Source: Desulfatiglandales bacterium
Lineage (GTDB): Bacteria > Desulfobacterota > DSM-4660 > Desulfatiglandales > Desulfatiglandaceae
Length of the DNA stretch: 64,000 nucleotides
Assembly (NCBI GenBank): GCA_963666345.1
Contig: OY762721.1
Span: forward strand, 448,001-512,000
Direction: 5' to 3'
Position 1 is the stretch's first letter, and the number at the start of each line of letters is the position of its first letter. Made by a program: the position numbers and the translations under genes. Of this stretch, positions 1-64,000 are shown piece after piece. The notes beneath the pieces are model-generated. The model saw only the letters and a program-made list of their open reading frames with translations, did not search any database and was not told the origin of the DNA.

Positions 1-355
1 TTTTCAGATTTACATTCAATACGGCATCCCAGTCGGCCTCCCTCATCCTCAGCAATAGGGCGTCCCTGGTTATTCCTGCGTTGTTAACGAGCACATCGAC
101 CCTCTTGAAACGCTCGAGGATATCTTTCATGAACTCATCCACGGCACCAAAGGATGAGGCATCAACCTTATGACTTTCCGCCTTGACTCCCTCTGAATTC
201 AAAATTGACAGGGTCTCATCGGCAGCGGTTTCATCCGGATCAAAGTGGGCTATTATTACTATCGCCTTCTCCTTAGCAAACTTAAGACACACAGATCGGC
301 CTATACCACGTGAACCTCCTGTTACTATAACCACTCTTGGATCACTACCGACCAT
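1..355 (-). CDS. fabG: 3-oxoacyl-ACP reductase (partial, runs off window start)
   Basis: Read manually: ATG at 355, MVGSDPRVVIVTGGSRGIG (SDR TGxxxGIG) and VDVLVNNAGITRD; follows plsX. Confidence 0.9.
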   Translation of the reverse strand, partial: MVGSDPRVVIVTGGSRGIGRSVCLKFAKEKAIVIIAHFDPDETAADETLSILNSEGVKAESHKVDASSFGAVDEFMKDILERFKRVDVLVNNAGITRDALLLRMREADWDAVLNVNLK

Positions 356-504
356 AAAATGCCCCCGTAAAAAAATGAAGAATTCCGGCCGAACCTCCAA
401 GGCCGGATTTTACAATGTCCAGGATGCCAAAATCAAGGTGCTGGAAACCTGCAACTTCAGAAATCAAAAGCTGCGGTTTACAATACTCAATTATCACAAT
501 TCAT

Positions 505-1533
505 TCATGCAGCCGGCTCATTCTTCAGCAGCGGTGTACTGTCTGAATCAAAGTTTTTCAGCTGATATGCCATTTTTTCGAGCACCCCTTTGCCGACATA
601 TTTGGCAGCCATAAAAATAGCGTTCTTAATCGCCCTCGGGGTGGAGCCTCCGTGGCATACTATGCCGACACCGTTTATTCCGAGGAGTGGGGCGCCGCCA
701 AATGCCTCGTAATTGAACCTGCTTCTCAGTTTTTCAAATGCCCCCTTACCGAGCAATACCGCCGCGCGTCCGCGTAAACTGCCTGCAAGTTCATCCTTGA
801 GGACCTTTGTCATTCCCTCTGCAACTCCTTCGGCAATCTTTAAGGCCACGTTCCCCACAAAACCGTCACATACTATTATATCCACATCACCGGTAAATAC
901 GTTTCGACCCTCAACATTTCCGACGAAATTGAGATGGCTTTGCTCAAAAAGCTCCCTGGTCATCTTTACCTGCTCATTACCCTTGCTTCCCTCCTCACCT
1001 ATACTGAGGAGCCCGATTCTGGGGCTTTCCATGGCAAGGCAAGAACCCGCAAAGGCCTGCGCCATTATTCCGAACTGGAAAAGATGCGACGGCCTGCAAT
1101 CCACGTTGGCACCCACATCTATCAGAACGACATCCCCATGTTCACCGGGGAATATACTCGCGATAGCGGGCCTCTCAACACCTTCAAGCCTTCCAAGAGT
1201 CAATATCCCGGCCGCAAGTGTGGCGCCTGAATTCCCAGCGCTCACTACAGCGTCGACATCTCCCTTTTTTACAAGATCAAAGGCCACTCTTATTGAAGAG
1301 TCCCTTTTTTTTCTTACAGCCTTGAGGGGCGCCTCTTCCATTTTCACCACCTCCCGGCAGTGATGGATTGAGATGTTGTTTTCCTGCAAACAGGGTCCCA
1401 GTTCTTTTCCGACAACATCCTTGTCACCGACAAGGATGATATCAATTCCCATCTCAGAGGCAGCCTCGACTGCGCCCCGCACGACCACTTGTGGAGCGTT
1501 ATCTCCACCCATGGCGTCCACGGCTACTTTCAT
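505..1533 (-). CDS. plsX: Phosphate acyltransferase PlsX
   Basis: VAVDAMGGDNAP, SAGNSGA, DVGANVD, CDGFVGN, GAPLLG motifs; next to rpmF. Confidence 0.97.
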   Translation of the reverse strand: MKVAVDAMGGDNAPQVVVRGAVEAASEMGIDIILVGDKDVVGKELGPCLQENNISIHHCREVVKMEEAPLKAVRKKRDSSIRVAFDLVKKGDVDAVVSAGNSGATLAAGILTLGRLEGVERPAIASIFPGEHGDVVLIDVGANVDCRPSHLFQFGIMAQAFAGSCLAMESPRIGLLSIGEEGSKGNEQVKMTRELFEQSHLNFVGNVEGRNVFTGDVDIIVCDGFVGNVALKIAEGVAEGMTKVLKDELAGSLRGRAAVLLGKGAFEKLRSRFNYEAFGGAPLLGINGVGIVCHGGSTPRAIKNAIFMAAKYVGKGVLEKMAYQLKNFDSDSTPLLKNEPAA

Positions 1534-1534
1534 G

Positions 1535-1717
1535 CTAGCTCTCTTTGGTCTTGATTATTGTCTTACCCCGGTAACTCCCGCACTCCGGACAAACATGATG
1601 GGGTAATACGGGCTCATGACACTGGGGACAGGTAGTGGACCCAGGCAGCGCGGTTCTGTCATGAGATCGTCTCGAATCTCTCTTTGCTTTTGATTTTTTC
1701 TTCTTTGGTACGGCCAT
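1535..1717 (-). CDS. rpmF: 50S ribosomal protein L32
   Basis: [18 protein letters not shown]...CPECG zinc ribbon. Confidence 0.97.
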
Positions 1718-1788
1718 GACGTATAATCACCTTTCGATTAACTAGGATAAAACTGCCGCATGAACAGGCCTGAGGCACTTTCAAGGGG

Positions 1789-2316
1789 CTACCCCAAATT
1801 CAGCCCTTTCAGTTTCATGAAACCGGGGTGACCCGTTTCCTTATGACAGCAACAGTTAGCCCTGTTCAGGTTAACACCACAGACAGGGCAAAGGCCCCTG
1901 CAATTATCGCGGCATATGGTTTGAATAGCCAGAGACAAATAGATCTGCTCCTTCACGATATCATAGAGTTCTATCTCGTAGCCGCTTATGAAATCAATGT
2001 TCATGTCTTCTTCCAGAAGTTCCACTTCCTCCATTTCCTCTGCCGGATTTACGGAGGAAAGCAAAACATTGAAGACCGAATCTATCTCCCTGTCAAAGGT
2101 CTCAAGGCACCTGTCGCACTTGAGGGCAAGTATTCCCTCGATGCGACCCTGAACCGGATAACGGTTCTCCCGCCGTGAGATATTCAAATCCACCTTTAAC
2201 GGGCCATGAAAATCGATAATCTTATCTGTTTCCCCATGTCTCTGCCACCAATCTCCCTCGAAAACAAGATGAAACTCAAGTGGTTCATGAAGAACCTTTT
2301 TCAAATCGACAATCAT
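1789..2316 (-). CDS. yceD: YceD/DUF177 family protein
   Basis: CDRCL and CRGLCPVCGVNLN motifs; canonical position upstream of rpmF. Confidence 0.9.
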   Translation of the reverse strand: MIVDLKKVLHEPLEFHLVFEGDWWQRHGETDKIIDFHGPLKVDLNISRRENRYPVQGRIEGILALKCDRCLETFDREIDSVFNVLLSSVNPAEEMEEVELLEEDMNIDFISGYEIELYDIVKEQIYLSLAIQTICRDNCRGLCPVCGVNLNRANCCCHKETGHPGFMKLKGLNLG

Positions 2317-2491
2317 GGTGGACAGATCCTGTTAAGGAGCTCAATTTATTATTCATTCCAAAAATTAGTAAAACGTGAGTATATAAAACCCTTTTTTTTT
2401 GTCAAGGAAATTAATCGATATTACAAACATATCAAGGCACCGGGTAAAGTCTTTTGAAGATAAGGTAACCTCCCAATTTTTTTATTTTTTC

Positions 2492-2520
2492 TTGACACCT
2501 GCACTGCCTTGTGCTATTCG
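2492..2520 (+). promoter_or_regulatory. Probable sigma70 promoter for the 353-aa hypothetical gene
   Basis: TTGACA (2492-2497), 17-nt spacer, TATTCG with extended -10 TG. Confidence 0.5.
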
Positions 2521-2649
2521 TGAAATCGATTTTATTTCGACTCCGAGCCTCCTCCGCACCGAGTATTTCCGGCCTATGTTGCCATCCTTTATTCCTATGG
2601 GCTCGCGCGGAGCTAACCGTTAATATTCTTCTATTTCAGACAGTTATAC

Positions 2650-3711
2650 ATGTGGAGATATAGAGAAGCCTTAAATTACTACGAACGGGTAAGGCGCAGC
2701 CTTTACGAAGTCCTGAGAGATTCCCTTGAAAAGAGATTAATGAGGATTTCTCTTATCGATTCCTTCTACAACTACAACAAAAACGGCATTGAATACAGTT
2801 TTGTAGACAAAAGCGAACTCAAGCCGAAATCGAAAAAGATGGAGAAGGAGTCGGAATTTTTCAATACTTTTCTCGTTATATTCTGCGAAGGGATGGTTGA
2901 CAACCATCTGAAAAATTATCTCCGTTTCTTCCCTGAAAACAGTGCCGTCAAAAAAAACCTCGAGTACCTTGCAAACCTTACTATTTATAAGAATTTCAAC
3001 CGAAATATCAGGTATTTTGAAAGCCTTGGATTCCTTGATTTTATAAATGATCTGCTTGATATTGACTATGCGCTCCTGATACAACCTGATCCCAGCGTAA
3101 GGAAAAAGAACCGTTATTCCCTTACCCACCTTCATGTCAAAATCGATTGGCCCATTGCGGATGCTGCTGAAGACCTGGCCAGATGGTTGAGATACATCCA
3201 AAACAATCTCTACGAAAATGGCGACAAGCATGCCAGAATTCTACAAAACAAGCTCTTTGAATATTACGGTTGTCACCACAGTGTAGGCGGCCGCAGGACC
3301 GCCGGGCTGATAGCGGCCCAACTTCTTAGAAAACTTGATACCATAGCCACGGTATATGTATCGAGCTCCGAGTCAAGGGCCATGTATAAATATTCGGAAA
3401 GAGGCGTCTCAAAATTTTTTCTTATAAAGCTTACCAAACACCAGGTATCCGCCCTGGCGCAAAAAGAAGGCAAAGACGTTGATACTTTCGCGGAAAATTA
3501 TCTTTATCCGGCGGATGGATATCACGTTGGAATCTCACAGGCATCCTATTCTCATACCGCCCACTCAAAACCGCCGGAGGATGGAAGGCTCAGGAGGCTG
3601 AAGCCGGCCTATAACTGGCTTAAACTGCGTGAGGAATTATTGCACCCCAAAGGCAATGCACTCTCTTCAAAACCTGTCAGCTATGCCTGGGTTTATTCAG
3701 ACTCATTATGA
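2650..3711 (+). CDS. Hypothetical protein (353 aa), no recognised family
   Basis: Long uninterrupted ORF with its own promoter and natural globular composition. Confidence 0.8.
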   Translation: MWRYREALNYYERVRRSLYEVLRDSLEKRLMRISLIDSFYNYNKNGIEYSFVDKSELKPKSKKMEKESEFFNTFLVIFCEGMVDNHLKNYLRFFPENSAVKKNLEYLANLTIYKNFNRNIRYFESLGFLDFINDLLDIDYALLIQPDPSVRKKNRYSLTHLHVKIDWPIADAAEDLARWLRYIQNNLYENGDKHARILQNKLFEYYGCHHSVGGRRTAGLIAAQLLRKLDTIATVYVSSSESRAMYKYSERGVSKFFLIKLTKHQVSALAQKEGKDVDTFAENYLYPADGYHVGISQASYSHTAHSKPPEDGRLRRLKPAYNWLKLREELLHPKGNALSSKPVSYAWVYSDSL

Positions 3712-3713
3712 CA

Positions 3714-3968
3714 TCAGTGGTAATCGGTACTCTCCACAATTTTTTCAAGACCCCAGACATCTTTTTCCCTGTTCCGGACCAACATATATATGTGTCCGTC
3801 ATCGCCGAGCACCTTGAAATAATCGCAGTCCTGTCCGTACCGCCTTTCCAGGATCTCACTTATATCTACCCTGCTCTTTTCCAGGATAAAAGACAAAGGC
3901 ATCTCATTTGCCTTGTATCCCGAATGGCAGACAACCTCTACCTCATTCTTACCTCTATCGGGCTTCAT
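3714..3968 (-). CDS. Small hypothetical protein (possibly DUF6504-like)
   Basis: ATG at 3968 after AGGGGG SD; SGYKANEMP...YFKV.GDDG..Y.L pattern. Confidence 0.65.
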   Translation of the reverse strand: MKPDRGKNEVEVVCHSGYKANEMPLSFILEKSRVDISEILERRYGQDCDYFKVLGDDGHIYMLVRNREKDVWGLEKIVESTDYH

Positions 3969-4263
3969 ATTGTCCCCCTGGCCGTTCTTTAAAATACTGT
4001 CTGCATCCCACAAGCGGAGGTGCCTGGGCTGTTTCAGAAGGCCTTATAACCGGACAAAAAAACCGAGAAAGGCGTGAAACGACTCATAGCCTCGACTCGA
4101 ATCCCTGAATCTCTATACAGAACATCCTATCCTTAATGCTCCTCCGGATCAACAATATGGGCAGCATTACCGGATCATTCAACATCATGAGAACCCGAAT
4201 CCACCATCTAATCCAGATACCGGACTGAAGACAAATGGATTTGGGGGAATCCACGGTCACCGG

Positions 4264-4345
4264 CAAGGTGTCAGATTTAAGGCGCCAAGGAGGACCGAGA
4301 CCTATGACCTATAAGTTGCGCATCGCCTTTTTTATGGTGGATCAG
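4264..4345 (+). repeat. Short degenerate intergenic repeat, copy A
   Basis: CAAG-N11-AAGGC ... GGTGGATC architecture shared with 18898-18974 and 33143-33228. Confidence 0.5.
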
Positions 4346-4540
4346 GGAGAACCCTCTTGAGTACTCTTCACCTCTGTGCTAGACTGCGGCACATTTTTTG
4401 GCTGTTTTGCAAAATCCGATATTTCCCCTGACAACGGCCCGGTTTTAAACGTGGAGCCATCGTTTCCAGCTGCAATAACAGCCCTTAACGATCAGAAAAC
4501 CTGCAAAATTATAATGTGTGACGGAGGACTTAACCAAGAG

Positions 4541-5947
4541 ATGGATGAAGAAAAGATTGTAACCAGATTTCCCCCCAGTCCTACTGGGTATCTTCATATA
4601 GGCGGTGCCAGGACAGCGCTCTTTAATTGGCTTTTTGCGAGAAAAACGGGCGGGAAATTCATACTCAGAATCGAAGACACCGACAGGGAAAGGTCTTCAG
4701 AAGAGGCCACGACCGCGATACTGGAGTCAATGGAATGGCTCGGCCTGGACTGGGATGAAGGCCCATATTTTCAATCGCAGCGCTATGATATCTACAATGC
4801 GGCGATCGATCGACTTTTGGCAAGCGGCATGGCCTACCACTGCCACTGCACCCCTGAAGAGCTTGAAGCGAAAAGAAAGAAAGCAAGGGGAAAAGGCCTT
4901 AAGCCCAAATACGACGGGAAATGCCGCGATCTGGGGCTCGGACCCGCTCCCGGTTCCGTCATAAGGCTCAAGACACCCCTTTCAGGTGTAACAAGGTTTG
5001 AAGATCTTATAAAGGGTACTATAAGTTTTGATAACGACGAATTGGATGACCTCATCCTTAAACGATCCGACGGAAGTCCGACCTATCACATGGCGGTTGT
5101 GGCAGATGATATAGATCTGGGCATAAATTACGTGATAAGAGGGGACGATCATGTGAACAACACCCCCCGCCAGATACAGATCTACATGGCACTCGGGGAA
5201 TCGCTGCCCAAATATGCCCACGTGCCCATGATACTCGGCCCCGACAAGACAAGGTTGAGCAAGAGACATGGAGCCACTTCGGTCCTGGCATACAGGGAAA
5301 TGGGATACCTGCCCCAGGCCCTGTTGAACTCTCTGGCAAGGCTGGGATGGTCATACGGAGACCAGGAAAAATTTACAAGGGAGGAACTCATCGAAAAATT
5401 TTCCCTCAAAAACGTGGGAAAATCCGCAGGTGTATTTAACGCGGAAAAGCTCCTCGATCTCAATGCAAGGTATATAAGAGAGACCCCGGATGAAAAGCTT
5501 GCCGAAGAGGTGATAACCGGTCTTCAGGGACTCGGTCTAAATGATATTGATATGCCTAAGCTGATAAAGGCCGTTACGACCCTTAAACCAAGGAGCAAAA
5601 CGATCATAGACATGGCGGAAAAGGCCTCGTTCTATTTTGTAAAAGAGCTGAGGTATGAAAAAAAGGGAGATGACAAATTTTTCAAACCTGAGGTAGCGGC
5701 CCTTCTTGAGGATCTTGCAGAAAGGCTCACAGGGATTTCCGGCTTTGAACAGAAAGACCTGGAGGATATATTTTCAAAATTCCTGGAAGAAAAGGAGATC
5801 AAGCTGAAGGTGATAGCCCAGCCCCTCAGGCTGGCGCTGACCGGGACGACGGTGAGTCCGGGCATTTTCGAGGTTATGGAGGTCCTGGGCAAAGAGGTCT
5901 CTATTGAACGAATAGGAAAGGCGATAAGCCATATCAGAAACAAATAG
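4541..5947 (+). CDS. gltX: Glutamate--tRNA ligase
   Basis: RFPPSPTGYLHIGG (HIGH), LRIEDTD, IRGDDH, LSKR (KMSKS); start moved to ATG 4541. Confidence 0.97.
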   Translation: MDEEKIVTRFPPSPTGYLHIGGARTALFNWLFARKTGGKFILRIEDTDRERSSEEATTAILESMEWLGLDWDEGPYFQSQRYDIYNAAIDRLLASGMAYHCHCTPEELEAKRKKARGKGLKPKYDGKCRDLGLGPAPGSVIRLKTPLSGVTRFEDLIKGTISFDNDELDDLILKRSDGSPTYHMAVVADDIDLGINYVIRGDDHVNNTPRQIQIYMALGESLPKYAHVPMILGPDKTRLSKRHGATSVLAYREMGYLPQALLNSLARLGWSYGDQEKFTREELIEKFSLKNVGKSAGVFNAEKLLDLNARYIRETPDEKLAEEVITGLQGLGLNDIDMPKLIKAVTTLKPRSKTIIDMAEKASFYFVKELRYEKKGDDKFFKPEVAALLEDLAERLTGISGFEQKDLEDIFSKFLEEKEIKLKVIAQPLRLALTGTTVSPGIFEVMEVLGKEVSIERIGKAISHIRNK

Positions 5948-5965
5948 GGTCCAGACGATATTTTT

Positions 5966-8326
5966 CTACTCGATATAGACCGGCTCCTTAAGTATCAGAT
6001 CAATACCCTCTCTAGCCACGGAGGTAAGTGCGGGGTGGGTCTCGCTGAGATTCATGACCTGTCTTAAATGGTCTGCTGTCCTCATGATGAGAGAGGCCAT
6101 ATCACCTTCATCTACAGGTACGATTTCAAGAAGTTTTTCCCAGGTAGCTCCCTTTACCCATAGATATAGGGCGATCGAGGGCCAGGAAAGAAGAGGAGGA
6201 TTGCTGAAACCCTTTTTTTCTTTCCTGAGTCTTATATCTTCTATAAGTTTCATTATGGTATCAAAAAGCTGTTTCGGAACTGAAAGATCTTTACCTTCGG
6301 GAAGGATAATCTCCAGATCCTGCTCCCTGTCCCATACAAACGGGGCAAGACCGCTTGCAAGGGCCTCAGGAGTGCAGCCCTTAAAGGCATCCTTTCTGAT
6401 CGCCTCTGCAATCAGAAGAGGCTGATCGAGCCTAAGGTTTGACGCCCATACGCCATCGTCGGTTAGATGGTCCTTTTCATCTACAAATCCGGTCTCTTTT
6501 AAGAAGTTCAGGTGCGCCTTGAAACTGAGCCACAGTCCTGTGCCCGTATCCTGCGCGACAAAGGCTATCGAACCGAACCGGCCCAAAAGGTGCCCCAGGC
6601 GTCCTTTCTTTTGCGAATGGCACAGCCTGAAATGCGCGCAATCCCTGCATGGAAAAGACTCTAGTCTTTCAGACAGTTCATGCAGTTCTTCGCTGGAGTC
6701 GACTCCCCTGTCCTGTCTCCTTATGCGTCTGATATCTCTTTTTATGTCCCTGCGCCCTTTGATATATTCAGTTATTTCATATGGATTATCAAAATTACAG
6801 GCAGCTTCAGGAAGCATCTTTTCTATTTCACCTATGATCCTGTTCAGCCTTTTTTCATTGGCAGTGCCGGTCGCGCGTTCCTGAAACGCGGCAAACGAAA
6901 GCTCAAGAAGCTCCCTTATCTCATCCGGGGCATGGGAGCGAAGCAGGTTGAGCGTCATGGAAAAATTGATATGGATCTGGCTCATCACCGGTTCGGGCGG
7001 CCCCTTTTGCAACTCATAGACCAGCTTGGGGTTCTGATACCTGGCAGGTACCAGGAGCACGAAACCTATGTTGTCCTTACCGCGCCTGCCCGCCCTGCCT
7101 ATCATTTGATGCAGATCCGTGGCCGTCAAATCGGCGAACTCCCTGCCGTTAAACCTGTCGCTCTGAAGAAGGACAACGGTCCGGGCGGGGAAATTGACGC
7201 CTGCGGCAACGGTTGATGTGGAAAAAATCGCCTCCAGATACCCTTTTTTCATCATTTTCTCGATGAAAATCTTCCAGAAAGGCAATTGCCCACCATGATG
7301 TGAACCCACGAGCGCATCTTCAAGAGGACCGAGTTGCCGGTGTCTTTTAAGATGCGGGTAATTTTTCAGAAAACTGTCTGCTGCATTTTTCACCAGGACC
7401 TTATGTTCAAAATGCACCTCCGCATTGGGGCAGCTCAGTACTGCCCTGTCACAGTCAGCCCGTGACTTGAGGAAGAAAATGGCGGGAAGCAGGTCATATT
7501 CCCTGAGACAGTTGATTATCGCTCCGTAATCTATCTTTTCAGGCCTCAGTCTTCCGACCTTTCTGTTTCCCATGAACTTCTTTATCCTGGAATTCAGACC
7601 ACTTTTCCCTCCCAGAGGGGCAATATGACCTTCGGGAAAAAGAAATAGCATCTCCAGCGGTACGGGACGCTCTTCCGCCTTAACCACCCTGTTGGGGGTT
7701 TCTCTTATTTGTCTGAGCCATCCGCAGATTTCCCGTCCGTTTGATATAGTAGCGGAAAGGAGAAGCAGCCTGACGCGGGCCGGAAGATATATCAGGACCT
7801 CTTCCCAAACCACCCCCCTGTCGGGATCGCTCAGATAATGAGCCTCATCCATGACAACCATGTCGCATCCAAGGCTGGTCCCCTGGTGCATGGCATCATA
7901 CAGCTGGTTTCTGAGTATCTCGGTAGTTCCTACAATTACAGGAGCGTCCAGGTTTTCCTTACGGTCTCCTGTAAGGATACCGCAATGATCCCGCCCGAAC
8001 TCACGACAGAAGTCCTGATAGATTGAATTTGAAAGTGCCTTCAGAGGCGAGGCATACCATACCCTTTTCCCCTCAGACAGGTAGTGACTTATAGCCTGTT
8101 CGGCTATCCAGGTCTTTCCCGCACCCGTGGGGGCGCTTACAAGGACATCGTAATCCTCGATCAGCTCAAGGGCCTCCTTCTGAAAGGGGTCCGGCCTGAA
8201 AGGTTCATCAGCAGGAACCCCTATCCTCTTAAAAACCGGCTTCAGTTCAGGTGCGATACCAGGTTTGGTAAATTGAAAATCCCTTTTGCCCCATCTTCCT
8301 TGGGGAGCTCTTTTCCTTCCAGACAC
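5966..8326 (-). CDS. Ski2/HelY-like DEAH-box RNA helicase
   Basis: APTGAGKT, PLKALSN, DEAH, LSAT, QMIGRAGRRG; DSHCT-like C-terminus. Confidence 0.9.
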   Translation of the reverse strand: MSGRKRAPQGRWGKRDFQFTKPGIAPELKPVFKRIGVPADEPFRPDPFQKEALELIEDYDVLVSAPTGAGKTWIAEQAISHYLSEGKRVWYASPLKALSNSIYQDFCREFGRDHCGILTGDRKENLDAPVIVGTTEILRNQLYDAMHQGTSLGCDMVVMDEAHYLSDPDRGVVWEEVLIYLPARVRLLLLSATISNGREICGWLRQIRETPNRVVKAEERPVPLEMLFLFPEGHIAPLGGKSGLNSRIKKFMGNRKVGRLRPEKIDYGAIINCLREYDLLPAIFFLKSRADCDRAVLSCPNAEVHFEHKVLVKNAADSFLKNYPHLKRHRQLGPLEDALVGSHHGGQLPFWKIFIEKMMKKGYLEAIFSTSTVAAGVNFPARTVVLLQSDRFNGREFADLTATDLHQMIGRAGRRGKDNIGFVLLVPARYQNPKLVYELQKGPPEPVMSQIHINFSMTLNLLRSHAPDEIRELLELSFAAFQERATGTANEKRLNRIIGEIEKMLPEAACNFDNPYEITEYIKGRRDIKRDIRRIRRQDRGVDSSEELHELSERLESFPCRDCAHFRLCHSQKKGRLGHLLGRFGSIAFVAQDTGTGLWLSFKAHLNFLKETGFVDEKDHLTDDGVWASNLRLDQPLLIAEAIRKDAFKGCTPEALASGLAPFVWDREQDLEIILPEGKDLSVPKQLFDTIMKLIEDIRLRKEKKGFSNPPLLSWPSIALYLWVKGATWEKLLEIVPVDEGDMASLIMRTADHLRQVMNLSETHPALTSVAREGIDLILKEPVYIE

Positions 8327-8422
8327 GAAATGACGATTCTTATTCGTAACGGTTCACCAGCCTTCCCTTTGCTATCTCAAAGTGATGTGAGAATGCGTTT
8401 TGAAAACATGCCTGCGAAAGAC

Positions 8423-10042
8423 CTACCTGACAAGCTCGGCCGCAACCGAATCCATGTCTCTACTTCGCTTTTTAACTGCAAGACCCAGGTCAATTGATTT
8501 GAGTACCGGCTCGATTTCGGCCAGTTCCTTATCAAAACCTCGGGCAATCCTGCTACCGTTAATATAGGCCTTTTCAGCGACATCACCAGCGAAAATTCTT
8601 GCAACGGCATTCATGTATTCCGAAGTACTTCCCTGGCTTTCATCATAATGGGCCGCCTTTTTACACATTGCGCCCCCTACCTCGCACCAGGTCATGATAT
8701 CCGCAAGAAGGAACATAAGATGCTGCGATTTTGTAAGCTTATTTTTTCTTGCCTCCAGGATCATCCGGTTGAGAGCCCTGACAGATTTAGCCAAGACGGG
8801 CCCACCGCATTCATCAGGAAGCTCATCAAGACCCTTTGCCATCTCCTCGTAATAGGCACCTTTTGAGCGAACCGTGTCTCTCATTCGGAACATGGAGATT
8901 ATATTCTGCTGAATCTCGCTTGTCCCCTCATATATGGTAAGGATCTTGACATCTCTTTTGATCTTTTCCACCTCATACTCACGCGTATATCCATATCCCC
9001 CAAAGGCCTGAATACCGTCATTGGCAGCGGCATCCCCCGCCTCGGTGGCGAAATACTTTGCGATTGATCCCTCGACCTGCAGATCATCATCAACCGTGTC
9101 AAGACGCTTAGCTACCATCTCGATATACGCACGCGCCGCCGCAAGGCTGACCGCATGAGGAACCAGAAGCTTATGCGTGTACCCCTGTTTTTCACATAGA
9201 AGCGTTCCGAACTGGGTCCTTTCCTTTGAATATTTAACGGCCCTCTCCAGAGCCGCCACTCCTCCTCCCAGACCGAAGGTTGCGACCATCAATCTTGTAT
9301 AGCCGAACACCTTGTTGGCCTGTTTCAGACCCTGCCCTTCTATGCCTCCAACCAGATTCTCAGCCGGAACATAGAGATCCTCAAGCGTCAGTGCGCAGGT
9401 GTCCGAGGCCCTTATTCCATGCTTATCCTCATGCCTTTCAGGCACAAGCCCTTCAGATCCGCCTTCGACTATAAAAAAGGAGGGGCCCGACGGGGTATCG
9501 GCAAGTATTGTATAAAGATCCGCTACTCCGCCGTTTGTGATAAACTGTTTCCTTCCGTTTATCTTATAACCGGTTACTGAACCGTCATCACCCAGCACCC
9601 TGTCCGCCTTTGTCTTCAGGGACTGCACATTTGAACCCGCATCCGGTTCGGTAACCGCATAGGCCACGACAAGGCCCTCTCCTGCTATTTTACCGATATA
9701 TTTCTCTTTTTGGACATCCGTGGCACCCACCCTTATCGGATCCATACCTAGGCATATTGCGAGAAAAGAGGTGGCAACCGCAAGATCGATCTTTGCCATT
9801 TCCTCACTTACTATAGCGATTTCAGCAGCTCCCGCACCCAGGCCGCCATATTCTTCAGGAATAAATATCAGGTGAAGTGCAATCTCCGGCCCGAGCATAA
9901 ATCTTATCAGTTCATGGGGAAATACCCCTTTTGAGTCCATGTCCAGCTTTGTCTCAAGTGGGATTCTTTCCTTTTCCAGCTTTTTCAATGTGTCAAGGAC
10001 CATTGAAAAGACTTCCTGATCCATTTTTCCAGTTTGAACCAT
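8423..10042 (-). CDS. Acyl-CoA dehydrogenase with C-terminal extension
   Basis: PEEYGGLG, AVTEPDAGS, GRKQFITNG, GIQAFGGYGY, IYEGTSEIQ; AGGAGGG SD before ATG 10042. Confidence 0.93.
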   Translation of the reverse strand: MVQTGKMDQEVFSMVLDTLKKLEKERIPLETKLDMDSKGVFPHELIRFMLGPEIALHLIFIPEEYGGLGAGAAEIAIVSEEMAKIDLAVATSFLAICLGMDPIRVGATDVQKEKYIGKIAGEGLVVAYAVTEPDAGSNVQSLKTKADRVLGDDGSVTGYKINGRKQFITNGGVADLYTILADTPSGPSFFIVEGGSEGLVPERHEDKHGIRASDTCALTLEDLYVPAENLVGGIEGQGLKQANKVFGYTRLMVATFGLGGGVAALERAVKYSKERTQFGTLLCEKQGYTHKLLVPHAVSLAAARAYIEMVAKRLDTVDDDLQVEGSIAKYFATEAGDAAANDGIQAFGGYGYTREYEVEKIKRDVKILTIYEGTSEIQQNIISMFRMRDTVRSKGAYYEEMAKGLDELPDECGGPVLAKSVRALNRMILEARKNKLTKSQHLMFLLADIMTWCEVGGAMCKKAAHYDESQGSTSEYMNAVARIFAGDVAEKAYINGSRIARGFDKELAEIEPVLKSIDLGLAVKKRSRDMDSVAAELVR

Positions 10043-10683
10043 TAAAATAACCCTCCTTAGTAAGGTTAACCTCTTCGGCCTCAGCCGGAGAGGTTGTCCG
10101 TAAATGTCAATAGATTGTCCGGAATAGTTATCCAATTTTTCGCTCTCTTGTCAACCTGGAAGATGAATCACCTGCGCATTCCTATCTATTGATGTCAACC
10201 CACAAGCGCATATGTGCGGGTTCATTCCGCAGACCTTATCTCACAGAAAGATACCACAGGAGATACAAGTAGCCGGATGAAAAAGCGCCGGGGCCGGGGC
10301 GTAATATCTAAAAAAGGACGGGAAAGACCTCTGTCCGTTTTTTTTGCTCCGCTTAGCTCCGCCGACAAAATGCCCCTTTGGGTTGAAAGACAATCAAAGA
10401 TAGTATACCTTCAAATATCTGTGATTTTGATTAATCTCGATCAGGTTCGATATGACACCAAAGCTTAGGACGTGTAAAATGAGCTAAAATGCCTGAACCG
10501 AATGAGCCCTGACGCTTTAAAAACAACGAAGCCAGCCCCGTAATTTAAGGCACTTTTTCAATTGTGGTTCATTATAGGCATTTAACCCTATTCATTCAGA
10601 AAGAGCCGGTTTTTTAACTTGGCTCAGAGCACCCGGTTTTCTTTAATGGAATAAAACGGACATCTTCGAAAGGCTCCGAAATT

Positions 10684-11697
10684 ATGCTCAAAAACGGACT
10701 TGTTCAGATTTACAGGGGTGAATCGGATCATACCTGCTATATACCTCACGGTCTATGTCTAAGGGCGGCAGGTAGAGGGTTGAGATGTCTCATTGTCAAC
10801 CTGGCTCCCTTCAGGCTTATTAACGGGACACTTGAGGCGTCGGAAAAACTAAAACCCTATTTTGAGGTCGATAACACTGCGGCCCGGGCTGTAAAGAAAA
10901 ATCAAGGACCGGCAGATAATTGCATAACGGCAGCCATTGAAAGGGCCGGTAAAAGCCTACTCACAGGCAGATTTGATCTGGTAGTGTTATGCGGCATCCT
11001 CGATTTTCCAGACAACGGTTTGATAAATAGCGGGAATTTATTATCGCTTATCCGGAAAAAGCCGGATCACACCGAATTCATCCTCACCGGGAGACACCCT
11101 TCTCAAGACATATGTTCGGCTGCAGACCTGGTAAGCGACGTTATTTCCAAATCATGGCCCGGCACAAACAGGGGATACGGGCCTTCAATCGAGATCATAA
11201 CGGGAAACGGAAAGGGGAAAACCACCTATTGTCTTGGTAAATCCCTTCTTGCTTCATGCAGCGGGAAAAGATCAACAGTGCTGCAGTTCATTAAATCACC
11301 CGAGCAATATGGGGAGGTCATTGCCTCGAAAAATATCCCTTTAATGGAGATAACATCGATGGGGAAGGGATTTGTCTTTCCAGGGCCGGAGGAGACCCTG
11401 CAAAAACACCGGAAGGCTGCCGAGAGGGCTTGGAAATCAGCGCAAGAGCATCTGCTTTCAGGACACTATCAATTTATTGTCCTGGATGAAATCAATGTCG
11501 CCATGAGCCTTGGTTTGCTCGACCCGGCGGAGGTTATATCTTTTCTTGATAAGATACCTGAAGGAACCCGGCTGCTCCTCAGCGGAAGAAACGCCGGGCA
11601 GGATATCATAAACAAATCAGGCCTTTTTATCGAGGTGAGAGAAAAAAAGCATCCATTCAATAAAGGCATAGGTGCGAGAAAAGGGATCGAATACTGA
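10684..11697 (+). CDS. Cob(I)alamin adenosyltransferase (CobO/BtuR) with two tandem domains, the first degenerate
   Basis: C-domain TGNGKGKTT, QFIK, LDEIN, SGR, KHPF..G..A..GIEY; N-domain GLVQIY..., LRAAGRG, LTGR, ADLVS. Confidence 0.85.
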   Translation: MLKNGLVQIYRGESDHTCYIPHGLCLRAAGRGLRCLIVNLAPFRLINGTLEASEKLKPYFEVDNTAARAVKKNQGPADNCITAAIERAGKSLLTGRFDLVVLCGILDFPDNGLINSGNLLSLIRKKPDHTEFILTGRHPSQDICSAADLVSDVISKSWPGTNRGYGPSIEIITGNGKGKTTYCLGKSLLASCSGKRSTVLQFIKSPEQYGEVIASKNIPLMEITSMGKGFVFPGPEETLQKHRKAAERAWKSAQEHLLSGHYQFIVLDEINVAMSLGLLDPAEVISFLDKIPEGTRLLLSGRNAGQDIINKSGLFIEVREKKHPFNKGIGARKGIEY

Positions 11698-11788
11698 TGA
11701 GATCGAATCATCTCAAGATCAGTTGAACCCAAACAGGGCCAACCAGGATGCCCTTCCTTAATTGAGCAGGTTTGAGCAAGAAGATTTT

Positions 11789-12628
11789 CTACTTCCGGAT
11801 CTCATACTGGCGGTTCTGGTGATAGGCGTTTCGTAGAGACACATAAGGATCAAAGGCCGCCTCTTTTAGCGCCTCATACTCTCCAATCCTGAAGGAAGTG
11901 CTGTTGACGGTCTTTACCCCCCTTGCAGCCAGGTTGTATTTTGTTGAGTCCAGGATATAGTTGAGTGGATTAAGAAAGGAGTCTCCAACCAAGCCAAGGG
12001 TGTCTCTTACGCTGGACGGTCCAAGCACCGGCCAGTTTATAAAAAACCCCGGCCCCGCGCCGTAGACCCCCAGTGTTTGCCCAAGATCCTCTTCATAAAT
12101 TTCAAATTTCAAGGCCTTGCCTGCAGGATCTCCAAGCCCCCCAACGCCCGCGGTTGAGTTGATAAAGAACCTGGCCAGTTCATTGCCGAAACGCCTCGGT
12201 TTTCCCTGCAAAAGACAGTTGACCGCCCGAACCGGCATCAAGATATTAACGAAAAAATTTTTCACACCTTTTCTAAGCGGTTCCGGAACCACCCATTTAT
12301 ATCCTCTGGAAATCGGTTTCAGGACCCAGAAATAAAGCCTGTCATTAAACTCAAAAAATGCCCTGTTTAAAGGTTCCAAGGGATCATAAATCTCATTCCG
12401 CGCAATAATTTCTCCCTGACCGGCAGGATTCTGATCCGTTTCGGTTGCACTGCACAAAAGCAAAGGGTCCTCATTTTTATTCTGCAAACCTGCCGAATTC
12501 ACACCGTCCTCTGCAATGCAAATCGAGCCTTCAACCATAAAAAAGGCCGCACAAAATAGAAAAAAAACCCCAAAAAAAATATCCTTGCTGATTTTAAATG
12601 GAGCCGCAACACCTTTTCTATTATTCAC
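11789..12628 (-). CDS. mlaA: MlaA/VacJ family protein
   Basis: DPLEPLNRAFFEFND, EDLGQTLG, PVLGPSSVRD, DPYVSLR. Confidence 0.92.
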   Translation of the reverse strand: MNNRKGVAAPFKISKDIFFGVFFLFCAAFFMVEGSICIAEDGVNSAGLQNKNEDPLLLCSATETDQNPAGQGEIIARNEIYDPLEPLNRAFFEFNDRLYFWVLKPISRGYKWVVPEPLRKGVKNFFVNILMPVRAVNCLLQGKPRRFGNELARFFINSTAGVGGLGDPAGKALKFEIYEEDLGQTLGVYGAGPGFFINWPVLGPSSVRDTLGLVGDSFLNPLNYILDSTKYNLAARGVKTVNSTSFRIGEYEALKEAAFDPYVSLRNAYHQNRQYEIRK

Positions 12629-12644
12629 CTTGTTGTCTCCTCTC

Positions 12645-13247
12645 CTAACCCTTTTCAACCTTTTCCCTCAACATTTCAACCAGTTTTTCATATGATTTTC
12701 TCATTATTATGCTGTTAAACTGGGTCCGATAATTATTTATAAGGCTCACGCCCTCTATGGAGATGTCGTAGACATGCCAGTTGGTGCCCTTTTTCTTCAA
12801 CTTGTATATTAAAGGTATCTCAACCTTATCTTTGCTTAAGATCTTTACATCCACACTTGCATAATCGTCATCAACATTCTCAGACCCATAGGAAATTTTC
12901 TCTCCTGAGTAGGACAGGACCCTGTCAAGATATGTCTTTTCCAGAAATTTTTCGAAGAGTTCGGTGAATTCCTTCTTTTCATGATCCTTCCTTTTTGACC
13001 AATGCCGCGCCAGTGTCCTTTTGGCCATTTCCTCTCCGTCAAAACGCTCATCCACGGAATTTCTTATGCGCATGACCTTTTCTTCTTTCTTTTCATCGCC
13101 TTGAAGGGATGGATCCGTAATAATGTCGATTATCTTCTCTGTTATCCTTTTTATTTCCTCTGTAGGTTCACCGGCAAAAGAGACGGAAGAGGCAAAAGAA
13201 AAAACCAGCAAAATCAAAAAGGCCCTGGAAAAAAAGCGCATCTGCAT
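12645..13247 (-). CDS. mlaC: MlaC/Ttg2D phospholipid-binding protein
   Basis: Signal peptide; W.VYDISIEGVSLINNYRTQF; operon context. Confidence 0.92.
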   Translation of the reverse strand: MQMRFFSRAFLILLVFSFASSVSFAGEPTEEIKRITEKIIDIITDPSLQGDEKKEEKVMRIRNSVDERFDGEEMAKRTLARHWSKRKDHEKKEFTELFEKFLEKTYLDRVLSYSGEKISYGSENVDDDYASVDVKILSKDKVEIPLIYKLKKKGTNWHVYDISIEGVSLINNYRTQFNSIIMRKSYEKLVEMLREKVEKG

Positions 13248-13269
13248 GAATCCTCCCACAAATTTTCCG

Positions 13270-13710
13270 TTAAAGTTTTCCAAAAACATAATTTGATATC
13301 AACTGTTCTATATCAACGGCAGGCTGAGTCTCCCTTATTCGTTCCCCCGGCTCAAGGATCTTCTCTGATCCGCCCGGTGTGAGATCGAGGTATTTTTCAC
13401 CGATCAGCCCCTTTGTCTTTATGGAGGCTATGGCGTCCTCCTGGACCTTCAGATCCTTTGGAAGGTCCAGATAGGTAACCGCCTGATAATCGTCAAGGAC
13501 TACCCGCTTCACCCTTCCCACCTCTACTCCGGCGACAACCACTGCCGCACCGGTCTTAAGGCCGCCGCTGTTGGAAAAAACAGCCTTGAGTTCATACCCT
13601 TCCTTTCCAAATACTTCCATCTTCCCCATCTTTATGGAAAGATATCCCAAGCATAATATGCCTGCCAGCATAAATATCCCCACAGCCAGTTCAAGATCGA
13701 ACCTTTTCAT
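13270..13710 (-). CDS. mlaD: MCE-domain protein MlaD
   Basis: N-terminal TM, GGLKTGAAVVVAGVEVGRV, GLIGEKYLDL.PGG. Confidence 0.93.
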   Translation of the reverse strand: MKRFDLELAVGIFMLAGILCLGYLSIKMGKMEVFGKEGYELKAVFSNSGGLKTGAAVVVAGVEVGRVKRVVLDDYQAVTYLDLPKDLKVQEDAIASIKTKGLIGEKYLDLTPGGSEKILEPGERIRETQPAVDIEQLISNYVFGKL

Positions 13711-14469
13711 CTATTCCCCCTGACGTGCTTCAGATACTGCGACATCGCTTTCTCTGCCCATAAATGAAAGCACATATGGATCGTCAGATTTATCAAAATC
13801 TCCGGGCCTCCCCTCTGCCCACAGAACACCATCCTTAATCATTGCGACCCTGTCCACGATATCAAATACCCTTTGGATCTCATGGGTGACTATTATGCCT
13901 GTGAAGGAAAGCCTCTTGTGACAGGAATCAATAAGCTTCAATATACTGTTACCGATTACGGGATCAAGGCCGGTGGTAGGCTCATCAAAAAGCATTATTT
14001 CAGGCTCCATGACCAGTGCCCTTGCAATAGCTGCCCTCTTTAACATCCCTCCGCTTACCTGAGAGGGGTATTTGAGCTCCGAACCTTCAAGCCCCACATT
14101 TTTGAGCTCTTTAAAGACCCTTTCGTTTATAAGGCTGCCGCTCAAACGCGTTTTTTCCTTCAAAGGAAAGGCGACATTTTCAAAAACCGTCATGGAATCA
14201 AAAAGCGCACCACCCTGAAACAGGAACCCAAGCCTGCTTCTCAGATCATAGAGCCCCTTACCCTTCAAGGTACGCATATCTTTCCCGTCGACTATTATAC
14301 GGCCCTTTTCAGGCTGCATAAGGCCGGCGACATGCTTAAGCAGGACGCTTTTACCGCTGCCGCTTCCACCTATAAGGGCTATTATTTCCCCCTTTTTTAT
14401 TTCAAGAGAAATCCCCTTGAGCACCCTGTTTCCGTCAAAGGATTTTTGAATGTCTTCAATACTTATCAT
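13711..14469 (-). CDS. mlaF: ABC ATPase MlaF
   Basis: GGSGSGKS, FQGGALFDS, SGGMLKR, DEPTTGLDP. Confidence 0.93.
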   Translation of the reverse strand: MISIEDIQKSFDGNRVLKGISLEIKKGEIIALIGGSGSGKSVLLKHVAGLMQPEKGRIIVDGKDMRTLKGKGLYDLRSRLGFLFQGGALFDSMTVFENVAFPLKEKTRLSGSLINERVFKELKNVGLEGSELKYPSQVSGGMLKRAAIARALVMEPEIMLFDEPTTGLDPVIGNSILKLIDSCHKRLSFTGIIVTHEIQRVFDIVDRVAMIKDGVLWAEGRPGDFDKSDDPYVLSFMGRESDVAVSEARQGE

Positions 14470-14477
14470 CTCAGTGC

Positions 14478-15257
14478 TCAAAAAAGGATAGAGGTCATTA
14501 CATAATCCCATACGAGGATCAGCACCGAAGACATTACAACCGCCTCGGTGGTTGCCCGGCTTACCCCTTCCGCTCCAAAGCCGGTATATATGCCGGTAAA
14601 AAAACCTTTAAAACAGCAGACCCAAGTAATGATTATACCAAAAGAAAAAGACTTGTATATCCCTTCGAGGATATCCTGCATCTCCACATAATTCGCCATC
14701 TCGCCGAAATAGGTGCCCGCCCCTACACCCAGCAGTTTTCCTCCGATCAGATAGCCGCCGAAGATACCGAGCACATCGAAGATTGCCGTAAGAAGAGGAA
14801 GCGAGATCATAGCTGCCAGCAGATTTGGAACCATCAGGTATCTGTAGGGATTAAGACCCATAAGCTCCATGGCATCAATCTGCTCGCTGATGCGCATTAT
14901 TCCGATTTCGGCGGTAATTGCGGAACCTGCCCTTCCTGTAACCATAAGAGCTGAGATTACCGGACCAAGCTCCTTTATGAGGGAAAGTCCGACCATGGGT
15001 CCGAGAAAGGCATCAGAGCCGAACCGGCTCAGGCTGTAAAAACCTTGAAACCCTAAGACCATACCGGAAAATCCGCCCGTCAGCACTATCACTATGATGG
15101 ACTGAAAGCCTATGAAGCGAATCTGCTTGAGCACCCTGGACAATTTCAATGGAGGGATGATCAAATAAAAAAAGGACTTAAACAAAAACAGCCCCATCCC
15201 TCCCATTCTACGCATATGTTTAAGCGTCCATACGCCCAGCATTCGAATTATTTTCAT
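14478..15257 (-). CDS. mlaE: ABC permease MlaE
   Basis: KELGPV...GRAGSAITAEIG.M..SEQIDA, GAEGVSRATT.AVV. Confidence 0.94.
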   Translation of the reverse strand: MKIIRMLGVWTLKHMRRMGGMGLFLFKSFFYLIIPPLKLSRVLKQIRFIGFQSIIVIVLTGGFSGMVLGFQGFYSLSRFGSDAFLGPMVGLSLIKELGPVISALMVTGRAGSAITAEIGIMRISEQIDAMELMGLNPYRYLMVPNLLAAMISLPLLTAIFDVLGIFGGYLIGGKLLGVGAGTYFGEMANYVEMQDILEGIYKSFSFGIIITWVCCFKGFFTGIYTGFGAEGVSRATTEAVVMSSVLILVWDYVMTSILF

Positions 15258-15454
15258 GAATTGAAGTCTTGCAGAACTTAGTAGATATGTCAAAAAAATT
15301 TTATACCGGCTCTTCTAGGCAGAGGTTACTATAGCACTGCTTTTTAGGACAAAAAGAGCGGATTTAATTCCATCTGATCATATCTTGAAATGGTTTAGCC
15401 CGGCATGGCCGATACTTCTCTTATTGATGCGCCTTGGGCCCATAAATGCGGACA

Positions 15455-15475
15455 GGCGGGGGTAAATCCCCCGCC
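15455..15475 (-). terminator. GC hairpin just after the hsp20 pair
   Basis: GGCGGGGG-taaat-CCCCCGCC perfect 8-bp stem; U-tract weak. Confidence 0.5.
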
Positions 15476-15481
15476 ATTTGC

Positions 15482-15889
15482 TCAGCCGCCCCTTACTATG
15501 ATTTTTCTCGGCTTGGCAGCTTCCGCCTTCGGCAGTATGACCTTTAACACCCCGCTTGCTATAGTAGCATCGATCTTTTCCCGGTCAATTACGCTTGGCA
15601 GAGTGAACCTCCTGAAATAATCCCCTGTCTTGTATTCGATATATATGGGAGACAAAACACTCTCATCTTTTTTGACTTGGCCCTGAATGCTCAGCTCGTT
15701 ATCGTCAAGATGAATGTCTATCCCGTCTTTTTCAACCCCAGGCATGTCCGCTACCATAACCAGTGCATCTTCATCTTCATATATGTCAACCGGAGGAACA
15801 AATACCGGGCCGGCCTTGGTCATTTCCGACTTACCTTCTATTTCCTGCTTGTCTTTTATCCGTATCTGTTTATTTTCCACTTTTCTCAC
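15482..15889 (-). CDS. Hsp20/alpha-crystallin small heat shock protein
   Basis: PPVDIYE, ADMPGV, GVLKVILPK. Confidence 0.93.
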   Translation of the reverse strand: MRKVENKQIRIKDKQEIEGKSEMTKAGPVFVPPVDIYEDEDALVMVADMPGVEKDGIDIHLDDNELSIQGQVKKDESVLSPIYIEYKTGDYFRRFTLPSVIDREKIDATIASGVLKVILPKAEAAKPRKIIVRGG

Positions 15890-15893
15890 CCCC

Positions 15894-16349
15894 TTATTGA
15901 ACCTTTATTTCGATTTTTTTGGCTTTTACTTCCTCAGCCTTGGGTAGAATCAGTGTCAAGATACCGTTTTTTATCTCTGCCTTTACGTTTTCAGAGGATA
16001 TCCGGGTAGCAAGAGGGAAAGTCCTGTTAAAGGCGCCCTGTTCTCTTTCTCTGCGATGATAGCTGACATTTTCCTGTTCAGTCTCAAAAAATCGCTCTCC
16101 CTTGAGTGTCACTGAGTCCTCTTTCACAATGACCTCCAGATCTTTCGGCTCCATGCCCGGCAATTCAGCGCTGACATATATATTGTCGCTATCCTGAGCC
16201 ACATTTACGAGTGGAAATACCCCGGTTCCGCCTTGATCAGCCCTCCTCCCAAATACCCTGTCAAAGAGGGTGTTCATCTCATCCTGCAACTTGTTAAGTT
16301 CCCTGAATGCCTTGCTTTCAAAAGGATCTCTCCATCTTATGATCGCCAT
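15894..16349 (-). CDS. Hsp20/alpha-crystallin small heat shock protein
   Basis: AELPGM, HRRER, NGILTLILPK; GGAGG SD. Confidence 0.93.
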   Translation of the reverse strand: MAIIRWRDPFESKAFRELNKLQDEMNTLFDRVFGRRADQGGTGVFPLVNVAQDSDNIYVSAELPGMEPKDLEVIVKEDSVTLKGERFFETEQENVSYHRREREQGAFNRTFPLATRISSENVKAEIKNGILTLILPKAEEVKAKKIEIKVQ

Positions 16350-16414
16350 TTTAATTCACCTCCCAAAATAGATCAGCAAGTTTTGCATTTTTTTGGCTTC
16401 ACAATAAAAATAAC

Positions 16415-16449
16415 ATTATGATATTATTGGTTTTTATGTCAATAATATC
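16415..16449 (-). promoter_or_regulatory. Probable hsp20 promoter with overlapping 10-10-10 inverted repeat
   Basis: Minus strand TTGACA-N16-CATAAT; GATATTATTG-N10-CAATAATATC at 16420-16449. Confidence 0.55.
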
Positions 16450-16759
16450 CGGCCGCGGCTTATGTTTTATAAATAATTCTAATTGCAAAAATGTCAAGAC
16501 TTTCAATTTAGAAAAAGAAGCCCTCACGCTTCGCAGTGTATCATTAACGGTTTTTGTATTGACCCTATCTGCCGCCCGATTTCTTCCGGCAGGGTCGATT
16601 CTCAATAACGGATTCTCTTAAAAGACATTTGCAGTTGAAATTATTATGTTATTATAATATCAGAATCTGGTCGTCTTTGTTATAAAGAGCCTTTTCCGGT
16701 CTCAGTCAGACAGGCAGCCTCCATGTCATGAAACATGTTTTTCTATGAAAGGATATTTT

Positions 16760-18262
16760 ATGAAAATCGAGAATTTTCCACAGCATGTCCGCGACCATAT
16801 CATTCCCAAAATCTCAGGCCGGATGGTTTACCGTTGTCTAGGTTGCGACAGCGAATTCGATTCTGACCGACTCCTCTATACCTGTCCTGATTGCGGCAGC
16901 GTGCTCCTGCTTCAGAACAAAAATGAAGATGCTGTTATGGGACTTGGGGGTGAAAAGTGGCGCGACATATTCGACTATCGCAGGATGTTTAACAACAGGG
17001 CAGTCAAAGGCATCTTTAGGTATTACGAATTCATAGCGCCAATTCTTCCTCTCGACCGGATAATTTACCTGGGGGAAGGACACACTCCGCTTGTGGAAGC
17101 AAACAGCCGACTGAAAGAACTGGTGGGAATAGATTTCTTTTTCAAAAATGACGGGCTAAATCCCAGCGCTTCTTTCAAGGACAGGGGCATGGCCTGCGCG
17201 CTAAGCTACCTCAATTACATCGCCAAAAAAGAGAAGACTTCAGACATTCTTGCCATATGCGCCTCAACTGGTGACACATCCGCATCAGCGGCGCTGTATG
17301 CGTCTTATCTTGGCGATTTCATCAAATCGGCCGTTCTTCTGCCAAAAGGCAAGGTAACTCCACAGCAACTTTCACAACCCCTTGGAAGCGGCGCCAAGGT
17401 GCTTGAAATACCCGGCGTGTTTGATGACTCCATGAAGGTGGTGGAAAGTCTTTCAGAAAAATATAAGGTGGCACTGCTAAATTCCAAGAACAGCTGGAGA
17501 ATACTGGGGCAGGAATCTTTTTCTTACGAAATCGCACAGGACTTTGACTATGAAGTTGACGACAAGGCAGTGGTGCTGCCGATCGGAAACGCTGGTAACA
17601 TAACGGCGGTCATGAGTGGCTTTATAAAATTTTTCAGGGCCGGAGTCATCAAATCCCTCCCAAAAATCATAGGGGTGCAATCATCCCACGCTGATCCTGT
17701 TTACAGGTATTACCTGGAAAAAGACCCAAGTAAGAGAAAATTCGTCCCGGTGGGAGTGAGCCCAAGTGTCGCTCAGGCTGCAATGATAGGGAACCCGGTT
17801 TCTATGCCGCGGGTAATCAGACTTGCCGATGACTATAACCGGCTTGCAGGAATCAAAAAGGTATTTTTCTGTCAGGTCAGCGAACAGGAGATAATGGATT
17901 CGATGATCATGGCCAACAGAAACGGCAATATCGCATGCACCCAGGGGGGCGAATCGCTTGCAGGTCTCATAAAGGCGGTCGAAAACGGTTACGTGGACAA
18001 GGCAGAGATAGGCGTTGTAGATTCTACCGCTCATATTCTCAAGTTTTCCGTTTTTCAGGATATGTATTTTGAAAACAGTTTTGACCCTTCCTTTGAGGTA
18101 AAACCGAAGGCCCGGTTCACGAACAGACCTCTTGAGGTGAAACCGGTGAGCGTCACCAAGCTCCCGGCGCCCGGCCGCCCGCTTGGAAAGAAAGACATGG
18201 ATCGTTTCGTAACGGCCATGACCGAGGAAATAGCCGCTATCCTTGATCTAAAGCAGAAGTAA
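16760..18262 (+). CDS. thrC: Threonine synthase
   Basis: LGEGHTPL, NPSASFKDRG (PLP Lys), CASTGDTS, PIGNAGN; N-terminal CxxC pairs. Confidence 0.93.
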   Translation: MKIENFPQHVRDHIIPKISGRMVYRCLGCDSEFDSDRLLYTCPDCGSVLLLQNKNEDAVMGLGGEKWRDIFDYRRMFNNRAVKGIFRYYEFIAPILPLDRIIYLGEGHTPLVEANSRLKELVGIDFFFKNDGLNPSASFKDRGMACALSYLNYIAKKEKTSDILAICASTGDTSASAALYASYLGDFIKSAVLLPKGKVTPQQLSQPLGSGAKVLEIPGVFDDSMKVVESLSEKYKVALLNSKNSWRILGQESFSYEIAQDFDYEVDDKAVVLPIGNAGNITAVMSGFIKFFRAGVIKSLPKIIGVQSSHADPVYRYYLEKDPSKRKFVPVGVSPSVAQAAMIGNPVSMPRVIRLADDYNRLAGIKKVFFCQVSEQEIMDSMIMANRNGNIACTQGGESLAGLIKAVENGYVDKAEIGVVDSTAHILKFSVFQDMYFENSFDPSFEVKPKARFTNRPLEVKPVSVTKLPAPGRPLGKKDMDRFVTAMTEEIAAILDLKQK

Positions 18263-18349
18263 AGGATTGCAGCCCGCAGCACCGGGCATTCCCGGCTCAA
18301 GGAACCAGGCCTTCTATAATGGGATAAAAGACTTACACCAAGGAATATT

Positions 18350-18823
18350 TTGATGCTCAGGATAAGACTTATAGTTGTCGGCAAGACAAAGGAACAATTC
18401 CTCAGAATAGGCGAATCCTTCTACATGGAGAGACTTAGAAGATATGCAACCACGGAATGGATCGAGGTCAAGGGTGCGAAAATCAGAAAAGGAGCCGCTA
18501 CCGATAAGGTGCTGGAAATTGAAGGCGACGCGATTGCCGACAGGATCTGTTCCCAGGATTACGTTATCGCCCTCGACCGCCTTGGAAAGGATTTTACGTC
18601 GGAACAACTGGCAGGCCATATCGATCAACTCACACTTGCAAACAGCATGATTACCTTTGTCATCGGAGGCCCTCTCGGTTTGTCAAAAGAGGTGCTGGGC
18701 AGGGCAAGACAGGTAGTTTCTCTTTCTAAAATGACGCTGACCCACGAGATGTGCAGATTAGTTCTGCTTGAGCAGTTATACAGGGCCTTCACAATAATCC
18801 ATGGAGAAAAATACCACAAATAG
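18350..18823 (+). CDS. rlmH: 23S rRNA m3Psi1915 methyltransferase
   Basis: FVIGGPLGL, SLSKMTLTH, LLEQLYRAFTI..GEKYHK. Confidence 0.96.
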   Translation: MMLRIRLIVVGKTKEQFLRIGESFYMERLRRYATTEWIEVKGAKIRKGAATDKVLEIEGDAIADRICSQDYVIALDRLGKDFTSEQLAGHIDQLTLANSMITFVIGGPLGLSKEVLGRARQVVSLSKMTLTHEMCRLVLLEQLYRAFTIIHGEKYHK

Positions 18824-18897
18824 TGTCTGCACACCCGAACCAACCGTCTGATTCAGGTACAGGTGCGAAGATAAATTGATTTGAGGAAATTCCTGGT

Positions 18898-18974
18898 CAA
18901 GGTGTCAGGGGCAAGGCTGAGCGATCAAAGGCAGTCACGCTTAAGCGGGACTGATAATGTCTCGACGGTGGATC
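18898..18974 (+). repeat. Short degenerate intergenic repeat, copy B
   Basis: CAAGGTGTCAG identical to copy A; ends ACGGTGGATC as copy C. Confidence 0.5.
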
Positions 18975-18980
18975 CAGGAT

Positions 18981-19346
18981 CTATATCTGTTCTTTTGACT
19001 CCAGTGCCATTGATATCTTGTTTTTGAGTTCCGTAAGATCAAAAGATTTTATGACATAAAAATCCGCTGCAATAGATTTCATATCCTCCTTGAAGGTATC
19101 ATAGGCGGTGCACAGAACTACCGGAAGGTTATAGAATCTGTTTCTTATATCCTGAAGGAGATCCAGGCCGTTGTAGTCAACCATTTTTATATCAAGTACA
19201 ACAAGGTCCGGCTCTTCTGCTTCAATCTTTTCCAGGAGCCTATAGCCGCTATCTGCAGTGATTACCTCATATCCCACTTCGCTCAGTTCTTCCGAGTAGA
19301 GATAGCGTATATGTTCCTCGTCATCCACTATCAATATTTTTGCCAT
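18981..19346 (-). CDS. Single-domain response regulator
   Basis: ILIVDDE, DLVVLDIKM, CTAY, VIKSFD. Confidence 0.92.
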   Translation of the reverse strand: MAKILIVDDEEHIRYLYSEELSEVGYEVITADSGYRLLEKIEAEEPDLVVLDIKMVDYNGLDLLQDIRNRFYNLPVVLCTAYDTFKEDMKSIAADFYVIKSFDLTELKNKISMALESKEQI

Positions 19347-19556
19347 ATTTCCGTCTCCCAGACTCTTAAAGCTTGGATACATTTAAGGCTGTATAAAGGT
19401 ATTTATCGACTTTGGGATTCTTTTAAAGCCTGTTTATTATAAGACATAAGCCCTTATTTTGCAAATTCATTGTAAAATCTTTCGTTTCATACCAGGTGCC
19501 GGAGCCTCAAGAGTCAACTCCAAGACCCGGATAAAGACACCGCAGCCATGTTTCAG

Positions 19557-19587
19557 AAAAAAAGCCCCCCGCCATGTGGCAGGAGGC
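19557..19587 (-). terminator. Intrinsic terminator after hbd
   Basis: Minus strand GCCTCCTGCCA-ca-TGGCGGGGGGC followed by T7. Confidence 0.7.
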
Positions 19588-19622
19588 GAATGGTCGGCCA
19601 TTATTGATTTATGACATGTTAA

Positions 19623-20471
19623 TCAGTAGTCATAAAATCCCTTGCCTGTCTTCCTTCCGAGCCAGCCTGCATCCACATATTTTTTGAGAAGCGGGCAGGG
19701 CCTGTACTTTGCATCGCCGAGCCCATCATGAAGTACATTCATAATGGCAAGGCAGGTATCCAGCCCAATAAGATCCGCCAAGGCCAGTGGGCCCATCGGA
19801 TGGTTCATTCCAAGTTTCATCACTTGGTCGATATCTTCCGGCCTGCCTACTCCCTCAAACAGCGCGTAAACCGCCTCATTAATCATGGGTATCAGGATCC
19901 TGTTGCTGATAAAGCCGGGATAATCATTCGCCGGCACAGGGGTCTTTCCCATCCTTACAGACAGATCTTTTGTCGCTTCATGAGTCTGTTCAGAGGTGGC
20001 AAGACCCCTTATAATTTCCACGAGCTTCATCATAGGAACAGGATTCATAAAATGCATCCCTATTACCTTATCCGGCCTTGAAGTAACTCCTGCTATCTTG
20101 GTAATCGATATGGAAGAGGTGTTTGACGAAAGGATCACCTCATCTCTGCAGTACTTGTCCAGGTCCCTGAATATCTGGAGCTTGAGATCAACCCTTTCTG
20201 TCGCCGCCTCAACAACAAAGTCGGCCTTTGACATGTCCTCAAGAGAGGTCGAACCCTCAATTCTTGCAAGGATTTTTTTCTGCTCATCCAGGCTGACCTT
20301 TTCTTTTTTGACCAGCCTGCCAAGACTTTTTTCAATTGTATCGAACCCTTTATCAACGAATTCATCCTTAATATCGTTCATTATTACAGACAATCCGCAT
20401 GCCGCAGAAACCTGCGCGATACCGGAACCCATCTGTCCCGAGCCCACCACCCCAATGCTCTTAATCTCCAT
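19623..20471 (-). CDS. hbd: 3-hydroxybutyryl-CoA dehydrogenase
   Basis: [52 protein letters not shown]. Confidence 0.95.
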
Positions 20472-20625
20472 GATCAATTACCCTCCCAAAATTTAGCTTC
20501 AGTTTTTAACGACACCGATACGGTTTCCTGCCATCACATAAAAAACGAATTGACTAGGACCTTCGCCCGCGGCTTCATAAAAAGTTCCTCCAGGCTGATT
20601 CAAAAGCTATCTCCCAGCTTTAAAC

Positions 20626-20641
20626 AGCAATAAGCATACCA
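20626..20641 (-). promoter_or_regulatory. Sigma54 (-24/-12) promoter upstream of hbd
   Basis: Minus strand TGGTATGCTTATTGCT (GG-N10-GC). Confidence 0.65.
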
Positions 20642-20779
20642 AAAAAAAGATAAGGCATCAGATGTCTCCTCCTAATCAAAAAACACATATTCCCGGATGA
20701 AAACCAGCCGGTACCTGCAATTCATACAAGGATTTAAAAATAAATGCAAATACATGAACCCCGTATTTAAGGCATGACT

Positions 20780-20796
20780 TGTCAGAATTTTTTACA
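20780..20796. promoter_or_regulatory. Candidate enhancer-binding-protein site (TGT-N11-ACA)
   Basis: TGTCAGAATTTTTTACA, ~140 bp upstream of the hbd sigma54 promoter; 15/17 identical to 32607-32623. Confidence 0.5.
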
Positions 20797-20985
20797 TTAT
20801 GAAAAAACTACCTGAATTTAATTTCTCGACTAATAATGCTTTCCGGCCTTTATAGGTATAACAATGTCTTATCTGATTGGATACTTACCGGTTGAAATGC
20901 TATACTTGCCGTACAACCCTGCAGAACACGGGGAGCGCAAAACAAACCGATCCACACCAGAGGGCAGGGATTTGTTTACCGGGGA

Positions 20986-21330
20986 GTGAAAACCAGGATG
21001 GGCAATGAAGGGATAAAAATATATCGCCACCCGAACCCTGAGATAATCTCAGTTATTCTGCCCGAAGAAATCTCAACCTATCGGGTCGAATTCTTCAAGC
21101 TTCCTATCAGCCGGGAATCAAAGGAAAGGATGAAGGCACTAGGAAAGATAGCAGGGATAATGACTGAAGAGATAATGGCGATACCGGGCATAAAGGAATT
21201 ACATGTAAAACCGGATGAGATCCGTGTCAAAAAAAGACCGTCTTTTGAATGGGAAGATATAGAGGATAAGCTTGCAAGGATAATTAAAAGGGCCTTGCTG
21301 AAAAAGCGGATTCATCTCGTAAAGGGTTGA
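20986..21330 (+). CDS. Nfu/NifU N-terminal-like domain protein (start may be ATG 20998)
   Basis: HPNP near N-terminus; IPGIKELHVKPDEIRVKK...EWEDI resembles Nfu_N. Confidence 0.6.
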   Translation: MKTRMGNEGIKIYRHPNPEIISVILPEEISTYRVEFFKLPISRESKERMKALGKIAGIMTEEIMAIPGIKELHVKPDEIRVKKRPSFEWEDIEDKLARIIKRALLKKRIHLVKG

Positions 21331-21354
21331 GGCACCTTTATGAATAGTCGAATC

Positions 21355-22524
21355 TCAGGGATCCTTTTCTTTCATCACCCCCGCCCTTTTTATCGCATCC
21401 CTTCCAAATCTGCCGCGTATAAAATCCATCGCCTTATCGATTTCATTCCACGTTCTCTTTTCTTTTTCACCCTTGCTGAAAAGATCCATCTGTTCAGGTA
21501 AATCCCTGCACCTCAGCAGGTGCGAAACACCTATCCCGACAAGCCTTATTTTCCCAAGAGGCCTCAGCCTGTCAATCAAAAGGCATCCATTCTCATAGAT
21601 CACCTGGGAAGAATCGGTCGGATCTGAAAGTGTAACCTGTCTTGTCAACTGGGTAAAATCAGATTTTTTTACTTTCAGGATCACCGAATAGCCTCTTACT
21701 CCTTTGATCCTTAGTTTGTGTGCGGTTTCTTCCGCCTGGGCCATCAACCGCATTTTCAAAAATCCCATATCATCCGTATCCCTGTCAAAGGTATCCTCGC
21801 AACTGACGGATTTTACTTCCAAGGACGGCGAAACAGACGATGTATCGATGCCTCTTGAAAACTGGATGAGTCTTTTTCCAAAAGCACCCGTAATCCTGAC
21901 AAGATCATCAGATGGAGTTCCACGGATATCTCCGAGCAAGCAGATACCTTTTGAATGAAGCAGGGTTGCGGTTTTTCTACCCACGCCCGGCACCTTTTCC
22001 ACGGGAAGGCCTTTTATGACATCCATTACCTCATCAGGTTCAATAAGGACTAACCCGTCAGGTTTATCCCTGTCGGAAGCAATCTTGGCAAGGAATTTCA
22101 GGGGTGCTATCCCGACGGAACATGCCAGGCCTGTCCTTTCCTTTATCTCTGTCTTTATCAACCTCCCAATCCTCTCCGGTTTTCCCCACAACCTCTCGGT
22201 TCCTGTAATGTCCAGGAAGGCTTCGTCTATTGAAATCTGTTCCACAAAGGGGGTGAATTCATGGAGTACTTCCATGACAATCCGCGACACCTGTTTATAT
22301 CTCTCAATCCTTACAGGAAGGAACACGGCCTCAGGACAGAGCCTCCGTGCCTTATACACCGGCATTGCCGAATGGACTCCATATTCTCTTACTTCATAAC
22401 TTGCGGCCGAAACAACTCCTCTTCCTCCCATACCTCCCACTACAACGGGACGCCCCTTTAAGGAAGGGTTATCCGCCTGTTCCACCGAGGCATAAAAGGC
22501 ATCCATATCTATGTGTAAAATCAT
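21355..22524 (-). CDS. dinB: DNA polymerase IV
   Basis: ILHIDMDAFYASVE, ASYE.R.YGV.SAM, SIDEAFLD, KIASD..KPDG; start moved to ATG 22524. Confidence 0.95.
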   Translation of the reverse strand: MILHIDMDAFYASVEQADNPSLKGRPVVVGGMGGRGVVSAASYEVREYGVHSAMPVYKARRLCPEAVFLPVRIERYKQVSRIVMEVLHEFTPFVEQISIDEAFLDITGTERLWGKPERIGRLIKTEIKERTGLACSVGIAPLKFLAKIASDRDKPDGLVLIEPDEVMDVIKGLPVEKVPGVGRKTATLLHSKGICLLGDIRGTPSDDLVRITGAFGKRLIQFSRGIDTSSVSPSLEVKSVSCEDTFDRDTDDMGFLKMRLMAQAEETAHKLRIKGVRGYSVILKVKKSDFTQLTRQVTLSDPTDSSQVIYENGCLLIDRLRPLGKIRLVGIGVSHLLRCRDLPEQMDLFSKGEKEKRTWNEIDKAMDFIRGRFGRDAIKRAGVMKEKDP

Positions 22525-22570
22525 ATCGGCCACTTGAAGACATACCGGACAGGCTGACAAGGATTCCCGG

Positions 22571-23332
22571 CTATTCCCTTTTGGCGCAGATACCCACATG
22601 CAAGACCTGGGTCCCAAACATGAGGCGCCTGAATGAGACCCTTTCGATACCAGATAGAAGCATGAGCGAAGCCAGAGCTTCAGGCCTTAGATATCCTTTT
22701 GTGGAATCACGCAGATACGCGTAAGCTGACCTGTTTCCCGCAAGAAGCGCACCCAGCACAGGTATTATGAAGGTCAGGTAAAAATGGACAACCGGTCTTA
22801 AAAGCCCTCCTGAAAGAGGTGTAGTATCAAGACACACCAGCCGTCCGCCTGGCTTTATAACCCTCACCTGTTCCTCCAGTGCCCTGTGACGGTCGGAGAC
22901 GTTTCTAAGTAAATATGCTGAGATGACGGTGTCGAAGGTGTTATCCTGAAAGGGAAGTTCAAGGGCATCCGCCTGGCACCAGTTAATTGCATGGGCTTCA
23001 GGACGTTTTTTGCCCGTTTCGAGCATCTCAAGGGTAAAATCGGCTGCGATCGTCCTTACGCTCGGATCATGGCGGAGGGCCTCAATGGCTATATCCCCCG
23101 TACCGGCTCCTGCATCCAGTAGGAGTCCTCCTTGGGGAACCGCAGAAAGCCTGACGGCCTTTCGTCTCCATATCCGATCATGACCCAGGGTCATCACACT
23201 GTTGAGAAGATCATACCTTTGAGCAACCTTACCGAACATTTCCCTGATAGGAGAGACGCGTTTTGCCGTGAGCTCATCCTCAGGACCATTACTTCTTGTC
23301 TTTGCCAAATTTTTCCTTGAGCATATCTCCAA
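22571..23332 (-). CDS. menG: UbiE/MenG-family quinone C-methyltransferase (start probably TTG 23308 or later)
   Basis: MFGKVAQRYDLLNSVMTLG...WRR, LDAGAGTGD, ADALELPF.DNTFD, RVIKPGG, AY.YL. Confidence 0.85.
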   Translation of the reverse strand: MEICSRKNLAKTRSNGPEDELTAKRVSPIREMFGKVAQRYDLLNSVMTLGHDRIWRRKAVRLSAVPQGGLLLDAGAGTGDIAIEALRHDPSVRTIAADFTLEMLETGKKRPEAHAINWCQADALELPFQDNTFDTVISAYLLRNVSDRHRALEEQVRVIKPGGRLVCLDTTPLSGGLLRPVVHFYLTFIIPVLGALLAGNRSAYAYLRDSTKGYLRPEALASLMLLSGIERVSFRRLMFGTQVLHVGICAKRE

Positions 23333-24518
23333 GGGTTCCGAAAGAGCCTTGAGATCCGCCTTTGACCCCTTCCTTATATTTCACGTAAACTTCCTGGTCC
23401 TCTTGAACCTTTCCGACAGCCGCCGCCTCAGCGGTTGCCCAGGCAAGGCTCATCCTTTTTTTGTCTTTTTCAATGCCGCTTATCCTTACATCTATCTCCT
23501 GACCTTGAGACAGCACATCCCTGGGGTGATTTATACGTTTTCCCATACCAAGGTTAGAAATATGAATAAGCCCGTCAATGCCCGGTTCAAGGTTTACAAA
23601 GGCGCCGAACTTTTCTAGGCGTGCCACCCTGCCCTTGAGAACCGAGCCCTCATGATATTTTTCGTCCACCTTTTCCCAGGGATCATCGAGTGTATCCTTT
23701 ATGCTCAGAGTGATCCTTTCTCTTTCCCATTCGATATTTTTGATCGATACCTCAACCTCCTGATCCACGCACAGGAAATCGGATATATCCTCAACCCGGC
23801 CCCACGATATCTCTGAAATGGGAACCATCCCTTCCACCGCTCCCATATTCACGAATGCACCAAAATCCCTTATCGAAGAAACGCTTCCCCTGATTCGCTG
23901 ACCCGGCTTCAGGATTTTTTTCAATTCCTCTATCTCATGCCTTCGTTCTTCTTCCAACAGGGTCCTTCTGGAAAGGACCACCTGTTTTCCGCCTTGGGCA
24001 TACTCGGTTATCTTGAAAGAAAGCCTTTTCCCTTCGTATCCTTCAGCTTTCTGGTTTCTCTGCATGTCTATCTGCGAGTAGGGGCAAAAGGCGCGAACGC
24101 TGCCGGCGACCTTGACCTCGAAACCTCCCTTTATCTCCTTTTCGACATATCCTTCGACAGGGATGCCGGTTTCAAAAGCGGACTCCAGATGGTATCTGGC
24201 AGCTCCGCCCGAAATTCTGGTGGTAAAAAGATGTTCATTGTCCTTTCCGGAAAGAAAATAGACCTTCATGGTATCTCCCTCCGCCACGGTCACAGAGCCG
24301 TTTTCATCCATTACCTCTGAAACGGCAAAATACCCTTCACTTTTCAATCCGGTATCGATAAAAACCCAATCCTTTGTAACCTTTATGATCTTTGTTTCGA
24401 TCTGCTCACCAGGTTCGAACCTGACCTTATCCACCGGCATTTCTTCCAGAAACCGAGCGAATTCCTCTTTCTCTGAAATATCGAGCCCCCTCTCCATCTC
24501 ATTTTCATTGTTTTCCAT
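23289..24518 (-). CDS. rpsA: 30S ribosomal protein S1 homolog, four S1 domains
   Basis: IDTGLKSEG, AFCPYSQID, DFGAFV...EGMVPISEISW, FGAFV...DGLIHISNL, GTLGD tail. Confidence 0.88.
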   Translation of the reverse strand: MENNENEMERGLDISEKEEFARFLEEMPVDKVRFEPGEQIETKIIKVTKDWVFIDTGLKSEGYFAVSEVMDENGSVTVAEGDTMKVYFLSGKDNEHLFTTRISGGAARYHLESAFETGIPVEGYVEKEIKGGFEVKVAGSVRAFCPYSQIDMQRNQKAEGYEGKRLSFKITEYAQGGKQVVLSRRTLLEEERRHEIEELKKILKPGQRIRGSVSSIRDFGAFVNMGAVEGMVPISEISWGRVEDISDFLCVDQEVEVSIKNIEWERERITLSIKDTLDDPWEKVDEKYHEGSVLKGRVARLEKFGAFVNLEPGIDGLIHISNLGMGKRINHPRDVLSQGQEIDVRISGIEKDKKRMSLAWATAEAAAVGKVQEDQEVYVKYKEGVKGGSQGSFGTLGDMLKEKFGKDKK

Positions 24519-24853
24519 TTCCGCTATCTAACGCTCCTTCAAATTTTATTTGAAAATAGGCATCAGGAATATGCCTTATCCTGAACTTTATCGGTTTTCT
24601 CCGGAATACACCGCTGTCCGTCGGAGAAATACGCACCTTTCAGTCCTATTCAGCCGGGCAGCGAAGTTCTTTGTTCAGAGTGTAGCAGACTGCACGAGAT
24701 TCTACAACAACATAGGTTTTTCCCTGAACCACCTTCAATACATCATCTGTTCCGCTTCGTAACGGGTTCACGCAAGTACAGGCCTTGCATTTGGAACTTT
24801 TTGGTTTGTCGTCGCAATTATGAGTTGTTATGATGCCATCAATCTTTAGAGGC

Positions 24854-25186
24854 TCAAAAATAGGCGGTTGATTCGCAGGAAGATATAAGAGACGGGATCT
24901 CCTCGTCATCAAGGAGGTTGACTCCGTCAAACAGAAGTGTTTCCTTAAGCCCTCTTTCCAGCAGGCTTGTTCTGGGGCAGGAGATATCACCTTTTTCAGA
25001 GAGAAATTTTTTCAGCAGCTTTGAACTCTCGCTACGGCTTTCGATTAGATTGAAAACTCCTTCATCTATACAGAGCACCTTGGTTTCTGCAGCCGCCATA
25101 AGGGTCGACCATGAAAACAGGATTCCGAGAAGCGCCCTTTCATCTCCCTGTGGTTTTGATATAATTATGCATATGGAATCTATCAT
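24854..25186 (-). CDS. DsrF/TusC-like (DsrE-family) protein
   Basis: IIISKP.G, IDEGVFNL, SLLERGL; last of three small Dsr-type genes. Confidence 0.7.
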   Translation of the reverse strand: MIDSICIIISKPQGDERALLGILFSWSTLMAAAETKVLCIDEGVFNLIESRSESSKLLKKFLSEKGDISCPRTSLLERGLKETLLFDGVNLLDDEEIPSLISSCESTAYF

Positions 25187-25196
25187 ATCTGTCTGC

Positions 25197-25592
25197 TCAG
25201 TGCCCGAAGACAAGAAAGACATCGGAGCCGAGCAGGAAATCGCAGAAGGTGTGGGCAATGTTCCCGTTTCTTAAACCCTTCTGCAGAGGCAGGGCGTCGA
25301 TTCCTCTTGCATGCTCATTCAGACTCAGGGAGGCGATATTTGCTCCCATTCGGGCGAGATCCTTCAGTCGTTCCCCGACCTTGTAGGCTTCAAGGTATGA
25401 TACGAGACTCTCTGAAATGCTGTTATCCGGCCTTGACGCACTCTTGCTCCTGGAGATATAAACCCCGTTTCCACAAAGAAAAATGTTTACCTGGTAGCCC
25501 TTTTTCATGGCAGCCTCAGCCAGATTCACCATGTCCCCGGCATCGTCATTTTCCGCAAGGCCTGAGTAAAGCACCATTGTTAAAGATCTCAA
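25197..25592 (-). CDS. DsrE/TusD-like protein
   Basis: LAEAAMKKGYQVNIFLCGNGVY and ...ARGI segments typical of DsrE. Confidence 0.75.
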   Translation of the reverse strand: MRSLTMVLYSGLAENDDAGDMVNLAEAAMKKGYQVNIFLCGNGVYISRSKSASRPDNSISESLVSYLEAYKVGERLKDLARMGANIASLSLNEHARGIDALPLQKGLRNGNIAHTFCDFLLGSDVFLVFGH

Positions 25593-25601
25593 CTTAATCC
25601 C

Positions 25602-25901
25602 CTATATATTTACCACACGGTACTGTTCATCCATTATGAGATCGATCATTTCATCATAAGACACGGGACTGCATCCAGGGTCTAAAGGCACCCCTTTGGC
25701 CTTCACTGCATTGTCTGACACATATATCTTATCCAGATGGAGATCCTTGAATTTACCGACCATTCCTTTAGAAGCATGCCAGGCGGCATCTCCCAGAAGA
25801 AGCAGGGATTTTTTCTTTGCCCCCCCCAGAAGCCCCACCAGTTCAGGCACCCTGTTTGAACTTTTATTGATCACAAATAGCAGCATATTTTCATCGAGCA
25901 A
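25602..25901 (-). CDS. DsrH/TusB-like protein
   Basis: INKS, LLLLGDAA, IYV...VKAKGV, VSYDEMIDLI. Confidence 0.75.
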   Translation of the reverse strand: MLDENMLLFVINKSSNRVPELVGLLGGAKKKSLLLLGDAAWHASKGMVGKFKDLHLDKIYVSDNAVKAKGVPLDPGCSPVSYDEMIDLIMDEQYRVVNI

Positions 25902-25949
25902 AATTCATGTCCTGTTTTCTTAATACAAAAACAGCTGAGCCTTCCTTTG

Positions 25950-27929
25950 CTATTTAAAGAGCAAATCAGGCAGAAAGGTGGCTATCCCGGGGAATATCAC
26001 CAGTATGATCACACACAGTATCATGCATAAGAAAAACGGGATTACCCCTTTAAAGATGATATGCAAAGGCACATCAGGCGCCACGCTGCTGAGCGCGAAA
26101 ACATTTACACCTATTGGCGGGGTAATCTGGCCCATCTCCATAACGATCACCGTCACGACCCCGAACCAGATAGGATCAAACCCGAGTGCCATGATCGCCG
26201 GAAATATCGCCGGCAGTGTAAGCAGTATCATGGGTATGACGTTCATCAGACAACCAAGTATTATAAAGAGGCCCAGAACCGCGAAAAAGATCACATACCG
26301 GCCCACCGGCAGCCCCGTTACAACATCCGCCAGGATAAAGGGGAATCTGGTCGCAGCGAGGAAATAACCCAGTATGCCTACACCGATAAGTATTATCAGA
26401 AGTTTGGTGGTAAGATTTGCGGTTTCATTAAAGGCGGCGATAAGGGCTCGCTTGGTCATGCGCTTTCTGGAAAGCGCGTAAAGGAACGCGCCTACGGCAC
26501 CTATTCCTCCACCCTCTGTAGGGCTGAATATACCGCCCAGGATGCCGCCCAGGATCACTACGAAGAGGATGACCATCGCTATTACACCCTTTAGCGCGAT
26601 CAGTTTTTCCTTGAGCGTTGACCGCTCTCCCCTGGGGGCCAGTTCAGGCCTGTATTTCGCTATAAAAAATATGCTCAGCATAAAAAGGGTCGCCAGAAGG
26701 ACACCCGGTATTATGCCCGCGATAAAAAGCTTTCCAACTGATTCCTCTGTGATTATGGAATAGAATATAAAGCCGACGCTCGGCGGGATAAGTATGCCCA
26801 GGGTACCACCGGCCGCAAGGCTGCCTGTAGCAAGGCTGGGGCTGTATTTCTTCTTTTTCATCTCCGGAAGAGAAACCGCACCCATGGTAACCGCCGTGGA
26901 CATGCTGTCCCCGCAAACGGCGGCAAAACCTGAACAGCCGGCAACAGCCGCCATGGCAAGGCCTCCCGGCAGCCTGCCGAGCCATTTGTAGGCTGTGTCG
27001 AACAGATCCTTGCTTATCCCCGAATGAAAGGCGAGTTCTCCCATCAGGATAAAAAGGGGTACTACCGCCAGTATAAAAGACGCGGTGGTGTGATAAGGGC
27101 CGCTTCCAATCATGGCTAGAGGGGCTGCAATTCTCCTGCTGATAAGTATCATTCCGAGGAATCCCGTAACAGCCATGGCAAAGCCTATGGGCATACGCAT
27201 CAAAAGAAGGATGAAAAGCACCGCCATACCTGCAATACCGAGAGGCATGCCTGAGAATCTTCCGGGAAGCATCTTGAGGATAAAAGGGCTGGCGATGAAA
27301 AGGGCGCCGATCATAAAACCCATGGCTATCGGCAACCACTGTCCTTTATCCAGACACCTTGAGATCTCTTCAAGCAGGTCCCTTAAAAGGACCAGAGTAA
27401 ACAACAAGACGCCGAAGGCCGCAACGGCAAAGAAGATCGATATGGGAATCCCCAGGGCGAAACTTACCTCCCCGATCTTTTTTTCGGTCTGAAGCACCGT
27501 CTGCCAGCTCATGATGGCGAAAACAACCAGGCAGACGACATAGTTGAATATTTCAAGCGTACCTCTTGCCCTTTCGGGAAGTCTCTCAAATACGAGATCT
27601 ATCCTTACATGCCCCTTGTTCTTCTGTACAAATGCCATTGAAAGAAACACGATCAGGATCATCATGAATTCCTCGATCTCTATGACCCCGGGGATCGATT
27701 TCCCGGTGATAAGCCGGGATACGACGTCAAAAAATATGGGTACGGACATTACTCCTGCAGCTATGGCCCCCAGAAAAGCAAGTTTTTTTGTAACCGGGTC
27801 AAGTACGCGATCAAAAAGACCTACTACCCGCTTGATTGAAAAAACTTTCTCCTTCTCATCACGTTTTTTTACGGACCGTTCAGAAATACAGCCCTTTTCT
27901 ACGGCCGCCACTACACACTCTTCACTCAT
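25950..27929 (-). CDS. Fused TRAP transporter permease (DctQ-DctM)
   Basis: N-terminal DctQ (GHVRIDL) plus DctM (AVPLFILMG, GGTLGILIPPS, GQITPPIG). Confidence 0.92.
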   Translation of the reverse strand: MSEECVVAAVEKGCISERSVKKRDEKEKVFSIKRVVGLFDRVLDPVTKKLAFLGAIAAGVMSVPIFFDVVSRLITGKSIPGVIEIEEFMMILIVFLSMAFVQKNKGHVRIDLVFERLPERARGTLEIFNYVVCLVVFAIMSWQTVLQTEKKIGEVSFALGIPISIFFAVAAFGVLLFTLVLLRDLLEEISRCLDKGQWLPIAMGFMIGALFIASPFILKMLPGRFSGMPLGIAGMAVLFILLLMRMPIGFAMAVTGFLGMILISRRIAAPLAMIGSGPYHTTASFILAVVPLFILMGELAFHSGISKDLFDTAYKWLGRLPGGLAMAAVAGCSGFAAVCGDSMSTAVTMGAVSLPEMKKKKYSPSLATGSLAAGGTLGILIPPSVGFIFYSIITEESVGKLFIAGIIPGVLLATLFMLSIFFIAKYRPELAPRGERSTLKEKLIALKGVIAMVILFVVILGGILGGIFSPTEGGGIGAVGAFLYALSRKRMTKRALIAAFNETANLTTKLLIILIGVGILGYFLAATRFPFILADVVTGLPVGRYVIFFAVLGLFIILGCLMNVIPMILLTLPAIFPAIMALGFDPIWFGVVTVIVMEMGQITPPIGVNVFALSSVAPDVPLHIIFKGVIPFFLCMILCVIILVIFPGIATFLPDLLFK

Positions 27930-27956
27930 AATATACCTTTTCAGCAAAAATGGTTT

Positions 27957-27980
27957 TGCCCCCGCCATTGGGCGGGGGCA
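27957..27980 (-). terminator. Intercistronic hairpin after dctP
   Basis: TGCCCCCGCC-attg-GGCGGGGGCA perfect 10-bp stem. Confidence 0.6.
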
Positions 27981-28016
27981 CATAACTAATTTTAAAATCT
28001 GAAAACAGGAGATCTC

Positions 28017-29084
28017 TTACTTGTATCCCCTTCCTGTCACCTTTGCATACTTTTCGCCAAGGCTGATTGCATCCTCAAGAATCTGGCGGGCGTTTTTAAA
28101 ACCTTTCGCCTCCATATCTGACACCCATTTTTCTCTCAAAGGCATAACCTTCTTTGCCCAGAGGGCCCTCTCCGCATCAGGCAGTTCATAAAATTCATGC
28201 CCCTTTGATTTCATCCAGGCTGAATCCCCTGCAGCCCCTTCATCAAGGGTCTTTCCGCTTATTACGGCAAGTTTTTGCCCTGTTGTTTCTTTCATTATCT
28301 TTTTAAGATCATCAGGAAGAGATGCCCAGACCTCAGGATTGGCACCGGCCCAGAACGGTCCTACAAGCAGGTCTACGATCGTATGGTATTTTGCTGCATC
28401 CGTTATCTTGAACGATTTTACCGGTGCAAGAGGACAGAGCACGCCTTCAGCCATGCCTCTTTGAAGCGCCAGGTATGAATCCGGCGGCTGTACCTGAATC
28501 GGGTTGGCTCCCAGCATCTTCATGATTTCGATGAGTTTCGGGCTCCAGCAGAGGATCTTCATGCCTTTGAGGTCGTCAAGATTCTTCACGAGCTTCTTTG
28601 TGGTGTGGAGCTGATATGTGGCGCTGGTCCACTGCCAAAGGATCTCCACCCCCTTGTACTCATTTCGCCACTCAGGATACTTGGTATAAAGATCCCAGAT
28701 TACCAGTGCACCGGCTTCAGCGCTCGGAACCATCAGGGGAAGCTCCATGACCTCTGAAATGGGAAACTTACCGGGATTCAATCCGTTGTAATTGGCTCCT
28801 ATATCCAGGATTCCGTCAACAGTGGAATCAAAATTGTCCTTTGAAGGACAAAGTGTGTTGGGGTTGAAATATTCGATATTAAGTCTGCCTTTGCTAGCCT
28901 CCCTGATCCTGTCGGCCCATGGAATCCATCCGTTTTTAACGGTCGGATGTTTGTCAAAGTAGGCGCTCGTAAAACTCAGATCAAACTTCTTTTCTCCGGC
29001 CAGAGACGGAGACACCCCGGCCGTAAAGACCAAAAGCCCCGCAATAATGGTTACAACCATAGCACTCATAAATCTTTTACTCAT
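28017..29084 (-). CDS. TRAP transporter substrate-binding protein DctP
   Basis: Signal peptide, GILDIG, PGKFP..EVMELP, LDDLKGMKI, YLALQRG. Confidence 0.92.
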   Translation of the reverse strand: MSKRFMSAMVVTIIAGLLVFTAGVSPSLAGEKKFDLSFTSAYFDKHPTVKNGWIPWADRIREASKGRLNIEYFNPNTLCPSKDNFDSTVDGILDIGANYNGLNPGKFPISEVMELPLMVPSAEAGALVIWDLYTKYPEWRNEYKGVEILWQWTSATYQLHTTKKLVKNLDDLKGMKILCWSPKLIEIMKMLGANPIQVQPPDSYLALQRGMAEGVLCPLAPVKSFKITDAAKYHTIVDLLVGPFWAGANPEVWASLPDDLKKIMKETTGQKLAVISGKTLDEGAAGDSAWMKSKGHEFYELPDAERALWAKKVMPLREKWVSDMEAKGFKNARQILEDAISLGEKYAKVTGRGYK

Positions 29085-29194
29085 TATCGAACCTCCCTTT
29101 TTAATATAATAATTTTTATTATCCCCTATTCAACATAGGATGGATGGTGAATCCTTTTTCACTGCTCCCGCAAGTTTCAACCATAATATTTATA

Positions 29195-29210
29195 AGCAAG
29201 GTTCATGCCA
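29195..29210 (-). promoter_or_regulatory. Sigma54 (-24/-12) promoter of the TRAP-dsr operon
   Basis: Minus strand TGGCATGAACCTTGCT; adjacent to a sigma54 activator gene. Confidence 0.8.
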
Positions 29211-29370
29211 GAAACCACCCAGACGTGTATCCAATTGAATTTTATATTATTTTCCGGATATTCTGCAGAAGTGTGGTAACAAGAGACAACAAGGTGGGAC
29301 AAAATCGCGCATCAAGGCATAATAAAAGCAGCCTCAATTCACTGAAAATACAGCTTAAAAATCAGTTGAG

Positions 29371-31212
29371 TCAATTTGTCTCAATTTCGGGAGAAACAAC
29401 CCCGAATTTTTTCATTTTTCTGAACAGGGTCTTTCTTGGAATACCCAGAATAGCGGCAGCCCTGCTCCTGTTCCAATTGGTATTTGCAAGGGCCTCTTTT
29501 ATCATCATTTTCTCAAGGGATTCAATGGCATCTCGCAGATCCCGGCCCTTTTCAACCGACACCGGATCTCCGGAGTCTTCAAACGCCTGCATGGATATAC
29601 CTTTGCCGATATTTCGCATAAAATCGACCTTTCCAACAGTCAGATACCTGTGGAGCGCGTTTTGAAGCTCCCTGACATTTCCCGGCCAGTCGTAATTATA
29701 AAATGCCTCAAGCACGCGACCCGGGATGTCGGACAGCATCTTTTCCTGGTCCTGCTGCCTTAGAAAATGGTCGATAAGGAACGGGATATCCTCCCTTCTG
29801 CATCTCAGAGGCGGGATGTCTATCGGAATCACATGTATCCTGTAAAAGAAATCGGAGCGCATCAAGCCCCTTTTCACATGTTCATTCAGATTCCGGTTTG
29901 TGGCGGCCACGACACGAAAATCGGATTTTTTCGTCTCAGTTCCCCCCACGGCTGTGTAACCGCTCCCTTCTATCGCGCGAAGAAATTTCACCTGTATAGC
30001 CTGGCTCAGTTCCCCCACCTCATCCAGGAACAGGGTACCCTTATCCGCCAGATCGAGGAATCCCTCCTTGTTTCTGTAGGCCCCTGTAAAGGCACCTTTT
30101 CTGTGTCCGAAAAATTCGCTTTCAAGGAGCTGCTCAGGTATTGCCCCGCAGTTTACAGGAACAAAGGTACCGTTTCTCCGTTCACTCATCTCGTGGATCG
30201 CCTTTGCAACCAGTTCCTTCCCGGTTCCCGACTCGCCGTAGACAATAACACCCGCTTCCGATGAAGCCGCCTGCAGGATAAGCTTGTAGACCTTGTTCAT
30301 GGAACTGCTTGCCCCTACGATGTCCGACAATCGGTAACGATCCTTCATCGAAGACTTCAGCTGAATGTTCTCCCTTTTGAGACGGTTTGCCTCTGCCTCC
30401 AGGGCCTTGACCTGAGATCTGTTTTCGGTAATGTCGATTACTGTGCTCAATACGGCAGGATACCCCTCCCACTGGACACGGTTGGGATGACCCTCAACCC
30501 ATATTTCCCTGTCATCCTTGGTAATGCAGGGCCACCTCAACACCCTCAGATCCGATTCACCCTTTTCAATAGCTCTTATGGTATCCCTGAACCGCCCCTT
30601 TTCATCCTCTCTTATGTTTATTCCCGTGTCCCCTCCTATAAGTTCTTTCCTGTCCTTAAATCCGAATATCTTTGCAAAGGCCTCATTTACAAGCACAAAT
30701 TTGCCTTTTTGCATCAGGGCGACCCCGTCAGGCACATTTTCGGCCAGTATCCGATAACCCTCAAGGGACTGCATGAGGGCGGTTTCAAAATGCTTGAGCC
30801 TTGTAATATCCAGAAACGTCTGTACGGCCCCGATTATTGTCCCGTCGAATTCAAATATAGGGGCGGCGATGAAATGGAGATACCTTGCCTTGCCGCCAAC
30901 ATTGCTGAAAAATCCGCTTGCCTCCCACGCATGGGGAATGATATTTGATCGGGCTATATTTCCATCCCTGTAATGGGTAAGGATACCGTTTCTGTCATGC
31001 TCTACAATGAGGTCGGCAAGAAGCGGACGTTTTTTCTCATAAAACGGCTCCCATTGACGCTCCGTCCCTATCATCACCTCCGCCGGCCTTCCGGTCAGGT
31101 GTTCACAGGCCCTGTTCCAGCGCAATATCTTGTGATCTCTTCCGATCGCAAACTGCGGACCTGGCGAGCATTTTATTATTCCCTGATCGATTACCATGTC
31201 ATCTATTTTCAT
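29371..31212 (-). CDS. Sigma54-dependent activator (PAS-PAS-AAA+-HTH)
   Basis: Two PAS-like domains, GESGTGKE, GAFTGA, LFLDEVG, WPGNVREL, Fis HTH. Confidence 0.95.
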   Translation of the reverse strand: MKIDDMVIDQGIIKCSPGPQFAIGRDHKILRWNRACEHLTGRPAEVMIGTERQWEPFYEKKRPLLADLIVEHDRNGILTHYRDGNIARSNIIPHAWEASGFFSNVGGKARYLHFIAAPIFEFDGTIIGAVQTFLDITRLKHFETALMQSLEGYRILAENVPDGVALMQKGKFVLVNEAFAKIFGFKDRKELIGGDTGINIREDEKGRFRDTIRAIEKGESDLRVLRWPCITKDDREIWVEGHPNRVQWEGYPAVLSTVIDITENRSQVKALEAEANRLKRENIQLKSSMKDRYRLSDIVGASSSMNKVYKLILQAASSEAGVIVYGESGTGKELVAKAIHEMSERRNGTFVPVNCGAIPEQLLESEFFGHRKGAFTGAYRNKEGFLDLADKGTLFLDEVGELSQAIQVKFLRAIEGSGYTAVGGTETKKSDFRVVAATNRNLNEHVKRGLMRSDFFYRIHVIPIDIPPLRCRREDIPFLIDHFLRQQDQEKMLSDIPGRVLEAFYNYDWPGNVRELQNALHRYLTVGKVDFMRNIGKGISMQAFEDSGDPVSVEKGRDLRDAIESLEKMMIKEALANTNWNRSRAAAILGIPRKTLFRKMKKFGVVSPEIETN

Positions 31213-31267
31213 TTTCCGTTATTTCCGTTTTTCTAAAACCATGCCTGCCCTCGAACTGAACAGACAC

Positions 31268-32308
31268 TCATAGTTTTACCATAGCCCTTGAAATCGCTTT
31301 AAGTGTCGTTTCAATGTCTTTTGGACCTATCTTGTAATGTGTCACAGCCCTGAGCGATTTGGAGCCTAGAGCCAGCACGCGCACCCCCTCCTTTTCGAGC
31401 ATTTCAACCAGAAGACCGGCATCCGCTCCATCTTTTGAGATATCAAAAAAGACTATATTGGTCTTGACAGAAGACGGATCAAGCTCAAGTCCCTTGATGC
31501 CTGAAATGCCGAGGGCAAGTTTGTGTGCGTTTTCATGATCCTCATGCAGCCTTTCAACCATCTCATTGAGGGCGACGACTCCGCATGCAGCAAGGATTCC
31601 CACCTGCCGCATACCCCCGCCTACCACCTTTCTGCATCTTCTTGCCCTCCTTATAAAATCCTCTGTTCCGCATACAAGAGATCCCGCAGGCGCACACAGT
31701 CCTTTACTGAGGCAGAATGCGACCGAATCGGCCGGCACAACCAGCTCCTCGACTGAAACATTCAGGGCCTGGGCGGCGTTGAATATACGGGCACCGTCCA
31801 CATGGAGCTTCAGGCCTGTTTCCCTTGCAAAATCTCCCACCTTTTTCATGTAAGAGGGACCCAGAGGTGAACCGTTACACCGATTATGTGTATTTTCAAG
31901 CACTATCAACCTGCTTACGGGGAAATGGACATTCTCCTCCCTTATTGCGTGATCCAGGTCCTCAATCCTTATTTTCCCGTCGGCCTGATTCGGAACGGTA
32001 CGGGGATGGATTCCTCCAAGTGCCGCACATCCGCCCTGCTCATAATAAAAGATATGAGACTGATCCCCCAGGATCATCTCGTCACCCCGTCCACAGTGTG
32101 CAAGTTCGGAAACAAGATTTGCCATGGTGCCGCTTGCAACAAAAAGTGCGGCCTCCTTACCTGTCAGTTTTGCCGACATTTCTTCAAGTCTGTTGACAGT
32201 GGGGTCTTCGCCGAATACATCATCCCCGATTTCAGCGTTGTACATGGCCTTTCTCATTGCAGTTGTCGGCTCGGTGATCGTATCCGATCTGAGGTCGATC
32301 ATACGCAT
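31268..32308 (-). CDS. ltaE: Low-specificity L-threonine aldolase
   Basis: DLRSDT, GDDVFGEDPT, SGTMAN, LENTHN, HVDGARIFNA, CLSKGL. Confidence 0.95.
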   Translation of the reverse strand: MRMIDLRSDTITEPTTAMRKAMYNAEIGDDVFGEDPTVNRLEEMSAKLTGKEAALFVASGTMANLVSELAHCGRGDEMILGDQSHIFYYEQGGCAALGGIHPRTVPNQADGKIRIEDLDHAIREENVHFPVSRLIVLENTHNRCNGSPLGPSYMKKVGDFARETGLKLHVDGARIFNAAQALNVSVEELVVPADSVAFCLSKGLCAPAGSLVCGTEDFIRRARRCRKVVGGGMRQVGILAACGVVALNEMVERLHEDHENAHKLALGISGIKGLELDPSSVKTNIVFFDISKDGADAGLLVEMLEKEGVRVLALGSKSLRAVTHYKIGPKDIETTLKAISRAMVKL

Positions 32309-32606
32309 CTGTCTTCTCCTTATTAACGGTCTTAATATATTGCAAATTTAGTGAAAAACTCATTCGATCAGGAAAGACTATGGAAAAGGCCCTTATCTGT
32401 CAAGTTTTGAACCGGCGCCGATTTAAAGATACCCATGTGGTTTCATGCCCAAAAGCACAAGGCAGGAAAGCAGATTCCACGGTTCGAAATGACGCTCCCG
32501 CCCATTTTTTCATTCCATCGGTTGTCAGGGCACAAGCGCTCGAGTCTAAGCATCTCCCTCCCCAAATAGCAAACACATGCCCGTAGCAAACATGTCTTTT
32601 ACAAAC

Positions 32607-32623
32607 TGTCAGATTTATTTACA
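32607..32623. promoter_or_regulatory. Candidate enhancer-binding-protein site (TGT-N11-ACA)
   Basis: TGTCAGATTTATTTACA, ~110 bp upstream of the sigma54 promoter at 32732. Confidence 0.5.
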
Positions 32624-32731
32624 CCCCAATTTTTCTTTTTGGCTCAGTCCCTGCTGCCTATATCTCCCATAAGTGTCTGTTCAAAAGTGCTTTTCATGTT
32701 TTTTGGTGATGATTAAACGGCATTTATATTT

Positions 32732-32747
32732 TGGCATATTTTTTGCT
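32732..32747 (+). promoter_or_regulatory. Sigma54 (-24/-12) promoter
   Basis: TGGCATATTTTTTGCT (GG-N10-GC). Confidence 0.75.
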
Positions 32748-32758
32748 TAGTATAAAAC

Positions 32759-33070
32759 ATAACTGAAAAGGCTTGGATCCTGGCCGGATGGCATACAGGC
32801 AAGATCAAGGCTGAAAAAAATCGGCTTCCTGGATGGTCGCTAAGTTTCAGACCGGATTGCAAATGAAAGAGAAACGCCATGACCTCCTTGCGGCACAAAG
32901 GCGCCATCACTGGAAGCCGAACATCAAATACTGAACCCCTGTTGGATTTTCAATTAACAGCTTAATCACTAGGTGTGGCCTTCTATACTAATCACAGGTG
33001 GATCTTTATTTGTCTCATCAGTTCACGGCGCCTGCTTATTCTCAATGGGTAAGCAGGCGTCCGTGTCTTT
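32759..33070 (+). ncRNA. Candidate sigma54-dependent structured small RNA
   Basis: Lies between a sigma54 promoter and a long terminator hairpin; internal stems; 7 GGA motifs; no convincing ORF. Confidence 0.5.
33024..33070 (+). terminator. Intrinsic terminator-like hairpin
   Basis: CACGG-CGCCTGCTTATTC/GGGTAAGCAGGCG-t-CCGTG then TCTTT. Confidence 0.7.
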
Positions 33071-33142
33071 GCAGGTGTCATCACCTAATTGGGTCATAAT
33101 CAACCATGACTGAAGATTTCGGCCCAGCCTTGGGCACCCCCG

Positions 33143-33228
33143 CAAGACTTTGGAATCAAGGCGCCGACAACCTACGGCTTAGGCGTATGACTAATGGGCC
33201 CGCGCATTACCTCTTGACGGTGGATCAG
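33143..33228 (+). repeat. Short degenerate intergenic repeat, copy C
   Basis: CAAG-N11-AAGGCGCC, TATGAC, GCGCAT, GGTGGATCAG blocks shared with copy A. Confidence 0.5.
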
Positions 33229-33351
33229 AATCTTTAATTGGCGCTTGTCTGAAATTGCGGTTTATGCTAAGTAATCCAGGATAGATTCTTATTGTCAGGC
33301 CTTTTCTTTATATCTCCAAAACCTTATAAAAGACGCATCAAGGGGGGCCTC

Positions 33352-34254
33352 ATGGATGACAAAGAAAAAGGTATGGTTCTTGCCTCATTTGCCGGAGATT
33401 CTCTTTCCCTTGCTGCTCACTGGGTCTATGACACAAATACGATCAAAAGGAATTTCGGCAGAATAGAATCCTTTTTTAAACCCGCATCAAACTCCTTTCA
33501 CCCCACCAAAGAGGATGGTGAATTCACCCATTACGGTGACCAAACCCTCGTGCTTCTTGAATCCCTTGCTGAAAAGAGAGGATTCGAACTCAAGGACTTC
33601 GCTCAAAAATGGAGGTCGTTCTTTGAAAACTACCGGGGGTATTTCGATCAGGCGACCAAGGTAACCCTCAGCCGTTTTTCATCGGACATGCCTCCTGAAG
33701 AATCAGGTTCCCCCTCGGACGACCTTGGCGGAGTGTCTCGAATCGCTCCTCTTGTGTACGCATACAGGGATGATCTGAAAGGTCTTATGAATGCCTCCAA
33801 GGCTCAAACAGCAATGACGCACAGGGACCCTATCGTCTTGAAAAGTGCCGTTTTTTTCTCACGCCTTACCTGGCAGATTCTTAAAGGCGACACACCTACC
33901 CATGCGATCGACAAGATAGCAAGAGAGCACTTTGAGCAATCCCCGATATACAACTGGGTGCAGATAGGGCTCGCCTCAAAGGATATGGACACTGTTTCCG
34001 TCATATCCAATTTCGGCCAGAGCTGTCATACAAGAGAGGCCCTTCCCGGAGTCATACATATCATTGCCAGACATGAAAAAGACCTAAAAGAGGCCCTGAT
34101 TCAGTGCGTGATGTCGGGTGGCGACAGTGCGGCAAGGGCGATGATCGTCGGCATGGTCCTGGGGGCCCATCTGGGCTGTGGACCGATACCTGCAGATTGG
34201 ACCACAGGGCTAAAGGCGAGAGAAAAAATATTGGACCTGTTGGAAAGGATTTGA
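33352..34254 (+). CDS. ADP-ribosylglycohydrolase family protein
   Basis: GDSLSL..HW.Y, G..THYGDQ, MTH, GGDSAARA...G.VLGA..G...IP..W. Confidence 0.85.
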   Translation: MDDKEKGMVLASFAGDSLSLAAHWVYDTNTIKRNFGRIESFFKPASNSFHPTKEDGEFTHYGDQTLVLLESLAEKRGFELKDFAQKWRSFFENYRGYFDQATKVTLSRFSSDMPPEESGSPSDDLGGVSRIAPLVYAYRDDLKGLMNASKAQTAMTHRDPIVLKSAVFFSRLTWQILKGDTPTHAIDKIAREHFEQSPIYNWVQIGLASKDMDTVSVISNFGQSCHTREALPGVIHIIARHEKDLKEALIQCVMSGGDSAARAMIVGMVLGAHLGCGPIPADWTTGLKAREKILDLLERI

Positions 34255-34467
34255 AAACCAGGCATGCATATCTTTTGACAATCCCCCCTGTTCCTTTTCA
34301 TTGACAAAAAAGGCCATCCCCTGCAAGAATAATTGTCCATAAGAAATCAAAGGCCCCTGGATTCCGCCTCTAAGTCGGAAATCTGCGTTTGGCTGAAAGA
34401 CCGCTATTGTTACTGAAATTTGCTATATTTTGAGCCTCCCGCTCAGCAATGTCATGGAGAAAAGCCT

Positions 34468-35154
34468 ATGGAACTTGAATTCATCAAGGCGCGCGACCTG
34501 CCGGACGCATGGTTTCAATGCGTATACAGGCTGCTGGAACAAGGAAGAGAATATATAATAGACAGGGGAAGTTACGAAGGACAGAAAAGGCTCGAATTCG
34601 ACTATCTTACCGTCCATATCCGGTACCCCGGCGTAAGGCCTCTGCTGCCGGATATCCCGCCTGCGCTTGGCATCCCCAACCCGGTTGCGGAAGGCTATCT
34701 GGAAGATTACCTTCCCTACCTGATGACTTCCTTAAAGCAACCCGGTGAGGACTACACATACGGGTCCTATCTGGAGACTCAGATAGGTGAAGTCATTCGT
34801 ATGTACAAAAAGGATGGATACGGCACGAATCAGGCATACATGACCGTAGGCGAACCGAAGACCATCTATCTCAAAGACCCTCCCTGTCTTAGAGGCATCG
34901 ACACGAGGGTTACCAACGGCAAGCTCCACTTTTTCGTCTACTTCAGATCATGGGATCTCTGGAACGGCTTTCCGGCCAATCTCGGTGCCATCCAGCTCTT
35001 GAAGGAATACATGGCCGCAGAGATAGGTATCGAGGATGGAGAGATAGTGGCGGCAAGCAAAGGGCTTCACCTCTATGACTATGTATGGGAACTTGCGGAA
35101 CTCAGGACTATGTGCTCAAAGAAACAGGCCATTAAGCTGAAGGCTGACGGCTGA
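34468..35154 (+). CDS. thyA: Thymidylate synthase, short archaeal-like ThyA type
   Basis: YTYG, DPPCL (catalytic Cys), FRSWD, FPANL, LHLY. Confidence 0.85.
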   Translation: MELEFIKARDLPDAWFQCVYRLLEQGREYIIDRGSYEGQKRLEFDYLTVHIRYPGVRPLLPDIPPALGIPNPVAEGYLEDYLPYLMTSLKQPGEDYTYGSYLETQIGEVIRMYKKDGYGTNQAYMTVGEPKTIYLKDPPCLRGIDTRVTNGKLHFFVYFRSWDLWNGFPANLGAIQLLKEYMAAEIGIEDGEIVAASKGLHLYDYVWELAELRTMCSKKQAIKLKADG

Positions 35155-35159
35155 ACGCT

Positions 35160-35188
35160 CCATCCGGAAATCTTCGGTTTATGGATGG
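35160..35188. repeat. Mini hairpin sharing the terminal repeat of the 59042-59291 element
   Basis: CCATCCGGAAAT-cttcg-GTTTATGGATGG immediately after the thyA stop. Confidence 0.5.
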
Positions 35189-35306
35189 CATCGACTTAAT
35201 CCGGGCATTAAGGCGAAATCATCTTTTTAAGGCCTGAGTCAGGTAAACAGGTTCTGGATTACGAAACTACGACCTTTTCTGAAATCTTGCTCACTCTGAT
35301 TTTTGA

Positions 35307-36377
35307 ATGATAATGGAAAATTTCAATAAGATTAAATTAAAAGGGCTGAACGAGGCGGAAACCGAAGCCTGGGTCCTGGACCAGGGGATGGATTCCTACA
35401 GGTCCCGCCAGGTAAGGCACTGGCTCTTTAAAAAGTTTGTCAAGTCCTTTGATGAAATGACCAATATCTCGGCATCCTGTCGTGCCCTGTTCGATGAAAG
35501 GGCAGACATTTGCCCCCTGGAGCAGGTCGACAAACTTGAGTCAACAGATACCACGGCCAAATACCTTTTCAAATGCCATGACGGCAATCTGGTAGAATCC
35601 GTTCTGATTCCTGAAAGAGACCACCTCACCCTCTGCATATCTTCGCAGGCAGGTTGTTCAATGGGTTGCCGTTTTTGCCTCACTGCCAGGCAGGGTCTCA
35701 CAAGGAATCTTACTCCCGATGAAATCATAGAGCAGGTAATACTGGTAAAACGGTCAATCAGCACCCCGGACCGAATTACCAACATAGTCCTTATGGGCAT
35801 GGGAGAGCCGCTTGCCAATTATGACTCGGTAATCAAGGCGATTAAAAATATGATTTCCGAAGAGGCAATGAACTTTTCTCACCGGAAGATTACCCTTTCA
35901 ACCTGCGGGCTTGTTCCCCAGATACGCCGGCTGGGAAAAGACATACCGGTAAACCTGGCCATATCCCTCAATGCCCCTGATGACGGGAAACGTGATTATC
36001 TTATGCCGGTTAACAAGGTCTATCCGATAAAGGAACTGCTTTCCGCATGCAGGGACTTTCCCCTTCCAAACAGAAGGATGCTTACATTTGAGTATATCCT
36101 CATAGCCGGCATAAATGACACGGATGAAGATGCCTTAAGACTCTGCAAGATACTTAAAGGCCTGAGGGCGAAGATAAACCTCATTCCCCTTAACCCCCAT
36201 CCTTCCTCAGACATGGCCCCGTCCCCGCCGGAACGTATACAGGCATTCCAGGACATACTGGCAAGAAATCATTACACCGCCATAATAAGGAAGAGCAAGG
36301 GAAGAGATATACTGGCGGCCTGCGGGCAATTAAGTGGAAAATACAGACGGATACAAGGGGGGGCAGGCGCCTCTTAG
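35307..36377 (+). CDS. rlmN: 23S rRNA/tRNA m2A radical SAM methyltransferase
   Basis: CISSQAGCSMGCRFC, MGMGEPL, DILAACGQL. Confidence 0.96.
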   Translation: MIMENFNKIKLKGLNEAETEAWVLDQGMDSYRSRQVRHWLFKKFVKSFDEMTNISASCRALFDERADICPLEQVDKLESTDTTAKYLFKCHDGNLVESVLIPERDHLTLCISSQAGCSMGCRFCLTARQGLTRNLTPDEIIEQVILVKRSISTPDRITNIVLMGMGEPLANYDSVIKAIKNMISEEAMNFSHRKITLSTCGLVPQIRRLGKDIPVNLAISLNAPDDGKRDYLMPVNKVYPIKELLSACRDFPLPNRRMLTFEYILIAGINDTDEDALRLCKILKGLRAKINLIPLNPHPSSDMAPSPPERIQAFQDILARNHYTAIIRKSKGRDILAACGQLSGKYRRIQGGAGAS

Positions 36378-36484
36378 CAAATTTTCCCAAGACCCGCGGA
36401 TATTATCACCAGTCCTTTTTCCTTGCGGTTAAATTCCTTTTTGTGCTAGTTTTCGTTTTCATTTCTATATAGAGAGGTAATGAT

Positions 36485-36865
36485 ATGATCGAACTTGATT
36501 TTTCCAAGGGAGAGGGATTGCTTCCCGCCATAGCACAGGATCACGTCTCAGGGAGGGTCCTTATGCTCGCATACATCAGCAAAGAGTCGTGGGAAAAGAC
36601 CCTGGAAACAGGAGAAGTTCATTACTGGAGCCGCTCTCGCCGGGAGCTTTGGCACAAGGGAGGAACATCAGGCAATGTCCAGGTGGTAAAGGAAATTTAT
36701 GCGGACTGTGACAATGACACCGTGCTTTTCAAGGTGGAACAGATCGGTGGGGCCGCCTGCCACCTGGGATACGAGTCCTGCTTTCACAAAATGATAGAAA
36801 AAGACGGCACCTTCAGGGTCGTCGACAAAAGGATTTTTGACCCAAAAGAGGTATACGGTAAATGA
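36485..36865 (+). CDS. hisI: Phosphoribosyl-AMP cyclohydrolase
   Basis: YWSRSR..LW.KG.TSG, DCDNDT, ACH...SCF. Confidence 0.95.
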
Positions 36866-37734
36866 AACAGCTCAAATTCGGAATCCCAAAGGGAAGCCTG
36901 CAAAGTGCAACTATAGCGCTTTTTGAAAAGTCGGGCTGGAAAATTTCTGTAAACTCACGCAGCTATTTCCCCGACATAAACGACGAAACCATATGCTGCA
37001 GCATCTGCCGCGCCCAGGAGATGTCCAGGTACGTGGAAAACGGGACCATCGACGTGGGCCTTACAGGAAAGGACTGGATTGAGGAAAACGAATCGGATGT
37101 CGTTGTTGTTGACAATCTGATTTACTCCAAGGTCTCCCAGAAACCGGCCAGATGGGTACTTGCCGTGCCCGCAGACTCCAGTATAAAGAAGCTGAACGAT
37201 CTTGAAGGCAAAAAGATCTCCACGGAGCTGGTCAACTTTACACGAAAGTACTTTGAAGACAGAGACATATCCGTTAAGGTTGAATTTTCATGGGGTGCGA
37301 CAGAGGCAAAAGTGGTTTCAGGACTCGCCGACGCCATAGTGGAGGTTACTGAAACCGGCAGTACCATAAGGGCGCACGGGCTCAAGATCATTCATGAGCT
37401 TATGGAGACGAACACCCAGTTGATAGCCAACAGAGAGGCCTACGAAGATAAATGGAAACGTGCCAAGATCGACCATATTGTCCTTCTTCTTCAGGGCGCA
37501 CTCAGGGCGGAAAGCATGGTAGGGTTAAAAATGAATGTCCCGAAGGATAAAATGGAAGGGGTCATCGAAATTCTGCCAAGTCTTGACGCACCCACTGTGG
37601 CTAATCTCTACCAAAAAGAGTGGTTGTCGGTCGAGGCAATAATAGAAAGATCCGTTGTCAGAGATCTTATTCCGAAGCTGCTCAATGCCGGCGCCAAAGG
37701 GATAATCGAATACTCCCTTAACAAAGTAATATAG
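36862..37734 (+). CDS. hisG: ATP phosphoribosyltransferase (long form)
   Basis: IPKGSL, GLTGKDW, GATEAK, ETGST, C-terminal regulatory domain. Confidence 0.96.
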
Positions 37735-37764
37735 GGCTACTGAAATGAATCATCAGGTGAGTCG

Positions 37765-38910
37765 ATGAGCAGGATTACCAAAAGGGGAAAGGAGATACCC
37801 TCCTTCATAGTCATGGATGTTCTTGAAAGGGCCCATGAGCTGGAAAAACAGGGGCGAAACATTATTCATCTCGAGATAGGAGAACCTGATTTCAAGACAC
37901 CCCGGTGCATTTGCGATGCCGCTCAGGAGGCAATGGACAAGGGTGAAACGCATTACACTCACAGCCTGGGGATCACGGAACTAAGAGAGGCCATAAGCGA
38001 ACACTACGATAAAAAATATGGGATATCAGTGGACCCATCGCAAATAGTGGTAACATCAGGCACGTCACCTGCGCTTTTCATGATCTTCGCCTCTCTTCTG
38101 GAACAGGATGATGAAATAATAATGGCCGACCCTCACTACCCGTGTTACCCCAATTTCGCACGTTTCATGGGCGCCAGACCGATATTTGTAGACACATCCG
38201 AAGAAGACGGATTCCAGTTGAAGGCAAGGGACATCAAGGCGAAAGTAGGGCCCAAGACCAGGGCCGTCCTTATAAATTCACCGGCTAACCCGACCGGTAA
38301 TCTCCTCAGCGAGAAAAGGATGAGGAATATTGCAGACCTCGGCATCCCGGTCATATCTGATGAGATTTATCATGGCCTTGTCTACGGCCAGAGGGAACGC
38401 TCAATTCTCGAATTTACCGAAAATGCCTTCGTGCTAAACGGCTTCTCAAAGATATATGCCATGACCGGCTGGCGTCTCGGGTACATAATAGCCCCTCGGG
38501 ACTTCATGCATCCGCTGCAGAAGGTTCATCAAAATTTCTTTATTTCAGCAAGCAGCATATCCCAATGGGCCGGGGTGGCGGCACTTAAAAATGCCGAATC
38601 GGACGTTGAAAAAATGAAAGAGACATACGATAAGCGCCGAAGATATATGACGGGCAGGCTCAAGGATCTCGGTTTCGGGCTTTCAGTTGAACCACGAGGG
38701 GCATTCTATATCCTGGTAAATGCGAAACATCTCTCATCAAGTTCGTACGAACTGGCCTTTGATATCCTTGAAAAGGCGGGAGTCGGGGTAACACCCGGCA
38801 TAGATTTCGGCCGAAACGCAGAGGGTTATCTGCGCTTTTCATACGCCAATTCCCTGGACAACATCAAGGAGGGGTTGAACAGGCTGGAAGCTTATCTCAA
38901 TAAAAGCTGA
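37765..38910 (+). CDS. Class I/II PLP aminotransferase (AspC-like)
   Basis: LEIGEPDF, NSPANPTG, SDEIY, FSKIYAMTGWRLG. Confidence 0.93.
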   Translation: MSRITKRGKEIPSFIVMDVLERAHELEKQGRNIIHLEIGEPDFKTPRCICDAAQEAMDKGETHYTHSLGITELREAISEHYDKKYGISVDPSQIVVTSGTSPALFMIFASLLEQDDEIIMADPHYPCYPNFARFMGARPIFVDTSEEDGFQLKARDIKAKVGPKTRAVLINSPANPTGNLLSEKRMRNIADLGIPVISDEIYHGLVYGQRERSILEFTENAFVLNGFSKIYAMTGWRLGYIIAPRDFMHPLQKVHQNFFISASSISQWAGVAALKNAESDVEKMKETYDKRRRYMTGRLKDLGFGLSVEPRGAFYILVNAKHLSSSSYELAFDILEKAGVGVTPGIDFGRNAEGYLRFSYANSLDNIKEGLNRLEAYLNKS

Positions 38911-38931
38911 TCTCCCTTTGACTCCCAGAAA

Positions 38932-39552
38932 ATGGATAAGCCCGGAATGAAGACCGTCTTCATAAAAAGCGCCTTTGATATCAGACATTTTCCTCCGGAG
39001 GACCGCCCTGAGATTGCCTTCGCAGGCAAGTCCAACGTGGGGAAGTCTTCCCTCATCAACAGCCTCGTGAACCGCAAGAATCTAGCCAGGACAAGTGCCA
39101 GACCGGGAAGGACACAGGCCCTGAATTTCTTCCAGGCAGGCCGGCTCTACATTGTGGATCTTCCCGGATATGGATTCGCCCGTGTCCCTCTGAGCGTAAA
39201 AAAAAGCTGGCAGAAAATGGTTGAGGCGTATCTGAGCAATCGTGAAAACCTGCGAGCGGTCGTGGTCATTATAGATATACGGAGGGATCTTTCCGAGGGA
39301 GATATCAACCTGATTGAATGGCTCTATCACTTTGAGATCGAGTCGATACCCGTACTTACAAAAGCAGACAAGTTATCCCGCCAGAAGGCCGCCAATAAGG
39401 CGGAAATCATAACCCGCCGATTAAATCTGTACTCCGAACTGAAGCCGGTCCTGTTTTCGGCCAAGACAAGTCAGGGCCGAGATGAGTTATGGGAAAGGAT
39501 AGCCGATGCGGCCGGTCTTGATCACTCAGACCTGAAAACGTTCAGGCCGTAA
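38932..39552 (+). CDS. engB: GTP-binding protein EngB/YihA
   Basis: GKSNVGKSS, PGRT, DLPGYG, TKADK. Confidence 0.95.
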   Translation: MDKPGMKTVFIKSAFDIRHFPPEDRPEIAFAGKSNVGKSSLINSLVNRKNLARTSARPGRTQALNFFQAGRLYIVDLPGYGFARVPLSVKKSWQKMVEAYLSNRENLRAVVVIIDIRRDLSEGDINLIEWLYHFEIESIPVLTKADKLSRQKAANKAEIITRRLNLYSELKPVLFSAKTSQGRDELWERIADAAGLDHSDLKTFRP

Positions 39553-40892
39553 AATTTTATCTTTTTGTGAAGATTGCTTCTTTCTACCCCTATGGCTTCT
39601 GCAGTCTGGGATATGTTACCGTTGAATTCGAGTAATTTCCTTTTTATAAAGGCCTTTTCAAATTCATTCCTGGCCTCCTTTAAACTGTCACCTATTGCCT
39701 CGGAACCCGAATCTTCGCTGCCCTTGGTTGACCTGTTGATAGGAGCCGGGATATCCTTTGAGTGAATCTCTTTTGCAGGCGTCATTATCATGAGCCTTTC
39801 AACCAGATTTTTAAGCTCCCTCACGTTTCCCGGCCAGTCGTATCTTTCCAAAAGCCTGAGTGATTCTTCAGAAAATCTTTTTTCCTTCAGATTCGTTGTC
39901 AGAGTGAATTCCTTTATGAATTCCTCAACCAGTTCAGGGATGTCCTCTGTCCGATCCCTTAGTGGAGGCACCACCATCGGAATTACATTCAACCGAAAAT
40001 AGAGATCCTCTCTGAAACGGCCCTTTGCGATCTCTGATTCAAGATCTTTATTCGTGGCAGCGAAGACTCTCACATCCACATCTATAGTCCTTGAACCACC
40101 TACCCGCTCAAACTTCTGCTCCTGAAGTATCCTCAATGTCTTCGACTGTGCCTTAAGACTCATATCGCCTATCTCATCCAGAAAAAGGGTACCCTCATGG
40201 GCCAGATCGAATTTTCCCTTCTTCATTGTAGACGCGCCGGTAAATGCACCCTTTTCATGACCGAAAAGTTCACTTTCTATAAGATCTTCAGGAATGGCCG
40301 CACAGTTTACTTCAACCATCGGTTTGGCCCTGCGATCACTCAACGCATGGATGGTATGAGCCACCAGTTCCTTGCCTGTCCCGTTCTCCCCTGAAATCAG
40401 AATCCATGCCTTTGTGGGTGCGACGATTCTTATCTGCTCCTTCAGCTGAGTTATGGCCCTGCTTTTCCCCGTTATGCTGTATTTTCTATTTTCCTTCTCC
40501 CTGAGCAGGCCTATCTCCTCCTCGAGTCTGTAATATTCCATGGCGTTGTTTATGGATAAAAGGAGCTTCTCCAGAGATAGGGGCTTTTCTATAAAATCGT
40601 ATGCGCCCAGTTTCGTTGCCTTTACCGCTGTTTCGATATTTCCGTGGCCCGACATCATGACAACCTGCAGATAGGGATACATCTCCTTTAATTTTACGAG
40701 CACCTCAATTCCATCCATGCCAGGCATCCAGATATCGAGAAGCACCAGCTCCGGTATCTCCTCCGCGATAAGCTCCAGTGCACGGGCCCCGCTTTCAGCG
40801 CAGATAACATCGAAGCCCTCATCAGAGAGTATCCCGTCAAGAGACTGGAGGATGCTCGCCTCATCATCAACTATGAGTATGGTCCTAGCCAT
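39522..40892 (-). CDS. NtrX/NtrC-like sigma54 response regulator
   Basis: ILIVDDE, LLDIWMP, MSGHG, GENGTGKE, GAFTGA, HTH; start moved to ATG 40892. Confidence 0.92.
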   Translation of the reverse strand: MARTILIVDDEASILQSLDGILSDEGFDVICAESGARALELIAEEIPELVLLDIWMPGMDGIEVLVKLKEMYPYLQVVMMSGHGNIETAVKATKLGAYDFIEKPLSLEKLLLSINNAMEYYRLEEEIGLLREKENRKYSITGKSRAITQLKEQIRIVAPTKAWILISGENGTGKELVAHTIHALSDRRAKPMVEVNCAAIPEDLIESELFGHEKGAFTGASTMKKGKFDLAHEGTLFLDEIGDMSLKAQSKTLRILQEQKFERVGGSRTIDVDVRVFAATNKDLESEIAKGRFREDLYFRLNVIPMVVPPLRDRTEDIPELVEEFIKEFTLTTNLKEKRFSEESLRLLERYDWPGNVRELKNLVERLMIMTPAKEIHSKDIPAPINRSTKGSEDSGSEAIGDSLKEARNEFEKAFIKRKLLEFNGNISQTAEAIGVERSNLHKKIKFYGLNVFRSE

Positions 40893-40963
40893 TTCTATCG
40901 CCTTTTGTTCTTGCCTGAATTCCTGAGTGCCGAAGCAGCCCGTCATACGGCTTCTGAAAAATG

Positions 40964-42163
40964 CTATGCCTTCATCAGATCAAGTGCTATCCGGGCTGTC
41001 TTCAGCGATGCTCCTCCACTGCCCAGGCTGTCCCTTACATCTTGAAGTTCCCGTTTTATCTTTTCCCTTCGCTTTTCATCCTCCAGTATCCCTATCACCT
41101 CACGGGCTATATTTTCAGGTTCCACCTGATCCTGAATCAATTCGGGGGCAACCTCGTGACCTGCCACCAGGTTCACGAGCCCGATATGGGGGACATCTAT
41201 TATCATCCTTCCGGCCCAGTAGCTTACAGGAGACACCTTGTAGACTATGACCATCGGCGTCAGGCTTATAGCGGTCTGAAGGGTCGCGGTACCGGATGTC
41301 ACGACAGCTATATCGCACCTCTCCAGGAGTTCATATATATCTCCCCGCAGAATCGCAACATCCAGAGGTGAATTTTCCGTAAGCGCCCTTGCATACTTAT
41401 GCTCTATTGTGGGCGCCAATGGTAAAATGCAGCTAAGCCCGCCGAAATGCCTTTTCAACCTCTCCGCGGCCCTCAGCATGTCGGGAAGCAACCTGTCTAT
41501 CTCTTCCTTTCTGCTTCCGGGCAACAACCCAACTACCGGGTATGGGGAATCCGCATCGAATTCGGACGGATGGCCTTTCCTGTCAATGCCGGCGTTAAAC
41601 TCATCCATCAGGGGATTTCCCACATAATCCACGTTCACGCCCCTTTTCTTGTAGAAGTCTTCTTCAAATGGGAGTATGACCGCCATCCGGTCCACCCTGC
41701 GAGCGATCTTTTTGACGCGACCTTTTCTCCACGCCCATATCTGAGGACTCACATAGTATAGTACGGGGATACCCAACCTTTTCGCTACCCCTGCCAGATG
41801 AAGATTGAATTCAGGATAATCGATCAGGATCAGCAGGTCGGGACGCACGGTCCTAAGGATATACTTGAGAGTTCGATTGGCTCTCAGGATCGTCCTGAGT
41901 CGGGGAAGGACTTCCGTCAGCCCCACCACCGCCATATCAGAGGAAGGGATAAGGATGCGAACCCCCTGTTCCTCCATCTTTTGCCCGCCTATTCCCCATA
42001 CACGGATAGATGGATCAAGCCGCCTTATTGATTTAATCAGATTTGACCCATGGAGATCTCCTGATGCCTCTCCGGCAACCACAAGCGCGAACCTGAAATC
42101 CCTGGTGGCGGGATTCACCTCTTTTAGATCGTAAGTGTTCACTATTTTTGAATTGGATAGCAT
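40964..42163 (-). CDS. lpxB: Lipid A disaccharide synthase
   Basis: AGEASGD, IDYPEFN, YVSPQIWAW, LLPGSR, SGTATL. Confidence 0.96.
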   Translation of the reverse strand: MLSNSKIVNTYDLKEVNPATRDFRFALVVAGEASGDLHGSNLIKSIRRLDPSIRVWGIGGQKMEEQGVRILIPSSDMAVVGLTEVLPRLRTILRANRTLKYILRTVRPDLLILIDYPEFNLHLAGVAKRLGIPVLYYVSPQIWAWRKGRVKKIARRVDRMAVILPFEEDFYKKRGVNVDYVGNPLMDEFNAGIDRKGHPSEFDADSPYPVVGLLPGSRKEEIDRLLPDMLRAAERLKRHFGGLSCILPLAPTIEHKYARALTENSPLDVAILRGDIYELLERCDIAVVTSGTATLQTAISLTPMVIVYKVSPVSYWAGRMIIDVPHIGLVNLVAGHEVAPELIQDQVEPENIAREVIGILEDEKRREKIKRELQDVRDSLGSGGASLKTARIALDLMKA

Positions 42164-42171
42164 GAGCTATA

Positions 42172-43149
42172 TCAGCAAACAGTTCGAAATCCCTTGCAGC
42201 CGCCTTCTATCTGTTCGATGATGGCATGGGCGAACATCAGGGCCTTTCGCCCGTCTTCCCCCGAAACGACCGGTTTTTCACCCGTATTCACGGAATTTAC
42301 AAATGCTGCAATCTCATCGGCCAGAGGGTCACTTTCAGGATAAGTCATTTTGGATGTGACCTTTGGAAAGGAGCCTGCTGATTCGGTAAGTTCCCCGTCA
42401 AGGCTGGTCACATTAAGCCTTCTTTTTGCACAGTCAACCGAAAGGTAGGAATCCCTTTGAAATATCCTTATCTTTCTGACCGTATTTGCGGAAACCCGGC
42501 TTGCGGTAAAATTTGCTACGGCACCGTTTTCAAAAATCATCCTTGCGTTTGCAATATCGGTTTTACCTGTTATGACCGACATCCCCACGGCGTGAAGCTC
42601 TTTGACATCCGATGGGACAATATGCAGGATTATGTCAAGATCATGTATCATCAGATCAAGCACTACGTCCACATCGGTGCCTCTCTTTGTGAAGGAATGA
42701 AGCCGTTGAGATTCCATGAATATCGGCCTGGTCACCATTTTCTCCATGGCTGCGACAGCAGGGTTAAACCTCTCAACGTGCCCCACCTGAATAACGAGGT
42801 CCTTGGCCCTTGCCATTTCAATAAGTGCATCCGCATCTTCAAGCCTGGAGGTAATAGGCTTTTCGATCAGCAGATGCACACCTCTTTCTAGCAGATCGCG
42901 TGCCATGGAGAAGTGTCTTTCGGTCGGAACGGCAAGACTCACCGCGTCCACCCCGCCCTTTATCTGAGAGAAGTCTTCATAGCCTTTCAGATCGTACAGC
43001 CGGGCAATCTCATTGACCCTTTTTTTGTCCGTATCCACTACCCCGACCAGATCTACCCCCTCCAGGGCATCATATTTCTGCACATGGTAATTTCCGAGGT
43101 GACCCACCCCTATTACCGCAACTCTCAGCATTTTTTTAAGGCTTCCCAT
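42172..43149 (-). CDS. Gfo/Idh/MocA oxidoreductase, GnnA-like
   Basis: GVGHLG, EKP, GHVERFNPA, DLMIHDLD; sits between lpxI and lpxB. Confidence 0.85.
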   Translation of the reverse strand: MGSLKKMLRVAVIGVGHLGNYHVQKYDALEGVDLVGVVDTDKKRVNEIARLYDLKGYEDFSQIKGGVDAVSLAVPTERHFSMARDLLERGVHLLIEKPITSRLEDADALIEMARAKDLVIQVGHVERFNPAVAAMEKMVTRPIFMESQRLHSFTKRGTDVDVVLDLMIHDLDIILHIVPSDVKELHAVGMSVITGKTDIANARMIFENGAVANFTASRVSANTVRKIRIFQRDSYLSVDCAKRRLNVTSLDGELTESAGSFPKVTSKMTYPESDPLADEIAAFVNSVNTGEKPVVSGEDGRKALMFAHAIIEQIEGGCKGFRTVC

Positions 43150-43159
43150 ATTTAATTCA

Positions 43160-43972
43160 TCAACGCGAAATAACGCTTATCCCCTGACTGTCGGCCATGG
43201 AAAGCATTTTTTCTCTTTCGAACATAAGTGACTTGCCCGCCTCGACAGCCAAAACCGAGGCCTTTACCTTGGACATGGTCTCAATTGTTCCGGGTCCCAC
43301 GGAAGGTACATCGAATCTCAGATCCTGCTTCGGCTTGCTGACCTTTACCACAACGGCCTTTTCTCTTCCAAGCCGACCGCCTCTTAAAATTGTTTCATCC
43401 GTTCCCTCAATCGCCTCAACTGCCAGAATTGTCTTCTGCCTTACCACCACGCACTGTCCTATATCCAAAAGGCCGATCTCCTTTGCAATCTTCCATCCCA
43501 ATTTTATGTCTTCCCTTTCATCCCTTGTGGGTCTCCTTTTGGTGAGGCACCCTTCAGGAGCTATCAGGTCAGGCAGAAATTCGGTTGAGCTGACTATCTC
43601 TATTCCCTCTTTGGAAAACTCCCTTGAAACGGCACTCAGGATATCGTCATCATGAAAAACAGCCAGTTTTGAAATAAGGGAAAGGCCCTTTATATCCGGC
43701 CTTATGTTCTCGAACATCCTGCGTTTTTTTATGGTTCCGGCCATTATCGCACGGCTCACGCCCCTCTTTCGCAGCAGCTTGATGAGCTGCCCCAGCTGTC
43801 CCAGCCTTATCCATTCCGTTTCCTGGGCGATATCAGCCAGAGATTCATCCGTCTCACCAAGATGTGCGACCGCAACCACATGAATACCCAGTTTTTTTGC
43901 CGCCCCCGCCACCAACAGAGGGAACTGGCCGCCGCCTGCAATGATGCCCAGGATCTCATTCTTATTATTCAT
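43160..43972 (-). CDS. lpxI: UDP-2,3-diacylglucosamine pyrophosphatase LpxI
   Basis: GIIAGGGQFP, DIGQCVVV, AVEAIEGTD, KPKQDLRFDVP. Confidence 0.94.
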   Translation of the reverse strand: MNNKNEILGIIAGGGQFPLLVAGAAKKLGIHVVAVAHLGETDESLADIAQETEWIRLGQLGQLIKLLRKRGVSRAIMAGTIKKRRMFENIRPDIKGLSLISKLAVFHDDDILSAVSREFSKEGIEIVSSTEFLPDLIAPEGCLTKRRPTRDEREDIKLGWKIAKEIGLLDIGQCVVVRQKTILAVEAIEGTDETILRGGRLGREKAVVVKVSKPKQDLRFDVPSVGPGTIETMSKVKASVLAVEAGKSLMFEREKMLSMADSQGISVISR

Positions 43973-44059
43973 ATACTTGTTTCTTCTCTTCCGGCTCTTA
44001 CAAGGTGAAGGCATTTCAGACATCGATATCAACGATTTCACTTACAGTGAAAGATACTG

Positions 44060-44833
44060 TTATCGCAATATCCCCCTTTTGGAACCGTTGAAAAAATCCA
44101 ACAACATTTCCAGCTCGGCAAAAGGCTCGATCTTGCTTCTTACCTCTTTGATACCTTCGCTGAAATTTTTGTTTTCCCTCCATATGATCCTGTAGGCCTT
44201 TTTCAGACCGTCTATTCTTTCCTGTGGCAATCCCTTCCGGCTCAGACCTTTTCTGTTTATACCGAAGAGCCTTGCACGCGGCCCGGCCGTTATCATGAAA
44301 GGAGGCACATCCCTGTCTATTCCCGATTTGGCACCCAGGAAAGCGTGAGAACCGATCCTTACAAACTGATGCACGGCTACCAGTCCTCCAAGGATTGCAT
44401 AGTCCCCGACCGTTATATGACCTCCCAGTGTCGCCACGTTCGACATAATCACATGGTCTCCGAGAACACAGTCATGGGCGATATGCGCATAGGCCATTAT
44501 ATAATTGTGACTACCCAGAACGGTCTTCCGTTTCTCTTTTATTGTCGCCTTGTTAATGGTTACATACTCTCTTATGACATTATCGTTTCCTATATAGAGT
44601 CTGGTATCTTCTCCTTTGTACCCTATATCCTGCGGAGGAGTGCCTATGGATGAAAAAGGATAGAAAAGGTTCCTCTCGCCTATATTCGTGTGACCTTCTA
44701 TGGCGACATGAGCGCCTATTACGGTGTCGGATCCAATACTTACATGGTCTCCTATGGAGCTGTACGGTCCTATCTTCACCCCTGATGCTATCTTTGCATT
44801 AGGGCTGACCACTGCTGAAGGATGGATATCCAT
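44060..44833 (-). CDS. lpxA: UDP-GlcNAc acyltransferase
   Basis: Hexapeptide repeats, PQD, HIAHDC, LGGH, VHQF. Confidence 0.96.
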   Translation of the reverse strand: MDIHPSAVVSPNAKIASGVKIGPYSSIGDHVSIGSDTVIGAHVAIEGHTNIGERNLFYPFSSIGTPPQDIGYKGEDTRLYIGNDNVIREYVTINKATIKEKRKTVLGSHNYIMAYAHIAHDCVLGDHVIMSNVATLGGHITVGDYAILGGLVAVHQFVRIGSHAFLGAKSGIDRDVPPFMITAGPRARLFGINRKGLSRKGLPQERIDGLKKAYRIIWRENKNFSEGIKEVRSKIEPFAELEMLLDFFNGSKRGILR

Positions 44834-44981
44834 TATTTCCCTCTTTTCACTTTAAAATAAAGGCCTCTGTCAAAACGGAGGCCGTTGCTTTCTAAAACAA
44901 CCTGTCAAAGACAACCCAAGCCGGCGTCATTTTCCAGACCTACCCGGCCCTTAAAAAATTTCGATACGTTCACCTTTCATT

Positions 44982-45428
44982 TCAGGAAATTGTAGCCACC
45001 AACTCAGCTTCGGTCACTAATTCGTTTTCCACAAATGCCTTTCCGGCCATCTTCCATACCCTTGAACCACTTCTTAAAGTGTTCAATTCAAATCTCAGCC
45101 GGTCCCCAGGCACTACCGGTTTGCGGAATTTCACCTTATCAATGGATACAAAATAAACAGGCTTTCCCTCTGCCCCGTCAAATGAATGATCTATGGAAAG
45201 ACGCGCGAGTATGCCTCCAACCTGTGCCATAGCCTCAACGATCAGAACCCCGGGCATAATCGGATTACCGGGAAAATGACCCTGAAAGAAGGGTTCGTTC
45301 GCACTAACATTCTTTATCCCCACAACCCTTTCCCCGAATTCCAGCTCCGTTATCCTGTCAACGAAAAGAAACGGATAGCGATGGGGAAGGATCTTGATTA
45401 TTTCTTCATATACCAGTGGAAGTTTCAT
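44982..45428 (-). CDS. fabZ: 3-hydroxyacyl-ACP dehydratase
   Basis: LPHRYPFLFVD, FQGHFP..PIMPGVL..EAMAQ. Confidence 0.97.
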   Translation of the reverse strand: MKLPLVYEEIIKILPHRYPFLFVDRITELEFGERVVGIKNVSANEPFFQGHFPGNPIMPGVLIVEAMAQVGGILARLSIDHSFDGAEGKPVYFVSIDKVKFRKPVVPGDRLRFELNTLRSGSRVWKMAGKAFVENELVTEAELVATIS

Positions 45429-45499
45429 TTACCAAAGCACTCCTCTAGATATTTTCGGATCTTTCCAAACAGGCACCCTGTTATACAGGTACAAATAAA

Positions 45500-46528
45500 T
45501 TATTTCATGGAGTCTTCCAGTTCCTTCACCTTCTTTTCAAGCTGTCTCAAGCGTTCATTTAATTTTGGAAGCCTCGTAATAAGTCCCGAAGTCTTCAACC
45601 AGAGCCTGTGAGGCATTGTCGGAGTCCCCGAAACAATATCCCCGGGCGCGATCGATTTGGCAACACCAGACTGAGAACCTATCATCGCCCTGTCACCGAT
45701 ATCAACGTGATCGGATATTCCCACCTGACCTCCCAGCACTACTTCACGACCGACATTCACGCTCCCCGAAATACCGACCTGTGAGACGACAATCGTATTC
45801 TCTCCGATTACCACATTGTGCCCTATCTGCACCAGGTTGTCCGTCTTTACCCCTCTTTTTATCCATGTCTTACCCAGGGCCGCCCTGTCGATGCTGTTAT
45901 TGGAGCCTATCTCCACATCATCGTCTATCTGAACTATGCCCGTTTGGGGTATCTTTACCGAGGCGGCCCCGTCACGAGTGAATCCGAACCCGTCACTGCC
46001 TATCGTCGATCCTGCGTGGATAATCACATTGTTTCCTATAATACACCGATCCAGGATACTGACGTTTGGATAGATAACGCAGTTCTCCCCTACACGAACC
46101 CGGTCTCCCAGGAACACCCCCGGAAATATCACCGAACCTTCACCAACAACGGTCTCCTTACCTATATAGGCAAAAGGATATATGGAAACATTTTCCCCTG
46201 TTCGACAGGTTTCACTTATAAAGGCATCTTCGCTTATCCCTGGAAATCTGCCGATTGGAGGGGCAAAAAGGCCGGAAACAACGGCATAGGCTAGTTCGGG
46301 ATTTTTCACTACCAGCTGAGGCCCTTTAAAGGAATCTACCGGTTCTTTGACAATTATGGCGCTCGCACCGGTAGCTTTCAGTTGATCCCGGTACCTCTTG
46401 TCCGCATAAAAGCTTATTTCTCCCGATCCTGCCGCATCAAGGGAGTTGATTCCCTTTATCAGCAGGTCTCCGTCACCGATCACCTCACCATCGGCAGCTT
46501 CGGCTATCTCACTTAATGGGATCTGCAA
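45500..46528 (-). CDS. lpxD: UDP-3-O-acylglucosamine N-acyltransferase
   Basis: [21 protein letters not shown]. Confidence 0.96.
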
Positions 46529-46539
46529 TGCTCAAACTC

Positions 46540-47070
46540 CTACTTCTTTGCCTTGTCATAGGCATTTATCACCGCGTCCGTAATCTCTATGGCGTCATCG
46601 AAATACACCAGCCCCGGCATATTCTTCTCGAAAATGATTGTATAGCCTTTTTCTTTCCCAATCTTCCCCACCACTTTATTTATCTCTCTTGTAACCATTT
46701 TTGTGGCTTCGCCCTCGGCGCTCTTCATCTCAAGAGAAAATTCGCTGTAGAGATATTTATAATACCTTCTCTTTTTTTCAAGTTCCTTTTGCTTGGTCTC
46801 TTTTGCGTCCAGGCTGAGCATCATGCTCTGCTTCTTGAGTTCTTCCTCCAGTTTCAGAAGCGAGTTTTTTTCCTTGTCCAGTTTTTGCTGAAGTAATTCC
46901 AGTTTGGTTTTCAATTGTGTCCTGATTTCCTGAAATCCTAAGGACTTTTGCTGAAATTTTGTCATGTCCACTATAGCGATCTTACCGTCGCCCTGGCAAA
47001 AGGCGCTGGATTGGAAACAGAATGCGATACCTGTTATCAAAAAAAACATTAAAAAACGCTTCATATTCAT
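46540..47070 (-). CDS. skp: OmpH/Skp chaperone
   Basis: Signal peptide, KIAIVD, coiled coil, EIT..VI; between bamA and lpxD. Confidence 0.88.
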   Translation of the reverse strand: MNMKRFLMFFLITGIAFCFQSSAFCQGDGKIAIVDMTKFQQKSLGFQEIRTQLKTKLELLQQKLDKEKNSLLKLEEELKKQSMMLSLDAKETKQKELEKKRRYYKYLYSEFSLEMKSAEGEATKMVTREINKVVGKIGKEKGYTIIFEKNMPGLVYFDDAIEITDAVINAYDKAKK

Positions 47071-47122
47071 CCCCCTTTAAAATTCGATACCCTGTATTTT
47101 TATCCATGATATCAAGGATAAT

Positions 47123-49807
47123 CTAAAAGAACCCTCCAACGGAAAATTCGTATTTCCCTGAAGATTCACCCTCTTCAGGATCAAGGTTCTTGCCGTACTC
47201 AAGACGCAAAGGACCCATCGGAGAATACCACCTGAAACCGATCCCCGCGGACTTCTTTATATCACTGAACGACAGCGACTCGGTATTTCTGAAAGAATTC
47301 CCGAAGTCGCTGAATATAACTCCATTCACCCCCTGCTCCTTTAAAAGAGGGAACACGTACTCAAGGTTAAATACCATCATTTTTTCACCGCCTATTTTTT
47401 CTCCGTTGTCTTTGGGCGATATTTCCGCATAATCAAAACCTCTGACAGTATTTATGCCCCCGAGAAAATACTTCTGAAACGGCGACAGACTTCCTCCGGA
47501 TCTCTTTTTGACATACCCCCATCTGGCCTGGGTCATAAACACTGTGTCCCAGTAAAACGGCCAGTACCATGCGGATTTGATATCATATTTATTAAAGTAT
47601 TCGTCACCGCTCAAAATGCCGCCAGCATACTCAAAACTTATGCTGTTGACCGACCCCCTGCTGGTATTCCATGGTCTGTCCCTGCTGTCTCTCTTTATCT
47701 CAAAAGTAGTACTGCTGGTATTGGTTCGGCCTTCCATATTTCTGATAATGAGGGAAGCACTGTTCTCTACATCTGAGATCTTTGAGCTGTCATAGCCATA
47801 TTTTATCGAACCTCTCGTGTATTCATCCATCGGTATCGGAAATCCCAAAGACAGTGAAGCCCCGGTTGCATCCCTTGTGTAGTCATCGTATTCATATTCC
47901 CATTTGTAGAGATCAACTCCACCGGAGATATTTCTGTCGAATATCCATGGTTCAACAAATTTTATGTCATAATAGCTTGATTCGCCGCCCACCTTTGCAT
48001 ATGCGGAAAGTTTCTGCCCCTTTCCAAGAAAATTGTTTTCTCCTATCTCGAACATTACAAAGGCCGAGTCTTGAGAACTGTAGCCCGCTCCCATGCTGAA
48101 GGAACCGGTGGGTCTTTCTTTGACCTTGACATCCAGGATCATGAGATCCTCGGCGCTTCCTTTTTTTGTCTTTAATTCCACATCCTCGAAAAAACCGAGG
48201 CGATTAAGGTTTTCCGTACTTTTCTTGAAGGCCGCCCCGCTGAAATACCTTCCCTCTATGGCCTTGAGTTCGCGCCTTATCACCTTGTCTCTGGTCGATG
48301 TATTTCCTGTTATGTTGATCCTTTCGAATTTGACCAGGGGACCCTTTGAGATATTGTAGGTTATATCAACTCTGTGGCCTTCATCATCCTCTTTAGTGCT
48401 GGGAGATACTTCCGCATTTGCATGGCCTTCATCAAGGAATACGCTTTTGAGTGCAAGCGTGTCCTCTCGAATCACCTTCCTGTTAAAGTATTTCTCACTT
48501 CCTATCCGCACCTTGCCCAAAAGCTCTTCCTCGGCCTGGTCAAAATCACCTTTGATCATTACCTCGCCGACGGTGTATTGAGCCCCCTCCTGAACGGCGA
48601 TCGTGATCATGAGACCTTCACCCTCTTCATAGGTTATTTCCGGTTCCCCTATCTTTGCCCTGATGAAGCCCTGATTATTGTAAAATGATGTTATCATGTG
48701 GACATCGAACTCGAGGGCCTTTTTGTCAAGAAGCCCGGAACTTGTGATCCAGGAGAAAAATCCCTTCTCTTTCGAGACCATGATGTCCGACAGATCATCA
48801 TCATCGAAATGTTCGTTGCCTTCAAAGCGGATCTTTCTTATATAAACCTTCTTCTTTTCATCTATCTCATAGGCAATAAGCACCTCGTTGTTCGGAAGTT
48901 CCTCGGTCTTTTCCTTGATATCCACGTTATAATAGGCCTTTTTATGGTAAAGCTCCTTGAGTCTGCTGATGCTCTGCCTCACCTTGTTTCGGTCAAGTAT
49001 GGAATAGAGTTTTATTCCCACTTCCTCTTTAAGATCTTTGTCTTTAATCTTCTTGTTTCCCTTGAAAACTATCTGCCCGATGGAAGGCTTTTCAGAGACA
49101 TTGAAAATCACTATTTTACCCTTTGATCCATCTTCGGTATCAATTGAAACGTTCTTGAAAAATCCCATGGAATAGACTTCTCTGAGGTCTTCGTCCAAAA
49201 GGTCGTAGTCGATGCTGTCACCTTTTCTGGAACTTATGACTTCCAGTATCGCATCCTTTTCGATCCTCTTGTTTCCCTTTACGATAATTGTTTCGATCTG
49301 TTCCACGCCGGAGATCTCATTGTATACACTGGTGGCGATCCTGGAAGAGGTCTCCTCAAGGGCATCCATATTTTCCGCTGCCATAAAGAGAAAAAAGGGC
49401 TTCCTTTTCCCTGATACATCTACCACTTTCAGATCCAGGCTGAGGCGTTCTCCAATCTGAGTCAGACTCCCCAGTATCACCCACGTTGCCCCTACATCCT
49501 TTCCGAAAAGGATAAGCTCCTTATCCGAGGAAACCTGGCTAAAGGCCAGCGGATGCCTGTTTATCTCCTCCAGGCCTAAGACCTCCATGCCTTTTTTCTC
49601 TATTCGAAGGGCAAGCATTTCCTGGATGTCTTTTCGTAAACTCACCTCCTTTTCCGGTGCATGGAACCTGACGGGAAGTATGGCAATTCCCGCATCCTTC
49701 TCAGCAAAAGCGAAAGAAGGTCTGAAAACCGATGTGACGGCCAATAATAAGAAAAGACACAAAAAGATCCGAAAGGATATCTTCCGGCCAGGACAAAAAG
49801 ATCTCAT
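47123..49807 (-). CDS. bamA: Outer membrane protein assembly factor BamA with an extra N-terminal domain
   Basis: POTRA repeats (GN..T.DKVIRRE), VRGF, GIGFRWYSPMGP, terminal F. Confidence 0.95.
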   Translation of the reverse strand: MRSFCPGRKISFRIFLCLFLLLAVTSVFRPSFAFAEKDAGIAILPVRFHAPEKEVSLRKDIQEMLALRIEKKGMEVLGLEEINRHPLAFSQVSSDKELILFGKDVGATWVILGSLTQIGERLSLDLKVVDVSGKRKPFFLFMAAENMDALEETSSRIATSVYNEISGVEQIETIIVKGNKRIEKDAILEVISSRKGDSIDYDLLDEDLREVYSMGFFKNVSIDTEDGSKGKIVIFNVSEKPSIGQIVFKGNKKIKDKDLKEEVGIKLYSILDRNKVRQSISRLKELYHKKAYYNVDIKEKTEELPNNEVLIAYEIDEKKKVYIRKIRFEGNEHFDDDDLSDIMVSKEKGFFSWITSSGLLDKKALEFDVHMITSFYNNQGFIRAKIGEPEITYEEGEGLMITIAVQEGAQYTVGEVMIKGDFDQAEEELLGKVRIGSEKYFNRKVIREDTLALKSVFLDEGHANAEVSPSTKEDDEGHRVDITYNISKGPLVKFERINITGNTSTRDKVIRRELKAIEGRYFSGAAFKKSTENLNRLGFFEDVELKTKKGSAEDLMILDVKVKERPTGSFSMGAGYSSQDSAFVMFEIGENNFLGKGQKLSAYAKVGGESSYYDIKFVEPWIFDRNISGGVDLYKWEYEYDDYTRDATGASLSLGFPIPMDEYTRGSIKYGYDSSKISDVENSASLIIRNMEGRTNTSSTTFEIKRDSRDRPWNTSRGSVNSISFEYAGGILSGDEYFNKYDIKSAWYWPFYWDTVFMTQARWGYVKKRSGGSLSPFQKYFLGGINTVRGFDYAEISPKDNGEKIGGEKMMVFNLEYVFPLLKEQGVNGVIFSDFGNSFRNTESLSFSDIKKSAGIGFRWYSPMGPLRLEYGKNLDPEEGESSGKYEFSVGGFF

Positions 49808-49823
49808 TTTTCCTACCTTTCCC

Positions 49824-50486
49824 CTAAAGAATTTTTCCACCGGCTATCTCCATTTTTCTTGACATCTTTTCTGCCAGTCTTTCGTTGTGTGTAGCAATCA
49901 CCATGGCCACTTTATCCTCGTTCATGATCCTGAACAGAAGATCAGCCACCTCCTGACCGGTAAACCAGTCAAGATTTCCGGTCGGCTCGTCAGCAAGCAG
50001 GAGTTCGGGGCTCATAACCAGCGCCCTGGCAATGGCAACCCTCTGCTGTTCTCCCCCTGAAAGTTCACCCGCCCTGTGTGTCAGACGGTTGCTGAGCCCC
50101 ACTCTGTCCAGCATGACCCCGGCCTTTTTTACCGCCTCATTTCTGGTAAGCCGCGCGATCAATGCAGGCATCATGGCGTTTTCAAGTGCATTGAACTCCG
50201 GAAGCAGGTGGTGGGATTGGAATACAAAACCGATTTTTCTGTTCCTGAAGGCTGAAATCTCCTTTTCATCCATAGCATAGATGTCTTGATCACGAAATCT
50301 CACCACACCTTCCGATGGTTGTTCGAGACTGCCCATTATGTTGAGCAGAGTCGACTTTCCCACACCGGAAGCCCCCATAATCGCCACGCTCTCCCCCGAA
50401 GTAACGGCAAGGTCGATCCCTTTGAGAACCTCTATTTCATTGCCATGATGAATAAAGCTCTTTGTTACGCCTTCAAGTGCTATCAC
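49824..50486 (-). CDS. lolD: Lipoprotein-releasing ABC ATPase
   Basis: GASGVGKST, FQSHHLLPEF, LSGGEQQRVAIAR, ADEPTGNLD. Confidence 0.93.
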   Translation of the reverse strand: MIALEGVTKSFIHHGNEIEVLKGIDLAVTSGESVAIMGASGVGKSTLLNIMGSLEQPSEGVVRFRDQDIYAMDEKEISAFRNRKIGFVFQSHHLLPEFNALENAMMPALIARLTRNEAVKKAGVMLDRVGLSNRLTHRAGELSGGEQQRVAIARALVMSPELLLADEPTGNLDWFTGQEVADLLFRIMNEDKVAMVIATHNERLAEKMSRKMEIAGGKIL

Positions 50487-50510
50487 CCGGCCCTCCTGAA
50501 AAAATTGGCA

Positions 50511-51737
50511 TTACTCATACCGGATAGCCTCTACCGGGTTTAACCTGGAAGCATACCAGGACGGGTATATGGTGGCCAGAAAAGATATGCCCACCGCGGC
50601 TAAGGCTACGAATAAGACATCCGCCTGCTCGACCCTGACCGGAAGATTGGATATGTAATAGACGTCTGACGGCAGTTTTATGAATTTGTATTTTTCAAGG
50701 ATATGGCACAGCCCGAGGCCGGAGGCAAGACCTGCGAAAGTACCTACAAGGCCCACAAGAAGACCCTGAATCATGAAAACGGACATTATACTTTTAGCGG
50801 ACGCGCCCATTGCTCTCAATATCGCCACATCCTTGGTCTTTTCCATCACAACCATTACAAGAGTACTTATTATGTTCAAGGCCCCTACCAGGACAATCAT
50901 GGTAAGGATCACGAACATGGTGACCTTTTCAAGCTTCAGGGCCGAGATAAGGCTACGGTTCATCTTTTTCCAGTCTTTTGTCCAGAACGGGTAACCGAGA
51001 TCTTCCTGTATCAGCCCTGCAACCTTTTCGGAAGCGTCTATATCCTTGACCCGCACCTCTAAGCCGGTAACCTTTTGACCCAGCCCCAGTAAATTTTGGG
51101 CCTCTTTGAGGGACACAAACACCATTGATGCATCATACTCGTACATACCGGAATCAAAAAGTGCGGCAATCAAATATCTTCTGGTATTGGGAGCCCGGCC
51201 GACCGGGGTAAGCTTTCCCTCCGGCGAGACTACCGAAATGGTATCTCCCCTTAGGACTCCCAGTTTTTTTGACAATTCGCTTCCGATGATAATGGAAGGC
51301 ATGCCCTCGAAATTTTCTTCAAGAGAATCTATACTGCCCTTTTTTATCATATCCTTTATTCCCACTACCTCTGCCGCGCTTTCAGGATCTATCCCCCTCA
51401 GCACGGCACCGGACACATTCCCACCGTTATTGACCATGACCTGACTGTAGATAAAAGGGGAAACGGCGGCCACTCCTTCTATCTTACCGCACCTGTCCGC
51501 AACCTCGGCATGGTCCTTGACCCCTCCGCTGTAACTCATGACCAGGACATGCGAATTTACTCCGAGGATCTTGGACATAAGGTCGGCCCTGAATCCGTTC
51601 ATCACGGAAAGAACCACCACAAGAGCCATGACCCCCACCATTACACCCAATACCGATATAATGGTAATCACGGATATAAAGGTCTGCTTCCTTTTGGCCC
51701 TGAGGTATCTCATACCCAGAAGCAATTCAAAGGACAT
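50511..51737 (-). CDS. Lipoprotein-releasing permease LolC/E
   Basis: VLSVMNGF, NIISTL.M.V.EK..D.AILR.MGA, VYYI..LP. Confidence 0.93.
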   Translation of the reverse strand: MSFELLLGMRYLRAKRKQTFISVITIISVLGVMVGVMALVVVLSVMNGFRADLMSKILGVNSHVLVMSYSGGVKDHAEVADRCGKIEGVAAVSPFIYSQVMVNNGGNVSGAVLRGIDPESAAEVVGIKDMIKKGSIDSLEENFEGMPSIIIGSELSKKLGVLRGDTISVVSPEGKLTPVGRAPNTRRYLIAALFDSGMYEYDASMVFVSLKEAQNLLGLGQKVTGLEVRVKDIDASEKVAGLIQEDLGYPFWTKDWKKMNRSLISALKLEKVTMFVILTMIVLVGALNIISTLVMVVMEKTKDVAILRAMGASAKSIMSVFMIQGLLVGLVGTFAGLASGLGLCHILEKYKFIKLPSDVYYISNLPVRVEQADVLFVALAAVGISFLATIYPSWYASRLNPVEAIRYE

Positions 51738-51744
51738 AAAGCAC

Positions 51745-53241
51745 CTACTCCTGACGCGATCTCATATGAGGAAACAGGATGACGTCTCTTATTGAGGGGG
51801 AATCAGTAAGCAGCATAACCACCCTGTCAATGCCTATTCCTTCCCCGGCGGTTGGGGGCATGCCGTACTCAAGCGCCCTTACGTAATCCTTATCCATGAA
51901 CTGGGCCTCCTTATCACCTGCCTCCCTCAAGGCGACCTGGGATTCGAACCTCTGCCTCTGGTCATCAGGATCATTGAGTTCATTAAAACCATTGGCGATT
52001 TCCCTTCCGCCGATAAACAGTTCAAAGCGGTCCGTAATATCAGGATTCTCCTCATTACGCCTGGAAAGGGGAGAAACCTCCGTGGGGTACCCGGTCACAA
52101 AAGTGGGACTTATCAGTTTAGGCTCTACAAGATGGTCAAAGAGCTTTACCAATATCTGTCCATGACCGTCCCTTTCACTGAGAGGTATCTCAAGCCTTTC
52201 CGCCTCCATCTTTGCTTTTTCCCTTCCTTGAAGCACCTCTGGATCAGCGCCCCCTATCTGGATCAGGGAGTCAAAAAGCGTGATTCTGCGCCAGGGTGGA
52301 GTGAAATCCATGCTCATTCCCTGATACCCTATCACGCTGGTTGCAAAGATATTGTTTATAACATGGCTGAAGAGTTCTTCGGTAAGCCCCATGAGCTCTT
52401 CATAGGTGGCATACGCCATATAGAATTCCAGCATGGTAAATTCAGGGTTGTGTTTTATGGAAATTCCTTCGTTTCTGAAATTTCTGTTTATCTCAAAGAC
52501 CCTTTCAAGCCCCCCTACCACCAGCCTCTTAAGATACAGTTCAGGGGCCACCCTCAGATAAAGATCCATACCGAGAGCGTTGTGGTAGGTCTTAAATGGC
52601 CTGGCCGTGGCACCGCCCGGAATCGGCTGCATCATAGGGGTCTCGACTTCAAGGAAATCCTTGGCCATGAAAAATTCCCTGATCAGACTGATGATACGGC
52701 TCCTTTTAATAAAGACCTCTTTTACATCGTCGTTCATTATAAGGTCCACATAACGCTGCCTGTACCTAGTCTCCACATCGGTCAGGCCGTGCCATTTCTC
52801 CGGTAGCGGCCTCATGGATTTTCCAAGCAGGCACAGGTCCTCGGCCATGATGGTCAACTCACCCGTCCTGGTCATGAAAAGAGGACCCTTCAGACCTATA
52901 AAATCCCCTATATCCATAAGCTTGAAGGTTTCAAAGGCCTCATCACTTACCTTGTTCTTTCTTATATAGGCCTGTATTCTGGCTGTCCTGTCTTTAACAT
53001 GTATGAATGAGGCCTTCCCGAAGTCCCTCACCGATATTATCCGTCCGGCAAAAGAAAAAGACTTGGTTTCCTTCTCAAGTCTTTCCCCTTCCATATCACC
53101 ATACTGCTCAATGAGCTCTGCCGCGGTAACGTCAACCTTAAAACCTGTAGGATAAAGGCTATTGCCTGCCGCCCTTAATTTTTCTACCTTTCTCGCCCTA
53201 TCCTCAAATACTGTTCCTCTTTTCTCCATAATTTCACTCAA
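51745..53241 (-). CDS. lysS: Lysine--tRNA ligase (class II)
   Basis: [22 protein letters not shown]...[21 protein letters not shown]. Confidence 0.97.
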
Positions 53242-53658
53242 TATACCCTTAAAAAAGATAATACTTCAAACAAGATATTTTTATTAAATTAAACGAATTT
53301 TTTTAATCAAAATATCCATCATAGTCAAGATAAAAGGGAAATTCGAAATACGGCATCCAATCGAGGTACAACCCATGATGACCCGGGATTTTGCCTCACC
53401 CCCGGCCACCGCCAAGGTATCGAATACAAGGATTGGCAACCAAAGTCAACGCAGCCTCCCGGGTCTGGCTCAGGGCCGATGAGCGTTTCGAACGGCGGGT
53501 AACGCCTTGATCTGTTGACCATAATTACCTGGGTGATTGAAAACATATATATATAATGCTATATACTTTACAATAACTGAAAGAATCCCTTTCCTGTCCT
53601 GTTTTTCAAACAATACTCTAAAATTTTAACACTATATTATGAGAAAAGGGGGAAACTT

Positions 53659-55614
53659 ATGGCCAAGTTGTTATGGGAACCTTCCGAAGAGAGAAAAACA
53701 GCAAGCAACATGCATCGATTCATCGACTTTATCAATGACCGGTTCGGAAAAAACTTCATGGATTATGACCCTCTCTATCAGTGGTCGATAGACAATATCC
53801 CCGATTTTTGGGCATCCATGTGGGAGTTTGGAGAAATAACGGCATCAGAGCCATATGAGGAGGTTGTCAACGATCTGACAAGGATGCCCGGCGCGAAGTG
53901 GTTCTCGGGTGCCAGGTTGAATTTTGCGGAAAATCTTCTCCGCCACAGGGATGACAGGGTGGCCTTAATCTTCAAGGGGGAGGATCATGAGAGCAGGACG
54001 CTAACCTACGAAGAACTTTTCAGTGAGGTCTGCAGTGTCTCGTCCGCGCTCAAAAAGGCGGGAGTGGGAGTAGGAGACAGGGTTTGCGGCTTTATGCCCA
54101 ACATGCCCGAGACAGTCGTAGCCATGCTCGCGACAACGAGCCTGGGTGCCACATGGTCTTCCTGTTCCCCCGACTTTGGAATAAAGGGAGTCCTTGACAG
54201 GTTCGGACAGATAAAGCCGAAGGTTCTTTTCACGGCAAACGGGTACTGGTTCAAGGGGAAAGGCATTGATTCCCTCGATCGCGTGTCAAGCATAATGAAA
54301 GAGATATCAAGCATAGAAAGAGTCGTGGTCGTACCCTACACGGTGGATGAACCGGACCTGGGCATCCTGGATAAGGGGGTGCTTTACAATGACTTCAAAG
54401 GCACGGGAGATAACGAGGAACCCGATTTTGTTCAGCTTCCCTTTGATCACCCTCTGTACGTCATGTACTCTTCCGGGACCACTGGTCTTCCCAAATGCAT
54501 GGTCCAGAGCGCCGGGGGGATACTTATCAATCAGCTCAAAGAGTTGATCCTTCACACCGATCTTAAAAAAGAGGATACCATATTCTATTTCACCACCTGC
54601 GGATGGATGATGTGGAACTGGCTTGTAAGCTCCCTGGCGGTTGGCGCAAGGCTGGTTCTTTTTGACGGAAACCCGTTTCATCCCGATCCCGGGGCGCTCT
54701 GGAAGATGGCGGAACAGGAAAAGATTAGCATATTCGGAACCAGCGCGGGATATATCGCGGCGCTGCAGAACGCCGGAGTCAGGCCGGGCAGGGATTATGA
54801 CCTTTCGCCCCTTAAGGCGATCCTTTCAACAGGCTCCCCTCTTTCGGTTGAGGCCTTCGAGTACGTCTACCGGGAGGTAAAGGCGGACCTCCAGCTTGCC
54901 TCCATATCCGGCGGTTCGGACATCAACGGCTGTTTTACGGCGGGAAACCCCATGGGACCGGTATATGCGGGAGAACTTCAGTGCAGGTGTCTGGGCATGA
55001 AGGTAGAGGCCCTGGATGAAAAAGGAAATCCCGTTATAGGCCGGCAGGGTGAGCTCGCATGCACAGCACCGGCTCCATCCATGCCGATCTACTTCTGGGA
55101 TGATCCCCGGTTTGAAAAATACCATGCCGCCTATTTTGACAAATACCCCAATATATGGAGACACGGCGATTTCATAGAAATAAACGAAAGAGGCGGGGTG
55201 ATAATCTACGGCAGGTCGGACGCGACATTAAACCCGGGAGGAGTGAGAATCGGAACCGCCGAGATTTACAGGCAGGTTGAAGGCATAGAGGGTATAGAGG
55301 ACAGCCTTGTAGTAGGCCAGAACTGGAAAGGGGACATCCGGGTAATACTGTTTTTGAAAATGGCTGAAGGAAAGGATTTGACAGAAGAGATGAAGGGCAA
55401 TATAAAATCCGTCCTTCGCAGCAATGCATCACCCAGGCATGTGCCGGCAAAGATCATCAGTGTGCCCGATATACCATATACATTGAACATGAAGAAGGTG
55501 GAACTGGCCGTTAAAAAGGTGATCCAGGGCCAGGAGGTCCTTAACAGGGACGCATTGAGAAACCCGGAGAGCCTCGACTACTTTGCCGGGATAGAGGAAC
55601 TGAAAAAGGATTGA
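53659..55614 (+). CDS. Acetoacetate--CoA ligase
   Basis: SCSPDFG, YSSGTTGLPKC, TTCGWMMWN, GRSDATLNPGGVRIG, KKVELAVK. Confidence 0.94.
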   Translation: MAKLLWEPSEERKTASNMHRFIDFINDRFGKNFMDYDPLYQWSIDNIPDFWASMWEFGEITASEPYEEVVNDLTRMPGAKWFSGARLNFAENLLRHRDDRVALIFKGEDHESRTLTYEELFSEVCSVSSALKKAGVGVGDRVCGFMPNMPETVVAMLATTSLGATWSSCSPDFGIKGVLDRFGQIKPKVLFTANGYWFKGKGIDSLDRVSSIMKEISSIERVVVVPYTVDEPDLGILDKGVLYNDFKGTGDNEEPDFVQLPFDHPLYVMYSSGTTGLPKCMVQSAGGILINQLKELILHTDLKKEDTIFYFTTCGWMMWNWLVSSLAVGARLVLFDGNPFHPDPGALWKMAEQEKISIFGTSAGYIAALQNAGVRPGRDYDLSPLKAILSTGSPLSVEAFEYVYREVKADLQLASISGGSDINGCFTAGNPMGPVYAGELQCRCLGMKVEALDEKGNPVIGRQGELACTAPAPSMPIYFWDDPRFEKYHAAYFDKYPNIWRHGDFIEINERGGVIIYGRSDATLNPGGVRIGTAEIYRQVEGIEGIEDSLVVGQNWKGDIRVILFLKMAEGKDLTEEMKGNIKSVLRSNASPRHVPAKIISVPDIPYTLNMKKVELAVKKVIQGQEVLNRDALRNPESLDYFAGIEELKKD

Positions 55615-55618
55615 GACA

Positions 55619-56449
55619 TTGGAAAATCTGTCAGGGGTTCTGTTTCCCCATACGTTTTTAAAAAAAAGGGACCTGCAACGGCTGAGTCCTCATCTTGAAG
55701 GATTAAAGGTATGCCAGCCATGGTTCATGGAATCCCTTTACACTGAAAAAAACGGGGATGACCTGCCATTCCTGGAGATCCTCCGTCCTCCTGAAGGGCT
55801 CAGGCCCCAAGAAGACTTTCTGAAGCTACTGTCAGAATATCGCCGGTGGATGAACGATAATCTGAAGAGGGGAGATAAGTCGTTTGCCAGGTATGCGCAA
55901 GAGCAGGACCCTGAAAACAGCTCATGGGCCATAAGGCAAATGATCAAGAACAGGCAGCCCTCATCCGATGTATCCCCCTCGGATGTCTTGAAATGGCACC
56001 TTGTTCTTCACCTTGCCAGAGAGCATGAAGAAAGCCTTGAAGAGGCGGAAGAGCTTTATTCATCCATCATGGGGCAACCCGGACCTCTAAGCGAGGCACT
56101 ATGGGAAAACGCCCCTTCAGAGGTATCGGCACCCGGCCCGAAGACAAGGGAGCCGAACAACCTGCCGGATGAGTCCCTGCTCCCTCAGATCATAGAGGCC
56201 TGGCTGGGACTTTTTTCTTCACACCTCAAGGATGGATCCATACTCATAACGCTTGATAAAAGGATAATTGAGCATCTGTCATCTCATTTTGAGGACGCCT
56301 TTTCAGGGCTTGACTCAAGACAAAACGACTATCTTTCCGATATATCAAGGACCTTTCCTGAAATAAAGGCTGATGGAGAGGCTTACCATGATAAGGTAAG
56401 ACATTGCCTTTCAGGTAAAACGGCCATATGCCCGGCAGCCTTCTCATGA
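55619..56449 (+). CDS. Hypothetical protein (276 aa)
   Basis: Long ORF starting 4 nt after the ligase stop; no family recognised. Confidence 0.7.
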   Translation: MENLSGVLFPHTFLKKRDLQRLSPHLEGLKVCQPWFMESLYTEKNGDDLPFLEILRPPEGLRPQEDFLKLLSEYRRWMNDNLKRGDKSFARYAQEQDPENSSWAIRQMIKNRQPSSDVSPSDVLKWHLVLHLAREHEESLEEAEELYSSIMGQPGPLSEALWENAPSEVSAPGPKTREPNNLPDESLLPQIIEAWLGLFSSHLKDGSILITLDKRIIEHLSSHFEDAFSGLDSRQNDYLSDISRTFPEIKADGEAYHDKVRHCLSGKTAICPAAFS

Positions 56450-56516
56450 TTTTGATAATGCCGACCCTCCATCATTGTAAAAAAAACAGCTCCGGATGGA
56501 AGCCTAGGCTGAAGGG

Positions 56517-57434
56517 ATGCCCATGTATAGCCTGAATGATCTGATGCTTCTGGTCATAGTCTTTTCATCCATGGCGGCGGGAATCTTCTTTCCACGCTTC
56601 TGCGCGTCTTTCCGGCCATTTCCTCTTTACCTGATGATGCTGCTGCTGTTTTTCAGTTTTATCTCAATCAGGGTCGGCGACATAAAGAAGACCATGAGGG
56701 AGCACCCGGCAATGGTTTTAAGCCTTTTTCTGCTTAAAATTTTCGTGCTTCCCGCGGGAGTATACTTTCTGCTCAAGTTCATATATCCCGACTATGCGGT
56801 TGCGGGGCTGCTGATCACAGGCATATCCACCGGAGTGGTTGCGCCCTTCATGTCCAACATTCTGGGGGCGAACAGCCCGCTTGTCCTCGTAATGGTTGTA
56901 ATTACCTCCGTTGCGGTCCCATTTTCTCTTCCGGGACTTGTCAGGCTGCTTGCGGGGCAGGAGTTGAAGATCCCCCTTTTTGACATGATTCGCATGCTGG
57001 GCATGGTTATATTCGTGCCCTTCGCCGCCGCGGAAATTCTACGCAAGATAAGTATGCCCGCCATTGAGATCATACTCAGATGCAGGTTCTACCTCTCCCT
57101 CATCATATTCGCCGTAATAAACCTGGGGGTCTTTTCAAAGTACTCCGACTTCTTTCTTCAAAGCCCGCAGATAATCTTCGAGGCGCTGATCGTGTCTCTC
57201 GGCCTGGGGGCACTCTTTCTGGTTGCAGGAATTGCTTATTTCTGGAGAAAAGATGTGGAAGACCAGATCGCGGCGGCAATAAGCCTCTGCAACATGAACA
57301 ATCTGCTGGTAATAGTATTCGCGTCCCGGTTCTTCGGCCCACTTGAGCCCACCCTGGCCGCGCTCTATATGGTTCCCTTCTTCCTTGTAATACTGCCTCT
57401 GAGGCTTTACAGGGCTGTCAGATCAGCAGACTGA
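56517..57434 (+). CDS. Bile acid:sodium symporter family protein
   Basis: About 9-10 hydrophobic segments; STGVVAP and NMN motifs resemble the SBF family. Confidence 0.75.
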   Translation: MPMYSLNDLMLLVIVFSSMAAGIFFPRFCASFRPFPLYLMMLLLFFSFISIRVGDIKKTMREHPAMVLSLFLLKIFVLPAGVYFLLKFIYPDYAVAGLLITGISTGVVAPFMSNILGANSPLVLVMVVITSVAVPFSLPGLVRLLAGQELKIPLFDMIRMLGMVIFVPFAAAEILRKISMPAIEIILRCRFYLSLIIFAVINLGVFSKYSDFFLQSPQIIFEALIVSLGLGALFLVAGIAYFWRKDVEDQIAAAISLCNMNNLLVIVFASRFFGPLEPTLAALYMVPFFLVILPLRLYRAVRSAD

Positions 57435-57443
57435 ATAATCCCA

Positions 57444-58712
57444 TCAACCGGCCTTTCTCAATACGTGAGCCATCTCCCTGATCTCTGCCAGGTCCTCAGT
57501 CATCATGGCCCATCCGTACCAGTAGGCATAATCGGGGTTTACGTGAAAAAATGCCTGATATGCACGCATGCGGTGCTTCATGTACATCTGGAAAAGCACC
57601 TGCTCGATGTGGGAGGCCTGCTCGAGATTGCCCCCTCCAGTTCGCATGAAGTAGAGAAAATCCGGGTACGCGAAGGCATAAGAGTCAGGTTTTACAAGTA
57701 TCCCTTCCCGGTAAAGATCCGCGACTATTTCTATTGCCTCCGCAAGGAGCCTATCAGCCTTCTGCATGATGGAATCACCCATCTCAAGCTGTGTTCTTGC
57801 GTAGCGTTCCGAATGACACCGCCCGCAGGTGGAGATCATTTTCGAGCGCTCCTTTTGCCAGGCATCTTCCGTAAGACGCACCATATCTACCGATTTCACG
57901 GCCGCCAGCCTGGCGGTAGGCTTTCCGGTCTCAGGGTTTAAGACCCCGAGCGCCTTAAGTATCGTGGTCCTGTCAGCCGCCCATTGGGGATCTTTGGGCA
58001 GGGGAAGTCTGACCCCAAGAAAACCCCACGCGGTCCTGTTTTCATGAGTTCCTTGAGGTAGATGACAGTCCTGGCATCTCGGCCCCGAGGCCTTTTCAGG
58101 CAGCTTTCCCGCCTCCTTTACCTGCCATCTTGTTCCATGCTTTGAGCTTATGTACATCTCCCACTGGGGATGGTCGTATCCCATGTGGCATTGTTGACAT
58201 GCCCTGGGGTCCCGGCCCTCTTTCTTTGAAAAAGCATGCCTTGTGTGGCACTCGTCACAGGAATTGTTCTGATACCGGTAACCCTTTTTTAACTGCTCTT
58301 TTTTCTGTTCTTCACTCTTGACACCCATATTATGGCAGCCGCCGCAGCCTCGTCCGCCCTCCATAAGCTCATCCGGTTCCACATGGGTCACGGGAAGGGC
58401 GTTCAGAGACGTCCACCCGAAATTGTGTTTGCCCCTTGAAAACTGCTCGAACTGCTCATAATGGCAGTCCCCGCACACCTTTTCGTCCGGGAAGGCCACA
58501 AGATCCACATCCTTCTCACTCATATGGGCATCACCGTGACAGTCTGAGCAGGATATTTCTTCCTCAAAGTGCCTGCTCACCTCCCAGTCAGCCACATGCC
58601 CGGGGGTCACCTGCCTGTGACACTTGACGCAGGCGTTCTCCCCTGTATCGGCGAAACAGGGGCTCAAAAGGAAAAAAACCGCCATGACGGCGGATACGGA
58701 TCTGATTTTCAT
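57444..58712 (-). CDS. Octaheme cytochrome c, hydroxylamine oxidoreductase-like family
   Basis: Signal peptide; 8 CxxCH; CHTRH.FS, CHMG.DHPQWE.Y..SKHG, HVNP; start at ATG 58712. Confidence 0.88.
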   Translation of the reverse strand: MKIRSVSAVMAVFFLLSPCFADTGENACVKCHRQVTPGHVADWEVSRHFEEEISCSDCHGDAHMSEKDVDLVAFPDEKVCGDCHYEQFEQFSRGKHNFGWTSLNALPVTHVEPDELMEGGRGCGGCHNMGVKSEEQKKEQLKKGYRYQNNSCDECHTRHAFSKKEGRDPRACQQCHMGYDHPQWEMYISSKHGTRWQVKEAGKLPEKASGPRCQDCHLPQGTHENRTAWGFLGVRLPLPKDPQWAADRTTILKALGVLNPETGKPTARLAAVKSVDMVRLTEDAWQKERSKMISTCGRCHSERYARTQLEMGDSIMQKADRLLAEAIEIVADLYREGILVKPDSYAFAYPDFLYFMRTGGGNLEQASHIEQVLFQMYMKHRMRAYQAFFHVNPDYAYWYGWAMMTEDLAEIREMAHVLRKAG

Positions 58713-59041
58713 CTCACACCCCCTTATAAGAAACGACTCCATGTCAATTAACGGTATCATGAGATTTCCTGAAAATTCCGGCCTTTCACTTGTATTCCAA
58801 TTATAGCGCAAAAGCCGCTGTAAAACAAATGATATGGTCCTATCCAGGGTCACAATCGAAAAGTGATCGCACACAGGTCGTAGGCCCCAGTCGCAGCTTA
58901 TCAGACCCCCCAAAGGGATTTTCTGCGAACTCACATTTTTGCAGGGTCAACTTTCATCTAACATCCGTATCCCGATTCTTCATCACAGTTCATTTGCATG
59001 GCATATTGCGCCTTATTTAAACAGCTCCAGCCTGTTACACA

Positions 59042-59291
59042 GTGCCCATCCGGAAATCAAGGGCACTGATAAGTTTCCCGACCAGAGGTGAGAAATTTTG
59101 TCAAGATCAAAAAAACCGGGGACCAGCCTCAAGCCTGCCAAAGGCTGGAACTGAGCGAAGCAAAAAAAATCAGGTAATTGCGCGGAGACGTACATATGGT
59201 GCGTCACATTTCGCTGTTGCGGATTGCAGATTTATCTGCCGGCGGCGGATTGACGCAGATATTGGCAAAAGGACCATTTCCGGATGGAAAC
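59042..59291. mobile_element. MITE-like non-coding element
   Basis: Perfect 12-bp TIR CCATCCGGAAAT (59046-59057)/ATTTCCGGATGG (59276-59287), 14/16 when extended. Confidence 0.6.
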
Positions 59292-59478
59292 CGGACAACA
59301 ACGACTGTCAAGACCTCTAAAGTATTTTCATCATTTGCCGATATTAGAAGTAGGTTGAGGATAGGCAGGGCAAACCGAGGTTCCCGTGTCAGAGTCTGGT
59401 TAAACATGAAGCGGCTCAGGGAGCGCGGTAGGAGATACTACCAATTCAGCCTAAAAAACATACCCAAAGGAGAAACAG

Positions 59479-60351
59479 ATGCAGGTATCAAGGAGGGATT
59501 TTTTTAAAGGAATAACCCTGATGGCAGGTGCCGCAGGGATTAACCGAATAATAAAGGCTGAACCGGCCTGTGCCTCTGAAGATAAGGCCATAGGTAATGG
59601 AACGGTCGGCATTGAGTGGCTGGGTCACGGGAGTTTTCAATTCATCTCATGTAAAGGCAAAAAAATTCTTCTCGATCCCTGGTTCAGCACAAATCCCAAA
59701 TGCCCCACCCGTTACAGAAAAAAAGGGAGTTTCGGGACTGTAGACCTGATTCTCTGGACCCACGGACATGTGGATCACTTCATGCTGCCGGACGCCAAGG
59801 AACTGGTGGCCGACTACAGGCCAAAGATCGTGGCCCCCTGGGAACTCAGCTTTTTCATAAAGGCCCAGATCCCAGGGGCCAACTGCCAGACATTTGTCCT
59901 GGGCAATAAGGGAGCTACAGCCGACTTTGACGGGGTCAAGATAACCATGGTCGAGGCATTTCATTCGGCCGGGGCACAGTTAACCGGGTTTGAGGGAATC
60001 AACCGTTTCATGGGAGAGGCCGTGGGTTATATTATTCAATTCGAAAACGGCCTTAAGATCTACCACTCCGGGGACACATCCATGACAGCGGATATGGAAA
60101 CCATCATCAGAGGCTTTTACAAGCCCCATATTGCCATATTGCCGATCGGAGGGGTTTTTACAATGGGACCTGAAGAGGCGGCTTTTGCCTGTAAACTCAT
60201 AAGACCGAAGATTGTAATACCCGAGCACTTCGGGACATTTCCGGTGCTTGAACAGGATACAGGTACTTTCAAAAAAAACCTGGCCCAATACGCGCCCCAT
60301 GTCAGGATGAAGGAAGTAAAACCGGGCGTCAAGGTAGAATTACAGGCATGA
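59479..60351 (+). CDS. Tat-exported metallo-beta-lactamase-fold hydrolase (UPF0173/UlaG-like)
   Basis: SRRDFFK Tat motif; WLGHGS, THGHVDH, YHSGDT, PEHFGTF. Confidence 0.9.
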   Translation: MQVSRRDFFKGITLMAGAAGINRIIKAEPACASEDKAIGNGTVGIEWLGHGSFQFISCKGKKILLDPWFSTNPKCPTRYRKKGSFGTVDLILWTHGHVDHFMLPDAKELVADYRPKIVAPWELSFFIKAQIPGANCQTFVLGNKGATADFDGVKITMVEAFHSAGAQLTGFEGINRFMGEAVGYIIQFENGLKIYHSGDTSMTADMETIIRGFYKPHIAILPIGGVFTMGPEEAAFACKLIRPKIVIPEHFGTFPVLEQDTGTFKKNLAQYAPHVRMKEVKPGVKVELQA

Positions 60352-60355
60352 TTCG

Positions 60356-62446
60356 ATGAAAGACATTGAAAAAAAAGACGTGTTCACTATCAGGGTCTCC
60401 CTTGTAACAAAAATGGTAATCAACGTGACCATGCTTATTTGTCTTGCCATTGCCGTCACTACCTATCTCAGCGTCAAGGGAAAATCCAGAGTTATAACCG
60501 ATGGCCTGATAAGGATAGCAAAACAGCAGACCAGACATATAGCCTACGGCACCAAAAGCGCCTTCTGGTCCTTGAACTGGATCTTTATTGAAAATCTGCT
60601 CCGGGAAACCAGAGAAAATAGCCCCTGTGAAGTGGTCTTCGCAAAGGTGGTCAAACCCAACGGAGAGGTCTATCTGGCGGATGACAGGGCCCACTACGGG
60701 CAAACAGTGGAAACCTCTTTGCTTTTCAAGAAAGAAACCATGGTTGAAAACTACTTTATGGCCGAGAAACAAGAAAAAGGCATCTTAATGGTCCACCCGA
60801 TAAAGATCGGGGACCAGACATGGTATGTCTTTATGGGGCTGTCACTCCGGTCTGTCAAAACAGCCGTCAAGGCAGTGCTCATACGCAATATCGCATGGGG
60901 TGGTCTCATACTAATGATTGCGGCCTTTTTCTCCTTTCTGCTGTCAAAGTCGATCTCAAGCCCCCTGATACGTCTTGCACATTCTGCAACCGTCGTCGCG
61001 GCAGGTGATCTCGAACATAACGTGTCGGTCAAATCAAAGGACGAAGTGGGACTTCTTTCCCATGCCTTTAACCGGATGCTGAAAAACCTGAAGGACGCAT
61101 ACGAAGAACTGGCGGCATCGGAAAAGAGATACAGGGCACTGGTTGCCACGGCTTCAAAGGCCAAGGTGGGAATAGCCGTTATTCAGAATGATGGCGGGCG
61201 AAAAGGGGTTTTTAAATATGCGAATCGACATGTGGCTGATCTGACCGGATACAGCAGCAGAGAGCTTACCGGCATGACCGTGAAGGACATTATTCATCCC
61301 GAAAGTCTTGACAGTGCCCTTGAATGGTACGAGATGAAGACGTCTCATAATAATCAGCAGGAGACGTATCAATTCCGGATTGCCAACAAGCAGGGAGAAG
61401 AGATCCCCATTGAGATAAATTCAGGCACAACCGACTTTGACGGCAGAAAGGCACTGGTCTGTTATGTAAAAGATATCACCACGAAACTGGAAGCGGAAAA
61501 AAGGCTTAAGGGATACAGTGAAAACCTGGAAAAAATGGTTAAGGACAGAACAGAGGAGCTGCGACAGGTCATCGCCAATCTCAAAAGCACCCAGTCTCAT
61601 CTCGTACAGTCGGAAAAGCTGGCCTCCGTCGGCCAGCTTGCCGCAGGAATCGCCCATGAAATCAACACACCCATCCAGTATATAGGTGATAACACGCGTT
61701 TTCTCCAGGATGCCTTCGATGATTTAAGCACCCTTTTTGATAAATATGAACAACTGCCGAAGGCCTTGACGGCGGGAATAAGTGCAGAGAAGATCATGGA
61801 AGAGGTTAAATCAGCGATCAAGGAAATGGACATAAATTATCTCAGAACGGAGGTCCCTCTTGCCATAAAACAGACAATGGAGGGGGTTGAGCGTGTCTCT
61901 GTAATCGTTCGCTCCATGAAGGAGTTTGCCCATCCGGGCGTAAGTAAAAAAACCGCCATGGATATCAATCGGGCCATTGATAACACCGTTACAGTGTCAC
62001 GAAACGAGTGGAAGTATGTGGCTGAAATTGAGACGGACCTTGATGCCTCTCTGTCAATGATCCCCTGCCTTCCCGGTGAGTTGAACCAGGTGTTCCTGAA
62101 CATTATTATAAATGCGGCTCAGGCAATCGGTGATGCAGCAGGCAATGGTTCCGGCGCTAAAGGTGCCATTCGAATCAGCACGCGTAAAAACGGAGATTAT
62201 GCGGAAATCCGTATTGGTGATACGGGGATGGGAATTCCCGCAGAAATCCAGAACAGGATTTTCGATCCCTTTTTCACCACCAAGGACGTAGGCAAGGGGA
62301 CGGGACAGGGCCTTGCCATCTCCAGATCGGTTATTGTCGAAAAGCATGGCGGGGATCTCAGCTTTGAAACGGAGGCCGGGAAAGGCACCACCTTTATCAT
62401 TCGTCTCCCTTTGGAGGAGCCTGCAGAAGAAAGGAAAGGAGCGTGA
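60356..62446 (+). CDS. Membrane sensor histidine kinase (HAMP-PAS-HisKA-HATPase)
   Basis: 2 TM, DEVG.L...FN.M, EKLASVGQLAAGIAHEINTP, DTGMGI, FFTTK, GTGQGL. Confidence 0.95.
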   Translation: MKDIEKKDVFTIRVSLVTKMVINVTMLICLAIAVTTYLSVKGKSRVITDGLIRIAKQQTRHIAYGTKSAFWSLNWIFIENLLRETRENSPCEVVFAKVVKPNGEVYLADDRAHYGQTVETSLLFKKETMVENYFMAEKQEKGILMVHPIKIGDQTWYVFMGLSLRSVKTAVKAVLIRNIAWGGLILMIAAFFSFLLSKSISSPLIRLAHSATVVAAGDLEHNVSVKSKDEVGLLSHAFNRMLKNLKDAYEELAASEKRYRALVATASKAKVGIAVIQNDGGRKGVFKYANRHVADLTGYSSRELTGMTVKDIIHPESLDSALEWYEMKTSHNNQQETYQFRIANKQGEEIPIEINSGTTDFDGRKALVCYVKDITTKLEAEKRLKGYSENLEKMVKDRTEELRQVIANLKSTQSHLVQSEKLASVGQLAAGIAHEINTPIQYIGDNTRFLQDAFDDLSTLFDKYEQLPKALTAGISAEKIMEEVKSAIKEMDINYLRTEVPLAIKQTMEGVERVSVIVRSMKEFAHPGVSKKTAMDINRAIDNTVTVSRNEWKYVAEIETDLDASLSMIPCLPGELNQVFLNIIINAAQAIGDAAGNGSGAKGAIRISTRKNGDYAEIRIGDTGMGIPAEIQNRIFDPFFTTKDVGKGTGQGLAISRSVIVEKHGGDLSFETEAGKGTTFIIRLPLEEPAEERKGA

Positions 62447-63663
62447 AAAGGCGGATCCTTTTTGTGGATGATGAGCCCAATATCCTTATGGGCCTGCGCA
62501 GGATGCTTCGAATCATGCGGCATGAATGGGAAATGAGATTTGCAGAAAGCGGATCCGACGCACTGGCAATGCTGGACAGGGAGCCCTTTGACGTGGTCGT
62601 TTCAGATATACGCATGCCGGATATGGACGGTTCACAACTATTGCAAAAGGTGAAGCGATCCTATCCTATGATCGTCCGCATTGTCATGTCGGGCCACTCG
62701 GAGCATGAGATGATACTGAAATCGGTCCGCCTTGCCCACCAGTATCTTTCCAAACCGTGTGATTCCGAAACATTGATATCCACAGTCAGCCGTTCCTGTT
62801 CACTGCGCGACCTTCTGGGTCAGGAGTCGCTTAAACGGGTTGCCTCCCGAACCGAAACTCTTCCGAGCCTACCCTCTCTCTATACAAAGGTAATGGAGGA
62901 GCTGCAATCCCCGGATGGATCTATCAGCAGGGTCGGCAGGATCATAGAAAAAGATATGGGCATGACCGCTAAGATGCTCCAGATGGTCAATTCCTCCTTT
63001 TTCGGTCTGCCCCGTCATATTTCAGATCCCTCACAGGCTGTAATCCTTTTGGGTCTTGATACGGTCAGGGCACTTGTTCTTACCATCGGTCTGTTTTCAA
63101 AATTTGATACGGCCGCATTGTCCACGCTGCACGTTGAAGACATCTACCGGCACAGTATTAAAACAGGCGCGATTGCCAAATTGATTGCAAAAAGTGAGGA
63201 CCCGGATAAAGAACTGGTTGACAACGCCTTTATGACGGGGCTGCTCCACGACCTGGGCAAACTGGTGCTTGCCGCAAACTTTCCTGATACCTGCCGGGAA
63301 ATCCTGGAATTGTCACGTCATGGGGAAATTTCGTTTCATGAGGCGGAAGCAGAAAAACTGGGGGCCACCCACGCTGAAGTGGGCGCCTATCTCCTCGGCC
63401 TGTGGGGGCTGCCGGAAGACATCGTTGAGGGGGTGGCCTTTCACCACAATCCCGGGGGCTGCGCGGCCAAGGTGTTTAGTCCCCTGACCGCGGTTTATGC
63501 GGCCAATATTCTTGAACATCATGCCCGCTCAAACAGACGCATGGAAGATCTCGAAAAGCAGTTTGATGGGGAGTATTTAATGCGGTTCCACCTTGATGGA
63601 AGGATACCGGCATGGGAAAAGGTTTCCGAGCAGATTGAATGCGAAGAGGATTACAATAAATAA
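62443..63663 (+). CDS. Response regulator with HDOD domain
   Basis: ILFVDDE, SDIRMP; LPSLP, VNSSFFG, GLLHDLGKL, HAEVGAYLL.LWGLP. Confidence 0.93.
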   Translation: MKRRILFVDDEPNILMGLRRMLRIMRHEWEMRFAESGSDALAMLDREPFDVVVSDIRMPDMDGSQLLQKVKRSYPMIVRIVMSGHSEHEMILKSVRLAHQYLSKPCDSETLISTVSRSCSLRDLLGQESLKRVASRTETLPSLPSLYTKVMEELQSPDGSISRVGRIIEKDMGMTAKMLQMVNSSFFGLPRHISDPSQAVILLGLDTVRALVLTIGLFSKFDTAALSTLHVEDIYRHSIKTGAIAKLIAKSEDPDKELVDNAFMTGLLHDLGKLVLAANFPDTCREILELSRHGEISFHEAEAEKLGATHAEVGAYLLGLWGLPEDIVEGVAFHHNPGGCAAKVFSPLTAVYAANILEHHARSNRRMEDLEKQFDGEYLMRFHLDGRIPAWEKVSEQIECEEDYNK

Positions 63664-63777
63664 TAAGACAGCAGCGGTTGTTGATATCCTCCAAAAAATT
63701 GAGGGCCAGATGCCCTGTTTTTATGATTGCCCGCGCATAGGATTCAACCCGACTTTAATGGGGAAAGGAGCCAGATA

Positions 63778-64000
63778 ATGCCACGCAGGATCCTTTTTGT
63801 TGATGACGAACTCAACGTCCTTAACGGACTTGCCCGCACGCTGCGCCATAAGCGCAAGATATGGGAGATGCATTTTGCCCGGGGGGTGGAAGAGGCATTA
63901 CGCTTTGTTGAGACGATGGATCTTGATGTGGTGATCTCGGACATCTCGATGCCCGGAAGGGACGGATTTGCCCTGCTTTCCATCATAAGGAACAGGGAAA
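63778..64000 (+). CDS. Response regulator receiver protein (partial, runs off window end)
   Basis: Read manually: GGAG SD, MPRRILFVDDE...DVVISDISMPGRDG. Confidence 0.88.
   Translation, partial: MPRRILFVDDELNVLNGLARTLRHKRKIWEMHFARGVEEALRFVETMDLDVVISDISMPGRDGFALLSIIRNRE

Follow-up and report, generated by a model that had tools for sequence, protein, structure and literature searches.

GlmY, CrcZ and NrsZ are sigma-54-dependent small RNAs (sRNAs) of the Gammaproteobacteria, and the Qrr RNAs are shorter than ~200 nt. Qrr transcription is described as being driven by LuxO together with sigma-54 (10.1101/2021.07.01.450815). In Desulfovibrio vulgaris, the sigma-54 regulome is reported to include four non-coding RNAs (PMC4641369), and the activator DVU0679 is described as targeting an sRNA, Dv_sRNA2, which adjoins the gene of the activator itself (PMC3333781).

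The candidate sRNA gene presented here is housed in a 1043-bp gap, 32309-33351, of the window (the whole 64,000-nucleotide stretch of Desulfatiglandales DNA that was analysed), between a threonine-aldolase-like gene and a gene for an ADP-ribosylglycohydrolase (Table 1). The genome, of 4.16 Mb, has a single rpoN, and the sigma-54 interaction domain has 30 matches in it, of which 29 are strong, which gives 29-30 activator genes; no Hfq was found in it. An earlier interpretation made from the letters of the DNA, called the sequence-only reading below, had described the gap as ~1 kb long and had placed in it a set of features. The features are where it had put them, and an excess over chance is found only for the promoter, the hairpin and, nominally, GGAU, so that the observation as a whole is partly confirmed. 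What it had concluded is partly supported: an undescribed sigma-54-dependent regulatory RNA holds up against the objections it had named itself, and the terms "GGA-rich", "structured" and "CsrA sponge" find no support.

The closest likeness is to the sigma-54-dependent non-coding RNAs of D. vulgaris Hildenborough, as far as the published descriptions of them reach: both hosts are sulfate-reducing Desulfobacterota with many activators, and in both the sRNA gene has a -24/-12 promoter and lies near an activator gene. This is a likeness by description, and the activator here, of the PAS-AAA-HTH type, is a candidate for the promoter at 32733. Relatives of the RNA were found only within its own lineage. 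With Qrr, GlmY, CrcZ and NrsZ the locus shares the scheme of a dedicated activator that acts with sigma-54 to drive a small regulatory RNA, and it differs from them in having no Rfam match, no Hfq and a single copy without paralogues, and from Qrr in its greater length of ~200 nt.

RNAs of the RsaE/RoxS type carry C-rich loops and mask Shine-Dalgarno sequences without Hfq. The present RNA resembles them in an exposed C/U-rich loop, CCUCC, that is complementary to GGAGG, and in its Hfq-less genome, a parallel that indicates a possible mechanism only; it differs in that it has a single such loop, no enriched target and no sequence relation to them.

The literature search returned no description of this RNA or of any sigma-54-dependent sRNA of the Desulfobacterales, the D. 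vulgaris studies (PMC3333781, PMC4641369) being the only ones found. The RNA is an orphan addition to an established class, the sigma-54-dependent sRNAs, and is not surprising in kind, because several phyla have sRNAs driven by sigma-54 and orphan sRNAs are frequent. Very little work exists on riboregulation in marine Desulfobacterales. As it combines an activator-dependent promoter with signs of strong expression in sediment and a genome without Hfq, the locus is a tractable entry point to two questions, namely which signal is read by one of ~30 sigma-54 activators, and how sRNAs are used in Hfq-less sulfate reducers.

Table 1 Features of the locus in window coordinates; X7, X8 and X9 are relatives from public sequence runs
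Feature	Position	Strand	Remarks
PAS-AAA-HTH sigma-54 activator gene	29371-31212	-	operon divergent from the promoter at 32733, ~1.5 kb off
Beta_elim_lyase gene (threonine-aldolase-like)	31268-32308	-	flanks the gap; same operon as the PAS-AAA-HTH activator
68-codon ORF	32380-32586		2-nt indel at 32558 in relatives
Tandem direct repeat TAGCAAACA-N8-TAGCAAACA	32567-32592		141-166 bp upstream of the promoter; candidate UAS
TGT-N11-ACA dyad (TGTCAGATTTATTTACA)	32607-32623		upstream box; candidate activator site
Sigma-54 -24/-12 promoter, TGGCAT-N5-TTGCT (TGGCATATTTTTTGCT)	32733-32748	+	exact motif; predicted start near 32759
RNA core, abundant cDNA	32772-32972	+	X9 contig, 236 letters, depth 160.5; strand deduced from the promoter and zero upstream depth
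Small hairpin GCC-GGAU-GGC	32783-32792	+	in every predicted fold; GGAU in the loop, GGA P(unpaired) 0.89-0.98
Central domain	32821-32920	+	predicted -34.3 kcal/mol, z -2.3, 4/200 shuffles as good; closed by the long-range stem
23-codon ORF	32863-32934		ATG to ACG in X7, X8 and X9; start lost
28-codon ORF	32879-32967		stop gained at codon 19 in relatives
ACCUCCUU	32882-32889	+	identical to 8 nt of the 3' end of the genome's 16S rRNA
Direct repeat TAATCAC(T)AGGTG, TAATCACTAGGTG / TAATCACAGGTG	32964-32976 and 32989-33000	+	abundant fragment stops within the first copy, at 32972
46-codon GTG ORF	32973-33113		
18-bp hairpin	33024-33065	+	predicted -31.1 kcal/mol, z -8.5, 0/200 shuffles as good; terminator scan: 33027-33061
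43-codon ORF	33106-33237		1-nt indel at 33137 in relatives
65-codon ORF		-	stop gained at codon 17 in all three relatives
ADP-ribosylglycohydrolase gene	33352-34254	+	other flank of the gap

Promoter, transcript and reading frames

The strict promoter pattern TGGCA[CT]-N5-TTGC[AT] was searched in the whole genome, where it has 28 matches against ~8 expected from composition. Since 22 of the 28 are located outside ORFs of at least 150 aa, that is, in 18% of the genome, an intergenic strict match is very likely a real promoter. The match in the gap, which the sequence-only reading had already named as a sigma-54 promoter, belongs to this mostly intergenic set and, judged by its motif, is a strong, activator-dependent promoter. 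Its start would be near 32759, which we take from the usual spacing between the -12 element and the start. The alternative of a sigma-70 promoter, TTGGCA-N14-TATAAA (32732-32757), was rejected, as its spacer is too short and the promoter scan gives no call.

The 9-mer TAGCAAACA has 11 copies in the genome, and the two in the gap are the sole tandem pair. The TGT-N11-ACA box, to which the sequence-only reading had drawn attention, is indeed present, and is not rare: the window contains 15 such boxes compared to 8 expected, so the box alone is not significant. The neighbouring dctP gene also has a sigma-54 promoter. A comparison of the region upstream of 32733 with the dctP sigma-54 promoter region revealed no common motif (score 11, shuffle mean 10.5).

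Nine public runs hold at least part of the stretch, including one RNA library, and four runs were compared over 31200-34300 at 80% likeness. The RNA library, X9, is a marine-sediment metatranscriptome, represented by assembled contigs with one depth figure each and without strand, true ends or level. Its depth is 0 in the four bins of 32344-32759, 140 and 160 in the bins of 32760-32967, and 2-4 in contigs over 33015-33165 and 33352-33557, with ~3 across the hairpin; the figure of 160 belongs to a contig, and PCR copies of a single fragment could inflate it. Compared to 32772-32972, the high-depth contig has 12 substitutions and one gap, and thus represents a ~94% identical relative. In our reading, which uses contig-level depth, this close relative makes the RNA far more abundant than the mRNAs of the neighbouring genes; transcription begins just to the right of the sigma-54 promoter, and the abundant form is devoid of the hairpin. 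The transcript that the sRNA proposal calls for is found, at contig level, and read-through past the core, towards the gene at 33352, is low (depth 2-3). The proposed length of ~310 nt has to be revised, as the abundant species measures ~200 nt and does not include the hairpin.

The high-depth contig is flanked by 13 non-matching letters before and 23 behind the matching part. These foreign letters are presumably Illumina adapter, which would place the ends of the cDNA inserts at 32772 and 32972. The 5' end coincides with the base at which the 5' hairpin begins and lies 13 nt past the predicted start, and the 3' end has no terminator and lies 52 nt upstream of the hairpin at 33024-33065. A DNA contig of X7 shares eight of the nine listed X9 substitutions and is unbroken over 32425-32972, so in that lineage the RNA region is contiguous with the DNA at the promoter position. 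The X8 contigs span just portions of the stretch.

Regarding coding potential, the sequence-only reading had recognised only the 23-codon ORF, and overlooked a 28-codon ORF, a 46-codon ORF that starts with GTG and a minus-strand ORF of 65 codons. The natural differences listed for the relatives were applied codon by codon, and the small ORFs are all broken in the relatives (Table 1), for which reason small-protein readings were rejected; a conserved translated ORF, named beforehand as an objection to the sRNA, was thus not found. Pfam has no family for the 68-codon ORF or the 65-codon minus-strand ORF. As judged from these reading frames, the RNA is non-coding.

Predicted fold and sequence motifs

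The 312 nt that include the hairpin fold with a z-score of -3.58, compared to -0.54 for 32759-32972 and -1.01 for 32772-32972 (minus strand, -0.29). Because the core alone gives such values, the score of the 312-nt fold stems mostly from the hairpin, and the core, described earlier as structured, folds no better than shuffles, with the central domain 32821-32920 alone standing out slightly. Several of the individual elements that had been pointed out are nevertheless recovered: the small GCC-GGAT-GGC cap appears in every fold, the long-range stem 32821-32836/32904-32920 is predicted with a probability of 0.98 for the pair 32836-32904, and the direct repeat is present. The proposed 5' stem, CTTGGATC/GATCAAG, forms in the 312-nt fold only, and shorter folds favour CUUG/CAAG.

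The differences in the relatives bear on these predictions to some extent. C32904>T, seen in all three, retains the long-range pair as G-U; 32876 G>A would disrupt a pair predicted within the core, and the changes at 32925 and 32933 would break pairs that are predicted only in the 312-nt fold and have their partners beyond 32972. No compensatory (double-sided) base-pair change was detected among the nine listed of the 12 X9 substitutions. One of these nine falls in 32772-32860 and eight in 32861-32933, and the 5' half therefore looks more conserved; it is also the least changed stretch among the differences listed over 3.1 kb, the list being made up of the best-supported ones, with 204 more beyond it.

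The hairpin at 33024-33065, which is unique in the genome, probably terminates the primary transcript, or else acts as an attenuator ahead of the gene at 33352. Its stem is very strong, while the T tail is weak (CGTGTCTTTG / CGUGUCUUUG) and the abundant species, with its end at 32972, stops short of the stem.

The 3' end of the organism's own 16S rRNA reads GGATCACCTCCTTTCT, and the RNA contains 8 nt of it (Table 1). Within these, CCUCC (32883-32887) copies the anti-Shine-Dalgarno sequence of the 16S rRNA and is located in a predicted pentaloop, with a P(unpaired) of 0.93. The 8-mer, noticed post hoc, has 347 copies in the genome on both strands, which corresponds to a chance of ~1% for 214 nt.

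Distribution in genomes and metagenomes

Rfam 15 yielded no match in the whole window at the gathering score, the models for CsrB/CsrC/Rsm, 6S and riboswitches or leaders included, and at E up to 10 only three noise matches to eukaryotic families in 32300-33400, so the RNA does not fall into a known Rfam family; a match to one had been named by the sequence-only reading as counting against its proposal. When the region was compared by BLAST with 60 relatives and with 104 further genomes of the family, the matches were at chance level and 17-76 nt long. At the 19 candidate BLAST loci no alignment exceeds 76 nt, and a sigma-54-like motif is found in three of them, in one of which the match consists of the motif. 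A covariance model that was derived from this one sequence with its predicted structure, and run with stricter filters, found its own locus only in 105 family genomes, and a metagenome scan with the downstream protein gave one identical locus and six distant ones, with no close relative.

In other genera, the flanking genes have relatives with an identity of 60-68% at most. Of 29 ADP-ribosylglycohydrolase relatives from other genera, none has a sigma-54 promoter within 1.3 kb upstream (two further loci, from the organism's own genome, were left out of the 29), and none of 29 relatives of the aldolase-like gene has the promoter, the activator or the glycohydrolase as a neighbour within flanks of 540-1500 bp. 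Paralogues were detected neither downstream of the 11 other sigma-54 promoters with long non-coding stretches nor by short-word BLAST of the own genome. The relatives seen are three variants from sediment or sludge, X7, X8 and X9, which are ~85-94% identical, and by these sequence comparisons the RNA family is confined to one species-level lineage.

Some identities could be discarded. A 6S RNA was rejected on the basis of no RF00013 match in the window or the genome and of predicted folds that are not rod-like; a riboswitch or curated cis-leader was rejected with no Rfam match and no promoter in the 29 downstream-gene relatives; and a repeat or mobile element was rejected as the locus is unique in the genome and of ordinary composition.

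Possible roles of the RNA

The promoter, the transcript, the broken ORFs and the lack of homologues together lead to an independently expressed, activator-dependent and lineage-restricted sRNA. A stand-alone, non-coding sRNA gene of this kind, driven by sigma-54 and an activator and acting in trans, is the explanation that we favour, with about an even chance of being correct. An enhancer-binding protein bound upstream, for which the tandem TAGCAAACA repeat and the TGT-N11-ACA dyad are candidate sites, would allow the sigma-54 polymerase to start near 32759 on the plus strand. The primary transcript would run to the hairpin at 33024-33065 and then be trimmed, and a stable species of ~200 nt (32772-32972), starting at the foot of the 5' hairpin, would build up, with a small fraction of transcripts continuing into the ADP-ribosylglycohydrolase gene at 33352.

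In its Hfq-less genome, the RNA would act in trans as a riboregulator, most likely through exposed single-stranded segments that pair with mRNAs in their ribosome-binding regions. Among such segments the CCUCC loop is the best candidate; it could mask Shine-Dalgarno sequences, and base pairing in trans, for example via this loop, is our best guess at the mechanism. A scan for contiguous pairing with 3591 crude start regions gave a best score of 36, compared to a mean of 35.5 and a maximum of 40 for shuffles; as no target rises above the shuffled controls, the mechanism stays a guess. Whole-length duplex folding for targets returned meaningless full-length duplexes.

The sigma-54 promoter could instead serve the ADP-ribosylglycohydrolase operon, the RNA being a cis-acting leader or attenuator in which the hairpin is a conditional terminator and the 200-nt piece a stable decay product of the leader. 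The very strong hairpin with its poor T tail would suit such a role. It is an unlikely role, which we retain because signal extends past the hairpin, in the low-depth X9 contigs across and beyond it and in the gene, and because there is no recognisable promoter for the gene at 33352, the promoter scan giving no sigma-70-like call on the plus strand between the hairpin and this position. A terminated leader should, however, retain the hairpin, and the abundant piece stops 52 nt before it, with depth dropping ~50-fold ahead of the hairpin; no riboswitch or leader family matches, and a sigma-54 promoter precedes the downstream gene in none of its 29 relatives from other genera.

CsrB/Rsm-type RNAs have promoters of the GacA/UvrY type, not sigma-54. 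The RNA shares with CsrB, CsrC and RsmX/Y/Z that it is abundant and non-coding and has several GGA motifs, one of them in a hairpin loop, in an organism with csrA, and the sequence-only reading had suggested a CsrA sponge. The suggestion was based on seven GGA, six of them as GGAU; these counts are right, and the term "GGA-rich" is not, as the density is that of the background. Seven GGA in 312 nt compare with 5.4 in dinucleotide shuffles (P 0.25), and at least seven are contained in 40% of genomic 312-nt windows. GGAT, with six copies against 1.4 expected (P ~0.0005), reaches this number in 1.1% of genomic windows, the tetramer being a post hoc pick among 256. The A(N)GGA or CAnGGA context is missing from all seven GGA, with no A two bases upstream of any, unlike the organism's own flagellin leader, which has the canonical CsrA-type sites CAAGGAC and CAAGGAGGA. 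According to the predicted folds, the GGA at 32786 and 32854 have a P(unpaired) >0.8 and the other five have 0.0-0.34 in the 312-nt fold (that at 32775 reaches up to 0.62 in the 201-nt fold), so that two of seven are predicted to be accessible, one GGAU within a hairpin loop and the other within an open internal loop.

CsrB and CsrC are described with 13-22 GGA-type sites (PMC6546359), whereas the seven in the 312 nt here are mostly predicted to be paired. The check for csrA and fliW that had been recommended finds both: csrA is present in a single copy (81 bits), adjacent to fliW in a flgK-flgL-csrA-fliW cluster, an arrangement which, like the sigma-54 promoter, sets the locus apart from CsrB/Rsm systems. 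FliW is reported to antagonise CsrA in C. jejuni and B. subtilis (PMC4894983, 10.1101/2020.07.02.184341), in C. jejuni without antagonising sRNAs (PMC4894983), and to interact with CsrA in Geobacter (PMC13407953).

With three of the four testable defining features absent, and no CsrB or Rsm family match, the CsrA sponge is not supported and amounts to a resemblance. That the six GGAU titrate CsrA or another RNA-binding protein is improbable in general; the excess of GGAU, chosen post hoc as it was, is the reason for keeping the idea, and the accessible GGAU, the presence of csrA, the absence of Hfq and the abundance of the RNA agree with it. The specific form in which the RNA, with its repeated GGAU, serves as a sigma-54-controlled decoy for FliW-partnered CsrA or another RNA-binding protein is very improbable; if true, the FliW-type Csr branch would gain its first RNA antagonist, and in marine sulfate reducers an enhancer-binding protein would stand above this system.

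As the contigs carry no strand, the cDNA could also derive from a minus-strand RNA, either a long 5' leader belonging to the divergent aldolase-like/activator operon or an antisense RNA, to which the sigma-54 motif would be unrelated, and a perfect AAGGAGG with an ATG behind it, at 32879-32891 on that strand, would fit this origin. It has little probability, and is disfavoured because X9 depth is 0 in 32344-32759, through which the leader must continue, and no sigma-70-like minus-strand promoter was found to the right of 32972. In addition, the contigs of X9 in the aldolase gene show 12-24 differing letters per ~100 and thus belong to other organisms, the minus-strand ORF is broken in three of three relatives, and the one-sided letters that we take to be adapter would point weakly to the plus strand if the library, of unknown type, was dUTP-stranded.

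Transcriptional noise, a young transcript without function or an mRNA that encodes a very small protein would agree with an RNA that is seen in one lineage, is weakly structured and has yielded no target, and is improbable in view of the broken ORFs, the strong promoter with its predicted dependence on an activator, the high depth in situ and a 5' half that has changed least among the differences listed over 3.1 kb.

Coding potential of the gap around the proposed sRNA

Two open reading frames of the intergenic gap that holds the proposed sRNA, of 68 and 43 codons, are both frameshifted in the relatives (Table), and the entire 1-kb gap therefore appears to be non-coding. In X7, a DNA run, coverage by one contig stops at 32972 and resumes with another contig at 32977, and this break at 32972 coincides with the end of the fragment from X9, a sediment metatranscriptome; polymorphism between strains or the assembly itself may account for it.

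Table. Positions of the features (window coordinates unless G000, the organism's own genome, or its locus L092 is given)
Feature	Position	Strand	Remark
68-codon ORF	32380-32586		2-nt deletion in relatives
43-codon ORF	33106-33237		1-nt deletion in relatives
Second strict sigma-54 promoter, TGGCATGAACCTTGCT	29195-29210	-	
TGT-N11-ACA dyad of this promoter	29272-29288		60-80 bp upstream of it
Intergenic strict sigma-54 promoters	G000:C1 ~1085867, ~1253276, ~1279012, ~1839381, ~2369948, ~2751720, ~3168049	-, -, +, +, +, +, -
Flagellin leader with CsrA-type sites	L092:1420-1492 = G000:C1 ~2307630-2307705

Sigma-54 promoters in the window and genome

The promoter TGGCATGAACCTTGCT, located immediately downstream of the activator gene and 110 nt ahead of a gene for a DctP-type TRAP binding protein (28017-29084), is probably the primary target of the adjoining activator. 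Elsewhere in the genome, crude ORF calling shows no ORF of at least 100 aa in the 370-940 nt downstream of each of the other intergenic promoters. These stretches, none of which resembles the sRNA, could represent small genes, long leaders or more RNAs under sigma-54 control.

Hfq, 6S RNA and the CsrA-FliW system

Neither Hfq (PF17209) nor 6S RNA (RF00013) was matched in the whole genome (single contig, 96.7% complete). The flagellin leader contains two canonical CsrA-type sites, GGCAAGGACGCC and AUCAAGGAGGAU, the latter over the Shine-Dalgarno sequence, and csrA-fliW follows flgK-flgL at a distance of 70 kb from the leader. The arrangement is that of the textbook FliW-CsrA-flagellin partner switch, here in a Desulfobacterales genome.
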